DNA from: an uncultured archaeon
GTDB lineage: Archaea; Asgardarchaeota; Hermodarchaeia; Hermodarchaeales; Hermodarchaeaceae
Direction: 5' to 3'
Length of the DNA stretch: 64,000 nucleotides
Assembly (NCBI GenBank): GCA_964347045.1
Contig: CAYFXC010000009.1
Coordinates: 32,001 to 96,000, forward strand
Part shown: piece by piece, positions 1 through 64,000 of the stretch
Position numbering within the stretch: the stretch's first letter is position 1
Layout: each line of letters begins with the position of its first letter
Made by a program: the position numbers and the translations under genes
The notes under the pieces: generated by a model
Seen by the model: only the letters and a program-made list of their open reading frames with translations
Databases searched by the model: none
What the model was told of the DNA's origin: nothing

Positions 1-273
1 GCACTATTTGCGTCAGAGCGATTGATAGAGAAGGGCACTGATTTACCAGAAGCAGATGTGGGAATCTATTATGGGACAACCTTGTCACTAGCTCGGTACG
101 AACAAAGTTTGGGGCGAATCCGTAGTAATGTGCAAACCATCAAAACGCTGTATACTTTGAGTTATGATCAGACTATTGAAGCGGAGAAATCGTTGAAACG
201 CGATACAATGTTCCTTGAACTCATGGGTAAACGACTGAACGCGATTAGTTCTAAGAATCGCGCAAATGGCTAG
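1..273 (+). CDS. SF2 (DEAD/DEAH, XPB/Rad25-like) helicase, C-terminal fragment (truncated by window start)
   Basis: Frame open from base 1 (ALFASERLIEKGTDLPEADVGIYY...YEQSLGRIR); GxDLP = motif V and QxxGRxR = motif VI of SF2 helicases. Confidence 0.75.
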   Translation, partial: ALFASERLIEKGTDLPEADVGIYYGTTLSLARYEQSLGRIRSNVQTIKTLYTLSYDQTIEAEKSLKRDTMFLELMGKRLNAISSKNRANG

Positions 274-369
274 AGAAAATGAATAACTAGCACAAAGGCT
301 TTGAGAGGAAGTTTCATTTAGGTCAGGAATTATATGAGACGCTGCTATTCCATTTTCTGGAGGTCTTAA

Positions 370-1644
370 ATGAAGCCTGAAGATATGCGCCGTGATTTAC
401 CAATCACCCAGCAATATATCTATCTTGATAATGCTGCGACAACTCCCGTTCCTAATCCAGTCATCGATGCAATGATCGAATACTTCGAGGAATACTGTGC
501 TAATGTCGAAAGAGGTGCCTACTCCATTGCGATAAAAGCCTCCGATGTTTGTGATGCTGCCCGCGAAGAGATAGCTAATCATTTACTACATTGTGATGTT
601 GAAGAATTCATCTTTACCAGAAATCAAACTCAAGCGGCTAACCATGTTGCATATGCCTTGGAACATCCTTTTCTCAATCGCTGGAGTACAGGCTTTAAAT
701 TTGCACCACCATTAGTAAAATGGACCTCTAAGAGTAAAATTCTGACCACGCTCATAGAACACCATTCGAATTTCTTGCCTTGGATGAGATTGGCGAAACA
801 TGTCAAAGCCCAATTCCAGACTATACCCCCCACAAAGGAAGGTCGGTTGCTCCCTGAAATGTTTGCTGAAGTTGTGGATGAAAACACAGAGTTTGTGGCT
901 TTTCAACATGCTTCAAATGCGATAGGAACTAAACATGATGTCCGTGCCATTATTAACTCAATCAAATCAGCAAATCCAAACTGCCTAGTTTTTATTGATG
1001 GCGCTCAAGCCGCAGGACACCTACCACTCGATGTTAAAGCTTTGGGATGTGATTTCTATTCTTTTTCTGGTCACAAGGGTCCTCTTGGACCACCTGGAAC
1101 AGGTGGATTATATGTCCGTGATGAACTTTTACAACGAATGGCACCAACTGAAGTTGGTGGAGGTGCAATTGCTTCTGTAACTGAAAATGATTACATGCTA
1201 CGGAGCGATCATCGGGCACGGCGGTGGGATACTGGAACACCGAATATTATAGGCTTAATCGCCTTGGGGGCATCGGTCAGATATCTAAACCGCATTGGAA
1301 TTGAACGAGTAGCGGAACATGAATACAAATTGACCAAACATCTCTTAGATGAAATTAGAGATATTCCGAATCTCATTATATATGGTCCAAAGGAGGATAT
1401 GACTTGGAAAGTAGGAGCTGTTTGTTTTAATATTAAGGGGTGGGTATCCTCTGATGTAAGTCTAGCTTTGGATTCTCAATGGCAAATCCTTACGCGTGCT
1501 GGTCACCATTGTTGTCAACCGCTAATGCAATTCCTAGGTGTAATGGATCAATTCGGTGGAAATGTTCGAGCGAGTTTTCATTATTTCAATTTACTTGAAG
1601 AAGTAGAAACTCTAATTCAAGCTCTCAAGACCTTGGCAAGATAG
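370..1644 (+). CDS. sufS: Cysteine desulfurase, SufS/group II (aminotransferase class V)
   Basis: IYLDNAATT, EHHSN, DGAQ, PLP-lysine motif FSGHK, group II catalytic RAGHHC, RASFHYFN. Confidence 0.9.
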   Translation: MKPEDMRRDLPITQQYIYLDNAATTPVPNPVIDAMIEYFEEYCANVERGAYSIAIKASDVCDAAREEIANHLLHCDVEEFIFTRNQTQAANHVAYALEHPFLNRWSTGFKFAPPLVKWTSKSKILTTLIEHHSNFLPWMRLAKHVKAQFQTIPPTKEGRLLPEMFAEVVDENTEFVAFQHASNAIGTKHDVRAIINSIKSANPNCLVFIDGAQAAGHLPLDVKALGCDFYSFSGHKGPLGPPGTGGLYVRDELLQRMAPTEVGGGAIASVTENDYMLRSDHRARRWDTGTPNIIGLIALGASVRYLNRIGIERVAEHEYKLTKHLLDEIRDIPNLIIYGPKEDMTWKVGAVCFNIKGWVSSDVSLALDSQWQILTRAGHHCCQPLMQFLGVMDQFGGNVRASFHYFNLLEEVETLIQALKTLAR

Positions 1645-1658
1645 GTTCATCACTAAGA

Positions 1659-2403
1659 TTACCTTCCCTCACAAACTGGACAATCTTCACGAGGTGTAAT
1701 GGGGAATTGTTCAAATCTACGATTATTGAAATCAATAAATAAGAGATGACCTACGCACCATGCTGGTAATCCTAAAAGAATCCGGAGCACTTCATGGACT
1801 TGAATATTGTTCACAACTTCAAGAAGGGTTTGATAGACTCTAACGGTTTCACATGTTGGTTGTTTTGAATCATTCACGCCACTATAAACACACTCTACAC
1901 ATGTGGTTTTACCTGGTAAAATTGTAGTCAGATTTCCCGTAGCTCCTAAAGCTCCGCAAGGACATATGGGACTTCCTTTCTACCGCAGGCTGCATTAAGG
2001 AGATTCCGTGGTATGAACTAATCCAGGCCATTAACAACACCGTCCATGCCTTAATTATGTCATCAACAGTATCATCTGAGAGTTGAAAATCAATAGGTTC
2101 AATTTGCATGTTCGAATTCAAAAACTGCAGTCGTTGAGCGGCAAGGTTAATCCTAGGTTTTCCAATGTTTTTCTCTCGATAAAGAAATTGGCTTTGGAGG
2201 TTTGATGCCTCAACAATATCTGAATCTACAATTCGAAGGAATTTTTCACCTAACGTTACAAGTTTAGTTGAGGAGCTGCTTCTCAAACCACTAATTCCGA
2301 CAAATAAATCCATAGCGTTTCCGGATTTTTTGTAATCCTTTTCTCCGATTTCACTGAGTACAACAAAACGTGAATAGCGGTTAAGGATAGCTGGTATTGA
2401 TAG
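1659..2403 (-). pseudogene. Degraded ThiF/MoeB/E1-like adenylyltransferase
   Basis: Minus strand reads NRYSRFVVLSEIGEK...VGISGL (decayed GxGGLG)...IVDSDIVEASNLQSQFLY...IGKPR, then after frameshifts GMDGVVNGLD*FIPRNLLNAAC, GNLTTILPGKTTCVECL and PTCETV...REDCPVC; at least 3 frameshifts and 1 in-frame stop. Confidence 0.85.
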
Positions 2404-2417
2404 CTCTCCGAGAAGGG

Positions 2418-4094
2418 CTAGAGGGCTGCCTTCTGTTTTGCTTCTTCAAAAAGCTGTCTCCCATTTTTTGTGACCTCTATGTTAGCTGAAGGGAGACCTC
2501 GTCCTGCCGTTCTGTGTATAGTCACAAGCTCCTCCTCTTGGAGGTCGAGGAAGAATTTGTCTAACCATGCTGCCAAAGAAATCCCAAGTGAGGGACTAAA
2601 TCCAAGTTCTTTTGCGGAAACAATGTACTTACCCTCAACAATCTTGGTCGCAAACGCTGTTAAAACAATATAGTGTTGGTCTTTCTTGAGGAGTATATCC
2701 TGAATTTGGCTCCGCGCTTCTAACGCTTGAAGTCGATCCCGAACCTCAGCAAACCGCGCAAAATCTTCTTTCATTTTTTCAAGTTCAATTTGAGTCTTCT
2801 CAAGTTGTTTTTCTAGATTTTCTTTTTCTTTACTTAGTGTATCACGATCTTCAGAAACTGCCCTAAGACCTTTTTGCTCTTCTTCCAGCTCTGAAATCTT
2901 TACTTCCTGAGTTTCTTTCAGGCTAGACAATTCTTCGAGCTGGGACTCAAGTTTTGCAATCTGCTTTGAAGCTTCAGCCGTTTCCTTTTTAGCCGCTTTC
3001 AATTCCTCTTGCATTTCAGCAAATTGCTCTGTATCTACTTCTGCCTGTGCTTTTATTTCTTCAAGGCTCTCTACAGACTGTTTTAATGCCACAACGTCTT
3101 TTTGCGCAGTCTGAAGTTTAGTCTCTGATGTTTGGAGCTTCTCAGTTGATGCCTGGAGTTGCTGTTCTGCTACAGCATATTTCTCTTCCAAAGTCTTAGA
3201 TTTCGCTTCAAAATCTTGAAGTTGAGCACGGGCAGCATTCCTTTCAGATTCCATCTGCTGCAAATTGGTTTTCACTTCTTCCAGATTCGAGGATAATGAT
3301 GTTGCTTCCCTTTTTACTGCTAATTCAGCTTCACGGGCTTGCTGAAGCTCGGTTGTTATCGATTTTACTTGATCCTCAAGTTTCTTCTTTGAAGCAGATG
3401 CGGCTGCCGTAGCTGTTGCAGCAGCTGCTGTTGCAGCAGCTAGCTTCGCGTTTACTTCATCAACTTGCTTCACTGCGGCATTCCGTTCAATAACTGCTTT
3501 TTTACTTTCTTCTTGAACTTTGAGTAGTTCTGCTTCCGCTTGTTTGAGAGACTCTGATAACTGCTTGTTCGTTTCCCGTAGTTTGTCAATTCGGCGAGCA
3601 TCTCTTGTTGATCTTGATTGCATTTGCTTCTCTAAATCTGCAATCTTCACGCGGGCATCCGCCAACTCTTTCTCCAGTTCTTCACGAGTTTTTTGAGACG
3701 CCGCAATCTCATCTTGTAGACGTTTTCGAAGTTCCTCACGCTCAGACTCAGTCATCGAAGCCAAAGCACTTAATTCATTAGCAGCTCCTGACAACCCTGC
3801 TTTTGCCTGTGTAATTTCTTGAATCTTTGCCCGAGCCTGTTCGCTAAATCGTTTCGATTCTGAGGTAACGCCTTCCCGAACATCATTGACAATTGGTCCA
3901 CTTAAGCGTCCAAAACCAATCTGTTCCATACGCTGTTCTACACGATCAGCAATCATCATGAGGCTGCGCTGAAGATCTCGAACAAGAACATCGAAGGCAT
4001 CGACAAGTGAAGTAGTTAATGCTTCGATTTGGCGTTTGAGCTCTTCTGAGCGTTGGGCTTTATCTGGAGCTTCTTGCATCATTTTTTTCACCAT
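2418..4094 (-). CDS. Long coiled-coil protein with small C-terminal globular (winged-helix-like) domain
   Basis: About 400 aa of E/K/Q/A/L heptads with almost no Pro or Gly; C-terminal LQEEELVTIH...IEVTKNGRQLFE resembles a wHTH wing plus final helix; no Walker motifs. Confidence 0.8.
   Translation of the reverse strand: MVKKMMQEAPDKAQRSEELKRQIEALTTSLVDAFDVLVRDLQRSLMMIADRVEQRMEQIGFGRLSGPIVNDVREGVTSESKRFSEQARAKIQEITQAKAGLSGAANELSALASMTESEREELRKRLQDEIAASQKTREELEKELADARVKIADLEKQMQSRSTRDARRIDKLRETNKQLSESLKQAEAELLKVQEESKKAVIERNAAVKQVDEVNAKLAAATAAAATATAAASASKKKLEDQVKSITTELQQAREAELAVKREATSLSSNLEEVKTNLQQMESERNAARAQLQDFEAKSKTLEEKYAVAEQQLQASTEKLQTSETKLQTAQKDVVALKQSVESLEEIKAQAEVDTEQFAEMQEELKAAKKETAEASKQIAKLESQLEELSSLKETQEVKISELEEEQKGLRAVSEDRDTLSKEKENLEKQLEKTQIELEKMKEDFARFAEVRDRLQALEARSQIQDILLKKDQHYIVLTAFATKIVEGKYIVSAKELGFSPSLGISLAAWLDKFFLDLQEEELVTIHRTAGRGLPSANIEVTKNGRQLFEEAKQKAAL
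3398..3445 (-). repeat. Low-complexity GCN-rich tract encoding a poly-Ala/Thr stretch in the coiled coil
   Basis: gcagctgctgttgcagcagc-type repeats encoding LAAATAAAATATAAASAS. Confidence 0.7.
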
Positions 4095-4271
4095 ACTCTA
4101 GGGAGCCCTTCTAGCTCTAGTTGAGCTATCGAACCTAGATAAGGTTTGCTGCCTCTACAAAAAATGTCCTTCTGTTCCTGAAGCCTACGCAGTTCTTCTC
4201 GATATAATAAACCACAGCGTTTTTAGGCTAGCTCACCTTCGGAACAATGATCCTCCAAGGAGCTGATTACT

Positions 4272-4631
4272 ATGGAACCTGAAGATGTAATTAATATCCT
4301 CCGACGTGTACTTGATCCAGAACACCCTGTTAGCGTCATTGAGATGGGTTTAGTGAAAGAAGAAGATGTAACTATCACAGGTGACGAAATTCATATCCAA
4401 TTTTCACCAACCGTTCCTCAATGTCCAATGGGTGCTGTGATTGGTATTGTAATAAGAAAAGCAGTAGAGGATGAATTCCCAGACAATAAAGTTTTAGTCA
4501 AAGTGAAGCCTGGCACACATATGCGAGAAGAAGCTTGTAACAGAATGATCAATAATGATGAGCAATATAATTCTGCTATTGAGAAATTGAACGCTTCAGG
4601 AGCTCTAGATCGTCTTATTGTAAAAGAATAA
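4272..4631 (+). CDS. DUF59/MIP18 Fe-S assembly protein, eukaryotic CIA2/FAM96B-like
   Basis: LDPEHP, FSPTVPQCPMGAVIG, VKPGTH, CNRMINNDEQ parallel the CIA2 motifs DPEHP, FTPTIPHCSMATLIG, ITPGTH, VNKQLADKER. Confidence 0.85.
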   Translation: MEPEDVINILRRVLDPEHPVSVIEMGLVKEEDVTITGDEIHIQFSPTVPQCPMGAVIGIVIRKAVEDEFPDNKVLVKVKPGTHMREEACNRMINNDEQYNSAIEKLNASGALDRLIVKE

Positions 4632-4795
4632 GTCAATAATCAAAATACTAGGCTTCCGAATCTTTTGTATTTGCCTTGAGATAATATCAAATTCACTGCA
4701 TATAATTTGTTTTTTTCGCAATAATGCCCCCTCTTTTTTTTGGTTTGATAAAATCTTAAGAATTGAAAGCGTCTTGATTTATTTGCTGGGTAGGC

Positions 4796-5479
4796 GTGCC
4801 GAAATTGCGAGCATCGAGTCTTAAGAAGGAACCGGAATCAGTAACGGTTCCTAAGAACATGATAGACAAATTCATAAAAGCTGAGGATTTCGTTACCAAA
4901 TATTTTGATACATCTCGTCGTCTTCCCAAAGAAGGTAAATATCTTATCGGCAATCAGCGTTACATAGCTCTTCCAGCAGAATTTGTCACCGTAATGCGTG
5001 AACGGATTGCTTTGTCAGGTAGTGAGGAGCTAGCTGATTTGATTATCTATGAGGTTGCAAAGTATTTTGGGCAATTAGATGCTCGTGATTATCAACAACG
5101 GATGAATGTACAAGACCCTGTTGAGATGCTATCTGCAGGACCAATTCAATTCAGTTTTCGTGGATTTGCCCATGTGAACATTTTCCCAATTAGCAAACCA
5201 ATTCCCGATGAAAATTATCTCCTCGTCTTTGAGAATTTAAATTCTTTTGAAGTTGAAGCCTCTGTTAAGAAAAATGAACATACCCATTCTCCGCGTTGCT
5301 ATTTTAACGCAGGCTATTCAGCTGGTTGGTGCGAGGAAAGTTTTGGAATTCCCTTGCAGGTTCGCGAGATAACCTGTCAGGCCATGGGCGACTCTTCTTG
5401 CCGGTTTATAATGGCCCACAAGAACCACATTTTGAAACATATCACTAGCAGTGAAGTTGAGAAATACAAATTACTCTAA
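4796..5479 (+). CDS. V4R (XylR-N / 4-vinyl reductase) domain protein
   Basis: NSFE, CYFNAGYSAGW, VREITCQAMGDSSCRF (conserved Cys pattern of V4R). Confidence 0.85.
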   Translation: MPKLRASSLKKEPESVTVPKNMIDKFIKAEDFVTKYFDTSRRLPKEGKYLIGNQRYIALPAEFVTVMRERIALSGSEELADLIIYEVAKYFGQLDARDYQQRMNVQDPVEMLSAGPIQFSFRGFAHVNIFPISKPIPDENYLLVFENLNSFEVEASVKKNEHTHSPRCYFNAGYSAGWCEESFGIPLQVREITCQAMGDSSCRFIMAHKNHILKHITSSEVEKYKLL

Positions 5480-5568
5480 GTTACCTTTTTTTAGTCTCCC
5501 AGACAAAAAATTGCTGGAATCGTAAGTCTTTTTGACGGTTTACCCTATGCTTTGCGAGAGTTGATGAA

Positions 5569-7257
5569 ATGGGAATGATCCCTCGGATAGCTGTCCTCGC
5601 AATAATCTGTTGTTTTCTAATAGTATCAATTCCTATGCTACCTTCAATTCCCCTATTGCCATCAGATTTGTCTGCAAATCTTGTTATAAAGGAAAACGAA
5701 TTATCACAACCAACCCTCAGCACTTTCTCTATCAAGAATGCTGGAAACGTCTCATGGATTTGGGATGAGTATGCCAATGCAACTGGTCCTCTTCAAGGGG
5801 ATGACGTTCTGCACTGGGGACCAACTTTAGGACCATTCCATAATTACTCCGAGATCCTTGCTCATATTGATGATCGGGTAACAGAATTCCCTGAGTTCCT
5901 TGATGTATTCAATATTGGAGTCAGTTATCATGGATTACCAATTCCCTGTATTCAAATTACTGCTCCTGGAGATTACTCGCATCGACGGGGATTTCTTATT
6001 GTTGCACACCACCATGGTCGTGAAGCCATCACAGTTGAAAATGCTCTCTATTTTTTAGATTATATTCTTGTAAATTCCAGTCAACCAGCAGTGCAACAGA
6101 TTCTTAGCACTTTTGTATTCTATCTAATCCCAACCTTAAACCCAGATACATTAGAAATACTCCACATCAATCCTTGGCAACGAAGAAACCTACGTCCTGT
6201 CGACGATGATGGTGACGGTCTTGCAGACGAATGGGAGATACAAGACGTTAACGGAGACTATGTTGTTGACTTCTATGAGACAGAAGAGGAATGGTATTAC
6301 ACCTTTGAAGGGATAGATTTAGATGGAGATGGCAATACTGGTGAGGATAAGCCTGGAGGGGTCGACCTGAATCGTAACTATCCCATCGCCTTTGCATATG
6401 GCGTCGATGAGCCCCGTGCAGAGATCTATCATGGACAAGCGCCTTTCAGTGAACCTGAAACTCAAGCAATGCGAAATTTCACAGTACAATATTCTGAGAA
6501 TCTTGTATTTGCACTATCTTTGCATAGTGGGATTGAGGTGTTAGCAACACCATGGGGTCACACTGACGAACCAAGTCACCATGAACCCTTCTTCGCAAAT
6601 CTAGGAGCCGCTGTTGAAGCCGCTTCAGGTTATGAATGGTTGACTGCCATCCAATTATATCCCATATTTGGGTCATGGATGGATTGGATGTATGGTGAGT
6701 ACGGAATCCCCGCAGTGGGATTGGAAACCTATGGCAATGAATCTGCTTGGGGACATAGCATTTGGGACTATTTCAACCCCAGTGCTAATGAAGTACTCTC
6801 ATTCTGTGTTCGGGTCAAAGATGCAATCTTTGCGATGGTTGATGTGCTTTTAGATGAGCCCGGTGATCCAGTGATTGTTGTTCCTAGTGTAGTTTCAAGC
6901 GTGATATCCACACTTGTTTCTGTATATATCGATTCGAGTCTAAGTGGATTTGAAATTCTTTTGCTTGAGTATCGTTACGATCCTGCTAATAATTTCAATT
7001 GGATTGGAATCCCATTAATACATCAAGGAGGAAATCGATATGACGCCATGGTTCCTGCCCCATTACTTGGTGGAATTATGGAACTCCACGTTTATGGTCA
7101 AGACTTCGCAGGACATGTAATCTACTCGGATTCAGTTTCTTATTCAATATCCGCCTCGCTATTCATTGGGCTTGTCTCAATTAGTATTCTCCTCATTTTT
7201 ATCATTGTGGTCATTATAGGAATTGTAATTCGTCGACAGCTTCGTAAAAGAACCTAG
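5569..7257 (+). CDS. Membrane-anchored M14 zinc carboxypeptidase
   Basis: N-terminal signal/TM; HHGRE (HxxE), NPD, RRN, GVDLNRNY, PFSEPET, LSLHS, catalytic E in GLETY; DxDGDG Ca-binding-like insert; C-terminal TM plus basic tail. Confidence 0.9.
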   Translation: MGMIPRIAVLAIICCFLIVSIPMLPSIPLLPSDLSANLVIKENELSQPTLSTFSIKNAGNVSWIWDEYANATGPLQGDDVLHWGPTLGPFHNYSEILAHIDDRVTEFPEFLDVFNIGVSYHGLPIPCIQITAPGDYSHRRGFLIVAHHHGREAITVENALYFLDYILVNSSQPAVQQILSTFVFYLIPTLNPDTLEILHINPWQRRNLRPVDDDGDGLADEWEIQDVNGDYVVDFYETEEEWYYTFEGIDLDGDGNTGEDKPGGVDLNRNYPIAFAYGVDEPRAEIYHGQAPFSEPETQAMRNFTVQYSENLVFALSLHSGIEVLATPWGHTDEPSHHEPFFANLGAAVEAASGYEWLTAIQLYPIFGSWMDWMYGEYGIPAVGLETYGNESAWGHSIWDYFNPSANEVLSFCVRVKDAIFAMVDVLLDEPGDPVIVVPSVVSSVISTLVSVYIDSSLSGFEILLLEYRYDPANNFNWIGIPLIHQGGNRYDAMVPAPLLGGIMELHVYGQDFAGHVIYSDSVSYSISASLFIGLVSISILLIFIIVVIIGIVIRRQLRKRT

Positions 7258-7330
7258 ATACGCTTGAAAGTAAGGCTTTTTGGGTACATCTAGCCAAGAC
7301 CAAATGACTTTCTTATTAGGAGATTCATCA

Positions 7331-8794
7331 ATGACGAAACAACAAGACCAACTTATTGCAGTTGTTGACCTTGGCACAACAGGAAGCCGTTGTGTACTAT
7401 TTAATCTTCAAGGTCAGGAAATAGTCAAAGCGTACCGTGAATTTCCCACGATAACTGAGGAACCCGAGCAAGCTGAACAAGATGCCGAGGATTGGTGGCG
7501 AACCACACGGGAGTCTATGCAAGAAGCACTCAAACACAAACAAATTGATCTCAAGAAAATCGCTGCGGTCTCAGTTGTTACTCAACGAGCCACACTCGTA
7601 CCCCTAGATAAGAATAATAACCCCCTCACTCGGGCAGTTACCTGGATGGATGTACGGATTTCCCCATCAGCCGAACAGTTCGAAGCGATTGTGAAACACC
7701 GAACAAGTGTTCGACGTGCATTATGGTTTAGGGATATGCAACCCAAAATCTACAATCAGGTGCACAAATTCGCCACACCTGACGCATTCTTATATCAACG
7801 CCTAACAGGAAATCTCTCTTCTGATTTAACCAATCATAGATTCGGAATTTTAAACCTCGAAACCTTTACACTTGACAAAAAGCTAGGCGACGAATTGGAA
7901 CTACCTACTTCAATTTGGCCTGACTTGGTTCACTCTGGGTCAATCGTTGGCGAAATCTCTAGAGAAGCTTCCAAGCAAACTGGAGTACCTTCTGGAATAC
8001 CAGTTGTGGTTGGTGGAGGAGATCAACAGTGTTCGACAATCGGATTAGGTGTACTAAACAAAGGAGAAGCAAAGCTCACAACAGGTTCTGGCTCCTTCTT
8101 AGTAACACCCGTCGATGAAATCATGCAAGATCCTATGGGCATTCTTTTCATCCATCCACATGTTATACCAAAACAGTATGTCTTAGAAGGTGTTGTTCCA
8201 GGCACTGGAACAATTCTTCGTTGGTTCCGTGATGAATTTGGACACGTTGAATGTGCCGTTGCCGAACGCCTCGGAACGGATCCCTACAAATACATCGTCG
8301 CAGAAGCCGCACAAGCTCCCCCCGGATGTGATGGAATCGTTCTCTTTCCATTTTTCATCTTTGGAATTGGGCAGATCCATGGGCTGGGATTTCAACACAC
8401 ACGTGCACACATTGCCCGAGCCATTCTAGAAGGCGTAGCCTATATTACCCGGTTTTTCATTGATACGATGTCATCAATAGGTGTTGCAATAGATAATATC
8501 CGTATGGATGGAGGAGGGTCTCGGTCTCCTCTTTGGCGACAAATTCAAAGTGATATAAGTGGGAGACCAGGGATTTACACAGGTGTTGATGAAGGAACTG
8601 CTTTAGGTGCTGCGATTCTATCAGCAGTAGGGCTTAATATTTTTCCCACTGTTGAGAAAGCAATTAAGGAGATGGTACATCAACAACAAACTCATATTCC
8701 CAATCCTGATAACAATGAAGTTTATGCTCAAAACTATTCAAAATATCAACAAATCCTAATGAGTAATTTGCAAGAACTGGCAAAACACATCTAA
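7331..8794 (+). CDS. FGGY-family carbohydrate kinase (xylulo/glycerol-kinase-like)
   Basis: VDLGTTGSRC, EQDAEDWW, QRAT, TWMDVR, GGGDQQ, RAILEGVA, DGGGSRSPLWRQIQSD; ATG at 7331 preferred over the upstream TTG. Confidence 0.9.
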   Translation: MTKQQDQLIAVVDLGTTGSRCVLFNLQGQEIVKAYREFPTITEEPEQAEQDAEDWWRTTRESMQEALKHKQIDLKKIAAVSVVTQRATLVPLDKNNNPLTRAVTWMDVRISPSAEQFEAIVKHRTSVRRALWFRDMQPKIYNQVHKFATPDAFLYQRLTGNLSSDLTNHRFGILNLETFTLDKKLGDELELPTSIWPDLVHSGSIVGEISREASKQTGVPSGIPVVVGGGDQQCSTIGLGVLNKGEAKLTTGSGSFLVTPVDEIMQDPMGILFIHPHVIPKQYVLEGVVPGTGTILRWFRDEFGHVECAVAERLGTDPYKYIVAEAAQAPPGCDGIVLFPFFIFGIGQIHGLGFQHTRAHIARAILEGVAYITRFFIDTMSSIGVAIDNIRMDGGGSRSPLWRQIQSDISGRPGIYTGVDEGTALGAAILSAVGLNIFPTVEKAIKEMVHQQQTHIPNPDNNEVYAQNYSKYQQILMSNLQELAKHI

Positions 8795-8812
8795 GAATGA
8801 TGAATTGAAAAA

Positions 8813-9337
8813 ATGGATGCTCTTGAAAAAATAAAAACTAGGAAGTCAATTCGTGCATTTACAAATCAAGAAGTATCAAAAGATCAGGTTAAAACGCTAC
8901 TTAATGCAATGATCGCAAGCCCAAGTGCCGGTAATAGACAGCCATGGCGGATCTATGTTGTTCGTGATGAGACTGTTAAAAAGAACTTGGCCTCTGGTGC
9001 TTATAACCAAGAATTCATCACAGAGGCTTCAGTGGTTTTTGTAGTATGCCGCATTCCGGAAGAATCGGGTGCAAGGTAAAAAGATCGTGGACGCAACTTC
9101 TATTCTATTCAAGATACAGCAGCAATGACTCAAAACTTGTTATTGGTTGTGAATGCCTTGGGACTTAGGGCTTGTTGGGTTGGGGCATTTAATGACCAGG
9201 CCATAGCTGCAGCTATTGATTGTCCAGAAGGTGTACAACCAGCGGCAATTATACCGGTTGGTTATCCGGATGAGTTCCCTCCTTATCGCCCTCGACGATC
9301 AATCGAGTCAATTGTTCACTTTATTCCGCCAACATAG
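8813..9337 (+). pseudogene. Nitroreductase-family protein interrupted by an in-frame TAA at 9077-9079
   Basis: RKSIRAF, SPSAGNRQPW, then GAR*KDRGRNFYSIQDTAAMTQNLLL...GLRACWVGAF...IIPVGYP continues in the same frame. Confidence 0.85.
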
Positions 9338-9345
9338 AATTAGAC

Positions 9346-10035
9346 TTACATTTGTTTCTGTAAGATCAACAGGATACAGAGGGGATAGACCCAGATAATC
9401 GCAGTCACTGCGGAGATAATTTCGGGTATTGCAACACCCGTGAAAGGTAGGAAATTCAGGTAGTATGCTACCCAGATTAGTGCACTAATCAATGCTAGGA
9501 TAAATGCCATAGCACCAATTAAGCGAAGGTGTTTCTCTTGCATTAAACGAATCCCGTAGATTATTCCGGCTAACAAAAGCGTAAGGAAGAACCCTACTGA
9601 AACCACAAAATGGGTATATCCAAATCCTTCATGAAAGACCCCAATACCGATGAGGAAAAACTGGGCAATTGTCAAAAGAATCGCTGCAATTACTCCAATA
9701 ACTGAGCCTTCAAACACTTGGTGACGGATCAACCAAAAGGTTAGAATTAATACGAAAAGCCCCGCGAGTATCAAGCTGGTGTTGAAAATGGGGGCCGCAG
9801 AATTACTGGGGTGTCCTAAGTCACTGAGTGCATCAGTGAACCAATTGAACCATGGCGATAAATAAATTGCCAAGACTATTCCAATCAAAGCGGTAAATGG
9901 TCCAATTATTCCACACAATCCAGCAAACCGTGATGAAAGAATAAATTCAACAATAGGATGGCGGTCTTTTTGCTCCTTCTTTTCGGTAATAAAAATACAC
10001 CCCTCATTTTTCGATTGATTACACTTGCTAAGCAT
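9346..10035 (-). CDS. DUF998-family membrane protein
   Basis: SPWFNWFTDALSDLG, FNTSLILAG, IGVFHE...HFVVS, GVAIPE; about 6 TM segments; true start probably downstream of 10035. Confidence 0.8.
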   Translation of the reverse strand: MLSKCNQSKNEGCIFITEKKEQKDRHPIVEFILSSRFAGLCGIIGPFTALIGIVLAIYLSPWFNWFTDALSDLGHPSNSAAPIFNTSLILAGLFVLILTFWLIRHQVFEGSVIGVIAAILLTIAQFFLIGIGVFHEGFGYTHFVVSVGFFLTLLLAGIIYGIRLMQEKHLRLIGAMAFILALISALIWVAYYLNFLPFTGVAIPEIISAVTAIIWVYPLCILLILQKQM

Positions 10036-10266
10036 TGAGGAAGAAGAAAAGACTTGTGCCTTAACAGCATTTTAAACTAAATTATAATTCAGAGCCAAAA
10101 CGATACATCGTCTTGGGACCACGAATACCATAGATAGCTCCAAGTTGTGGAGAGATTAGATAGGATTGCCCCTTGTGACCTTGATTATGAGTCTTTGAAG
10201 ACATAACAAAAACTCACTTGAAAGTTTTGTAGACAATACTTTGAATGTCCATAGCAGTCTGTAGAA

Positions 10267-10914
10267 TTATTTGTTTTGTTTTTGTACGAAGGGACGAAGC
10301 TCTATGGGCAGCGGTTCACCGATGGCTGTGAACTCTGAAGCCAAAGTTGTCATGAATTTAACAAGTAACTGGTGTCTAGGTTTTGCGAGTTGTTTTCCCG
10401 TATTCGTCAGCATTCGGTCACAGAGATTCAACAACTTTTGTTTTATGTGTTCAATCGTTCCTTGGAGTCCCCGTTGTTGGACAAGACTTTCTGCGATAGT
10501 TCGAGCTAGTCCCAATGCTCCAATGGCATCAAGTTTATCGGCGTCACTTAGGATTTCACCTTCTAACGATTCTGGCATCTCATTCTCACTATATCGGTGT
10601 GTCCGAATTGCACTAGCTACAACTGGTAATTTCTCACTAGGAAAGGAGGTCGTAGCTAAAAACGCCACAGCCATATTGGCGCCGACCTTAGCATGGGATT
10701 CTCTTGTCACCTCTTCTTCAGGGCGCCCAATATCATGAAGTAGGGCTGCTGCTTCAAGTATTTCCAAATCCGCTTTTTCTTTTTCTCCTATTAGCAAACA
10801 TAATTGACGTACTCGCAGTGTGTGTTCATAAGAATGCGCACCACGTTTACCAAGGCGAATAGCATTGTAGGCAAACTTTTCAATGGTTCCCACGAGTGTA
10901 CTGTCCATTGGCAC
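10267..10914 (-). CDS. HD-domain phosphohydrolase
   Basis: HSYEHTLRV, AALLHDIGR, HAKVGA, IRTHRYS, LSDADKLDAIGA. Confidence 0.9.
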   Translation of the reverse strand: MPMDSTLVGTIEKFAYNAIRLGKRGAHSYEHTLRVRQLCLLIGEKEKADLEILEAAALLHDIGRPEEEVTRESHAKVGANMAVAFLATTSFPSEKLPVVASAIRTHRYSENEMPESLEGEILSDADKLDAIGALGLARTIAESLVQQRGLQGTIEHIKQKLLNLCDRMLTNTGKQLAKPRHQLLVKFMTTLASEFTAIGEPLPIELRPFVQKQNK

Positions 10915-11083
10915 TCACCAAATTATTAATTTTCCATTCTTCTAATTTCTATCAGCTTCCTCCGGTGATAAAAAATTAGTCTAATTTCCAAATTGAGGAA
11001 GTAGAGAAATTTACTATCTTTCAAGAGAGAAGGCGTAAACTATAAGGGTGCTATCCTTGGGAGAATAGTTACCATATTTATGG

Positions 11084-11575
11084 ATGTTGAATGTTATGGG
11101 TTTGTTTGGCTTTCTTTTACTGATAATCGGTGGTGGACTTCTCCTTTATTCAGGGCTGGATCTTGCTCTTGATGCTTCCTTAGCTGTTCTACTTTCAGCG
11201 TTTCTTGATTCAATTCTAGGTTCACCCTTAGGAACTCAGATTGCGCATGCCCTTGTGATTATTACCAGCCTTGGTGGTGTCTTCGTCATTGTTGGGGCTA
11301 TTATTTGGTATGCTGCAGGTTCTGGTATCTTTGCTACGATTGGTCGAATTATCGTCTCGCTCGCGACCTTTACTGCTTTCTATTATATTGTTAATCAGGT
11401 TCTGATAGCCTTTGGTGCGGGTTTATTCAGTCAGCCCATTGAAGTTATTCTAGCCTATTTCTTAGGGCTAGGAATTGGCTTTGCCAGTATCATAATGATT
11501 CTAGTGGGGAACTTCATCGGAGCAGGGCGTAAGAAAAAAGTCCCTGCATCTTATGAAGATACTCAAGGCGCATAG
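11084..11575 (+). CDS. Hypothetical membrane protein (about 4 TM)
   Basis: Gly-rich hydrophobic helices and basic C-terminal tail. Confidence 0.7.
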   Translation: MLNVMGLFGFLLLIIGGGLLLYSGLDLALDASLAVLLSAFLDSILGSPLGTQIAHALVIITSLGGVFVIVGAIIWYAAGSGIFATIGRIIVSLATFTAFYYIVNQVLIAFGAGLFSQPIEVILAYFLGLGIGFASIIMILVGNFIGAGRKKKVPASYEDTQGA

Positions 11576-11584
11576 TTGCCAATC

Positions 11585-12835
11585 TTATGTTTCATCTTTT
11601 ATCTTTCTTTGTCGAAGGGTCTCCGGAACGAGAAGTACGACGACGAAAAAGGCAATAGTATTCATAATCATCGCAAAGAGCATGTTACCTCTAAATGTTA
11701 GGAATAAAAATTGGACTAATGCGCCGCCAATAATTGGTCCGATAGCCATTCCCAGAGAATTTGCTGTTGCAATCGTCGACATAGCTCGCGCCCTTTGCTC
11801 AATCTTACTCAGATCTGCTGCGGCTGCATAGCTTGCAGTAGATAATAAGGGGTAAAGTGGAATAAACCACAGAAGCATCGCAACCAACGGATTAACTATG
11901 AACAGATACACCAACATGAATAGGGTATACCCGACAAATCCAAGCAGGATAATAGGTTTGCGTCCTATCCGATCACTGCTAAATCCTGCGGCAAGAGTCA
12001 CCCCTAATCCGAAAAATGCTGCAAAGCCATTGGCTACTCCTATCATCAAGGGTGTTCCACCAATTTCTGACACTAAATAGACTCCAAAAAAATAAGCGAA
12101 AGCATTAACCCCAATACTACCAATTGCTATGGCTACTGCGAGTATCAATAAAATCCAAAGGTGGGGTTTCCACCAGGGTTTCGATGAGGGAGTTGATTTT
12201 CGTTGATTTTTCGTAGGCCCAATTTGCTCGGATGAATTGGGGATTTCTCGAACAAAGATGAGGATAATCAGAGCTCCTGCAAGAAACGCGAAACATCCGA
12301 GGAAGAATAAACCTGTCATTCCAATGAAAGAAAATAAGAATCCGCCGGTAAATGCTCCAATAGCCCAACCAATACTGCTGGTAGCCAGAAGGAGTCCCAC
12401 AGCTTCTCCCTTGAAAGTACGGGCTTCTGTGAGATATGCGTTGGCCATTGGTACCGCTGCAACCGAGAAGAGATATGCGGCACAAGTAACAATGAGGAAT
12501 GTTAGACTATCTTGGATTAGAATATACAAAAAGAAACTGATGGCTTGAGCAAGGAATCCCGCTATTATAAAGGGAAGTCGACGGTGCCACCGGTCAGACA
12601 ACGACCCCCATAAGTACACACCTGTTAGGCCAATAAGAACAGGTAGTCCTCCAATCAAACCGATTAGGAAAAAAGCAGTTTCACCAATCCCTGCGAATAG
12701 ATAGAAGCTCCCAAATTGCCAGAAAATGGACTGCGAAAAGTGAAACAGTGAAAATCCAAGTAGAATTCCCCATATGTAACGACGGAGCACGATAGATGCA
12801 GAGCTTCGGCCATCATTTTCTACTGGTATAACCAT
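11585..12835 (-). CDS. MFS transporter
   Basis: About 12 TM; motif A GSLSDRWHRR and GFSSDRIGRK; AIGPIIGG. Confidence 0.9.
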   Translation of the reverse strand: MVIPVENDGRSSASIVLRRYIWGILLGFSLFHFSQSIFWQFGSFYLFAGIGETAFFLIGLIGGLPVLIGLTGVYLWGSLSDRWHRRLPFIIAGFLAQAISFFLYILIQDSLTFLIVTCAAYLFSVAAVPMANAYLTEARTFKGEAVGLLLATSSIGWAIGAFTGGFLFSFIGMTGLFFLGCFAFLAGALIILIFVREIPNSSEQIGPTKNQRKSTPSSKPWWKPHLWILLILAVAIAIGSIGVNAFAYFFGVYLVSEIGGTPLMIGVANGFAAFFGLGVTLAAGFSSDRIGRKPIILLGFVGYTLFMLVYLFIVNPLVAMLLWFIPLYPLLSTASYAAAADLSKIEQRARAMSTIATANSLGMAIGPIIGGALVQFLFLTFRGNMLFAMIMNTIAFFVVVLLVPETLRQRKIKDET

Positions 12836-12944
12836 GAGCAGCCATGTCTACATCCAATTGAAAAAGCTATGCTTGTTGACATAAAGACTCAATAGGATTC
12901 AGCTTTCCAATGATTTTTTATTATTTCACCACCGCCAAAACTTT

Positions 12945-13661
12945 GTGAAAGTTCAACAACAAAACAACCAGGACATCCAAATCGGCGCTCTTCCTTTCGC
13001 TACCCCTTCGCGGATTCGAAGTTTTCAAAAATATATTCTTCGCTGGTATCAGAAATATGGTCGCGATCTTCCTTGGCGACACACCCGTGATCCCTATAAG
13101 ATTCTTGTGTCAGAAATTATGCTTCATCAAACCCAAGTGGACCGAGTGATTCCAAAATACCATGAATTCCTCAAAATGTATCCCGATTTCGAAACACTTG
13201 CTGTTGCCCGAGCTAAAGACTTACAAGAGCTCTGGCGTCCACTTGGCTATAATTTTCGGCCAGGGCGGCTCCAGCAGATTGCAAAATTGGTTGCTACTAA
13301 ATTCAATGGACAGCTCCCTGACACAGTCGAAGAACTCATGGCTTTACCCGGAATTGGTCGTTACACTGCAGGGGCAATCCTTAGCTTTGCGTTTCACAAG
13401 AATGCACCAATTCTTGATACTAATGTGCAGCGGCTAATTCAACGATATTTTGAAGTTAAAGGGAATCCACAACGCATTCCAGCAAAAAAACAGCTATGGC
13501 ACTTAGCAGAGATTGTAATTCCACGTGGGAAGGCATTTCTGTTCAATCAGGCACTTCTTGATTTTGGTGCTCTTGTATGTACAGCACGAAACCCCTTGTG
13601 TCAGACTTGTCCTCTCAATCAATTATGTCCGTATGGAATGGCACGCATGGCAATTATTTGA
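12945..13661 (+). CDS. mutY: A/G-specific adenine glycosylase, short MutY-like (HhH-GPD, 4Fe-4S)
   Basis: RDLPWR, PYKILVSEIMLHQT, LPGIGRYTAGAI, LDTNV, NQALLDFGALVC, CxxxxxxCxxCxxxxxC; ends right after the cluster. Confidence 0.8.
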   Translation: MKVQQQNNQDIQIGALPFATPSRIRSFQKYILRWYQKYGRDLPWRHTRDPYKILVSEIMLHQTQVDRVIPKYHEFLKMYPDFETLAVARAKDLQELWRPLGYNFRPGRLQQIAKLVATKFNGQLPDTVEELMALPGIGRYTAGAILSFAFHKNAPILDTNVQRLIQRYFEVKGNPQRIPAKKQLWHLAEIVIPRGKAFLFNQALLDFGALVCTARNPLCQTCPLNQLCPYGMARMAII

Positions 13662-13662
13662 C

Positions 13663-14601
13663 TCATTGTTCATGTTTTTCTTCATGGGTTTCAAGTTCGG
13701 CAGTCGGCTTTTTGCTTGGATAATTGATTAACAGGATTCCAATGATTACAAGAACTAAACCAATGATAAAGGTCGGATAGATGGGTTCTTGTAATAATAT
13801 GAACGAGAAGAGGGTTCCGAAGACCGGGACGAGAGCAATGAAGACGGCTGATTTGCTCGCTCCAACGTTTTTTATTGCTAAAAAGTAGAATAGGAATCCC
13901 AATACCGTTACAATGATGCCCAAATAGAGAATGTTTAGCCAAAAGGTGAGGTCATACATCAAGGGGAGGGTCCAAAATTGTTCGAATAAGGCTCCGACAA
14001 AGAAGAGGAGGGTTCCAAAGAAAATACCCATCGCCGTGGCTTCAAGGGATGAGCGACCTCTCATAATAGATTTCCCAATAATGGAATATAAGCCCCAAGT
14101 AAACATTGCACAAATCAAAATGAGATTTCCGATAAGGTATTCGAATTGAAAATCAAGTACGGCTTGAATACCAACAACAAATACAATTCCCATGAAACTA
14201 AAGAAGAACCCGATATATCGCCATTTGGGTGTCAGTCGTTCGTGAAGGAAGAGAAATGCCAGTAGGCTAACAGTTACCGGGTTAATACCTGCGATGATAG
14301 ATCCTTGTGCGGCTGTTGTAAACTGCATACCTATTAGAAACAAGATTCCGTAACCAAAGATACCGATTAATCCGATAACAAAGAAGAGACTGAGATCTCG
14401 TGATGTATATGCTTTAATCGAATCACGTTGGGTTGCTATTAAAATGGGAAGATAAATGAGGCTCGCAGTGAAGAAGCGAAAGAAACCTACAGTCATTGGT
14501 GGACCCACGGAGACCACGATTTGTGCGGAAACCCAGCTTCCGCCCCAGAATACCATTGCTAGAATCAGCAAGGTGAAATATTTGATTGCTCTGAACGTCA
14601 T
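13663..14601 (-). CDS. DMT/EamA-family transporter
   Basis: FWGGSW, FFRF, two EamA repeats, about 10 TM, LHERLT, LVPVFG. Confidence 0.9.
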   Translation of the reverse strand: MTFRAIKYFTLLILAMVFWGGSWVSAQIVVSVGPPMTVGFFRFFTASLIYLPILIATQRDSIKAYTSRDLSLFFVIGLIGIFGYGILFLIGMQFTTAAQGSIIAGINPVTVSLLAFLFLHERLTPKWRYIGFFFSFMGIVFVVGIQAVLDFQFEYLIGNLILICAMFTWGLYSIIGKSIMRGRSSLEATAMGIFFGTLLFFVGALFEQFWTLPLMYDLTFWLNILYLGIIVTVLGFLFYFLAIKNVGASKSAVFIALVPVFGTLFSFILLQEPIYPTFIIGLVLVIIGILLINYPSKKPTAELETHEEKHEQ

Positions 14602-14707
14602 AGATCAAGGGCTCCAAGTTAAACGAGCACCCTTGACCTATTGAGCTAAAAATGAATGCATTAGCCAACTTATGCATTGTTATACAAATAACCCATTCAA
14701 TTGGAGT

Positions 14708-15478
14708 CTATTCTTTGAACAGTGTCGTCTGATACGCGCTGCGAAGGCGTCGCGATCGAGATTTTATGGTGCTCCGCTGCATCCACGGACGGCTGGGGTG
14801 TTTTTCCAATGTGAAGGTTTCAATGGTGTCTTGACGTGCATGATGGATAAGAACGTGGAACCTATGGCGAGCAGCTTGACCAATTCGAAGTGGTGATTCT
14901 GATGACCGTTTCGGAGCATCAGCGCTGGCCACGACAGCAACCTGATGAGTAAAAGCGAGTTGCTTCAGATACGCCGCTAACTGTGCACGACGGAAGATAC
15001 GTGAGTCAGTTAGACCATTTGGTGCTGTGAGTGTTTTTGTCTCTTCTTTCTCTTCTTCTTGGACGAGGTGCGTAAGGCCATTCACAAAAAGTATTGGAAT
15101 ATCTATCTTGAAGAGTGTGTTGGGTGCCTGGTCGAGGAGTGAGAGCAACTGATCTGTGGTGAACGCACGGGCGACATGAAGTCGATGCAGATGGGCTGCA
15201 GGAGGTTCAGGTAAGAATGATGCCCGTATGTGGGAGAGTATAGTGTCAGGGCGGATTGCATTGTTTGCATCGATGACGGCGACACCTCGGTGTAGGTCAT
15301 AGTGAAGCAGTGCGGTGCCTATAGACTGTTGCAGCAAACTTGTACAGTGGGGGCTTCCAAAAATGAGGTAGCTTAGACCTCCTTCGAAGCCACCCCCTAG
15401 AAGGTCATCAAGGAGTGTAATGCCCGTTGGACATTTCAGTTCTTGCTGCTGTACCATCGAAAACGCCGTTTGGAACAT
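14708..15478 (-). CDS. RadA/Rad51 paralogue with degenerate Walker A/B motifs
   Basis: PTGITLLDDLLGGGFEGG, AVIDANNAIRP, LHVARAFT, LKQLA...VAVV match the RadA core; Walker A reduced to FGSPHCTS (no GK[TS]); Walker B reads LFVNG. Confidence 0.8.
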   Translation of the reverse strand: MFQTAFSMVQQQELKCPTGITLLDDLLGGGFEGGLSYLIFGSPHCTSLLQQSIGTALLHYDLHRGVAVIDANNAIRPDTILSHIRASFLPEPPAAHLHRLHVARAFTTDQLLSLLDQAPNTLFKIDIPILFVNGLTHLVQEEEKEETKTLTAPNGLTDSRIFRRAQLAAYLKQLAFTHQVAVVASADAPKRSSESPLRIGQAARHRFHVLIHHARQDTIETFTLEKHPSRPWMQRSTIKSRSRRLRSAYQTTLFKE

Positions 15479-15575
15479 CGTCTTCTTCCTTCGGATGCAG
15501 TGTAACTGGCATCAATCAATGGTGTGAAACACACTGATAGACTAGTGATAACAACCCTCAAAAACCCGCAAACCT

Positions 15576-15601
15576 ACACTCATATGAGTGTGACTAAGTC
15601 A
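15576..15601. promoter_or_regulatory. Candidate operator: perfect 16-bp palindrome plus adjacent inverted repeat
   Basis: ACACTCATATGAGTGT (15576-15591) and TGACT-A-AGTCA (15591-15601) between the divergent RadA-like and methyltransferase genes. Confidence 0.4.
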
Positions 15602-15602
15602 G

Positions 15603-16355
15603 ATGACGTATCGAGCTAGTGCACAGTTCTATGATCTGTTCGCGCTAGGAAAGGAAGAGGAAAAGTCATTTTACCGAATGTTGGCTCAAGAAGCTGGTTC
15701 TCCTGCTCTAGAGCTAGGTGTAGGAACAGGAATTTTCGCGTTTTCCCTTGCTGAAGAAGGAATTACTGTAGTTGGACTTGAAAAGTCGCGAGAAATGTTA
15801 CAAGAAGCCCGAAAAAAGCTCCAACAAGCACCTCCAGAAATTGCTCGTCGCCTCCTCTTCATCGCTGGTGATATAAGTAATTTTCATCTTGACCAACAAT
15901 TTCGAATCATCTACATTCCTTCTGGAAGTTTTCAATACCTAGTTACTCGTAGACAGCAATTGGGCTGTTTGCGAAGTGTCAAGGCGCATCTTCACAAAGA
16001 AGGTTCTTTTGTTTTTGATATTTGGGTTGGTGAATCTGACACAAGCGGAATATGGCGGCGGTTAGAAACAGTATCTTTACCTGAAGGGGGTTCTGTAACT
16101 CGGTCTATTTCAACACACCTTCAAGAATCAGAGAATCTCATTGACATAGTTCTTCGGTTTGATATCCAAAATGATGATGGCCGTATCACTGATACGTTTT
16201 ATGATTGGTCTAAACTAGCTGTGTTAACCGTTGAAGATGTTAAATTTCTGCTTGCTGAATCCCATTTTCAAGTTGAGACCATATATTCGGATTTTTCTCG
16301 AAAGCCTTGGAAAGCTGAATCGAACCGTGCCATATTTGTTACTGAGCCACTTTAG
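15603..16355 (+). CDS. Class I SAM-dependent methyltransferase
   Basis: ALELGVGTG motif I, VVGLEKSREML, HLHKEGSFVFDI. Confidence 0.9.
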   Translation: MTYRASAQFYDLFALGKEEEKSFYRMLAQEAGSPALELGVGTGIFAFSLAEEGITVVGLEKSREMLQEARKKLQQAPPEIARRLLFIAGDISNFHLDQQFRIIYIPSGSFQYLVTRRQQLGCLRSVKAHLHKEGSFVFDIWVGESDTSGIWRRLETVSLPEGGSVTRSISTHLQESENLIDIVLRFDIQNDDGRITDTFYDWSKLAVLTVEDVKFLLAESHFQVETIYSDFSRKPWKAESNRAIFVTEPL

Positions 16356-16784
16356 CTTATAGACGCAGTATTAATCAACAAGTCAATAAACTTTGAATCA
16401 TAAGAACTGATTAACATTTGTCACGAAAGAAAGAGTGTTGCGATTATTCGGTATGCGAGTCCAATGAAGAGCACCCCTTTTTCCACGAAGTTGCTAAGTG
16501 CTGCTCTCGGAATTCCATGAGCCAATGGACAAAGCCATGTCCAATTTGTGAGTATTAACAAAATAGCATCAATTATGAAGGTTGGAGCTAGAATAGATAA
16601 TACTACTTTTTTACACCTTAAGATAAAGAACTGAAATGTTTGGGCTACTTCTTGTTTAAGCGTTGTACCTCCCCTATGGAACGTAGATTATGGTTTCACA
16701 AGGTTTTTTTTATGAATGGGAACCGAATAGTACCTGCTAATATGGAAATGCTACATTAGTGCCCTTTCTAAGAACTCAACAAAA

Positions 16785-18239
16785 GTGGTGTTAGATTTGT
16801 CTAAGGCTTCGACGGCGTTCAATGTAAATCGTGTAAAGCGTCAACTGGAAGTTTGGCTTGGTAAAGAAAATGTGTCTGCAGCCGAAATCGATAAAATCTG
16901 CTATTCACGAGATGCTTGGCCTCTTCGTCTATTACGCCTTGGACGGTTAGTACTAGAATCACAACCTGATTTGATCGTGTGGCCACGTACAGTTGAACAG
17001 ATTCAAAAAATTGTACAATTAGCGAACCAAGAGCAAATTCCTTTGATACCGGTTTCTGGAGCAGGAGGAGTTGCAGGGGGCACTTTAGCAATTACTGGAG
17101 GGATCATAGTTGATCTCAAGAAGATGAATCGCGTGCTCAAGCTTGATGAAGACTCTCTAACGGTCACCATTGAACCTGGAATCTTGGGCCAAGAGCTTGA
17201 GGAATATTTGGAGGCACGAGGGTACACTTCTGGACACTTTCCCTCTTCTGTCTTTAGTTCTGCATATGGCGGCTTTGCTGCAACTCGGTCTGCAGGTGTA
17301 CTTTCATCTAAATATGGTAAGATCGAAGACATGATAGCCGGGCTAGAAGTAGTACTACCAAATGGAGAACTACTCAGAACCAAAGCTGTTCCGCGTTCTT
17401 CAATGGGACCTGATCTCAAACAATTATTTATTGGATCCGAAGGCACATTCGGAATTATCACAGAAATCATCCTTCGTATCTCCCCAATCCCTCAAACCAC
17501 ACATTTTGAATCTTTTCTGTTTCGTGATCTAGCTTCAGGGTTGTCGGCGGTGAAACAAATATTTCGTCATGATCTAAAACCTGCCTTAATTCGTTTATAT
17601 GATGAAAGTGAAACCCGGTTCGTTTTAGGACGCTTTAAATCGCCACCCGAAGGTGCATGCGTTCTCAATCTTATGTACAGTGCTACTAGGTCGCTTGTAC
17701 GCTTAGAAAAACGGACTATATCCAGAATTTGTCTTGATTCAGGAAGTGAAGCCCTAGGGCCAAAACCGTCCAAACATTGGTGGGAAAATCGTTTCGACCT
17801 CTTCTATCCTTCTAGTCTGAATCTTGGTCCGGGAATGCTATACGATGTCCTTGATGTCGCGGCAAGCTATACGAATCTAGAAAAAATGTATTGGGCTATG
17901 CGCAAGGCAATAGAAGCTACGGGAATGAGCACCATGAGTCACTTTTCGCATTTCTACCCGGATGGTGGTAACATATACGTTATTTTCATTGGTCATGAAG
18001 CATCGCCTAAAGAAGTGGAAGCAAAATATGAGCAGGTCTGGAAGGTTGGATTGGAAGCAGCCCATAAGGCAGGTGGAACACTCAGCCATCAGCATGGTGT
18101 AGGTCTACTCAAGGCACCTTGGATGCCTAAAGAACATGGTTCCTCTGGATTTGCTCTGCTCCAGGCTATCAAACAATATCTGGATCCAAACAACATTTTG
18201 AATCCCGGAAAACTGGGTCTTGGGCCTAATCTAGATTGA
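16785..18239 (+). CDS. FAD-linked oxidase, alkyl-dihydroxyacetonephosphate-synthase-like (VAO/GlcD superfamily)
   Basis: PDLIVWP, GHFPSS, GGFAATRSAG, YGKIEDM, PRSSMGPDL, GSEGTFGIITE, IRLYD, GNIYV, GGTLSHQHGVG, DPNNILNPGK. Confidence 0.8.
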   Translation: MVLDLSKASTAFNVNRVKRQLEVWLGKENVSAAEIDKICYSRDAWPLRLLRLGRLVLESQPDLIVWPRTVEQIQKIVQLANQEQIPLIPVSGAGGVAGGTLAITGGIIVDLKKMNRVLKLDEDSLTVTIEPGILGQELEEYLEARGYTSGHFPSSVFSSAYGGFAATRSAGVLSSKYGKIEDMIAGLEVVLPNGELLRTKAVPRSSMGPDLKQLFIGSEGTFGIITEIILRISPIPQTTHFESFLFRDLASGLSAVKQIFRHDLKPALIRLYDESETRFVLGRFKSPPEGACVLNLMYSATRSLVRLEKRTISRICLDSGSEALGPKPSKHWWENRFDLFYPSSLNLGPGMLYDVLDVAASYTNLEKMYWAMRKAIEATGMSTMSHFSHFYPDGGNIYVIFIGHEASPKEVEAKYEQVWKVGLEAAHKAGGTLSHQHGVGLLKAPWMPKEHGSSGFALLQAIKQYLDPNNILNPGKLGLGPNLD

Positions 18240-18240
18240 A

Positions 18241-18675
18241 TTATAACTCTCCAATATCTTCTTGCCATAGCTCTGGTTTTTCTTTAATGAAATGGTTCAT
18301 CATTTCTCTACATTCATCCAAGTTCAGGTTTACAACCTCAACGCCATGTTTCTCCATAAATTCCTTTGCTCCAGGAAATGTTGAAGCCTCTCCTACAATA
18401 ACTCGTTTAATTTTAAATTGAACCACAGCCCCAGCACAAAGGTAGCACGGCATTAACGTCGAATAAAGTGTCGTCCCTGTGTAACTCCTCATTCGTCCAG
18501 CATTCCGAAGACAATCAATTTCCGCATGAGTTATTGGATCATTATCTTGTACTCGTTTGTTGTGACCTCGTCCAAGTATTTTCCCTTCCTTAACAAGTAC
18601 AGATCCAATGGGAATCCCTCCTTCCTTTAAACCACGTTTTGCCTCTTTTATGGCTTCCTGCATAAAGGTTTCCAT
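18241..18675 (-). CDS. Cytosine/nucleoside deaminase (yeast FCY1-like)
   Basis: EGGIPIG, GRGHN, HAE, PCYLC zinc motif, C-terminal PELWQEDIGE; ATG at 18675. Confidence 0.9.
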   Translation of the reverse strand: METFMQEAIKEAKRGLKEGGIPIGSVLVKEGKILGRGHNKRVQDNDPITHAEIDCLRNAGRMRSYTGTTLYSTLMPCYLCAGAVVQFKIKRVIVGEASTFPGAKEFMEKHGVEVVNLNLDECREMMNHFIKEKPELWQEDIGEL

Positions 18676-18793
18676 GATAATCACTATCCTCGATAATGTC
18701 AACGATGAAAAATCTATTGAATTCGTTCATTAAATCGTTTTTTTTACCCTGTACTGTTATTAAACTCATTAACTCTTCAAAGAGAGAACTTAG

Positions 18794-19996
18794 ATGACGA
18801 CAAAACAACTAACAAATTTACCTAATACGCTTAACGACTATGCCAAAATCAGTCGGCTTTGTAGCCTATGCAGTCGAATGTGTCGTCATTCTTGCCCTAC
18901 TCATCTTGTAACCCGTTCTGACGCTTGCAGTCCCGTGGGTCGAGCACTAATTATCGAACTGTACCGTGGGAGGAAACGCGCCCTTACAGAAGCAGCCGTA
19001 GATCGACTTTTCCAATGCAATCTGTGTGGTGCTTGTAAAGCTTGGTGTAAACCCAAGCATGAACTTCCCCATATAATTGAGCTTGCCCGAGAACGTGTTA
19101 TTGAGGAACATCGCGCTCCTAAAGGAACATTGGAACTTGACCAGAATGTCATACAATTCTATAATGTTTATGCTGAACCACATAACAAACGCTTCGCCCA
19201 AATCAAAAATGCTCAAAAAATCGCATCATCCCGCGCAGCTCTCACCTATTTCGTTGGGTGCACTACTGCCTATCGGCATCCCGAGATTGCCAATGCAACT
19301 CAACAAATCCTTTCAAAACTAGGACTCGAGCACAGCCTCTTAGCTGGAACTGAAGGAGAAGTGTGTTGTGGATCTCCTCTCATTCGAGCAGGATTCACTC
19401 GAAGCGCTAAATTGGTGGCAAAGCAAAACGTTGCAGCCATCAAGCGTTCAAACGCCCAGACTGTAATTGCTACCTGTCCAGGATGTACACGAACTCTTAG
19501 AGAAGATTATCCCAAACTTGGTATTGCGCTTCCCAAGAGGATTCAAGTTTATCATATTACTGAGTTTCTTGCAAAGTATAAGAAAAAGCTCGCACCCTTG
19601 CTTACAAGCTTTTCATCGAATAATCAATCAGTATTTGTTTATCATGATCCATGCCATCTTGGCCGTGAACTCGGCGTCTATGATCAACCTCGTCAGTTGC
19701 TTAATCTGATTCCAAATAGTCGGCTGGTGGAAATGTCTCATAAAAGGGAACATTCTGATTGTTGTGGCGGCGGAGGAGCATTACCGAAAACCTTCCCTGA
19801 CCTTGCCGAAGAAATCACCAGACGGCGTCTGGTTGATGTTCAAAGAACTTCTGTCCATTATCTAGTGTCTGCATGTCCCAACTGCAAATTTCATTTCTCT
19901 GAGGCTCAGTCAATGAACGATGATTGGGGAATAGAGGTTCTTGATGTCATGGACTTACTGGCAAAAGCTCTTAAAGTCCAAGTGCCGGAAAGATGA
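18794..19996 (+). CDS. Fe-S oxidoreductase, GlpC/HdrD-like (two CCG domains)
   Basis: CxxCxxxCxxxCP and CxxCxxCxxxC ferredoxin motifs; YFVGC, CCG, TCPGC; YHDPCHLGR, CCGGGG, ACPNC. Confidence 0.9.
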   Translation: MTTKQLTNLPNTLNDYAKISRLCSLCSRMCRHSCPTHLVTRSDACSPVGRALIIELYRGRKRALTEAAVDRLFQCNLCGACKAWCKPKHELPHIIELARERVIEEHRAPKGTLELDQNVIQFYNVYAEPHNKRFAQIKNAQKIASSRAALTYFVGCTTAYRHPEIANATQQILSKLGLEHSLLAGTEGEVCCGSPLIRAGFTRSAKLVAKQNVAAIKRSNAQTVIATCPGCTRTLREDYPKLGIALPKRIQVYHITEFLAKYKKKLAPLLTSFSSNNQSVFVYHDPCHLGRELGVYDQPRQLLNLIPNSRLVEMSHKREHSDCCGGGGALPKTFPDLAEEITRRRLVDVQRTSVHYLVSACPNCKFHFSEAQSMNDDWGIEVLDVMDLLAKALKVQVPER

Positions 19997-20540
19997 ACAC
20001 AAGTGCGATAACGACAAACGCGACAAGGGCTAGTGCATTTCCAATGAGCCAGCCTTTTTCATACTGTTTAGGAACATAGGTGATATTTCCTGGTGGCGCT
20101 ATCATCCCCTTTTCTATATATTCCACAGCCTCCAACGGGTTTTTCATCCAACGATTGAGTACTGATCGAGTGCTTGGAGCGAGGTCAAGAAAGAAGTGAC
20201 AAGCACAGCCCAGTAAAAAGAGAGCAACGAAATATCTGTCAACAAGCGTCCACCAACCAAGGAAGTACACAGGAATGAAGAAGAGTCCTACTATGACCAG
20301 TGGTGCTAGCACACTATGGGTTATGATTGATCGGTGACCAAGAAGAGGTTTCCAGTGAATATCGAAATCAGGAAATAATCCACCCACCCACGCTACTAGG
20401 AAAAACCAGAAGCTAAGGGTCGCAGGTAATATCCATCCAAAGAAGGAAACAATCCATCCAAGGACAATCCAACCTATAACGAAGATTACTGTTGTAAAAA
20501 AAACATGGTCCCAGCCATTCATGGATTCACACCACCACAT
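19971..20540 (-). CDS. Membrane-bound metal-dependent hydrolase (YdjM-like)
   Basis: GWDH, GGLFPDFD, GHRSIITHS, CHFFLD; TM helices. Confidence 0.8.
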   Translation of the reverse strand: MWWCESMNGWDHVFFTTVIFVIGWIVLGWIVSFFGWILPATLSFWFFLVAWVGGLFPDFDIHWKPLLGHRSIITHSVLAPLVIVGLFFIPVYFLGWWTLVDRYFVALFLLGCACHFFLDLAPSTRSVLNRWMKNPLEAVEYIEKGMIAPPGNITYVPKQYEKGWLIGNALALVAFVVIALVFIFPALGL

Positions 20541-20956
20541 TCCGGAAATGAACTTCCCTAAAAATGTTCAATTTCTTGTAAAAATGAACCTCGATTAAAC
20601 AGTCTGCTATTTATCGGCATTCATTAGTTCAGAAATTATTTTTGTAGCACCAAAGTACAAACCATTAAATGCCTTAGCATAAAGGTAGCTAACGTTTTTT
20701 CCTGTTTGTTGAGCTGATATTGTTATCAAAGCGTGAAAGACGTCTTGCCATTCCCCATTCTCTAGAAATGGAATTGATAAATCTGCTTTAAGAACTCGTT
20801 GCTTAGTTTCTTGTAAGAGCATCTGCATGTATTTTTTTCAGCTGAAGCTGAAGTGTCCTAAAAAATGTTCGACCAATCAAAATTGTATTCAAAGAGACTT
20901 AAATTGCCACCATCCCAGTAGATAAGATACACGCAAATTATTCGGGAGGCACTTTC

Positions 20957-21892
20957 ATGGTTAAACAAGGAATACATGTAGAACCAAAAACTGTACAAAT
21001 TGGAGATGTTACTATAGGTGGACGTCGTGGTGAATATCCCACTGTGCTCGTGCTTTCTATATTTCATCGGGGAGATCGTCTAGTTACAAATCCCAAACAT
21101 GGGGAATTTGATATGAAACGTGCAAAGCGCTACCTCACACGGGCGAAGAAACTCACTATGGCGACGGGCACACCCTTCATTTTGGATGTCCTTGCAGAAA
21201 CTCCCGACGCAATGAGTAAATATCTAAAATTTCTAGCGGAAAACGCTGCATCTATTCCATTCTTAATTGATAGTAGTTCTCGAGATGCCCGATTCGCGGG
21301 TATTGAAACTGCTGTGGACACTGGGCAAACACATCTAGCAGTCTTTGATGCAATTGGTCACCACACCACACCGGAAGAACTCAAAGCCCTAAAGGCTGCT
21401 AAAATCAATGCTGCGATAATCCTTGCACACAACCCACTGGATATCCGTCCCCAAGGACGCCTTGAAACGCTTAAGGGCACACCCGATTCTGAAGGGCTCT
21501 TGGCTAAAGCCAAAACGGCTAAGATTTCTAAGATTCTCATTGATACAGTAGCTCTCGACCTTGCTGGACTCAGCATCGCCGCAACTGCAATGCAGTTTGT
21601 GAAAAATGAATTGGGATTTCCTGTGGGAGCTGGTTCAGCAAATAGTGTTGCGCTTTGGCGTCACGCATCTGATATCTCACCAGCTGCAAAACGATATCTT
21701 GCTCCAGCATTATGCACCTACTTACAATGCCATGGCGCCGATTTCATACTGGCAGGGCCTCTTCGTAGGGCTCCACGATTCTTTACGGCTGTCTCAACTA
21801 CTGATGCACTCTTAGCTTATACTTCCCCTGATGGCGCCTACCCTGCTCCAACTCCAAAATTACGAACTCATCCTCGTTACAAAGTCTTATAG
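20957..21892 (+). CDS. mtrH: MtrH-family pterin-binding methyltransferase (stand-alone)
   Basis: IGDVTIGGRRGEYPTVL..SIF...GEFD N-terminus, PFLIDS, ILIDT, GFPVG, GADFIL.GP. Confidence 0.8.
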   Translation: MVKQGIHVEPKTVQIGDVTIGGRRGEYPTVLVLSIFHRGDRLVTNPKHGEFDMKRAKRYLTRAKKLTMATGTPFILDVLAETPDAMSKYLKFLAENAASIPFLIDSSSRDARFAGIETAVDTGQTHLAVFDAIGHHTTPEELKALKAAKINAAIILAHNPLDIRPQGRLETLKGTPDSEGLLAKAKTAKISKILIDTVALDLAGLSIAATAMQFVKNELGFPVGAGSANSVALWRHASDISPAAKRYLAPALCTYLQCHGADFILAGPLRRAPRFFTAVSTTDALLAYTSPDGAYPAPTPKLRTHPRYKVL

Positions 21893-21903
21893 TGATGAAC
21901 AAC

Positions 21904-22158
21904 TCACTTCGTTCTTTTCGAATATTCCGCTAGACTCTTTTGATGTCCTTTTTTCTTTCTCGTTTGCACATCGAGATCGGTTTCCTTTTCTTTATAATCA
22001 GAAATCAGAACTTGTCGCTCTCTGACCAATCGGGGTCGATGACAGCACATCTGCATACCAGTTGGCAAAATCAGTTTTGAGGTAAGCTTACCATGAACAC
22101 GAATTTTTTCACTACAATTCTTACATCTATAAATCGTGTAGTACTTGAATCGCGTCAC
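21904..22158 (-). CDS. Small putative zinc-binding protein with C-terminal PIP-like motif
   Basis: YRCKNC...MCCHRP; ends QKSLAEY; GTG start. Confidence 0.6.
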   Translation of the reverse strand: MTRFKYYTIYRCKNCSEKIRVHGKLTSKLILPTGMQMCCHRPRLVRERQVLISDYKEKETDLDVQTRKKKGHQKSLAEYSKRTK

Positions 22159-22324
22159 AATAAACCCATCTTATAGCATCTGATATTACTAGCCTCTATT
22201 TGGGGAACTCGGGCTTTCTTAAACTGTTGGGTTAGCTGCATAAGTGTCAACATTGATTTGCATAAGCTTTTAACCTTCGACATGTTCCGGTGATTTAGCA
22301 GCAAAGGTAGTAAGTGTATCCATT

Positions 22325-23572
22325 ATGAATGAAAATCTTGGTAATGGTCTCATCCTCCGAACTGGCACCGAATTTGATGTTAATGCCATCAAAGCCCACG
22401 TCAAAGCGGTTCATGGCAAGAATGTAACATCCATGATTGATCGACTGTTTAAGCTACACCCGAATTTCCCTCCTTCTGATAATTTCATTATCGAAGACAC
22501 AAAAACAAGTAAAGTGGTTGCTTACTACTGCCTGAAACTCAATGTGGGTGTACTCGATGGTATACAACTTCCAGTAGGACAAATGGAAATCGTTGGAACA
22601 CTGGAAGATTACAGGAACCGAGGTCTGATACGCAAACTGAATGAAGCTTTCGAACAACGTGTTGAAGAATATAAGTTACCCATGATTATCATCGCGGGAA
22701 TTCCCTATTATTATCGGAAACTAGGCTATGAATACGCCATAAAAATGGGCGGTTCTCTCACCTTTCCGCTAGAACAAATACCTAAGCTGAAAAAAAGCGA
22801 AAAAGAACCGATTTCTATAGAAGAGGTCACCGAAAACACCTTCCATGAGTATCTTCAAGCTCGTGAAAAACGCAATGCCTATCTTGATTTCTATCGGCTC
22901 ATATCTGAAAGTGAGTTTAGTTATCTCTCAAGCGGAAAGCTAAGCGAAGAGGCGGTCTACAAATTCCATATCGTCCGTCAAAATCAGAAGGTTGTGGGTA
23001 TTTTCATTCTTGCAATAGATTGGGGAGCTCTCGAAATTAGTGAATTATGGGTCGAAGATATTAATCACTTAATATCTATACTCCGTTTTTTGAAGAAAAT
23101 TGCTAAACGAAAGCAACTGCCTCTTCGAATTTATCCTCCATCACGACCGGCCATTGCCCAAACTCTTGAAGCGCTCAGTCGATCAAAATTTGGTCGCCCT
23201 TATGCATGGTATGTGAAGATTCCTTCTATCAAACGTTTTCTAAACATCATCAAATCTGTTATCGAACAGCGTTTGGCACAATCCGAATTTAAGCATTTGA
23301 CAGATTCGATACGTATTAGTTGGTATCAGGAAGGCATTGAACTGGTTTTTAAGAAAGGAAAACTTATGGCGATAAACGAGATACCTCGTGATGAAGTAAA
23401 AGACATGCACGTCGCATTACCCTTTCCGACTATTTACCAGCTTCTCCTAGGTCATCGTTCCATCGACGAACTTCATCAAATATACCCCGATGCTGGTGGG
23501 CGCCCCACAAAAACACCTATCATTCGAGTAATCTTTCCCAAAATACGTGCCCTCTTTACTCCCGAATTTTGA
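22325..23572 (+). CDS. GNAT acetyltransferase, Eis-like
   Basis: VGTLEDYRNRGLIRKL acetyl-CoA motif, GIPYYYRKLGYE, SCP2-like C-terminus (QLLLGHRS). Confidence 0.85.
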   Translation: MNENLGNGLILRTGTEFDVNAIKAHVKAVHGKNVTSMIDRLFKLHPNFPPSDNFIIEDTKTSKVVAYYCLKLNVGVLDGIQLPVGQMEIVGTLEDYRNRGLIRKLNEAFEQRVEEYKLPMIIIAGIPYYYRKLGYEYAIKMGGSLTFPLEQIPKLKKSEKEPISIEEVTENTFHEYLQAREKRNAYLDFYRLISESEFSYLSSGKLSEEAVYKFHIVRQNQKVVGIFILAIDWGALEISELWVEDINHLISILRFLKKIAKRKQLPLRIYPPSRPAIAQTLEALSRSKFGRPYAWYVKIPSIKRFLNIIKSVIEQRLAQSEFKHLTDSIRISWYQEGIELVFKKGKLMAINEIPRDEVKDMHVALPFPTIYQLLLGHRSIDELHQIYPDAGGRPTKTPIIRVIFPKIRALFTPEF

Positions 23573-23588
23573 CCACCACTCTTTCGTT

Positions 23589-26228
23589 TCAAATCAACGG
23601 TTCTTCCGAAAGCTCAGGGCTTGTCTCAGTGATCACTTTTTTACCATTCAAAATGAGCTGGGCTGCCTCCATTGCCCCATCTTTAAAAAGCGGGTAGTTG
23701 TTGTTGCCACATTGATACGAAAAAGTACAAGCCGGACAGCCTTCAAGAGCATCACAGGCACATTCTTTGATAATGAGGGTCACTCGCCGCATTGCTTCTT
23801 CTAAACGATCAAAGAGCAACTTGGCCAGACCACTTCCACCAGGGCTTCCGTCATATATGAAAATGAGCCCTGATGACCCCATTGAAACACCACCAATGGC
23901 TTTCCGCCCTCCCCCTGTTAACATATCACTACTTTCAATGAGGGTATGCTCAAGTGCATGAAATCCCCCAATAATAAGTTCTTCTTCAGCAATCACTTCA
24001 TCGTCACTAGATGGGACATTTGGCTTGGTATGTGTTTTGATTTTTTTCACAGCTTTAATTGGATGTGGTGCTGTAAAAAAGAAGCCTTTCGTGGGATATG
24101 TAAATTGTAAGGGTTGGTCTAGTTCCTTAGTTTTTACAAGTTTGTCAGTATAGATGTCTTTGATGGCATATCCGGTGATGACCTCTGTCATTCGTAGATC
24201 TGCATAGTGCACTGTCATTCCAAAAACTTGACGTGAATCAAGTACCCGTATAATTTCTGGGTTTACATGGCGTATGGGTTGAGTCATTTCACGATGACCA
24301 CGTGAAAGCTTTCTCATAACCGCTCTGCCAACCCCATGTCGATATTCAAATTCCAACGACTCATATGTGGATCCAGCATGCAGATAATAAGCACCGGGGT
24401 GTAATTCTCCCATGGCTACAGGCATCTGCCGTTCACCGATTATTTCTCCTTCATGGATAATTTTCACATTATCACCAATACCTCGAATCGAATACCGAGT
24501 AAGAATACGACGTGCTTCAATGATATTTGGTCTCAATCTCTTCTTCGATTCAGTCAGTAACCCCTCTCTTTGAAGTTCTTGTAAAATGGACTTAAATTCT
24601 CCGAATTCATCTTCAGTAATTGGCGAATCGAGGGCAGCCGCTATTAGTTGATGATAGGCGACCAACTCATTATGTGGTTCTACATATGCAGGGTCAATAT
24701 CAGTGAAATAATCATCTGGGTGTTCCCGATAATATGTACTGATTGCATCGTTTTGACGCAGTGCTAGTACAGCAATACTTTCTTGTCCTTTTCTTCCAGC
24801 CCGTCCAATGCGTTGTGTTAAGCGTGTAATGCCCACGAGCATCGATACCACACTCTCAAGATCCCCGATATCGATCCCCAATTCCAAGGTGGGAGTAGAG
24901 ACTAATAGGTCTAGTTCTCCACACCGGAAATCATCTTCAACCTTCCGACGATAAGTCATCGGAAGTCCTGCACGATGAACTGCGCTCTTCAATTGAGTTC
25001 GTCGTGCAATGAGATTAATCACTTCTGCATTCTTGTGGGTATTAGCAAATACAAGCGTCTTCAAATCATGACGGACCAATTCCCGTGCCACACCTGCAAT
25101 CATCGTGCTCTGGCTTACATGCTCGGGATACAGCATCAGAAAATGAATTATTCCTTTTTTTCCCGTTTCACAATGGATTGATTCTACTGATCGACCAAAC
25201 AACAACTCTGCAAATTCTTTGGCATTAGCTACAGTTGCAGATGCACCTATAAGTTGAAGTGGCGGGCAAATACGTTCTAAGCGACGTAGAAGAAAATGTA
25301 CATTCGAACCAAAGGCGCCCACATAAACATGCAACTCATCTAAAACAACATGCTGTGCTGTTCGCACTAGCCGTCGAATTGGGTCCCTTGGGCGAATTAG
25401 ATGGATATGAAGCATATCTGGGTTCGTAATCAGAATATCAGGTGGTTGACGAAAAATTGTAGTCCGTTCGGATTTTGGGGTGTCTCCATCAAGTACTGCA
25501 ACATCCAATCCAACACTAGCTGCTAATACAGCTAGTTTCCCCGCTTGATCACGGGCTAATGCTTTCGTAGGATAGATGAAAATGGCTTGGACAGTGCGTT
25601 TTTCTGCAGCGCGAAGGGGTCCCCAACCAATCTGGCGCTCTAGTATTTGTTGGATTATTGGCAGAGCAAAGGCTTCTGTCTTCCCTGTTGCTGTGGGTGC
25701 AGAAACCACTACATCACGCCCTTCAAGAACATATTTTATCGCTTCTTCTTGAAACTTAAATAGTTGGGTGAGCCCTTGGCGCTTAAGGACGGACTTTAGT
25801 TCATCGTCTAATGGAGCCTTATCAATGGCATAGCCTGGTTCTGGAATGGTTTCTGAGAATCGTCGATATTTTACTAGTCGGTATGCTGAATCCGAAATTA
25901 TTCGTTGAACAATGTCAGGTAATGTTTCGAAAGAGGTGACGCCTGCCTGCCCTAATTGCGTTTCCCATTCTTCTTTCGATCCTAGTGGTATTCGCTTTTC
26001 ATGTGCTCCACTTCGTGTTTGAGGCTTTCCCTTTCTTGTGGCTTGCTGAGCGGGTTCTCCTTCTTCCATTATATCCATAAATTGAAAATATGCCGCTACT
26101 TGATCGTTCACTTCCCCCGGAATTGTCTGGTGACTGGCGCCGCAGTGTGTACACTGGATCTTGAAATGCTTCCCTAGCCGTCGAACCTCGACATATCCTG
26201 AGCATCGCGGGCAAATCCGGTGTGACAT
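23589..26228 (-). CDS. DEAH helicase with DUF1998 (Hrq1/MrfA/SftH family) and N-terminal Zn ribbon
   Basis: APTATGKT, YPTKAL..DQ, TNPDMLH, DELH, SAT, TPTLELGIDIG, QRIGRAGR, HALEH, IYDG..GG.G, CACDALEGCPAC; N-terminal CPRC..CTHC. Confidence 0.92.
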   Translation of the reverse strand: MSHRICPRCSGYVEVRRLGKHFKIQCTHCGASHQTIPGEVNDQVAAYFQFMDIMEEGEPAQQATRKGKPQTRSGAHEKRIPLGSKEEWETQLGQAGVTSFETLPDIVQRIISDSAYRLVKYRRFSETIPEPGYAIDKAPLDDELKSVLKRQGLTQLFKFQEEAIKYVLEGRDVVVSAPTATGKTEAFALPIIQQILERQIGWGPLRAAEKRTVQAIFIYPTKALARDQAGKLAVLAASVGLDVAVLDGDTPKSERTTIFRQPPDILITNPDMLHIHLIRPRDPIRRLVRTAQHVVLDELHVYVGAFGSNVHFLLRRLERICPPLQLIGASATVANAKEFAELLFGRSVESIHCETGKKGIIHFLMLYPEHVSQSTMIAGVARELVRHDLKTLVFANTHKNAEVINLIARRTQLKSAVHRAGLPMTYRRKVEDDFRCGELDLLVSTPTLELGIDIGDLESVVSMLVGITRLTQRIGRAGRKGQESIAVLALRQNDAISTYYREHPDDYFTDIDPAYVEPHNELVAYHQLIAAALDSPITEDEFGEFKSILQELQREGLLTESKKRLRPNIIEARRILTRYSIRGIGDNVKIIHEGEIIGERQMPVAMGELHPGAYYLHAGSTYESLEFEYRHGVGRAVMRKLSRGHREMTQPIRHVNPEIIRVLDSRQVFGMTVHYADLRMTEVITGYAIKDIYTDKLVKTKELDQPLQFTYPTKGFFFTAPHPIKAVKKIKTHTKPNVPSSDDEVIAEEELIIGGFHALEHTLIESSDMLTGGGRKAIGGVSMGSSGLIFIYDGSPGGSGLAKLLFDRLEEAMRRVTLIIKECACDALEGCPACTFSYQCGNNNYPLFKDGAMEAAQLILNGKKVITETSPELSEEPLI

Positions 26229-26344
26229 TGTTCGCTACCACCAGCGAATTCTCTATTCTGGGATTTAAAGCCTTCAGGAGAGCCTATGATAAATATAAAG
26301 AAATAACCAATAGTCAATAGTTCAGTGAAAGATAGAAACAGAAA

Positions 26345-26824
26345 TCAATCAAGATAATTTTCGATGAGGTAAAGGAGTTCTTCTTCCAACGTTGGAAGAA
26401 TTTGAGGATTCTCAACGATTCGTGCAACTTCTGTACCATCCGGAGTATACAGAAGAATGGTTGGAATCGCAATTATGTTGAGAGAGTCTACTTCTGGAGG
26501 ACTAGGCGGGACAGCCCAACGCCTATTCGAATTTAGAGGATCGGATTTGACTCCACCAAGGACATAGATACGCATTCCTGTTGCTTCGGAGATGATATCT
26601 AACACTGGGATATTGACTATACAATCCTTACACCAATCTGCCCCAATCGCGACCACAATAAATTGATCTGCACTTCTTTTGATGGCTTCAAGAATATCGT
26701 GTTTGGGAGTGTATTCTGTACGTCTTGCTTCGTATTTAGAGCGAAAGTCTTTCGAACTAGTCTGCATGTACTCATCAATCGGTTTTGCACGTTCCAGCAT
26801 TTCTGCAAATTGCTGAGTGTTCAT
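26345..26824 (-). CDS. Thioredoxin-family protein
   Basis: ADWCKDC active site, cis-Pro loop AIPT. Confidence 0.85.
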   Translation of the reverse strand: MNTQQFAEMLERAKPIDEYMQTSSKDFRSKYEARRTEYTPKHDILEAIKRSADQFIVVAIGADWCKDCIVNIPVLDIISEATGMRIYVLGGVKSDPLNSNRRWAVPPSPPEVDSLNIIAIPTILLYTPDGTEVARIVENPQILPTLEEELLYLIENYLD

Positions 26825-26857
26825 CTGTCACTCATCCACTAAAGGTCCAATCGGTAG

Positions 26858-27613
26858 TTATAACGTGATAATCTGAGTATCGCGGGGAACAATGATTTTG
26901 CCTGAGAATGAAGCTCGAATGCTCCGGAGAGCGTCACCCAGCTCTTCATCAAGTTCGGGGTACAAGTGCATGATAACTAATGTTTTTACTTCTGCCTCAG
27001 TTGCTAATCTTCCAAGGTCACTTGGAGTTGTATGAGTGGTTGCTATTTCTTTCAAACGATCGGGAAAAGAACACTCATGAATTAGCAAATCGGCTCCTTT
27101 CGCCGCTTTGACAACTTCTTTGGATGGGGCAGTATCTCCGGAATAAACAACGCGTTTACCCTCGGCTTCAATGTGAAATCCGTATGCTTCAAAATCACCA
27201 TGATCTACTGGGAAGGTTAAAACGTTCCAGTTCTTCGTTTTCACTTGAAAACCAGGCTCTAGTTGATGATATTTGAACTTTATCTTATCTGATAGATACG
27301 GAAAAACTTCGTTAGTTACTTCAATTATTTTTTGCATGATTGAAGGAGCATAGATGTTCAAAGTCTTATCATAACCGGAAAGCCAGAGGCTCTGGATGAG
27401 GGGAAAGATATCTGAAACGTGATCGACATGTAAATGACTTATGAAGATGTGTTCAATTTTAGTAATTTCCTGTAAGCTACAAGAAAGACGGTGAAGCACA
27501 CCAGATCCTATGTCAAAAATAAGGGGTTCTCCAGCAATTTCCACCATTAATCCAGATGACACACGGTCAGGAGAAAGCAGCGAAGCCCCGCTGCCTAGAA
27601 TCGTTACTTCCAT
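26858..27613 (-). CDS. MBL-fold hydrolase, RNase Z/ElaC-like
   Basis: ILGSGA, FDIGSG, SHLHVDH, YSGDT, LIHEC, HTT, MHL; ATG at 27613. Confidence 0.85.
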   Translation of the reverse strand: MEVTILGSGASLLSPDRVSSGLMVEIAGEPLIFDIGSGVLHRLSCSLQEITKIEHIFISHLHVDHVSDIFPLIQSLWLSGYDKTLNIYAPSIMQKIIEVTNEVFPYLSDKIKFKYHQLEPGFQVKTKNWNVLTFPVDHGDFEAYGFHIEAEGKRVVYSGDTAPSKEVVKAAKGADLLIHECSFPDRLKEIATTHTTPSDLGRLATEAEVKTLVIMHLYPELDEELGDALRSIRASFSGKIIVPRDTQIITL

Positions 27614-27768
27614 TGGACTCGACCCCACACAGCTTGAAGTACTCACCCTTTTATCAACTTTGCCCAAAAGTAAAAAATTACCAATCTATTGAGATTAACT
27701 ACGCAAAGTTGAAATAGCCTCGACTCGGATTAACAAAGGTAAGCGGAAGCTACCCTCAGGGGATCCGG

Positions 27769-28617
27769 ATGATACACTACGTCTATATCATCGACGCACG
27801 CGATGAAATTGTAGTCCAGAAAAAATTCTGGATTATCAATGTTAATGTCAAGGAAATGCAAGATTTTGCCAGCCGTGTAAAGGAAGCACAAGACACCATC
27901 ATTGAAGAAATCGGCCCAATCAAATATATCGGCAAACCTCTGGGACGAGGAATTGTCGTTCTCTGTGCTGAAGGTGTCGACGATGACGATACTCTTCGGG
28001 AAAAACTTGATCGCGTCCATTATGAATTCCGTCGTGTTATCAGTTATGAAGTTGAATACGAAGCCTTTATGGACAAAGTTGATGACTACGTCACAACAAC
28101 TCTTAAAGTCAGTATTATCGGTTATGGGGGTGTTGGGAAAACAACCCTTGTTACTCTTCTCAATGGCGGAGTCCCTCCAACAAGCTATGTTCCAACAATA
28201 GCTATTGACATTCAAAAAATCGAAGGTGCCCGTATCGGAACCTATGAAGTGAGTACTTGGGACTTTGCTGGGCAAGACCGATTCCGGAAACTTTGGGAAC
28301 TCTATTTTCGTGGTAGCCGAATTATCCTTCTAGTTACGGATTCAACATTAGAAAACGTGCTAAATAGCAAAGACATTATAGACTTGATTCGGCGAAAGGA
28401 TATCGCTGCTCAGTTACTTGCGATTGCGAATAAACAAGACCTTCCTGGCGCGTTATCTCCTCAACTAGTGCAGCGAATTTTAGGTATCAAAGCCTATGGC
28501 ATGGTTGCCATTGATCCAAATAACCGCCAGAAGGCATTGGATATTATCAAGGAAGCTTTGAAGCTAGCTGCTCCTAGAGAACCGGTTGCACCGAAACCTG
28601 AAATGGTTTTTGAGTAA
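27769..28617 (+). CDS. Longin-like domain fused to an Arf/Rab-type small GTPase
   Basis: N-terminal MIHYVYIIDARDEIVVQKKF (longin-like beta start); GYGGVGKTT, YVPTI, WDFAGQDRFRKLWELYFRGS, ANKQDLPGAL. Confidence 0.85.
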   Translation: MIHYVYIIDARDEIVVQKKFWIINVNVKEMQDFASRVKEAQDTIIEEIGPIKYIGKPLGRGIVVLCAEGVDDDDTLREKLDRVHYEFRRVISYEVEYEAFMDKVDDYVTTTLKVSIIGYGGVGKTTLVTLLNGGVPPTSYVPTIAIDIQKIEGARIGTYEVSTWDFAGQDRFRKLWELYFRGSRIILLVTDSTLENVLNSKDIIDLIRRKDIAAQLLAIANKQDLPGALSPQLVQRILGIKAYGMVAIDPNNRQKALDIIKEALKLAAPREPVAPKPEMVFE

Positions 28618-28679
28618 ATTCTTTCTCAAGCCTCCTATTCATAGGATGATAAACATTTTCTCAAGCTCAAGTTTTTCTT

Positions 28680-29675
28680 CTATCCTTTTTCTGTTTTAGT
28701 GTCGAAAAACTGTGTTAATGATGGTCGAGCAGGAGAATACTCCTTATCAATCTGTTTACTTTCAATAAATTTCTTGATTTGGTTGGCTTCTTCTACGCGA
28801 AAATCTAGCCCGCTACGGTCAAAAGATTTCGATTCACAGATAATGCTCACCTTTTCCAAAAATCGTTGTTCACGAAGCACTGATAAAAACAGCTTCCAAG
28901 GAACCTTACTTCCACCATTTAATGGGGCATGGCGTACTTCTCCGCGCCGATTCGCATAGATACCCGAAATGTGTACTGGCAATCGCCATCGTGATAGGTC
29001 AATTGATTGCTCAATAAGTTCAAGCCGTCGAAGAATACCGTCTTCAGAAGTAACATCTCCGCCACGAGCGAAGTCATGAGCAAAATCCCAACAGAATAAA
29101 CATCCAACATCACCTGCAACTGAACTTATTTCTTCAAAGCTCCCAAATCCAGCTGTTTTACCAGCTACTTCAGGTGCAGGTACAGCAGATATTCCATCAT
29201 TATCAATCTTGGCCATAATCTCTTTCAATCGCTGGGTTACTAGCTCTTTTACAATCGTTCCACGTTGTCGTGAACCAGGATGGAAGGTTACATGGGTTGC
29301 TCCAACCAAATCAGCCATATGTAAACAGCGCGTCAAATGAGCGCGACTGGTTCGGAGTTTTCCTTTTTCTTTTGTGGTTAAAGAAATAACATAGGGTCCA
29401 TGAATGCTGACATGAAATTGTTTCAGTTGGTTCCCGATACTGGTCGCTCGTTCCTTTGCAGGATAACCAGGTAGACCTCCCCGGGGATTTCCTAATACAT
29501 TCGAAAGGCATAGAAGTTCAGCTGCACTGAGTTTTTCTGATTGTAGAAGCGTTGTTACCTTGCTAATTACAACATCTGACGTGAAGGTGTTTAAAGGAAA
29601 GGCGGCCATTCCAACTATTACTCGTGGGGATTTAATCACTTTATTCTCGCCTAGTTTTGCCTTGTACAAAAGCAC
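28680..29675 (-). CDS. nfo: Endonuclease IV / AP endonuclease 2 TIM-barrel protein
   Basis: SIHGPYVISL, VTFHPG, PEVAGK...GSFEE, WDFAH..AR, VHISGI...GEVRH, IICES. Confidence 0.8.
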   Translation of the reverse strand: MLLYKAKLGENKVIKSPRVIVGMAAFPLNTFTSDVVISKVTTLLQSEKLSAAELLCLSNVLGNPRGGLPGYPAKERATSIGNQLKQFHVSIHGPYVISLTTKEKGKLRTSRAHLTRCLHMADLVGATHVTFHPGSRQRGTIVKELVTQRLKEIMAKIDNDGISAVPAPEVAGKTAGFGSFEEISSVAGDVGCLFCWDFAHDFARGGDVTSEDGILRRLELIEQSIDLSRWRLPVHISGIYANRRGEVRHAPLNGGSKVPWKLFLSVLREQRFLEKVSIICESKSFDRSGLDFRVEEANQIKKFIESKQIDKEYSPARPSLTQFFDTKTEKG

Positions 29676-29707
29676 CTTTAAGTGTGCGGAATGTGCTTTA
29701 GCCTCTT

Positions 29708-29814
29708 GTTAGTTGAATACACTAACCTCTAATTAAATTCGAAAGGTTTATATTTGTGAACGATAATATTCTAATTCAGAACGAAAAAATTCTATCGTTT
29801 AGAAAACGTCTCTA
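29708..29814 (+). promoter_or_regulatory. Archaeal promoter (BRE/TATA) with direct and inverted repeats upstream of the ArsR-type regulator
   Basis: gaaaggTTTATAT at about 29741-29753; GAACGATAATATTCTA (29758) and GAACGAAAAAATTCTA (29779) repeat at 21-bp spacing; GTTAG-N9-CTAAC at 29708-29726. Confidence 0.5.
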
Positions 29815-29940
29815 ATCGTAATTTAACCGAGTGGAGTCGGATAAAATGAAAAAAATGGAAAACACTGAATGTTGCATCAAAGAAAAGATGTATGCTGAAA
29901 TTTATCGATATCGACGAATATGTTAGGGGTTGGATTCAAG

Positions 29941-30663
29941 ATGTCTTGGTTTGGTAGAAGGAAAGACAAAGATGAGAAAACAAAAGAGGAAATCCGCAAA
30001 AAGATGGAACGGCTCGAAGAACAAATGCAGGATTTGCGTAGACGTTTAGAGAAAGAAGGAAGAACACCTCCTCGCGAAGAATATTCAACGGATTCTGATT
30101 CTCCTAAATCCTCCAAACGTTCTAAAGGTGTAAGGATTGAGTTTGATGAACAGGCATTTGGTGAGGAAATGGCTGAGTTTGGTCGGAATGTGGGTGCTGC
30201 CGGGAAAGAAATCGGGGAATACATAAAACTAGTTGTATCAGACGCTATGCGGGGAGCCAACCGGGCAATGCGGAGTGTTTTCATTGGTCCTGATGGAGCC
30301 GGTCTCAAAATAGATGAGAATGGTATTTCAATCGGTAAGTCTGCGGCAGAGGCGGTACAAAAAGTACCAGCTATGGATGCCGAACGATTACTGGCTCCTC
30401 TTGCGAGCGCTGAACGAATTGATATTCTCTATTTGCTTGCAGAAGAACCCCGTTACCATCAAGATCTCATGGAGTTATCAGGGTTAAAACCGGGAACTCT
30501 TCCTCATCATCTTAAACAATTAGAAGAAGCTGGATATGTAACACAAGAAAGAGTTCGTGGGAGATATCTCATCACTATCCCTGGTCGGATGGCACTAAAA
30601 CTAGCAGAGTATCTTCATAACCAAATGGTATCAGGTATCGGAAAAGATACTAACGAAGCATAA
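29941..30663 (+). CDS. ArsR-family winged-helix regulator with N-terminal coiled-coil/acidic extension
   Basis: C-terminal LAPLASAERIDILYLL...GTLPHHLKQLEEAGYV...GRYLIT. Confidence 0.8.
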   Translation: MSWFGRRKDKDEKTKEEIRKKMERLEEQMQDLRRRLEKEGRTPPREEYSTDSDSPKSSKRSKGVRIEFDEQAFGEEMAEFGRNVGAAGKEIGEYIKLVVSDAMRGANRAMRSVFIGPDGAGLKIDENGISIGKSAAEAVQKVPAMDAERLLAPLASAERIDILYLLAEEPRYHQDLMELSGLKPGTLPHHLKQLEEAGYVTQERVRGRYLITIPGRMALKLAEYLHNQMVSGIGKDTNEA

Positions 30664-30678
30664 CGAGTGTGATCTAGA

Positions 30679-31317
30679 ATGAGTTTTTGTTCACCATGTG
30701 GTTATCGAAAAAAGGAGCTAGTGCTTGGCGCTTTAGCAGGTAAGGTTACCCATTCTACGGATATTGCGCGATCAGAGAAAGCCTTGCTTATTGTCAATGA
30801 AGGCACACTTTATTTTCCAATTTTTTATCAGAATAGGGAAGTAGGTGGGGTTTTCATTGGATCCGGGCAGGCCATCATTGATGCGATTGCTGAAACCCGA
30901 CGGGGCGCCGTCGGGCAAAGTCATGATTTCCATTGGAATGGCAGTCTTCTCTTCTTTAGCGAAGACGGTGAATGGGCACCGCCTAGCACCACCCTCATCA
31001 AAGATAAGGAATTACAAAAATTCTACCTAGATTCTATTGAAGACGCCGATCGCCGGGCAAATGAAATTTTCACCAAGTTCTTAGAAAATAACCAAAACTG
31101 GTTTACTGATACATTTATCCAACGTCAGCATGGTTGGGTCGCAACTATCCTAGATACTCAGCATGGTAAATGTGGAGTTATTACGAGTGAAGATCGACTA
31201 ATCTTTAAGAAAGGCGATTTAAAAGTCGTGATTAGTGGAAGCAAATTAGTTCAAATTGAAGGTCGTAAGAAAATCTTTGTCGCTGGAAGAGCTGGAAAAA
31301 TTGTCCGCTTCGGATAA
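30679..31317 (+). CDS. Hypothetical protein, probably co-transcribed with the ArsR-type regulator
   Basis: 212-aa ORF 15 bp downstream of the regulator; beta-rich; no family recognised. Confidence 0.65.
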   Translation: MSFCSPCGYRKKELVLGALAGKVTHSTDIARSEKALLIVNEGTLYFPIFYQNREVGGVFIGSGQAIIDAIAETRRGAVGQSHDFHWNGSLLFFSEDGEWAPPSTTLIKDKELQKFYLDSIEDADRRANEIFTKFLENNQNWFTDTFIQRQHGWVATILDTQHGKCGVITSEDRLIFKKGDLKVVISGSKLVQIEGRKKIFVAGRAGKIVRFG

Positions 31318-31512
31318 ATGTGCGTAGGCCCGGAGCGGACGCTCTTCCAATTTTTAACTTTTTACTAGTTCTTTTCATAAAGTAGTACTACTAATGACTT
31401 CTCGCTTATTAGTGGAAGAGCTTTTGAGGAGGTACATCCATGAACAGACAAATTTCGTCTGCGCTTCTTTACTATATGTGTTGGCGAGTCGAGACTATAG
31501 GAGTATTACATT

Positions 31513-34500
31513 ATGGCGTCATTGGATCATCATAGCTTAGTGAAAGCATATCTTACGCTTTTTCAAGTCGCTCGGAATGACCTTGAAGAAATATCGAAGC
31601 ATCTAACAAAAACAAAGGGGCAAGGTATTCAAGACATCTTGGAGCAAATTGCAGAATTACTCCAACGAATTGAATCCGCATCAGAGTCCCCACAACTTGA
31701 AATTGAGGTTGCTCGATCAATTGCTCGAGACTTTGAAACCGTTGCCCAACGGTGGCGTGAACTTGAGCAATACTTTGCCGATGAGATTCATTATGATGAT
31801 TATGTTTATCGTTCAGATGAAGAACGTGCTAAAGCCGCTGAGAATGCTTTGAGTATTATTCATGAGCAAGCACTAGAAGCGCTTGATGCGGCTGGAACAA
31901 TGTTTGGTATTGCTCGTGAATGGCGACGTGCAGCAAAATGCTTTAGTACAGTGGTTCAGGTCCGAAAGGCAGAGGATTCTCCTCTTGCTGCATTACCAGC
32001 AATTATACGCGAATACCGCTGTTACGAGCAGCTTGATGATTTTGAGAATGTTTTAATTATTGGTCGGGCTATTCAAAAGCTTCTGAGTGGTGTCAGTGAT
32101 GATCTCTCAGCTCAAGAAAGTGCAATGCTAATTGAAGCTGTTGAGTTCTTCCGAAAAACTGCAATGAGCGCAGTTTCAAACCGACAGAAAAATCCAGAAG
32201 TGAATATACCACTGGCCGCGATTTTCTTGTGGAATGAAGCCGAAGCTTTGTCCCTTGTTACCACATCGGATGACGATACGGCGCTAAATCGCTTCAAAGC
32301 ACTAGCAGAATTTTTCGAGCAGGTTGGAAAAGAAGAACTAGCTAAAGCCACGCCTTCAATTCAGCGGTTTGTTGCTAGCTATATGGAAGGTGCGTTTGCA
32401 TATTTACGAATAACTCGTGATATTGAAGGATTCACAGTTAATGAGGCTAGACGACTAAGTCTTAATCTCACACAATTTGCTGCTGATTTCATTCTAACCC
32501 TAATGGAGCGGCTTGGATACCAACGAGTAGCTGTTGTAGATGATTCTTCTAAAGCTGTAAAAGGGCTCATAGCCGTATTTGAAATGGTTAAACGTGGATA
32601 TGAGGGATCAAAGGCATTTCAAGAACTAGCAAATCAAGCGGGCTCCATTCTTGTACAGGCTCAACAGCATCAGGATCAATCACTCATCGATTTTGCAATG
32701 ATTTATCGGTGGCTCTGCGAAGGATCCGCACGTGGCTTGAACGTTATTTGTTTAAAACTAATAGCAGACCTCTACCGTATTGGCATAGTCAGTGATGTCC
32801 TAGATATTGGATCAAAGGAAGAACTCCGTAAAAAAATTCTTGATCTTTTTGTGATACCCGATCAGGATGAATTATTTGATTTATTAATTGATGCAGAAGT
32901 CGAATTTGATGATGTCGTTGATTTGTTCAAAAGTTTGGAACTTTACTGGGTTGCCGCTATTTGCAAACTTAATCAAGGACAACTTCGACAAAACCTAAGC
33001 TATCTTGAAGTAGAAACTGAACCACCTTCCTCACAAGAGCCTGTCGATGATGCTAAAGATGAACGCAAAGAACCCGATGCAATGCCTTTTTGGGGCGCAG
33101 CACCTTCTCGTGATTTCTCAAGTGCTGCAGAGTTGTTCTCCCTAGCATATCGACTCCAACGCGGTGTTGAACAAAGCAAAAAAGTCAAAGCGAGAGATAC
33201 CTGGATCCCCAATCGAGATCCAGATGAGATTCGGAGACGTGCGGCCTACAGCAGTTGGTTAGCGGGATTAGCAAATTTAGAAGAAGGAAATATCGAAGAT
33301 GGTGGACGAAACCTATTTCGTGCAAAAAATGCTTATGAGTTGCTTGACCGTCATCACGAAGCGATTTCCTGTTTAGAGGTTTGGCTGCAACAACTAGTTG
33401 CTACCATTAGTGAGGATGATGGAAGCGGAGTTCGACCAACGCAGGCTCGCCTTCAAGAAGTGCTAAACGTTTGCGATGAACTGGTTGGTTTATATTCGAT
33501 TCGACGAATGACGCAAGAAACAGTGGATGATATCCTCAAAATTGTAGGATTTCTCCAGAGTCATGTTGGTTTGGAGAATTGGACGCTAGCTGTATTTCTC
33601 CGCGCTTTAGATTATACACGTGAAGCCCTCCAAATTGCTCACAGATTAAAAATCCCAGATGCTACACTCGAAAAATTGCGATATCTCCGTGATGAGCTCA
33701 AAGAATTTCTGAATGGTGACTTTGCCATCGGGTTGTATCCTGATTTCGATACTGAAGCAATAATCTACTTTGAAGCAGAGACACCTGTGAAACTAGCCGT
33801 TCTCAATATTTCTGAAAAAGAAGCTGTTAATCTGAGTATTCGTCCATTAGGCATTCTTCCCCATATTTCCCCAAGTAGTACTCAACCATGGAAAGCCTCA
33901 AGGGATAAATCACAAGTTACGATGAAAAACTTCTATATCGGTTCAGATGACGATGCGTTTGAAATCAATGATAATATCTATTTTGAAAAACCTGCGGATG
34001 CATTTGGTCCAACTCGTCCTATCCCAGTAGTACTCACTAGTACAGCATCTCCAGATTTTGAACCAGTCTCGCCATCTGAGCAAATATCTGGAGAACAACC
34101 TTGGCTGGGAGTGATGTGGACAGGAGACTACAAAGGTATGCCACTCGGTACCCTCAAAGGAGCCACGGAAGAAATAGTCACCTCTGAGACCACCATTTCA
34201 ACTATTGATGATTTAATGCAAGCCGCGTTTTTCACTGTATTTACCAAGTCCGCACGTGAAGGGAATATCTTGCCTGGACAAGTATTCCCCGTAAGCTTTG
34301 GAATCTATCAAGCTGACACAAATAACCTATTAGCCATACAAACGCTATTTTTCAAAATTTCTAGCCGACCAAAAATCCTTAAGGCAGAAACTAATTGGGC
34401 AGATGAAATCGGAGACAAATGGGAAGAAAACTTTGGAATTACTTTCGAAGAAGGAGCTCATCTCCCCATTTATGTTCCACGATTTGCTCCTGAATATGAA

Positions 34501-36375
34501 ATCAAAGACTACATTAATCCACAAACCCTTACTCCCACAATTACGTTGGGCTCCGACGCCGTCGAACTCACAAAATACCTAAAACATGTGCCCTATCAGT
34601 TCAACCTTCGCTATAAAGGAAAACGAGAATTACAAACCGGAAATAATTACTTGGTAGAAAGTCAGATCTCAATTGAGATGCCAGTTCCTACTCGAATCGG
34701 TGGCGAATATGAATTTCTTCGAATCAAGACTCCTCCCCGCATTATGACTGCTGAAGAGCTCGCAATGCCTCGACTTCGAAACGGAGTAAACTTTCAAGAG
34801 TTATTCTATGGCACTGTTTTCATTGGTGATGCAAAATACGATGGAGAATACTTCATATATCGCCTTTGGATTTGCTTTGAACCTGGTGAAATGAGTCCCG
34901 CACCAGGAGCAAACTATCGGCAAGGTTGGACAAACCATCGAATAGACCTCTTTCTTGATCCCAAAACTTGGGACCCTCGTCTTATCATAACCGACTACTA
35001 TGTCGAATTTGAGGATGGTCATGCTGAATGGGTGGAAGCGCTTTTTTCATTCAAAGCTGCTAGTTCAACTTTATTTGGTATTCGCCGACTCACAGCAGAT
35101 TTGCATCGTGAGGCAAACCTTGCCGCCTACCCTGATGCTTTTGAATCTGAAATTCGAAACTCTCTTTCATCACTTGGCGTAGACAATGAAACTCCGCTCA
35201 AAATAACAGGATTTGCTCTTGGACAACGATTAGGCTCTATTGAACTCATTCGGGCTAGCTGGGCACGAAACAAATACGATGGTCCAGTGATTTTCAAACC
35301 TCCACGAGCTCATCTCTTTCGAGATTATTGGAGTCAACGCTATGAACATGGACTCTATCGTGATGACTGGCAAGGGGAAAACCATACGAATCAATATGAA
35401 ATGAAAAGTAATGACCGTAGTGGAGGGCAATCGAAGTATATTCGCGGATTCCGAGAAAAAGTCTTTCCTCATGAAATTGGTATTATGGCCCGAGAAAAAG
35501 ATCGCTGTGACCTCATCATCAAACCCCCAAGTGATGGTGCCTTTAGAATCATCCGTAATCTTGTTAATCCTCGAAAAATCGAACTTTGGACCCGTCCACA
35601 CGTTAGCTTTAGTCGTAGATTCAACTTCATTGCTAAGTATTTTGGTCGACCACCAAAGATCCACACGGCTAGCCTCTACTTCTATAGTACACGTCGTGAA
35701 CTCAATCCCTATTTTAAAACCCGTGTCCGAGGTAAAGACCAATGGGTCCAATACCCTGAACCTCGCTACTGGGATGGTAAACAATGGATTCCAACTCCTC
35801 AAGACTTCCTTCCTACTAAGCATCCTGAAAACCTTGCTCATGGCATCAATACCTGGCTGGAAGCTGACGCATATTGGGTATTTCGCTATGTCTGGTATTG
35901 GCCCCTCGAGCTAACCTTTCCTCTCCCTCACGACGATTGGGAGCGTGCAGACATCTGGGTGAATGCTCGAACAGGAAAAATCGAATGGATTACATCTGAT
36001 TATCACTGGCGAGAACTTTGGTATCAAAACGCTGTCAAAGTCAGTGGTGTCAATCCCATCATCGATTTCCTCTATAACTGGAACACACCAGAACCCCTCA
36101 CGGTCAAAGATGGAGCCCCAATCCACCAATCCATCACCCCTTATTTTGAAGAAGGAAAAACAATAGGCGAATTTGCAGATCAACTTCCTTGGATGTTTGC
36201 CCGCTTCAAACACAGCACAGAACACATGCACAAACTCCATGCATCTTTCTGGGGACGCAATAAAGTCAAAATCGTCTACGGCTCTATTGGAGTCTTAATA
36301 ACTCTCCTCATACTTTTCCTCTTCCCACCAACTCGTGACTTTCTTCTGAGTCTACTTGGATCTCTCCTACCCTAG
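31513..36375 (+). CDS. Giant 1620-aa hypothetical protein: helical-repeat N-half, beta-rich C-half, C-terminal membrane anchor
   Basis: Uninterrupted ORF; amphipathic TPR/SNAP-like helices to about aa 740; Trp/Tyr-rich duplicated module; terminal TM IVYGSIGVLITLLILFLF; no signal peptide. Confidence 0.85.
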   Translation: MASLDHHSLVKAYLTLFQVARNDLEEISKHLTKTKGQGIQDILEQIAELLQRIESASESPQLEIEVARSIARDFETVAQRWRELEQYFADEIHYDDYVYRSDEERAKAAENALSIIHEQALEALDAAGTMFGIAREWRRAAKCFSTVVQVRKAEDSPLAALPAIIREYRCYEQLDDFENVLIIGRAIQKLLSGVSDDLSAQESAMLIEAVEFFRKTAMSAVSNRQKNPEVNIPLAAIFLWNEAEALSLVTTSDDDTALNRFKALAEFFEQVGKEELAKATPSIQRFVASYMEGAFAYLRITRDIEGFTVNEARRLSLNLTQFAADFILTLMERLGYQRVAVVDDSSKAVKGLIAVFEMVKRGYEGSKAFQELANQAGSILVQAQQHQDQSLIDFAMIYRWLCEGSARGLNVICLKLIADLYRIGIVSDVLDIGSKEELRKKILDLFVIPDQDELFDLLIDAEVEFDDVVDLFKSLELYWVAAICKLNQGQLRQNLSYLEVETEPPSSQEPVDDAKDERKEPDAMPFWGAAPSRDFSSAAELFSLAYRLQRGVEQSKKVKARDTWIPNRDPDEIRRRAAYSSWLAGLANLEEGNIEDGGRNLFRAKNAYELLDRHHEAISCLEVWLQQLVATISEDDGSGVRPTQARLQEVLNVCDELVGLYSIRRMTQETVDDILKIVGFLQSHVGLENWTLAVFLRALDYTREALQIAHRLKIPDATLEKLRYLRDELKEFLNGDFAIGLYPDFDTEAIIYFEAETPVKLAVLNISEKEAVNLSIRPLGILPHISPSSTQPWKASRDKSQVTMKNFYIGSDDDAFEINDNIYFEKPADAFGPTRPIPVVLTSTASPDFEPVSPSEQISGEQPWLGVMWTGDYKGMPLGTLKGATEEIVTSETTISTIDDLMQAAFFTVFTKSAREGNILPGQVFPVSFGIYQADTNNLLAIQTLFFKISSRPKILKAETNWADEIGDKWEENFGITFEEGAHLPIYVPRFAPEYEIKDYINPQTLTPTITLGSDAVELTKYLKHVPYQFNLRYKGKRELQTGNNYLVESQISIEMPVPTRIGGEYEFLRIKTPPRIMTAEELAMPRLRNGVNFQELFYGTVFIGDAKYDGEYFIYRLWICFEPGEMSPAPGANYRQGWTNHRIDLFLDPKTWDPRLIITDYYVEFEDGHAEWVEALFSFKAASSTLFGIRRLTADLHREANLAAYPDAFESEIRNSLSSLGVDNETPLKITGFALGQRLGSIELIRASWARNKYDGPVIFKPPRAHLFRDYWSQRYEHGLYRDDWQGENHTNQYEMKSNDRSGGQSKYIRGFREKVFPHEIGIMAREKDRCDLIIKPPSDGAFRIIRNLVNPRKIELWTRPHVSFSRRFNFIAKYFGRPPKIHTASLYFYSTRRELNPYFKTRVRGKDQWVQYPEPRYWDGKQWIPTPQDFLPTKHPENLAHGINTWLEADAYWVFRYVWYWPLELTFPLPHDDWERADIWVNARTGKIEWITSDYHWRELWYQNAVKVSGVNPIIDFLYNWNTPEPLTVKDGAPIHQSITPYFEEGKTIGEFADQLPWMFARFKHSTEHMHKLHASFWGRNKVKIVYGSIGVLITLLILFLFPPTRDFLLSLLGSLLP

Positions 36376-36473
36376 CAATAATTCATAACATCACAACAAC
36401 ATCAAGCTTTAAGAACTTCAGAATCAAACCACTTTACAATCTGAACAAGACACTTTTCATTTTGGTGATTTAG

Positions 36474-37670
36474 ATGAAAACTGAAGATGTAAAGAACATC
36501 ACTGTCCTTGGTGCAGGACTTATGGGTCATGGAATTACCCAATCTTTCGCCCAAGCCGGCTATACCGTAACGATGGTTGATATTAAAGATGAATTCATTC
36601 AAAAGGGGATAAATAATATCCAATGGAGTCTAGGAAAATTCCTCGAAAAAGGCAAAATCTCCCAAGATGATCACGATGCAATCCTCAACCGGATAACCAC
36701 AACAACGAATCGTGATACAGCTGTGAAAAATGCAGATCTTATTGTTGAAGCCATACCAGAAATTCTTCCGCTTAAACAAGAAGTTTTCGCCGATGTTGGA
36801 GCCAAAGCACCCCAATACGCCATACTAGCCACAAATACGAGTTCATTACCTATTACCGATATTGCTTCAGCAACGAAACATCCTGAGAGAGTTGTTGGCA
36901 TGCATTTCTTTTCACCTGTCGTTCGGATGAACATCGTTGAAATTATCAAAGGCGAAAAAACATCAGATGAAACTGCCGCGATAATTTATGAATTGACGGA
37001 GAAGATGGGTAAAGAGCCTGTTATGTGTAATAAAGATGTCCCCGGTTTCATCGCAAATGGTATTCAGATGTTTCCATTGAACTTTGTCGGTCAGCTAGTG
37101 GATTCAGGGAAGTTTACACCAGAAGAGATTGACTCTGCGACCGCAATGAAGCTTGGTCTTCCAATGGGAACTTTTGGGCTGCTAGACTTTGTGGGCATCG
37201 ATGTAGTCTATAATGTGCTTAAGTTCATGATAACTCGAATACCAGGAATGAAAATGGCTAGGTGTCTGGAAGCGAAAGTGCAAAAGGGCGAGTTGGGTGC
37301 AAAAACTGGAAAAGGGTTCTATGAGCATCCTGGCAACCGTTGGCAACGTCCAACAGTGTGGTCTCAAGAGCTAGCTGACAAGTTTGACCCTCAATTGGTG
37401 GTAGTTGTTGGCATTAACCGTGCGTCAGAATTGGTTGCTGAGACTGTCGCTTCGCCTGCTGATATTGACAAGACAATGAAATTAGGCTTCAACCAACCTG
37501 TTGGCACCTTGGAACTCGCTGATTCATTGGGTATCGACGCTGTTGTTGAGAAACTAGAATTTATTGCGAAGGAATATGATGATTTTTATAAGCCACATCC
37601 CCTTCTCAAGCAAATGGTTAAAGATGGCAAGCTTGGAATGAAGACCAAAGAAGGCTTCTTCAAATATTAA
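36474..37670 (+). CDS. 3-hydroxyacyl-CoA dehydrogenase (duplicated C-terminal domain)
   Basis: VLGAGLMGHGI, VEAIPE, ATNTSS, GMHFFSP, PGFIAN, PMG..L.D.VGID, repeated in the C-terminal part (GKLGMKTKEGFFKY). Confidence 0.92.
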   Translation: MKTEDVKNITVLGAGLMGHGITQSFAQAGYTVTMVDIKDEFIQKGINNIQWSLGKFLEKGKISQDDHDAILNRITTTTNRDTAVKNADLIVEAIPEILPLKQEVFADVGAKAPQYAILATNTSSLPITDIASATKHPERVVGMHFFSPVVRMNIVEIIKGEKTSDETAAIIYELTEKMGKEPVMCNKDVPGFIANGIQMFPLNFVGQLVDSGKFTPEEIDSATAMKLGLPMGTFGLLDFVGIDVVYNVLKFMITRIPGMKMARCLEAKVQKGELGAKTGKGFYEHPGNRWQRPTVWSQELADKFDPQLVVVVGINRASELVAETVASPADIDKTMKLGFNQPVGTLELADSLGIDAVVEKLEFIAKEYDDFYKPHPLLKQMVKDGKLGMKTKEGFFKY

Positions 37671-37753
37671 ACAGGTGAGGGTGAAGAGTGTCGTCTAAGC
37701 CCTAATTCCATTTTTCATTTCCGTATTAAAGGAAGATATAATGGGGTTATGGT

Positions 37754-39067
37754 GTGCGAAAGAAAATCCAAGTGGGTATGGGCTCTTTTGAGTTCATGGT
37801 CAATGCTCGTCGAGCGATTTTCTACACTTTCCTCACCTTGTTCATGGCAGAAGTGCTTGGAGCTAATTTCATCCAGCTGGGACTAGTTATCACACTTCCA
37901 ATGCTTACTAACGCAGCTATGCAGGCAATTGTCTGGGGACGGGCTAGTGATCAAATTCGTCGACGGCGATTACTAATTGTGATTGGAGAAACTTTCGCTG
38001 GCATTGGATATCTAATTATCTGGGCTAATATCACCATTTGGACAATTATCATCGGGCTTACGCTTATCGAAGATATTTGGTCCATGTCAAATACGGGCTG
38101 GTCAGCCCTTTTTGCTGACCTAGCTGATCCCAATGAACGTTCAACCCTGATGGGTCGTATCAATGCAGTGGGCATTATTGGGCGTATCTTTGGTGCAACC
38201 GTAATCGGGTTCCTGTATGATTATCCTGTGCCAGGTGCTGGTTTCTATTGGGTATTCCCTATTGCATCAGGAATTATGTTCGGTAGTGTAATCACACTTA
38301 TCACAACGGTTCCTGAAGTTCAACATTCACTAGCACAAGAAACGCTTCCAAAACTACAAGCTTCTGCTGATTGGAAACTTGGATGGAGAAATCGTTCCTC
38401 TCGAAATTACTTTATTTTCCTTGGCGTCTGGGCTTTTATTACCGTGGCATGGGTGTGCTATCTTTCTTTGTTCACCATTTATCTCCGAATTGCGCTCAAT
38501 TTGACCTCAATTGAAATCAGTCTAGTCCGTAACGTCAATTCCGCATTCGGACTCATAGCTGCTCCCGTTGCTGGTATTCTCGGTGATCATATTGGAAGGA
38601 AGCCAGTCATCATTGGAGCTCTCATAATTCAAGCTTGCACTTCAATTTTCTATGGATTTGTTAACACCTTACTTGGTATGCTGGTAGTGAATGGTGCCAA
38701 TGGAATCGTTCGCCCCACCATTCATACCCTCGGGTATGCTCTTGCTGCAGATATGATTCCAGAAACACGACGTGGAGAGCTTTTCGGTTTATACAATGCT
38801 GTTTGGACTATTTCCTTTGGTACTTCTCCTACTGCCGTTGGTGGTGTCTATAGTACTTGGCGCATGAATCAGTATCTGAATTTGGGAGCTCCTCCTGAAG
38901 TTGCGGCAACACAAGCCATTATTGATACCTTCTTTCTTTCTGCAGGACTTGTGCTCATTGGAACTTCTCTATTTGGATTTACAGTCAAAGAACCCGAACA
39001 CAAGGAAAGAAAACCGAACTTAATTCATGAGGAAGAACCCTTAGCATTCATTGATACGCTAGACTAA
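37754..39067 (+). CDS. MFS transporter
   Basis: WGRASDQIRRRR and GILGDHIGRK motif A; about 12 TM. Confidence 0.88.
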   Translation: MRKKIQVGMGSFEFMVNARRAIFYTFLTLFMAEVLGANFIQLGLVITLPMLTNAAMQAIVWGRASDQIRRRRLLIVIGETFAGIGYLIIWANITIWTIIIGLTLIEDIWSMSNTGWSALFADLADPNERSTLMGRINAVGIIGRIFGATVIGFLYDYPVPGAGFYWVFPIASGIMFGSVITLITTVPEVQHSLAQETLPKLQASADWKLGWRNRSSRNYFIFLGVWAFITVAWVCYLSLFTIYLRIALNLTSIEISLVRNVNSAFGLIAAPVAGILGDHIGRKPVIIGALIIQACTSIFYGFVNTLLGMLVVNGANGIVRPTIHTLGYALAADMIPETRRGELFGLYNAVWTISFGTSPTAVGGVYSTWRMNQYLNLGAPPEVAATQAIIDTFFLSAGLVLIGTSLFGFTVKEPEHKERKPNLIHEEEPLAFIDTLD

Positions 39068-39117
39068 AATCGATTATTCATTATACTGCATTCTCAAAAC
39101 TATTATGAGGTTAAATC

Positions 39118-39771
39118 GTGGACCCTTTCGTTCTCTTTCTTTTTGGTGTAATCCTCATCTCGTTAAGTGGTGCCCTTGCACCCGGACCACTGCTTTTCAC
39201 AAATCTCTCTAACGCACCTCGTTGGGGATGGAAGGGTGGACTCTGGCTCTCGCTTGGACATACATGTGTCGAACTGCCTGTAATTCTTCTAATTGCGGTT
39301 GGTCTTAGTTTCGTCATTTACATTCCATTTGTTCAATTTACCATCGCCATCCTTGGAGGTGTGGTACTACTTGCATTCGGGACATTACAAATTCGTGAAG
39401 CTCGTACACCCGTTGAAGTGTTTGAGCAAATTGATTTGGCTAATGCAAAACCAACTCGCCATCCTTTTTTCATCGGATTGATTTTCTCTGCGTTTAATCC
39501 TTTCTTCATCGTTTGGTGGTTTACAGTGGGAGCAAATATTGTGATCACAGCCTTCCTTTTTGCAGCCCTAGCTGGAGTCATAATTATGTTCTTGTCTCAT
39601 GTTTGGATTGATTATGTGTGGCTAGCTGGAACTGCATGGGCAACGCAAAGAGGTTCACAGCTAATAGGTTCACGAGGTTACAAATACCTGATCGCAGGCT
39701 TTGGTCTTCTGTTGATCTATTTTGGAATTCTTTTTTGTTTTAATGCAATTCTATTGCTGGGTGTTTTCTAA
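39118..39771 (+). CDS. LysE-family translocator
   Basis: SLSGALAPGPL, LGHTCVE, FNPFFIVWW. Confidence 0.88.
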   Translation: MDPFVLFLFGVILISLSGALAPGPLLFTNLSNAPRWGWKGGLWLSLGHTCVELPVILLIAVGLSFVIYIPFVQFTIAILGGVVLLAFGTLQIREARTPVEVFEQIDLANAKPTRHPFFIGLIFSAFNPFFIVWWFTVGANIVITAFLFAALAGVIIMFLSHVWIDYVWLAGTAWATQRGSQLIGSRGYKYLIAGFGLLLIYFGILFCFNAILLLGVF

Positions 39772-41352
39772 TTTTCGAATGGGTTTGCCAAATCCGCCTC
39801 CACCAGGGGTCTGGATGCTAATGATGTCCCCCTTTTCTACCGCTAATGTCACTTTTCCTGGAATTTCTTTCCATTTCCCCTTGTGCCAGTGGCGATTTTT
39901 TCCAAGTTGTCCTGGAAGGCCTCCCTGTAATCCCCAAGGTCCAAAGCGTCGGCGTTCGCTTTGAATGGAAACAACTGTGTTTTCGGCTAGTATCTTAATA
40001 TTTCGTCGGATTCCTTGTCCACCACGATACTGTCCTTTTCCCCCACTTTCGGGAATCAGCTCATAGCACTCGACTCGAAGTGGATAGGTGCTTTCTATTG
40101 CTTCAATGGGCGTATTTGCAGTATTCGTCATATGGCTGTGAATACCATCGATGCCATCTTTATTTGGTCGGGCACCCAGACCACCACCGATAGTCTCGTA
40201 GAATGTGAATATTTTAGACGTTCCAGGGATGTATCCACCAATGGTTAGATTATTCATGGTTCCTTGACTCGCTGCGGGAATTCGATCAGGGAGTGCATGC
40301 CTTAAAGCGCCGAATAATACATCCACAATACGTTGTGATGTTTCAACGTTACCTGCCGCGACAGCTGCAGGGGGAAGTGGATTGAGTACCGAACCCTCAG
40401 GGACAATGACTTTCAATGGTGAGTAGCAACCCGCATTTACAGGGATGGTTGGATCTGTCACACATCGTAGGACATAGTACGAGCAAGAGAGCGTAACCGC
40501 GAGAGGGGCGTTCACATTACCCGTGGTTTGTTTCTCACTCTCAGAGAAATCAAAGATCATTTGATTATGTTTTATTAACACCTTAACTTTCAATTCAACT
40601 GGTTTGGAAGAAATCCCGTCATTGTCTAAGTAGTCACTGAAAGAAAAGTTTCCTTTGGGCATTTCCTTAAGCTGTTGAAGCATCCGTCGTCTTGAATATG
40701 CATGGAAATCTTCAAAAAACGTTGAAACTACAGATTTGGAGTATTTTGCAATGATTGTTTCAAACCGAGTGATCCCTGTTTTATTTGCTGCAATTTGGGC
40801 TCGGAGGTCACCTTGTCGCTCGCTAGGTGTGCGCACATTAGCGAGTAACACACGCCAAAGTCCCTCATTTATTTTATCCCCGCTTACAAGTTTGGTGGGT
40901 GGAAGTCGAAATCCTTCTTGATAGATTTCTGTTGCAGCACCAGGCATTGATCCAGGCGAGGAACCACCTACATCTGCATGATGAGCACGATTTGCAACAA
41001 ATCCAACAACAGTATAGTTCATGATTACGGGGGATATGATGGTTATGTCTGGAAGATGTGTACCGCCTTCAAAAGGGTCATTAAGAATTATGACATCTCC
41101 TTTTTCCCAATCAGAAATTTGATATAGAGCAAGAGCGGCTTTGACCGATTCTGGCATGGCTCCCAAATGAACGGGAATATGTTCTGCCTGGCTTATCATC
41201 TGTCCCTTCGCATCAAATGCGGCTGCAGAGCAATCACGCCGCTCTTTGATGTTTGGTGAATACGCTGTTCGAACAAGGGTGGCACCCATTTCTTCAGCAA
41301 CAGAAATGAAAGCATTTCGGAGAACTTCAAATGAGATCGGATCTGTTTTCAT
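39751..41352 (-). CDS. hyuB: Hydantoinase B / 5-oxoprolinase subunit
   Basis: [59 protein letters not shown]. Confidence 0.92.
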
Positions 41353-43418
41353 TTGAGTTCCTCCAAAATTATGTTACCTCCCCGATGGACTATTGCTTTC
41401 GTGTTTGGGTGAACTACAGTTGTTGAATCGAGTTGCTCGATAATAGCTGGTCCATTGATCTGTGCACCAAATCCAAGTGTAGTTCGTTCATAAATGGGAG
41501 TAATAATTGATTGACCAAGCTCCTCAAAAAATACCTCTCTTTTTAAACGAATTTGTGGGATTTTTTGTTGTTTGTGGATTTGAGTTTGTTTGAGAGGAGG
41601 CATGGGTCCTTGAGCGATGACTCGGAGATTAACGATGGTTGTTGGTGAATCAGGTGTAAAAAATCCATATTGTTGTTTGTGTTGAGCATGAAAATTGTGA
41701 ACCAACTGAGTTATCCAGTTCCGTGTAATTTTTCCTTTTGGTACAGGTAGGGTAATTTCGTATGCTTGTCCTGTGTATCGAAGATCTGCAAGACGTTGAA
41801 GCGATATGGTTTGGGGAGATACACTCTGTTCTAGAAGTCTTTCTTTTAGCTGCTCTTCGAGTTCTTGGAAAATTGTACGAATTCGAGTGAAGTCTGGAGA
41901 TTGAGTAGATTCGAGGACAGTATGACTCTGATCAATTCTTAGGTTGGTGGCTAATAATCCTAAAGCGGAATGAAGACCTGGGGCGTTTGGGATGATTACG
42001 CGGGGAATCCCAAGATTCTTTGCTAGTGCCCACGCATGCATTGGACCTGCACCTCCAAATGCCACCAACGCAAAGTCACGAGGATCAAATCCTCGTTGTA
42101 TTGATACAACACGAATGGCTCGTTCCATGTTAGCGTTTACTACTCGGATTATCCCGTATGCACATTCCTTTATGCTCAAGTTAAGCTGCTGTGCAAGCAG
42201 TTGCATTGACTGAAACGCCAAATCTTTTTTCAATCCTATTGCTCCTCCTAATAAATAATCAGGATTAAGCCGTCCTAGGATGAGGTTCGCATCTGTTACA
42301 GTTGGTTCAGTTCCTCCGAGCCCATAGGCGGCAGGTCCAGGTTCTGCACCTGCACTTTGTGGCCCCACTCGTAATATTCTTCCCGCCTCGATCCAGCCAA
42401 TGCTTCCCCCACCCGCGCCTACTGTTTCAACGTCTACCATTGGTAATCTACAGGGATGGCCACCAATTTGCCCCTCGCAGGTCTCTCGAATCAAACCATA
42501 ACTAATTAATGCTACATCAGTACTAGTTCCACCCATATCTAGACTGATAACGTTTTTTTCTTGCATGATCTGACTTGTATATCGACCACCTAGGGTTCCT
42601 CCTGCCAGACCACTAAATAGGAGTCGAGCCGCATGGTTTCGAGCTAATTGGGATTGGACAACGCCTCCATGGCTTTGCATGACTAATATTGGAGTTTGCA
42701 GTCCAATTTTGCGTAATGCCATCTCGAGATGTTGAAGGTATTGTGTGAGAACCGGCGTTACATATGCATTTAACACCGTAGTGGACATTCGTTCGTATTC
42801 CCGATATTCAGGCAAAACCACAGATGAAACAGAAATTGGAATGGATGAATCTTGACGCTGAATCTCTTCTTGAAGTCGTTCCTCATGAAGAGGATTCTTA
42901 AAGGAAAATAATAAGCACACCGCAATTACATCAGCATTTTGTCTTGCTTGCTTTACAACTCTCTTGGCATCTTCAGAGTTTAACGACTGATGTACATTCC
43001 CATTCGCCAGAATGCGTTCTTCAACGCCAACAATATTTTCACGAGCTACTAGGGGAAGTATTCGTTCAACGAAAAGATCATATAATTTTGGTCGCTGTTG
43101 GCGTCCAATCTCTAAGAGGTCTTCGAACCCTTTTGTCGTAATGAGACTAGTTGTTGCACCTTTTCTTTGGAGTATTGAATTAGTTGCAATAGTGGTTCCG
43201 TGCAATAGATAGTTGGCTTTTTGTGGGGAAATTTTCGTAAGCCCTAATACTTTCTCTAAACCTTCTAAAACGCCAATCGAAGAGTCCTCAGGAGTTGATC
43301 TGACTTTCACATGCCAACGTTTCCCATCCGAATCGAGGAGTAATACATCTGTAAAAGTTCCACCTACATCAATGCCAATGCGGATTGGCTCGTCTTCAGT
43401 ATTCTGTTGCAGCATCAT
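41349..43418 (-). CDS. hyuA: Hydantoinase A / 5-oxoprolinase ATP-hydrolysing subunit
   Basis: GIDVGGTFTD, HGTTIATN, EYREYER, DMGGTSTD, GAGGGS, GPQSAGAEPGP, FGGAG; ATGA overlap with hyuB. Confidence 0.92.
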   Translation of the reverse strand: MMLQQNTEDEPIRIGIDVGGTFTDVLLLDSDGKRWHVKVRSTPEDSSIGVLEGLEKVLGLTKISPQKANYLLHGTTIATNSILQRKGATTSLITTKGFEDLLEIGRQQRPKLYDLFVERILPLVARENIVGVEERILANGNVHQSLNSEDAKRVVKQARQNADVIAVCLLFSFKNPLHEERLQEEIQRQDSSIPISVSSVVLPEYREYERMSTTVLNAYVTPVLTQYLQHLEMALRKIGLQTPILVMQSHGGVVQSQLARNHAARLLFSGLAGGTLGGRYTSQIMQEKNVISLDMGGTSTDVALISYGLIRETCEGQIGGHPCRLPMVDVETVGAGGGSIGWIEAGRILRVGPQSAGAEPGPAAYGLGGTEPTVTDANLILGRLNPDYLLGGAIGLKKDLAFQSMQLLAQQLNLSIKECAYGIIRVVNANMERAIRVVSIQRGFDPRDFALVAFGGAGPMHAWALAKNLGIPRVIIPNAPGLHSALGLLATNLRIDQSHTVLESTQSPDFTRIRTIFQELEEQLKERLLEQSVSPQTISLQRLADLRYTGQAYEITLPVPKGKITRNWITQLVHNFHAQHKQQYGFFTPDSPTTIVNLRVIAQGPMPPLKQTQIHKQQKIPQIRLKREVFFEELGQSIITPIYERTTLGFGAQINGPAIIEQLDSTTVVHPNTKAIVHRGGNIILEELK

Positions 43419-43532
43419 CTTCTTCTACCATACTTGTTAATAACTGTGATAAAGCCTTCTGCCTTCTTTGTGTCAATAGTATACTTTTTTTGCCTTCATT
43501 TCGAGTTTATGCATGACAGGTGAACAGACCTA

Positions 43533-43814
43533 ATGAATTCCAAACAAACACTACCAGATTTTTCCCAATTCTATCAAACACTTAAACCCGCTAGACGTAC
43601 ACCATCCAGCTTGAAAATAATTAGCTACAAAGTATTTCTGTTTCCTGCGATTATGATGGTAATCGGCGGTTTAATCTGGGGAATAACTGCTTTTCTAAAT
43701 CCTACAAATTTCCCCCTGATTCTCCTAGGTCAGGTAATCTTCATGATTGGGATGTTTGTCGCAATTATCCTCGGATTTTGGGTAATGACAATAATCCGAA
43801 TGCCATTTCGATAA
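43533..43814 (+). CDS. Small 2-TM hypothetical protein
   Basis: Two hydrophobic helices; ggtga RBS-like motif upstream. Confidence 0.6.
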   Translation: MNSKQTLPDFSQFYQTLKPARRTPSSLKIISYKVFLFPAIMMVIGGLIWGITAFLNPTNFPLILLGQVIFMIGMFVAIILGFWVMTIIRMPFR

Positions 43815-43834
43815 ATAGGAATTTAATTGAATAT

Positions 43835-44305
43835 CTAATCTGTCTTTTTAATGAGAGTGCCATCAATTCCCACTTTGAGTTTATGTTTTCTTTCAGGCTC
43901 AAACCAATCTGGTCCTACTAATCGACCCAGAACTACTCCTGGTAGGATGCCCAACAAATGCAACATAACTGCACGAACGACGATATCAATCGTCAAGAGA
44001 AATAATATGTCAAGAATAACCCATGCACCAATCACGACGACTGCGAGATAAACTGTTCCAAAAAGTATGATTAATCCTATGAAGATGGAAAGAAAACCAC
44101 TAATGATAGCATATTGGATTTCTATGCTGTACAAGCCGATTAGAATCCCAACTAGAAACATTAGTATTACAAAGATAACTGGCATCGTAATACCTGTAAG
44201 AAGTGTGAGGTAAATGAAAGATATTACTAATCCAGCACCAATTGTTGTTAGAAAGAATCTTGCGTAGATATTCGCTTTCTCTTTTTGCTTTGGGGTAATA
44301 TCCAT
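43835..44305 (-). CDS. Hypothetical membrane protein (about 4 TM)
   Basis: Highly hydrophobic; abuts the upstream gene with no gap. Confidence 0.7.
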   Translation of the reverse strand: MDITPKQKEKANIYARFFLTTIGAGLVISFIYLTLLTGITMPVIFVILMFLVGILIGLYSIEIQYAIISGFLSIFIGLIILFGTVYLAVVVIGAWVILDILFLLTIDIVVRAVMLHLLGILPGVVLGRLVGPDWFEPERKHKLKVGIDGTLIKKTD

Positions 44306-44833
44306 TTAATAGCTCACATCCTCGATACCGGAAAACACCTGAATGAAGTGTTGATACAACACGTATAATCGACCACCAACATAAACTCGCATTGGATATC
44401 GGATTATCCAGTTCCAATCATCACTTAACTCTGCATCAATAATCGGTTGTGCATCATTTCCTGTGAAAGAGAAATTTCCCCAAAGAACATATACTTGACC
44501 CGGAACAAGGAAGATATCCTTGAATGTTTCGTTTAGGATTAAAGGTTCACCATTCAAATCCACAATGAATGCAAAACCTTCAATATGAATGAGACGCGAA
44601 CCATTATTTTGTAAAGGTATCTCAATTGAGATAATCCTCGTTGTGTTATTAGGTGTTTCTTTTAATATGCGTGAGACTTGTGGGTTAAATCGGTTAGCAG
44701 TATCATACACACTAACATATTCTAAAGAAAGAAAAATACTTCCAATCCCAGATATCACTAAGGTGATAACAAATATGCATGTCACTATCGCTTGATAGTT
44801 GATTTTGCCATCTGATTTTTTGAACCGATTCAT
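44306..44833 (-). CDS. Membrane-anchored LEA2/Ig-like hypothetical protein
   Basis: Single N-terminal TM followed by a beta-rich domain (IPLQNNGS...IVDLNGE). Confidence 0.6.
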   Translation of the reverse strand: MNRFKKSDGKINYQAIVTCIFVITLVISGIGSIFLSLEYVSVYDTANRFNPQVSRILKETPNNTTRIISIEIPLQNNGSRLIHIEGFAFIVDLNGEPLILNETFKDIFLVPGQVYVLWGNFSFTGNDAQPIIDAELSDDWNWIIRYPMRVYVGGRLYVLYQHFIQVFSGIEDVSY

Positions 44834-45002
44834 TCAGGTATCACTTGTTTTGCGACAAAGTTGCATCATTCTAAAAAGATTACTGTCAATGCAATCTCAT
44901 TCACGTTAGACTCGTGCATAAATTCCTTGCATCATAAGCAAAGCTTTTAAAAGTGTAACCAGCATTGGCAAGACGCTTGGAAACGCGCTGGAGGCTAAGC
45001 AT

Positions 45003-45983
45003 GTGGGCCTACGTGAGTTCGTCATCAGACGTATATTTAATAGTTTTATCCTTATCCTTGGAGCAATCATTTTCAATTTCTTCGTTTTTCGGTTAATGCC
45101 TGGAGATCCGGTCTCAATACTAATTAGCCCACAGATTGGTGTCAATCAACAAGAACTGGCTGATGCGCTTCGTGCTATGTGGGGCTTAGACCAACCTTTG
45201 CATATTCAATTCGGTACGTACATCGTGAATATGTTTACATTTAATTTTGGAATTTCATTTACAGAAGGGAATCGCCCGGTCATTGAATCCATCGCCGCTC
45301 GACTTCCTAACACCCTCCTTTTGATGGGTACTGCTGCCATCATTACCATTATCATCGGTGTTGCCACTGGTATCGCTGCGGCTTCCCGGCGAGGTGGAGC
45401 CTTCGACATGGGCATGGTTACAACGGCTCTAATTCTCTATTCAGTTCCCACCTTTTGGTTAGGAATGATGTTTATCCTCTTATTCGGCTTCTATTTTCCC
45501 ATCTTTCCCATGGGTGGTACTGTCAGTGTGCCCCCACCGAACGATCCCCTAGCCTATGCGTTGGATGTGGCCTGGCATCTATTTCTGCCAGCCATCACCC
45601 TTGCGTTAGTCTCTTATGGTGGGTACATGTTGGTGATGCGGAATACCCTCATTGATGTCCTCACCGAAGACTACATTGTAACAGCTAGGGCTAAAGGAGT
45701 CGATGAACGGACTGTCCTCTATAAACATGCTTTACGGAATGCGATTCTTCCGTTAGTCACAATGATTGCTTTGACCTTTGGATTCCTTATCACAGGGGCT
45801 ACGTTAACAGAGACGGTGTTCAATTGGTATGGTATTGGACGCTTGATTTTCGAATCTGTGATGTCACAAAACTATCCTGTCCTACAAGCGATTTTCTATA
45901 TCATGGCGCTTACTGTGATTATTGCAAACTTCATTGCGGATATCCTCTATGGGTTCTTAGATCCTCGAGTACGATATGATTGA
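45003..45983 (+). CDS. dppB: Dipeptide/oligopeptide ABC permease DppB
   Basis: RLMPGDP, GLDQPL..QF, RLPNTL, LPAITL, EDYIVTARAKG (EAA loop), HALRNA, DPRVR. Confidence 0.93.
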   Translation: MGLREFVIRRIFNSFILILGAIIFNFFVFRLMPGDPVSILISPQIGVNQQELADALRAMWGLDQPLHIQFGTYIVNMFTFNFGISFTEGNRPVIESIAARLPNTLLLMGTAAIITIIIGVATGIAAASRRGGAFDMGMVTTALILYSVPTFWLGMMFILLFGFYFPIFPMGGTVSVPPPNDPLAYALDVAWHLFLPAITLALVSYGGYMLVMRNTLIDVLTEDYIVTARAKGVDERTVLYKHALRNAILPLVTMIALTFGFLITGATLTETVFNWYGIGRLIFESVMSQNYPVLQAIFYIMALTVIIANFIADILYGFLDPRVRYD

Positions 45984-48085
45984 TTCAAATGGTGAGAAAC
46001 TTGGTTCGGTGGAAGGAATATCGCGATCGTTTGTTAGGATTTTGGAGAGAATACCGAAAAAGCAAGATGGGACTTGCTGGAATAACAATTATCCTGTTCT
46101 TTTCAGGTATGGCTATCACTGCACCATTCTTTATGCCATGGCCCAGTCCGATTCTTCCTGGCCAAGCTCCTCCAATTGCTGCTCCAATGTGGCTCTTACC
46201 ATTGGATCCAATTGGCTTCACAACGGTTTACCCAATCGAAAATGAGAATTTCGATACGAGTGATGATGGTTGGTTCTATAACGAATCAATTAGCTCTGAA
46301 GGGTATAATGTAGTGAATAACTCGCAATTCGATACCAATGCTGATGGCTGGTCACCATTAATCTTCAATGGTGGCGGAATCACCACTACTACCTACAATC
46401 CTACTGAAGGATCGGATTTAACCGGTGGAAGTGGACCAGGCTCTTATGAATTTCAGTATAACGACCAACTTGACACTTTGGCTTATGGACAAACCGATAT
46501 TTTCCTTGACTATGACTTCAACTGGTATGACGATTTATATCCACCGGGCTTAATGACCGCACACCCGTCCGCTGTGATTGTTGAGTATTCAATTCAATTC
46601 TCCATTGAAAATACTCCTAGTGAAGTTCAAAATGTTGAATCTATCTTCAGTATTGAAATAATGAATTCCACCGGAATTCCAGTCGAAATCTATTCACGAC
46701 AATATATTACAACCGGTACCAGACCATGGTCCCCTCGAACTGCAAATATGCAATTTGAAAACATTACATCTGTCTTTTCTTCAACCGATCTTATGGCGGT
46801 GCGCTTCCATCTCCAAATTTGGAATCCAAGTTTTTCTGATACACCAACCATTACGTGCCGCCTAGATGATATCCAAGTTCAAATTCGTGCCTCATATACT
46901 AATCCTGATACTAATTCACGGATGACTGGAATGTACAGTACCACGGATGGAAGTAATGTAAGTGGACCCGGAAGTTATCAAATCTTATATGAGGATACTG
47001 ATGATTCCACAGCCTACTTTGGATCAACCGCATGGATCGAATATATTTTTCCATGGAATACGTTAGATGTTCCCGAAGAGGTCTATTTCACTTATTACTA
47101 TAAAGTCCAAGCTGAGGGTGGTTGGGGTGATACATACATCAATGTCATCCAAGAGTGCTATGTGGAAGATACTGGTGAGACAGACCAAATCTACTATTCC
47201 GATAATATTGCCGCTAATCGTCCATGGCAAAGGGGTCCAAGAGTTAGGTGGAACGTCTTTCAGCGATCTAATACATTTGGCTCACGGGGTAACCTTTGGG
47301 TACGGTTCCGAATTCTTGTCACGGATCCAACACCTGAAGATATGGCTAGGATCACAATTGGCGTCGATGATGCTGAATTAGAAGTCTGGGGCAACTATTT
47401 TGGAAGTTTGGGTGCTGGTGTTTACGGGGAAGATCTATGGGCTCAATTACTTTGGGGTGCTAGAATTGCTCTGATTGTTGGACTTTCTGCCGCTTTCATT
47501 GCGACTTTTGTTGGACTTATTGTAGGTTTAATCTCTGGCTATTTCGGAGGTCTCGTTGATGAGGTTCTAATGCGAATAACCGATTTCTTCTTAGTAATTC
47601 CAGGACTTCCACTGATGATTGTACTTGCCGCAATCCTAGAACCTCGGTGGTACAATATCGTCTTAGTTATAGCATTAGTTGGATGGACGGGAACAGCCCG
47701 GCTAGTTAGGTCACAAGTTCTTGCCGAAAGGCAGAAAGCCTACGTGGAAGCCGCACATGCAATTGGCGCGAGTGATCTCTATATCATCTTTCGTCATATA
47801 TTACCCAATGTTACTCCTCTCCTATTCGCTCAGATTACACTTGGTGTTGCGGGTGCAATTTTGTCTGAGGCTGGGCTTAGCTTCTTAGGACTCACCCATC
47901 CCTATGACGTTAGTTGGGGTCGTATGCTCCAAGCTGCAGCCCAAGGCGGAGCTTATACACAAGGTGCTTGGTGGTATCTCTTCTTCCCAGGCATGTGTAT
48001 CGTATTACTGGCAATGTCCTTTACCTTAGTCGGCTATGCAGTTGATGAAATTCTCAATCCACGTTTGCGAATCCGGAGGGAATAA
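45980..48085 (+). CDS. dppC: Peptide ABC permease DppC with a large (about 390 aa) extracytoplasmic insertion
   Basis: C-terminal LG...GEDLWAQLLWGARIAL, YVEAAHAIGA, HILPN, EAGLSFLG, NPRLR; 701 aa versus the usual ~300. Confidence 0.9.
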   Translation: MIQMVRNLVRWKEYRDRLLGFWREYRKSKMGLAGITIILFFSGMAITAPFFMPWPSPILPGQAPPIAAPMWLLPLDPIGFTTVYPIENENFDTSDDGWFYNESISSEGYNVVNNSQFDTNADGWSPLIFNGGGITTTTYNPTEGSDLTGGSGPGSYEFQYNDQLDTLAYGQTDIFLDYDFNWYDDLYPPGLMTAHPSAVIVEYSIQFSIENTPSEVQNVESIFSIEIMNSTGIPVEIYSRQYITTGTRPWSPRTANMQFENITSVFSSTDLMAVRFHLQIWNPSFSDTPTITCRLDDIQVQIRASYTNPDTNSRMTGMYSTTDGSNVSGPGSYQILYEDTDDSTAYFGSTAWIEYIFPWNTLDVPEEVYFTYYYKVQAEGGWGDTYINVIQECYVEDTGETDQIYYSDNIAANRPWQRGPRVRWNVFQRSNTFGSRGNLWVRFRILVTDPTPEDMARITIGVDDAELEVWGNYFGSLGAGVYGEDLWAQLLWGARIALIVGLSAAFIATFVGLIVGLISGYFGGLVDEVLMRITDFFLVIPGLPLMIVLAAILEPRWYNIVLVIALVGWTGTARLVRSQVLAERQKAYVEAAHAIGASDLYIIFRHILPNVTPLLFAQITLGVAGAILSEAGLSFLGLTHPYDVSWGRMLQAAAQGGAYTQGAWWYLFFPGMCIVLLAMSFTLVGYAVDEILNPRLRIRRE

Positions 48086-48098
48086 GGAGGACGTAAAG

Positions 48099-49076
48099 AT
48101 GGCTGTATTAGAAGTAAACAATCTCAAGGCATACTTCTTCATCGAAGCGGGTTCGGTTAAAGCCGTTGACGATGTTAGTTTTTTTTTGGACCGAGGTGAA
48201 ACCCTTGGACTTGCAGGAGAATCCGGTTGTGGAAAATCAACCACTGCTTATGCTATTCTTAATCTCCTTCCATATCCAGGCCGCATTGTGGAAGGTGAAG
48301 TGATTCTTGATGGTGAAGATCTCACTAAGAAAGAGCCTGAAGAGATGCGGCTAATCCGATGGGATGAGATTTCGATGGTCTTTCAAGGTGCAATGAATGC
48401 ACTTAACCCCGTTCTTCGTATTGGAGACCAGATTGTGGAAGCAATTACCCTCCATGAGGATATATCGACTGATGAAGCTTATAAGAAAATGGAAGATATC
48501 CTCGAAACTGTTGGTGTTGATCCCTCTCGGGCTAGTAACTACCCTCATGAGTTTAGTGGTGGTATGAAACAACGTGTTATGATAGCTATGGCGCTTGTAA
48601 CCGAACCGAAAGTCCTTATCGCTGATGAACCGACAACTGCTCTCGATGTGACTGTTGAAGCGCAAGTCCTCAAACTCTTGAAAAGTCTTCAGAAGAAGTT
48701 CCAGCTTTCTGTGATTCTAATTACTCATGATCTTGCCACTATCGCTGAAGCTTGTGATCGGGTTGCTATCATGTATGCTGGTAAGATCGTCGAGCTCGCA
48801 GATGTCGTCACAATTTTCAAAGAACGCCTTCATCCGTATACGGAGGGCTTAATTCGATCTGTACCTAGTCTTTTAGGAACGGAACAACTTGTACATATTC
48901 CCGGTGCTCCCCCTGGGCTTGTTACTCCTCCTTCAGGATGTCGATTCCATCCACGGTGTCCTATTGCAACATTAATATGTATGCTGCAGGAACCGGAGTT
49001 TCGGGAAATTAAAGAAAAGCATTTTGTCGCTTGCCACTATGCTGATTTACTTTGGGGTATTAACGTTTGGAAGTAG
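48099..49076 (+). CDS. dppD: Peptide ABC ATPase DppD
   Basis: aaggagg RBS then ATG at 48099; GESGCGKST, YPHEFSGGMKQR, ADEPTTALD, C-terminal GCRFHPRC. Confidence 0.93.
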   Translation: MAVLEVNNLKAYFFIEAGSVKAVDDVSFFLDRGETLGLAGESGCGKSTTAYAILNLLPYPGRIVEGEVILDGEDLTKKEPEEMRLIRWDEISMVFQGAMNALNPVLRIGDQIVEAITLHEDISTDEAYKKMEDILETVGVDPSRASNYPHEFSGGMKQRVMIAMALVTEPKVLIADEPTTALDVTVEAQVLKLLKSLQKKFQLSVILITHDLATIAEACDRVAIMYAGKIVELADVVTIFKERLHPYTEGLIRSVPSLLGTEQLVHIPGAPPGLVTPPSGCRFHPRCPIATLICMLQEPEFREIKEKHFVACHYADLLWGINVWK

Positions 49077-50098
49077 GTACATTGACAACACAAGAACCAT
49101 TGATTGAAGTGCGAAACCTGAAAAAATACTTCCCCGTTCGTCGTGGATTGGTTGCCCAGCTCGTTAGCCGTGAACAGATTTGGGTTAAAGCGGTTGATGA
49201 TATTTCATTTGATATTTTCAAGAATGAAGTGTTTGTACTTGCTGGTGAATCTGGATGCGGTAAAACCACTACTGGACGAGTCCTTCTCAATCTAGCTCCC
49301 GCAACTGAAGGGAGTATTACCTATGCTGGCACGGATCTTGCCGCAATTACTAAACAAGAAATGAAAGCGCTTCGACCAAAACTGCAGATCATTTTCCAAG
49401 ACCCCTATGAAAGTTTGAACCCTCGACTCAGTATTCATGATAGCATTGGGGAAGCACTCCAAGTCAATCGTCTTACTGAAAGTCGCGAAGAACTTCTACA
49501 ACGTATCAAAATGGCAATGGAAGATGTCCGCCTTATTCCTCCTGAAGATTTCATCTATCGGTACCCACATATGCTCAGCGGTGGCCAACGGCAACGCGTC
49601 GTTATTGCTCGTGCCATCGTCACTCAACCCGAATTCATCGTCGCCGATGAACCGGTTTCTATGCTCGACGCATCCATTCGTGCTGAGATTCTCCACCTCC
49701 TCAAAGACTTGATTAAAAAATATGATCTTACCTATCTTTACATCACGCACGATCTAGCTTCTGCTCGATATATTGGTGACCGGATTGGCATCATGTATTT
49801 GGGCAAAATCGTTGAGTATGGTCCAGTTGGTCGTGTTATCGACAACCCCAAGCATCAGTATACTGCAATACTCGTCTCTGCTGTTCCCATTCCTGATCCA
49901 ACACTTACTCATACGCGACGGGCTCCGATCGGTGAAGTTCCTTCACCCATTAATCCTCCATCTGGTTGTCGGTTCCATACACGATGTCCGAAGGCAGATG
50001 AGAAATGTCGTCTTGAAGAACCTCCTTTCAAAGAGGTCGAGAAAGAACATTTTACGGCCTGTTGGCACTGGTTTGATCCCAAGCAATGGGAAGAATGA
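49067..50098 (+). CDS. dppF: Peptide ABC ATPase DppF
   Basis: GESGCGKTT, YPHMLSGGQRQR, ADEPVSMLD, GCRFHTRC. Confidence 0.93.
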   Translation: MEVGTLTTQEPLIEVRNLKKYFPVRRGLVAQLVSREQIWVKAVDDISFDIFKNEVFVLAGESGCGKTTTGRVLLNLAPATEGSITYAGTDLAAITKQEMKALRPKLQIIFQDPYESLNPRLSIHDSIGEALQVNRLTESREELLQRIKMAMEDVRLIPPEDFIYRYPHMLSGGQRQRVVIARAIVTQPEFIVADEPVSMLDASIRAEILHLLKDLIKKYDLTYLYITHDLASARYIGDRIGIMYLGKIVEYGPVGRVIDNPKHQYTAILVSAVPIPDPTLTHTRRAPIGEVPSPINPPSGCRFHTRCPKADEKCRLEEPPFKEVEKEHFTACWHWFDPKQWEE

Positions 50099-50164
50099 CA
50101 TCATTGACAAATACGTGGAATCCACTTCTTCAAGGCACAAAGGGTCATTATATGAAGTCTACAG

Positions 50165-50920
50165 TTACTTTGCAAACTTAGAAAAAAGTTGCTGAATGAT
50201 CTTCGGGTTTTGAGGAGTGGATTGCTTCAGATATTTATCTTGAGAGAACATTTCAAAGAACTTTCCCATTTCACGGAGTTTTCCAATTATATCCAAGATA
50301 GTCTGTTTCTCGATGTCCATTTGTTTGATAATCACTTCAATATTATCAAATGAAGAATTCTTGAAAAGAGTTGCCGCCTCCATGGAGCTAGGGGTCTTTT
50401 TTGTTGCTAGGCTGATGAACGTATCTGCTAGGTTTGAATAAATTTGTTTAATGGATTCAAGAGTGCTTGTGTATTGTCGACCTTGAAGTAGTTGATAGGT
50501 GATTAGTCTTTGTAAATCTTCTAAAACATGGCGTTTATCATCAGGATATTCAACAATAATTTCCGGAGGAAGTGTAATCGGATCAATTAGGCGAAGGGCA
50601 TACATGTTAGCTTCTGCTTCCTCGATTCCTTCAAACATTAGCGCATTTCGCATTTCCACACGTGCAAAGTGCCAAACAAGATTTGTGTTGATTGTTTTTG
50701 GATCCGGAATGATAATAAAATGCAAACTTATTCCTAGACCATACGGGCTTTTAGGTCCGCTGAGTAGGAATGGGCTTCCTGTATCTATAGGTAAATTCGC
50801 AACAGCTGAATCTACTGTTTCTGGAAGTTTTCGAGGAACTGTTGTTTTGAACAATTTGAGAAGAGGGACAAAAAGTGTCGAAGATGGAGGTTTGCGTTTT
50901 CGCCGGTAAAAAAATGGCAT
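50165..50920 (-). CDS. Hypothetical protein
   Basis: 251-aa ORF following the HTH gene; no family recognised. Confidence 0.65.
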   Translation of the reverse strand: MPFFYRRKRKPPSSTLFVPLLKLFKTTVPRKLPETVDSAVANLPIDTGSPFLLSGPKSPYGLGISLHFIIIPDPKTINTNLVWHFARVEMRNALMFEGIEEAEANMYALRLIDPITLPPEIIVEYPDDKRHVLEDLQRLITYQLLQGRQYTSTLESIKQIYSNLADTFISLATKKTPSSMEAATLFKNSSFDNIEVIIKQMDIEKQTILDIIGKLREMGKFFEMFSQDKYLKQSTPQNPKIIQQLFSKFAK

Positions 50921-50968
50921 TTACAATCACTACCCGACGAAGGAAATGATTAGTTCGAATACATAATG

Positions 50969-51223
50969 CTAACGGTTCATGCGGCGTTCAACGTGTAGCA
51001 TAAAGAGAGTTTGGCGTAAATCTGTAAGATTGGGAACGCGGGCAACAACACCTTCTGCAACCAGCCGTTTCAAAGCGTATCGAACAGTGCGGGGGGCAAG
51101 GTTTGTGTTTTTTACAATTTCTTTACTCGTCATCGGGCCGTTATTCTCGATGACCCGGATAATTTTGGAGGCACTAGGCGGTTCCTTGTGACTTCTAAAC
51201 CATTTCACATTGCCACCCACCAA
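50969..51223 (-). CDS. Small winged-helix DNA-binding protein (archaeal MarR-like)
   Basis: PPSASKI...GPMTSKEI...LAPRTVRYALKRL...G.V...DLRQTLF. Confidence 0.85.
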   Translation of the reverse strand: MVGGNVKWFRSHKEPPSASKIIRVIENNGPMTSKEIVKNTNLAPRTVRYALKRLVAEGVVARVPNLTDLRQTLFMLHVERRMNR

Positions 51224-51411
51224 GTGCTATTCGTTTGGTTTTTAAAAGCGTTTCGAATCCGGAAACGGCAAAAGCCGAAGAAATCTTCGTAAATTCATGA
51301 TTTCCTTTTAAAGCAACCGAATTTGGTGCAAAAAAGACACATTAACGTATAAAAGGGGCAAGAGCTTCACTATCCGGCACCCTACTGCTAAGTAGGACAA
51401 CGGATGGAAAA

Positions 51412-54400
51412 ATGAAAATGAAACAGATAGTGTTTCTTAGAAAGCGTTCAATGACATCTCTAGCGTTTTCAGCGATTCTAATAGCATCAATGTTTATCGG
51501 AATTACTGCTTTACCTGTATCAAATCTTTTGCAGAACGTGTTTAATCCATTGACAACTACGCCGATGGATCAATACCGCCCGTTCTTCGAAGGAGCCGAT
51601 CAACCCAATGACCCTGGGATGAGCAAACTAGCGAACTTTGAGAAAAACCTACATGACTATCTACGAACTGGTCGTATATCAGATGGTATCGTACAAACCA
51701 AAGATGGCATGAGCATTTTGCTCGGTGCTGGTTATGAAATCGATTTAGCCGCACTCAGTGGGCACATGAAAATCCGTCATGTCCTCGATATGGGAATCGG
51801 ATTTATGGTGTTGGGTGACGTTTCATCACCAAGGGACCTTTATCTCATCAATTCACTCGACTATACGGGTCTCATCATGGCTGATGAATACCTAGAAACA
51901 CCCTCAAAGCCTAATTTTGATCCTGGGCCATCCCCCGATAACTTCTTCGTTCGGGATATTATTGAAGCCGATATGGCCAATGCTGCTGGCTATACTGGCT
52001 CAGGTGCAGTAATTGGTGTCGTCGATACTGGTATAGACCATACTCTTACTGATTTGGCAACAGCTTATCACACGAATAGCTCTGGCTATCCCACTGCCTT
52101 TGATCCTGGTGGAATGGGTATTGCCATTACTGATTGGTCAGGTTCACCAGTAAGTGGATATCTCCTTACTGGCGGGTATGATTTTGCAATGCATTGGCCC
52201 TTCTACCCTTATGGAGGACTTGTCCGCTACTCGAACAGCACCTATGATGTGGTAGCTGATAACCTCTTTATTGGAGTCGGCGCAAACGAAATTCCAAGTC
52301 AATCGGGCATCTACAAAGTTGGCGTCGTCTTGATGTCTTCAGATCCTGGAGGACCCAGGACCCGACAATTCGTCATCTTCATGTTGACGGATCCGAACAC
52401 TGCAGGTGTTTATGACACTATGTATATTGACTGGGAAACTTCGTATGCGGTTTCAGCCGATTATAACCATTGGGCTACTCCTGCGCTCCCCGCGGATTGG
52501 GACTTCACAAACAACATCGTCAATGGCAAATACGACTTTAATCCAGCCACGGCGGATGCGCCATTCCTGATGGCGTATGATGGCGACGGCGATGGCTACA
52601 ATGACTTCGGTCTTGGTCTCTTAGCGAACACCTATGACCTTTTTGGATTTATCACAGGTGAAATCGTTCAAGGAATCGATCCCTCAGGAGATGGCTTTGC
52701 CTTCTTCTACGATGACGGAGCCCACGGTACAAGTGTTGCTGGTGCCGCTGCAGGTCGAGGCATTCAACCCATGGACGTTTATGGCAATGGAACGAACTAT
52801 TATTTGACCGGCATTGCCCCAGACGCTGAACTCATGGGCCTGAAAAGGTTCACCTTTGCCAGCGAATTCGAAAGCTGGGCCTGGGGTTCAGGCTGGCGAC
52901 CTGTTGCCAAGGATCTACCGACAGGTACCTATATGGATTGGACTCACAGCATGTATCTGCCTGGGTGGGACGATTCTAACCAAGCCGATATCCTCACCAA
53001 CTCATGGGGTTATATCCTGTGGGAATTTGGTGATGATGACTACTTCTACAGTGTTGATTGGTCTTCCTTTGCTATGGACTACTTCAGCACTGGAGCTTTG
53101 GGATATCCGTACCATAATGCGACAGGCAGTTATCTCAGCAACCCCATGTTTCCTGATGGTGGCATTGCTGATTCACCACTGTTTGTCTTCTCATCTGGTA
53201 ACGCTGGTCCAGGCTACTCAACCGCTGGCAGCCCAGTAAGTGCTTCGGCTCTAACTGTCGGTGCTAGTACAACCCATGCCTACGCTGAGCAAATCTACAA
53301 TCCTGATCTTGAATTCGGTCCTCAGGGATATGACCAATTGGCTTTCTTCTCCAGTGGTGGTCCCACACCAAGTGCATTGCCCAAGCCGGATGTGGTGGCT
53401 CCTGGTCTCGGAGGTTTTGAAATTACACCACTTTGGCGGGCTCAAACTTTGGGAACACAGCCTTTCCGAACCTTCAGTGGAACCAGTATGTCTGCACCAA
53501 TCGTCGCTGGTGTCGCGGCATTGGTTGTTGAGGCATTGGCATTACCAATTGTCGGTGACTATCCGATACCGGCGAATCCGTATGGTTTTGATGGTGGACT
53601 GATTAAGACAATTATCAAGTCTTCGACTGATGACCTTCATCATGCGGTGCTTCGTCAGGGATCTGGGCGTGTGAACGCTTGGAAGGCTGTTGCATTGGCT
53701 ATTGGTAATGAAACTCTTACTCCCGCGGGAACAGACTACTTGATGACATTGATGAGCAACAACACGTTCATCAACTACGCAATTGGCTACCAATTGGACT
53801 ATTCTGTCGTGGCTAACTGGAAGGTTAATTCGACCGCTGCAATATTGCGTGAAGGAAATACACCGTACAATGACGTAACAACCTTCCCTGGAGCCTGGTT
53901 CTGGATCATGATGAGTGGCTATGATGCGCCCTATACACCCAATGCGGCTTATTATCATCCGGGCTCCCATGGTTTGTGGGCTCCCAACGTTAGTATGATG
54001 GATGCAGGCTTCATGGTTCCTGCCCTACATGCTGGTGACACGAAGGATGTTGGCTTTGTCGCAGGTACTGCAGGTAATCCGATCAGTGGTACTGTTGATG
54101 CCGATTGGTATACGCTCACTGGTGAGGCAGAAGCGTCCTTCTTCTCAACGTCTCCCGCTGTAACCTATCCGCTCTTCGGTGACTATCCAGGGATTAACAA
54201 CTTCGATGATGCCTTCATGGCTGATTTCCTGGCTGCTGACTATGCAGTGATCACTCTGACCTATGATACCAGTACGTTTGAGGAACTGTGGGACTTCACC
54301 AATGAATACTTCTATGGTGGAGACACGAACTACGTCTTCCTCTTCGACTGGAATGACACCAGTATGGACGGCATCCTTGATTATTATACAAGTGAGATTC

Positions 54401-56418
54401 GACGAATTGATTCCGATCAAAGCAGTAGCCCACTTCTCCAATTGCATGTCGGGAATCCTGGCGCACAATGGATGGGCAACAGGAATGCAACCATTTACTG
54501 GCGAGATCGAGGAATCGAAACCTTCATCTATCGGCAACTTCTGGTCAACGTCAATATTCGTCTCTATGACCGCGTGGATTGGGACTGGTTCACCTTCACC
54601 CAAAGCGGCGTTGATCCATACATGTGGACATCGACCATAAGCGTACCAGCTCAACAAGCACCTGGCTTCTACGTCGGCTGGATAACCCTTGAACAAGGGA
54701 CTGCCAAAGAATACTTCCCAGTCTTACTCCGTGTGGATGGCGAAGTCATCCCCGGTGATAGTTTATCCTGGGGTGGCTCCGATGGACATCCCTATGACAA
54801 CGGAGCAATCACGGGTGGTGTTCGATGGGACGGAGATGGCACCTATATCGGTGGTGACTGGCGTCACTACTTTGTTGACATCAAAGATCCAACCGATGAC
54901 ACGGGTTGGTACATGGTCAACGTTACTTGGATGGATCCAGATACCATTCTGGACGTCTTCATCAAAGCCGCTGACTTTGGCACCGACTATTGGGTTGGCT
55001 ACTGGGGTGGTGATACCATGACCGCCACAGAATACCTCAGAGATGAGGGTCTAGGCAGATGGGATTCGACTCCCACATGGGATCGACAAAACGTCCTCCT
55101 TGCCGACTATTCTCTAGCGACATCATGGTATCTTGGAAGAGAGGCTCCGATCCTCATTTCGATCCACGTTGCCCAACGTGGTGCCATGTATGCAGTCGAG
55201 AACTTCACCGTCACAGTAACACCTACCAATTTCACAACCACTCCCTACTCCGCTGCCCTCGGAGCGTTAGGTGTGCCTATTGATCCGGTGCCGTTCCCCA
55301 ATGGGAACATCACACTCTATGGGACGAACACACCAATTACCGATGACAGTATTTGGTCAGGTGAGCATATCACCTTCAATGGAACATGGGAGCCCTACGT
55401 CTTCCCAGGTCTTCCAGTGCCCCAACGGCAAGCTGATATGCAAGTATTACTCGGTGCCCTCTACGACATCTCAGGCAGCTTTACAGCCGCTAACGCTACA
55501 CCTGATAGTCCACCACCAAATGACTATGAACTCGAAGTTCCTGATATTTCACCCGGCATGTTAATCGTAGTAGACTTTTCCGCCGGACCTCCTATTGGTG
55601 GAACGAGTCTTGGTCCACACGACCTCGACATCTTCCTCTACTATGGTGAGGCTCAAGTGGCGTCTAGCACGAATGCTGGTAGTGATGAATACATCGAATA
55701 CACGGCGCAATTTGGTGGAACCTATACGCTAGTAGTTGACTATTGGGGTATTGATGATCCGCCCTACTACATCTGGGGTGGTTGGGATTCCTTACCCTGG
55801 CACTTCACCCTGAAGGCTTCCCAGATCATCAGCAATCCCACACCAGGTGGCACAGCGCTTTATGATACCCATACACTTGGTATCAATCTCGCTGGGTTCG
55901 ATGTAACTCTCAAACTCGTAACTGGGACAAGCCTTGACTTTGGTTCTTGGCTCACATACAGTGTAACTAATCTTTCAGTCACAAACTACTTTTCACCCAC
56001 CCTTAGCCTTCTCAATCCAGTAGCTGGTGATGTTAGAGGACCAGACCCATTCTGGTTCAATTGGACATCCAGTGATCAGAACTCGGATGAGACGCTTGCG
56101 TTCCAGGTTGAAGTAAGTAATGACAATGGTCTCAATTGGACCGTCGTCGTGCCTGCAACAACTGAAATGGGTGCGATATGGGATCCCAATGGCTTCTATG
56201 GAGTAAATGCCACCGATCAGATGGTTTGGCGCGTCACTGTAACGGATGGCTTTTTTGAGGTTACAGAAACCTCAGGCGTGTTTGAAGTGCTACCACTAGA
56301 AGTTCCACCGCCACCGCCACCGTATGAGACATATGTCGTCATTGCTGTGATAGTCATTGTCGTCATCATCTTATTGGCAACTTGTTTCCTGAAACGTCAG
56401 CAAACTGCAAAAACCTAA
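51412..56418 (+). CDS. Membrane-anchored S8 subtilase, pyrolysin-like
   Basis: Signal peptide; catalytic D (VVDTG), H (HGTSVAG), oxyanion N (SSGN), S (SGTSMSAP); large D-H insert; PPC-like domain (DLDIFLY); poly-Pro linker plus C-terminal TM. Confidence 0.92.
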   Translation: MKMKQIVFLRKRSMTSLAFSAILIASMFIGITALPVSNLLQNVFNPLTTTPMDQYRPFFEGADQPNDPGMSKLANFEKNLHDYLRTGRISDGIVQTKDGMSILLGAGYEIDLAALSGHMKIRHVLDMGIGFMVLGDVSSPRDLYLINSLDYTGLIMADEYLETPSKPNFDPGPSPDNFFVRDIIEADMANAAGYTGSGAVIGVVDTGIDHTLTDLATAYHTNSSGYPTAFDPGGMGIAITDWSGSPVSGYLLTGGYDFAMHWPFYPYGGLVRYSNSTYDVVADNLFIGVGANEIPSQSGIYKVGVVLMSSDPGGPRTRQFVIFMLTDPNTAGVYDTMYIDWETSYAVSADYNHWATPALPADWDFTNNIVNGKYDFNPATADAPFLMAYDGDGDGYNDFGLGLLANTYDLFGFITGEIVQGIDPSGDGFAFFYDDGAHGTSVAGAAAGRGIQPMDVYGNGTNYYLTGIAPDAELMGLKRFTFASEFESWAWGSGWRPVAKDLPTGTYMDWTHSMYLPGWDDSNQADILTNSWGYILWEFGDDDYFYSVDWSSFAMDYFSTGALGYPYHNATGSYLSNPMFPDGGIADSPLFVFSSGNAGPGYSTAGSPVSASALTVGASTTHAYAEQIYNPDLEFGPQGYDQLAFFSSGGPTPSALPKPDVVAPGLGGFEITPLWRAQTLGTQPFRTFSGTSMSAPIVAGVAALVVEALALPIVGDYPIPANPYGFDGGLIKTIIKSSTDDLHHAVLRQGSGRVNAWKAVALAIGNETLTPAGTDYLMTLMSNNTFINYAIGYQLDYSVVANWKVNSTAAILREGNTPYNDVTTFPGAWFWIMMSGYDAPYTPNAAYYHPGSHGLWAPNVSMMDAGFMVPALHAGDTKDVGFVAGTAGNPISGTVDADWYTLTGEAEASFFSTSPAVTYPLFGDYPGINNFDDAFMADFLAADYAVITLTYDTSTFEELWDFTNEYFYGGDTNYVFLFDWNDTSMDGILDYYTSEIRRIDSDQSSSPLLQLHVGNPGAQWMGNRNATIYWRDRGIETFIYRQLLVNVNIRLYDRVDWDWFTFTQSGVDPYMWTSTISVPAQQAPGFYVGWITLEQGTAKEYFPVLLRVDGEVIPGDSLSWGGSDGHPYDNGAITGGVRWDGDGTYIGGDWRHYFVDIKDPTDDTGWYMVNVTWMDPDTILDVFIKAADFGTDYWVGYWGGDTMTATEYLRDEGLGRWDSTPTWDRQNVLLADYSLATSWYLGREAPILISIHVAQRGAMYAVENFTVTVTPTNFTTTPYSAALGALGVPIDPVPFPNGNITLYGTNTPITDDSIWSGEHITFNGTWEPYVFPGLPVPQRQADMQVLLGALYDISGSFTAANATPDSPPPNDYELEVPDISPGMLIVVDFSAGPPIGGTSLGPHDLDIFLYYGEAQVASSTNAGSDEYIEYTAQFGGTYTLVVDYWGIDDPPYYIWGGWDSLPWHFTLKASQIISNPTPGGTALYDTHTLGINLAGFDVTLKLVTGTSLDFGSWLTYSVTNLSVTNYFSPTLSLLNPVAGDVRGPDPFWFNWTSSDQNSDETLAFQVEVSNDNGLNWTVVVPATTEMGAIWDPNGFYGVNATDQMVWRVTVTDGFFEVTETSGVFEVLPLEVPPPPPPYETYVVIAVIVIVVIILLATCFLKRQQTAKT

Positions 56419-56422
56419 AATT

Positions 56423-56464
56423 GGGGGGTAACCCCCCCTTCCCTTTCTTTTTTCAGTTTTTTTT
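56423..56464 (+). terminator. GC hairpin plus T-tract after the S8 gene
   Basis: GGGGGG-TAA-CCCCCCC followed by tttcttttttcagtttttttt. Confidence 0.7.
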
Positions 56465-56544
56465 GGTCAATGGATTCAAAGAATTTCAATGCTAGTTGAG
56501 TTTTGGTTCGGAAGGCATAAAAACGTACAAAGAATCTTTTGTGA

Positions 56545-57126
56545 GTGAGGTGGTTCTGGTTGGCGCGCCGAATACAACGCCTTGGATTATTTCTTGGGTC
56601 GCAGCTTGTATCTGGCCTGTTGACCTTCTTTGCGATGTATGGTGTGGCAAATGTCGGATTTGCCCTTCAGGTGATACTTTTCGAGGTGAGTCCTCAGTAT
56701 GCGTGGATTCTAATCGGTCTGCTGTGTTACTCGTGGGTTCTCACTTTGTTGATTCTCCCTATTCAAGCGGGGGTGCAGATTTGGAGCCTTCTACGATTAG
56801 AATCGACACCACTTCTCATAACATATTATTTTCAGTATGATGCAACCAGGAATCTCCCTCATCGTTTTCTTGACCCGGTTCAAAGTCGAATTGGGTTAAC
56901 CACCGTTCTCATTCTCTTGATCGGGGGATTAGTCGCATGGCCCATTTTCTCTTTTTATGGGACATTCTTGCTTGTTGTCCGCTTTGGACCACTTTTATTA
57001 ACTCTAGATTTTGTTGTACTGTTTATTCAAGGATTAGCTGTGGGGGCTTCTGCCATTTTTGTCACTTACTTTGTCCTTGCTTCATTAGGTGTACTCATTC
57101 TTCAATGGCGACGACGCGGGCGATAA
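56545..57126 (+). CDS. Hypothetical membrane protein (about 4 TM)
   Basis: Hydrophobic helices; basic termini. Confidence 0.65.
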   Translation: MRWFWLARRIQRLGLFLGSQLVSGLLTFFAMYGVANVGFALQVILFEVSPQYAWILIGLLCYSWVLTLLILPIQAGVQIWSLLRLESTPLLITYYFQYDATRNLPHRFLDPVQSRIGLTTVLILLIGGLVAWPIFSFYGTFLLVVRFGPLLLTLDFVVLFIQGLAVGASAIFVTYFVLASLGVLILQWRRRGR

Positions 57127-57142
57127 AACAAAGGTAGAATGA

Positions 57143-58429
57143 TTATGCGAGTTTATCGGTAAGTAGTTTTCCTAGTTTTCGAATGCCTTTATCGAGAACT
57201 TCAGGAGGTGAATACGAATAGCTGATTCGCATCGTATTCAAAGCCCGTTCGACAGGAACTAATTCGTCCTGCTCTGGAAGATAACTTAGGCCCATTAAGG
57301 GGTAAAAGGCTACACCAGGTACATAGATGATGTCATTGGGGAGCGCAACCTGTTCCAAGAACTGTTTTGCGTCAAAATCTGGGTTCTTGCTTTCCCACCA
57401 TATGAAAAAGCCTCCTGTGGGATCCGTACGGGAACCCTCTGGGAAGGTTTCATCAATCGCGGTTCGCATGGTATCCGCGCGTTGTTTATAGATTTCTAAA
57501 GCCTTGGGAAGAACTTCATCAATATGTTTTCGATAATAAATATCGAGCATCCGTTGCACAATCGTGGGGCTGCACAAATCTAAGAATCCTTTATCTTTGT
57601 TGATTTGTTCCTGTAGTTTTGGAGGGAACACGCTATATCCAATTCGGAGGACAGCTGCTTCCTTGCTACTAGTGCGAAGATATGCTACGTATTTGTTCTC
57701 AGTGTCTAAGGCTTTGATTGGTTTATTTCGGGGTTCACGAAACTGGATTTCGCGGTAGGCTCCGTCTTCCACAATGATAGTATGGTGTTCCATGGCAAGG
57801 TTGAATAAAGCTTCTCGTCGTTTCTGAGGAATGGTGGTTCCCTTAGGGTTATCCGAGTCTGGAACCAAATAAATCATTTCGGGTTTTTTTCCGAGCTCTT
57901 TCTTAGTGCAATTAATCGCATTCTCAAAGTATTCTGGAATAGCCCCTTGAAGGTCCGTTGGAACAGTAATAATTTGAGCCCCGAGTTTTACTGCAGGTAC
58001 AAGAAAACCGAGATATGCTGGACTTGTGGTTAGTATAATGTCTCCTTGGTCGATGCAGGTATCAATAATGGCATATAGTGCCTGTTGAGATCCTGTTGTG
58101 ATAATGATATCGTCTTCGGGCTTGTCATCCGATAGAGTTATACCATCTTTTTCGATAAGCCGTTGTGCCAAGGTTTTGCGAAAAAAGGACTTTCCGCTGG
58201 TGGGTCCATAGTTGAAATCATCGATTACTCGCTCATTATGGCCCACTTTAATTTCTGAGAGCTGTTCATTTCCAAGATCGATTAAAATCTGAGCCCACGT
58301 CTCTATAGGGAGTGCACCGGGTTTCCCACCCCCAAAATAGTAGGGTACGTTGTATTTGAGTAACCGGCGAATCTCAGATTCTGGGATGAATGCTGTCCAA
58401 GCTGCAAAATCATATGGCTCTTTACTCAT
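57143..58429 (-). CDS. PLP-dependent aminotransferase class I/II (LysN/Aro8-like)
   Basis: SEIRRLL, FGGGKP, YGPTSG, TTGSQQAL, NPKG, EDGAY, TSSK..LRIG, PTGGFFIW, MRISYS. Confidence 0.9.
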   Translation of the reverse strand: MSKEPYDFAAWTAFIPESEIRRLLKYNVPYYFGGGKPGALPIETWAQILIDLGNEQLSEIKVGHNERVIDDFNYGPTSGKSFFRKTLAQRLIEKDGITLSDDKPEDDIIITTGSQQALYAIIDTCIDQGDIILTTSPAYLGFLVPAVKLGAQIITVPTDLQGAIPEYFENAINCTKKELGKKPEMIYLVPDSDNPKGTTIPQKRREALFNLAMEHHTIIVEDGAYREIQFREPRNKPIKALDTENKYVAYLRTSSKEAAVLRIGYSVFPPKLQEQINKDKGFLDLCSPTIVQRMLDIYYRKHIDEVLPKALEIYKQRADTMRTAIDETFPEGSRTDPTGGFFIWWESKNPDFDAKQFLEQVALPNDIIYVPGVAFYPLMGLSYLPEQDELVPVERALNTMRISYSYSPPEVLDKGIRKLGKLLTDKLA

Positions 58430-58515
58430 TGCTAATCCACTCTCGTCAAAGAATGCCTACTGTTGCAAAGTGCTTCCTAATAGAGTTTTTTACTCACAGG
58501 TTTCAAAAGTGTTGA

Positions 58516-59040
58516 TTATCGTTCAAGCTTTTCAATGATTTGTTCTGTGAGCATACGAAATGCGTCTTCCACCTTCTCACCGCTTAAAGCGCTGGTCTCA
58601 AGATAGGAACACCCATATCGGTCAATCCATTTCTTAGTCTCCGCTTTATTGATTTCACGTTTTTTCTTCAAATCTGCTTTATTTCCTACTAACAGAATCT
58701 CGACGTCTCCAGTATGTTCACGGATTTCTCGCATCCATGTCTCTATTGCCTCAAGAGTTTCGGGTCGAGTAAGGTCAAACACTAGCATCGCTCCGTCTGT
58801 CTGTTGGTAGAAGCTTGAACGATAAGGTGCGAAACGTTCTTGGCTGGCAATATCCCAGATGATGAGTCGAGCAACCTTTTCTTCTAGTTCAATGATTTTA
58901 TACGCGAAGTCTACGCCAATCGATGCTTTATATTCGCGTTCAAACCGGTTTTCCACGTACTTGAGAATAATGCTTGTTTTTCCCACAGCGGGATCGCCAA
59001 CTAAAAGGATCTTAAACTCATAATAGGGCTGTTTTGCCAT
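58516..59040 (-). CDS. Rab-like small GTPase
   Basis: FKILLVGDPAVGKTS, RabF1 IGVDF, WDIASQERF, LVFDLT, GNKADL, ETSAL; no C-terminal Cys. Confidence 0.92.
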   Translation of the reverse strand: MAKQPYYEFKILLVGDPAVGKTSIILKYVENRFEREYKASIGVDFAYKIIELEEKVARLIIWDIASQERFAPYRSSFYQQTDGAMLVFDLTRPETLEAIETWMREIREHTGDVEILLVGNKADLKKKREINKAETKKWIDRYGCSYLETSALSGEKVEDAFRMLTEQIIEKLER

Positions 59041-59163
59041 TTTCCACACCCGTGCTTAATGTACCTTGTACTCTTTCTTATTAAACTAGTAGTAAGGAAC
59101 AACCTTTCAGGAACTGCTTAAAGGATTGCGCTAAAGACGTTTTACTTCCACTATTTTTTTCGG

Positions 59164-60159
59164 TTAATTCGAGGTTTCATCTTCTAGGGTAGACTCTTTC
59201 CAGCTTTTAGTTCTGAAGAAGTCATAGAAACTTGCTTCAACTACGGCTAGTTCGCCTGGAATAAGATTTTGCTCTCGTAAGGCTTTCAGTAAATCCGGAA
59301 CGCGTGTATTTGGTTTGTCTACGAAAACTTTGAGGCTTCCTCGACCTGATCGAATTGCAGTCTTGATAAAGGGAATTGCTTGGACTTGTCGAAGATTTTC
59401 TTCAGTGAGCCGGTCAAAGGTTATTTCAATTGCTTCTCCTCTTCCTGTGAGGGATTTGATGAGTTCATCAGGATGTCCTTGAAGTGATATGGTTCCCTTT
59501 TCCAAGAGGACTACACGGTTGCAATATTCGACGACTTCGAGGTCATGGGAAATTAACACCATTGAGGTGCCAAAATGATAATTGAGTTGTTTTAAGTAGT
59601 TAAGAAGTTCATGGCGAAGATGTGCATCTAGTCCTGTGGTTGGTTCATCCAGGAGCAGTATTGGGGGCTGATGGATGAGTCCAACGCAAATTGATACTCG
59701 TTTTCGTTCACCCCCGCTCAGGAACCTCACAGGTTTATGCATTAGTTCTTCGTCAAATCCGAGGATATTTAAAATCTCAATGGCTCGTCGCTTAATTTCA
59801 TTGCCGTCAATCGCATACATTCGCCCAAAGAAATGTGCATTTTCTAAAGCTGAAAAAGGAAAGTAAAGACTTTGATCCTCATGTTGGGGCACATAGCCGG
59901 TGGCGTAATGGATTGTGGTGGCCTCTTTTTTCACATCATGTCCAGCTATTTGTGCACTTCCGCTGTATGGTTTTAGTTGAGCTGTCATTACACGAAGGCA
60001 GGTTGTCTTTCCTGATCCTGAAGCACCAATCACTCCGAGGATTTCACGTTCTCGTGTGTAAAACGTAATCTCATTAAGAATTTTAACTCGTCCAATTCTT
60101 ACAGAGGCCTGGTTAAACTCGATGATTTTGGGAGCTTTAGCTTCAATTGTCATATTCAT
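59164..60159 (-). CDS. ABC transporter ATP-binding protein (ABC-2/DrrA-like)
   Basis: GASGSGKTT, GYVPQ, LSGGERKR, LLLDEPTTGLD, ISHD. Confidence 0.92.
   Translation of the reverse strand: MNMTIEAKAPKIIEFNQASVRIGRVKILNEITFYTREREILGVIGASGSGKTTCLRVMTAQLKPYSGSAQIAGHDVKKEATTIHYATGYVPQHEDQSLYFPFSALENAHFFGRMYAIDGNEIKRRAIEILNILGFDEELMHKPVRFLSGGERKRVSICVGLIHQPPILLLDEPTTGLDAHLRHELLNYLKQLNYHFGTSMVLISHDLEVVEYCNRVVLLEKGTISLQGHPDELIKSLTGRGEAIEITFDRLTEENLRQVQAIPFIKTAIRSGRGSLKVFVDKPNTRVPDLLKALREQNLIPGELAVVEASFYDFFRTKSWKESTLEDETSN

Positions 60160-64000: not shown

Follow-up and report, generated by a model that had tools for sequence, protein, structure and literature searches.

A giant Asgard archaeal protein with a predicted C-terminal membrane anchor combines a helical solenoid with a domain of an undescribed protein family

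Within the window (the whole 64,000-nucleotide stretch of DNA that was analysed) the gene P0001 encodes a real, strongly conserved protein of one Asgard family, in which a large alpha-solenoid is followed by beta-rich domains and by a C-terminal region belonging to a large undescribed protein family. The likely location of the protein is the cytoplasmic side of the cell membrane, and we see about an even chance that it is a membrane-bound scaffold or tether which brings soluble partners to the membrane. The features on which this is based are given below. Two of them contain the sequence blocks (block 1 and block 2) which an earlier sequence-only reading of the DNA had described as related to each other.

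31513..36375, + strand: whole gene P0001, 1620 aa, from the ORF list and translation; orthologues with 51-82% identity are 1617-1632 aa long
31513..33717, + strand, aa 1-735: TPR-like alpha-solenoid comprising 25 helices; a loop at aa 504-530 is disordered
33736..34368, + strand, aa ~742-952: probable Ig-like beta-sandwich; aa ~780-865 form a long, variable insert
34408..35274, + strand, aa ~966-1254: beta-rich domain with block 1, core aa 1113-1163 (nt 34849-35001)
35299..35607, + strand, aa ~1263-1365: 'FRDYWS' segment, LFRDYWSQR at aa 1268-1276, from family HMM and alignment
35830..36222, + strand, aa ~1440-1570: 'DWER' domain, which is block 2, core aa 1453-1504 (nt 35869-36024), from database search and family alignment
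36265..36333, + strand, aa ~1585-1607: single predicted C-terminal transmembrane (TM) helix, then a 13-residue tail, from a hydropathy scan; hydrophobicity is kept in the orthologues

The open reading frame begins with an ATG, and the frame from stop to stop is only 4 codons longer, so that there is no hidden N-terminal extension. The sequence-only reading had proposed a protein of 1620 aa lacking a signal peptide, with about 740 aa of helical repeats, a beta-rich middle and one TM helix at the extreme C-terminus, and this outline was borne out by the present analysis. All peptides it had quoted were found in their places in the translation, the N-terminus contained no hydrophobic segment and had no room upstream, aa 1-735 were predicted to be all-helical, the model of the C-terminal half had a beta-rich region after the solenoid, and the hydropathy scan returned the one helix. 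The solenoid was modelled with a mean pLDDT of 84.7 and a pTM of 0.78. The model of the C-terminal half was poor overall (mean pLDDT 46.3), with only aa ~1029-1250 reaching 70-85, and the fold of the DWER domain was not predictable, its pLDDT being about 30 in this model and 45-57 in the complex prediction described below. Foldseek comparison of the C-terminal half with the PDB gave no match at E<=0.001. A fold search of the ESM Atlas, which holds no model of P0001 or of its relative P0085, gave TM-scores of at most 0.24, and sequence-profile searches of the PDB with four alignments (A2, A3, A4 and A6) gave nothing significant, the best match being an EgtD hairpin at E 0.24.

Full-length orthologues were found only in the GTDB family of the window itself, as 13 complete or near-complete copies plus fragments in a search of 400 Asgard genomes. 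In the orthologue alignment invariant columns amounted to 13%-22% in the solenoid and rose towards the membrane end to reach 56% in the DWER domain, the most conserved segment of the protein, and the solenoid (aa 1-735) had no homologues that could be found beyond the orthologues. The H-x-x-DWE-type motif which had been noticed in the second block is present as H1473, D1475, W1476 and E1477, each of which is invariant in 17 of 17 orthologues (51%-82% identity). The gene was single-copy, and its syntenic position was constant across the orthologous loci examined. Neither P0001 nor the product of the upstream gene, P0023 (212 aa), was matched in PADLOC or NCBIfam, nor were the relatives in NCBIfam, and P0024 was matched in these only through its wHTH. 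P0023 was rejected as an exclusive partner, its family being found also in Asgard families which lack the giant protein (3 of 3 genomes in family f26 and most of the 80-odd genomes sampled in family f31).

Database searching revealed that block 2 belongs to a large family which has not been described. A search with the DWER domain retrieved 50 representatives at E<1e-10 among 1.8 billion, all of them matching the block 2 stretch, and a second search gave 220 further matches with a best E of 5e-45. Most members are multi-pass membrane proteins of ~600 aa labelled Bathyarchaeota; the remainder is made up of proteins of several Asgard families, of a few bacteria and of one eukaryote. Longer relatives of 860-1000 aa were found in other Asgard families, and relatives of ~500 aa in Candidatus Latescibacterota, Candidatus Eisenbacteria and Eukaryota sp. 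GEM-RC1, on which a literature search returned nothing relevant. The family had no match in Pfam, NCBIfam or the PDB, and its members have neither a name nor a solved relative. Residues D1475, E1477, R1478, W1482, A1485, D1496, H1498 and R1500 were invariant in an alignment of 61 family sequences. An HMM of the FRDYWS segment, built from 120 relatives, matched a single ORF in the whole genome, which was P0001 (E 0.0012), and P0001 has both features that characterize the family, a DWER domain with the invariant residues and an FRDYWS segment upstream of it. The gene context of the Bathyarchaeota relatives showed no conservation; the gene of one bacterial member was located 29 bp downstream of an LptD-like gene.

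The relatives share with P0001 both segments and their order, a DWER match at E 1e-26 to 5e-45, the invariant residues and a tail motif (LPW..), but they lack its solenoid, Ig-like region, second copy and C-terminal anchor. They carry 2-6 TM helices between FRDYWS and DWER and usually 4 more ahead, whereas in P0001 the two segments stand side by side and this TM bundle is missing, with no hydrophobic segment in aa 1277-1440. By a crude TM count at least one helix was present between the segments in 109 of 110 relatives. When a separately encoded TM partner was sought among all ORFs of the genome with the full-length family HMM, the giant protein alone was matched. Prediction of a complex between the FRDYWS segment and the DWER domain gave a score of 0.52, against 0.00 for the best of 3 controls; in a calibration the corresponding mark was attained by 58 of 80 solved complexes and by 2 of 110 mismatched pairs, and with a score of at most 0.60 it was attained by only 7 of these 80 and by both mismatches. 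The runs agreed in at least 43% of contacts, with a partner pLDDT of at least 44, and these values lend weak support to the two segments forming one module.

A mean Kyte-Doolittle hydropathy above 1.5 (19-residue window) was observed only at aa 1583-1616, with the peak at 1585-1607. The sole predicted TM helix comprises aa 1585-1607 of 1620, and with no signal peptide present P0001 can be classed as tail-anchored, a term used here for proteins that lack a signal peptide and whose one TM helix lies no more than about 40 residues from the C-terminus. K/R residues were clustered on the N-terminal flank of the helix. In 15 relatives only 4-33 residues separate FRDYWS from the N-terminus and no TM helix precedes it, and the number of helices between FRDYWS and DWER was most often 4 (57 of 110 relatives) and was even in 72 and odd in 38 of the 110, again by crude counts. 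Judged from hydropathy, the positive-inside rule and this layout of the relatives, P0001 is probably located at the cytoplasmic surface of the cell membrane, with its C-terminal helix as the anchor. The cytoplasm-facing, C-terminally anchored protein which had been proposed is supported by the absence of a signal peptide, the K/R flank and the cytoplasmic module of the relatives. Tail-anchored proteins are inserted after translation by the Get3/ArsA route, and an ArsA/Get3-family ATPase is encoded in the genome, as it is in every control genome.

The relationship between the two blocks was examined by three comparisons. BLASTP of the two halves gave E 0.31, hhalign with orthologue-only profiles gave a probability of 2.4%, and hhalign of block 1 with the 61-sequence family profile of block 2 gave 45% (E 2.2e-4, 44 columns). 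Since all three comparisons gave an identical register (YxIYRLW..HRIDLFLD..LIITDYY with YWVFRYV..WERADIWVN..EWITSDYH), a degenerate duplication is plausible. The relatedness claimed for the blocks is borne out in part, and block 1 is possibly a degenerate copy of the DWER core.

Block 2 had also been likened to Vps62/DUF946 and NPP1/NLP domains. Vps62/DUF946 proteins presumably have a motif of the H-x-(G)DWE type that follows an aromatic strand, as does the block in P0001. Membership of the Vps62 family was not supported: PF06101 (gathering score 22.1 bits) found nothing in a six-frame search of the genome at E<=10, and it matched none of the 61 family members and none of the 17 C-terminal halves of the orthologues. 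In a survey of 401 Pseudomonadota genomes PF06101 was found in one, as a single match covering model positions 8-211 (N-terminal half), and it was absent from 5 NLP-bearing bacterial genomes. Membership of NPP1 was not confirmed either, as PF05630 gave matches below its gathering score in 2 of 61 members (E>=0.11) and none in P0001. The ESM-feature neighbours of the DWER region were clusters with a minority of Vps62 or NPP1 members (20% PF06101 in some), which we take as a lead only, and a literature search on Vps62 together with NPP1 returned nothing relevant.

Comparison of NLP/NPP1 with DWER by hhalign gave a probability of 14.6% over 24 columns, above 20 of 20 column-shuffled controls, and the two consensus patterns line up. 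The NLP heptapeptide GHRHDWE is not kept, however; P0001 has PLPHDDWE, and across the family only D-W-E-R is invariant there. The resemblance of DWER to NLP (PF05630; PDB 3GNZ, 5NO9) is at motif level and, weakly, at fold level. NLPs are small, secreted and act on the outer leaflet of plant membranes, whereas P0001 has no signal peptide and is predicted to face the cytoplasm. The C-terminal hairpin of PepSY (PF03413) is matched by the 'v.vWvDA.TG.v' of the DWER family, with weak matches in 12 of 61 members (best E 0.0016) and an hhalign probability of 19% over 23 columns. This likeness is to one hairpin only, the DWER, DYH and R invariants having no counterpart in PepSY; PepSY domains are normally extracytoplasmic. 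The links to NLP, Vps62 and PepSY are all short and statistically weak.

As a membrane-bound scaffold or tether, P0001 would have its bulk of ~1580 residues in the cytoplasm and its single C-terminal helix in the membrane, with the composite FRDYWS + DWER module placed directly before the helix. Because FRDYWS and DWER are cytoplasmic parts of multi-pass proteins elsewhere, the inner surface of the membrane is the probable site at which the module works. In DWER the arrangement of the invariant Asp, Glu, Arg, Asp, His and Arg recalls the cation and sugar-headgroup pocket of NLPs, and the DWER core may bind some small polar ligand, for which a lipid head group or a metal ion is the likeliest candidate. 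The degenerate second copy and the Ig-like sandwich would act as spacers, and the 735-residue TPR-like solenoid at the far end would offer a large protein-binding surface.

The invariant charged residues of DWER fit a catalytic site as well as they fit a binding pocket. It is possible, though on balance rather unlikely, that the module is a metal-dependent hydrolase or transferase whose substrate at the inner leaflet is a membrane lipid or an envelope precursor, and that the solenoid regulates or targets it. D1475, E1477, R1478, D1496, H1498 and R1500 do not vary among the members from archaea, bacteria and one eukaryote, the module is the most conserved part of P0001, its fusion to a TM bundle in the relatives is an arrangement seen in many lipid-modifying enzymes, and the LptD-like gene upstream of one bacterial member would also fit. 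However, no enzyme family was matched in Pfam, NCBIfam or the PDB, the gene neighbourhood of the relatives is not conserved, and the closest resemblance is to NLP, which is a binding protein and not an enzyme.

The solenoid gave TPR-type matches, with gamma-SNAP and Sec17 heading the structural matches of aa 355-735, and the Pfam SNAP model (PF14938) matched aa 117-211 below threshold in 6 of 17 orthologues (best 22.8 bits, gathering score 25). An Arf-family GTPase gene was located 3 kb upstream of P0001 in every orthologous locus examined. Together with the ESM features pointing to Vps62-bearing clusters, these observations would suit a true eukaryote-like trafficking factor of the Vps62 or SNAP type, which with the Arf-like GTPase would serve as a membrane tether or coat adaptor. 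We find such a role quite improbable, as PF06101 matches nothing, the SNAP matches fall below the Pfam cut-off and in a stretch other than the structurally matched one, and the synteny with the GTPase is a long block inside one lineage and so tells little about function. The module is moreover commonest in Bathyarchaeota, which are not known to have a trafficking system.

Giant size, an Ig-like beta-sandwich and a C-terminal anchor are common in archaeal surface proteins, and NLP-like folds normally act outside cells. An adhesin or S-layer-like protein, which would leave the cell by an export route not yet recognised and stay attached through its C-terminal helix, is nevertheless very improbable given the missing signal peptide with no room for one upstream, a TPR-type solenoid typical of cytoplasmic proteins, the positive charges which precede the TM helix and the cytoplasmic location of the module in relatives. 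That P0001 damages membranes as an NLP-like effector, as a suicide or defence module with the solenoid as its trigger might do, would agree with the motif-level and weak fold-level likeness to NLP cytolysins and with the TPR sensors coupled to effectors which are common in defence systems, but is likewise very improbable for a single-copy gene whose syntenic position is fixed and which is under strong purifying conservation throughout the family, with no PADLOC match, no NTPase domain and no NPP1 membership.

No closer relatives of eukaryotes are known than the Asgard archaea, and P0001, being giant, strongly conserved, anchored, predicted to face the cytoplasm and equipped with a large, presumably protein-binding solenoid, is a candidate for organising the surface of the membrane. 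A practical limit is that the full-length protein is restricted to a single uncultured family; its membrane-proximal module represents a sizeable family, with at least 220 clusters in one search and members in all three domains of life, none of them named, structured or functionally assigned. A further and speculative proposal, which we consider unlikely, is that FRDYWS-DWER is a hitherto unrecognised relative of the NLP/Vps62 fold, ancient and cytoplasmic, whose role at the inner leaflet is to read out or bind a lipid head group. It would be common to Bathyarchaeota, Asgard archaea, some bacteria and one eukaryote or more, and in this Asgard family it would have lost its TM bundle and become fused to a giant solenoid, giving a lipid-specific tether which would prefigure the peripheral tethering factors of eukaryotes. 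If the module is indeed a cytoplasmic, headgroup-binding cousin of NLP, a fold of secreted toxins would gain an internal housekeeping role; otherwise P0001 would still be a clean target for structural and lipid-binding work.

The open reading frame at window 31513-36375 on the forward strand was intact (1620 codons, ATG start), and every peptide that the sequence-only reading had quoted from its product, the giant protein P0001, was found in the translation. Since the stop-to-stop frame was longer by only four codons, a signal peptide could not be hidden upstream, in agreement with that reading. The single hydrophobic segment (aa 1585-1607) lies 13 residues from the C-terminal end, flanked closely by R, K and K on its N-terminal side and by R and D on the other, and is the one transmembrane (TM) helix placed earlier at the extreme C-terminus. 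A T-rich stretch after the upstream gene, an AT-rich box (TTTACTATATG) approximately 40 nt 5' of the start and a GGAG 9 nt 5' of the start would fit the giant gene having its own promoter.

Among 5.8 billion proteins, a word-indexed search retrieved 21 relatives with 51-82% identity to P0001, nearly all 1617-1632 aa in length and with records labelled Promethearchaeota or Thorarchaeota (Hermodarchaeota for one fragment found later). When 400 genomes of the same phylum were searched, the whole C-terminal half was matched in 13 genomes besides the window's own, all within its GTDB family (12 of 14 genomes of its genus, 1 of 4 of the sister genus), and the frame was open for 1622-1691 aa in 12 of these while the other ended at a contig end after 942 aa. 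Five other families matched only over a stretch of about 90 residues of the DWER domain (aa ~1440-1570), in ORFs of 860-1000 aa, one fragment being shorter. Mean column identity across 17 aligned orthologues was 71%, and conservation increased toward the C-terminus.

Invariant columns by region of P0001
Solenoid: 13-22%
aa 953-1180: 34-39%
aa 1255-1439: 44-45%
aa 1440-1545: 56%
TM helix and tail: 8%

The roughly 740 aa of N-terminal helical repeats proposed earlier were borne out by an AlphaFold2 model built on the orthologue alignment, in which aa 1-735 were all-helical (25 helices, mean pLDDT 84.7, pTM 0.78) with disordered loops at aa 504-526, 556-560 and 635-639. The top Foldseek matches were the long TPR proteins Ski3, Ctr9, Naa15, IFT-A and LGN (E ~5e-5), and with the model they indicate that the N-terminal half is a TPR-like solenoid, in line with the alpha-solenoid proposed earlier. 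Pfam SNAP hits stayed under threshold; they occurred in 6 of the 17 orthologues, scored at most 22.8 bits (the cut-off is 25) and fell at aa 117-211, outside the structural match, and a specific relationship to SNAP was not established. No homologues of the solenoid were found other than the orthologues.

The C-terminal part belongs to a much wider family. A profile of aa 740-1575 matched 50 proteins at E<1e-10 among 1.84 billion cluster representatives, all confined to aa ~1440-1540, and searching again with 61 aligned sequences of the DWER domain added 220 relatives, mostly of ~600 aa and labelled Bathyarchaeota. All of the latter were annotated as hypothetical and nearly all were without any Pfam domain, two having a zinc-ribbon family only; no conserved neighbour genes were found for the Bathyarchaeota relatives. 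Residues D1475, E1477, R1478, W1482, A1485, D1496, H1498 and R1500 were invariant in all 61 sequences, and H1473 was common, not universal. The relatives are multi-pass membrane proteins in which the DWER domain is preceded, at a distance of 200-350 residues, by an FRDYWS motif; the counterpart of this motif in P0001 is LFRDYWSQR at aa 1268-1276. Similarity extended for ~100 residues past this motif (GDLYDLSSGR.IG..LVDP.DL..KYRP versus CDLIIKPPSDGAFRIIRNLVNPRKIELWTRP), an HMM of the segment from 120 relatives matched no ORF in the genome other than that of P0001 (E 0.0012), and P0001 and relatives also share a tail motif, LPW.Y/F, after the DWER domain. By these shared elements, aa ~1263-1570 correspond to the non-membrane parts of the multi-pass family, side by side and with the TM bundle missing; a search of the genome's ORFs for a bundle encoded elsewhere found none. 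Complex prediction with the FRDYWS and DWER segments as separate chains gave a score of 0.52 (best of three controls 0.00). This mark is achieved by 58 of 80 solved complexes and by 2 of 110 mismatches; in the range up to 0.60, only 7 of the solved complexes achieve it, together with both of the mismatches. Contact agreement between runs was at least 43% and partner pLDDT at least 44, and the prediction lends weak support to a pairing of the two segments.

The likeness to Vps62 and NLP proteins held as a distant resemblance. Pfam PF06101 (Vps62) had no match at E<=10 in the genome, nor in any DWER family member, and PF05630 (NPP1) gave hits with E>=0.11 in 2 of the 61 members; the domain was not placed in either family. 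When the 61-sequence alignment was compared by hhalign with 100 bacterial NLPs, gathered through a genome scan for GHRHDWE codons, the probability reached 14.6% in an alignment of 24 columns that falls exactly on the motif, exceeding 20 of 20 column-shuffled controls. The two consensus patterns agreed over ~50 residues (NLP, Y.lYFEKDQ...GHRHDWEhvvVWv....v.yvs.S.HG; DWER, Rf.y.wp.Elt...ph.DwER.EvWvdA.tG..eWiVsDYH). PepSY gave weak matches in 12 of 61 members and an hhalign probability of 19% over one hairpin only. ESM-feature neighbours, taken as leads only (scores 0.78-0.92), included clusters with Vps62 in a minority of members (20% of one cluster) and one with NPP1 in 68%. Together these results point towards a possible distant NLP-like beta-sandwich in the DWER domain. 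In each of two Streptomyces loci (L008:6447-7402 and L022:69-970) a pair of GHRHDWE motifs lies on the same strand with a spacing of ~900 bp, suggestive of tandem NLP genes.

Two related blocks had also been proposed. The model of aa 740-1575 was poor overall (mean pLDDT 46.3), with aa 1029-1250, which includes the first block (core aa 1113-1163), at pLDDT 70-85. Comparison with the second block (core aa 1453-1504) gave the same register in all three tests with rising support, from BLASTP (E 0.31) through hhalign with orthologue-only profiles (probability 2.4%) to family profiles (45%, E 2.2e-4). With WTNHR in place of the D-W-E-R residues, the first block is plausibly a degenerate copy of the second.

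Gene order upstream of the giant gene was kept in loci down to 51% identity while downstream genes varied: Lhr-type helicase, thioredoxin, MBL hydrolase, Arf-like GTPase, AP-endonuclease-2-fold protein, ArsR-type HTH protein, 212-aa protein and giant gene.

27769-28617, +: Arf/Roc/Ras-type GTPase, 282 aa; GTPase domain aa 110-242 (Pfam Arf, E 2.4e-19)
29920-30663, +: ArsR-type HTH protein, 247 aa; C-terminal winged helix (HTH_5, E 7e-12)
30679-31317, +: P0023, 212 aa; directly upstream of the giant gene, same strand

The GTPase gene was conserved in all orthologous loci examined, and its N-terminal extension of ~110 aa, taken as longin-like in the sequence-only reading, had no Pfam match. The HTH protein has a charged, coiled-coil-like N-terminus, and its PADLOC Csa3 and CARF matches covered the wHTH portion only. 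P0023 had no match in Pfam, NCBIfam or PADLOC; its family is found widely among Asgard archaea (16 of 18 genomes of family f1, 3 of 3 of f26 at ~42% identity, and distant copies of ~25% identity in most sampled genomes of f31), a wider range than that of the giant protein. The upstream synteny is lineage-wide; a functional link of the neighbours is not proven. The one part of the window that is GC-rich (0.49-0.50 versus ~0.42) contains a second giant ORF (51412-56418, +, 1668 aa); a subtilase domain (E 7e-31) is distributed across aa 196-709 of its product, a PPC domain is weakly matched, and Rfam had no match in window 50000-58000.

Distant family members of ~500 aa came from Candidatus Eisenbacteria, Candidatus Latescibacterota and Eukaryota sp. 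GEM-RC1. The GEM-RC1 member (L156:5001-6524, 507 aa, intronless, with both FRDYWS and DWER) is on a 2.36-Mb contig between genes for PA28, GPI mannosyltransferase 2 and MIF4G, with a PFOR-flavodoxin fusion gene also flanking it, and the flanking genes are clearly eukaryotic. The Latescibacterota member (L155:6001-7518) starts 29 bp beyond the end of a same-strand gene for a 1223-aa LptD-like protein, a single case which may hint at an envelope-lipid role.

By a crude hydropathy count in 110 relatives carrying both motifs, four TM helices between FRDYWS and DWER were commonest (57 relatives), with two or six in 14 and an odd number in 38; before FRDYWS there were most often four or none, and in 15 relatives the motif lay 4-33 residues from the N-terminus, no TM helix preceding it. 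These counts and the 15 N-terminal cases most simply place both segments in the cytoplasm beside the membrane, which would agree with the tail-anchored orientation of P0001. What the sequence-only reading observed in this protein was largely right; its Vps62/NLP label stands as a distant resemblance only and a tie to trafficking or to the GTPase as a hypothesis, and a cytoplasm-facing scaffold is a reasonable view of P0001.
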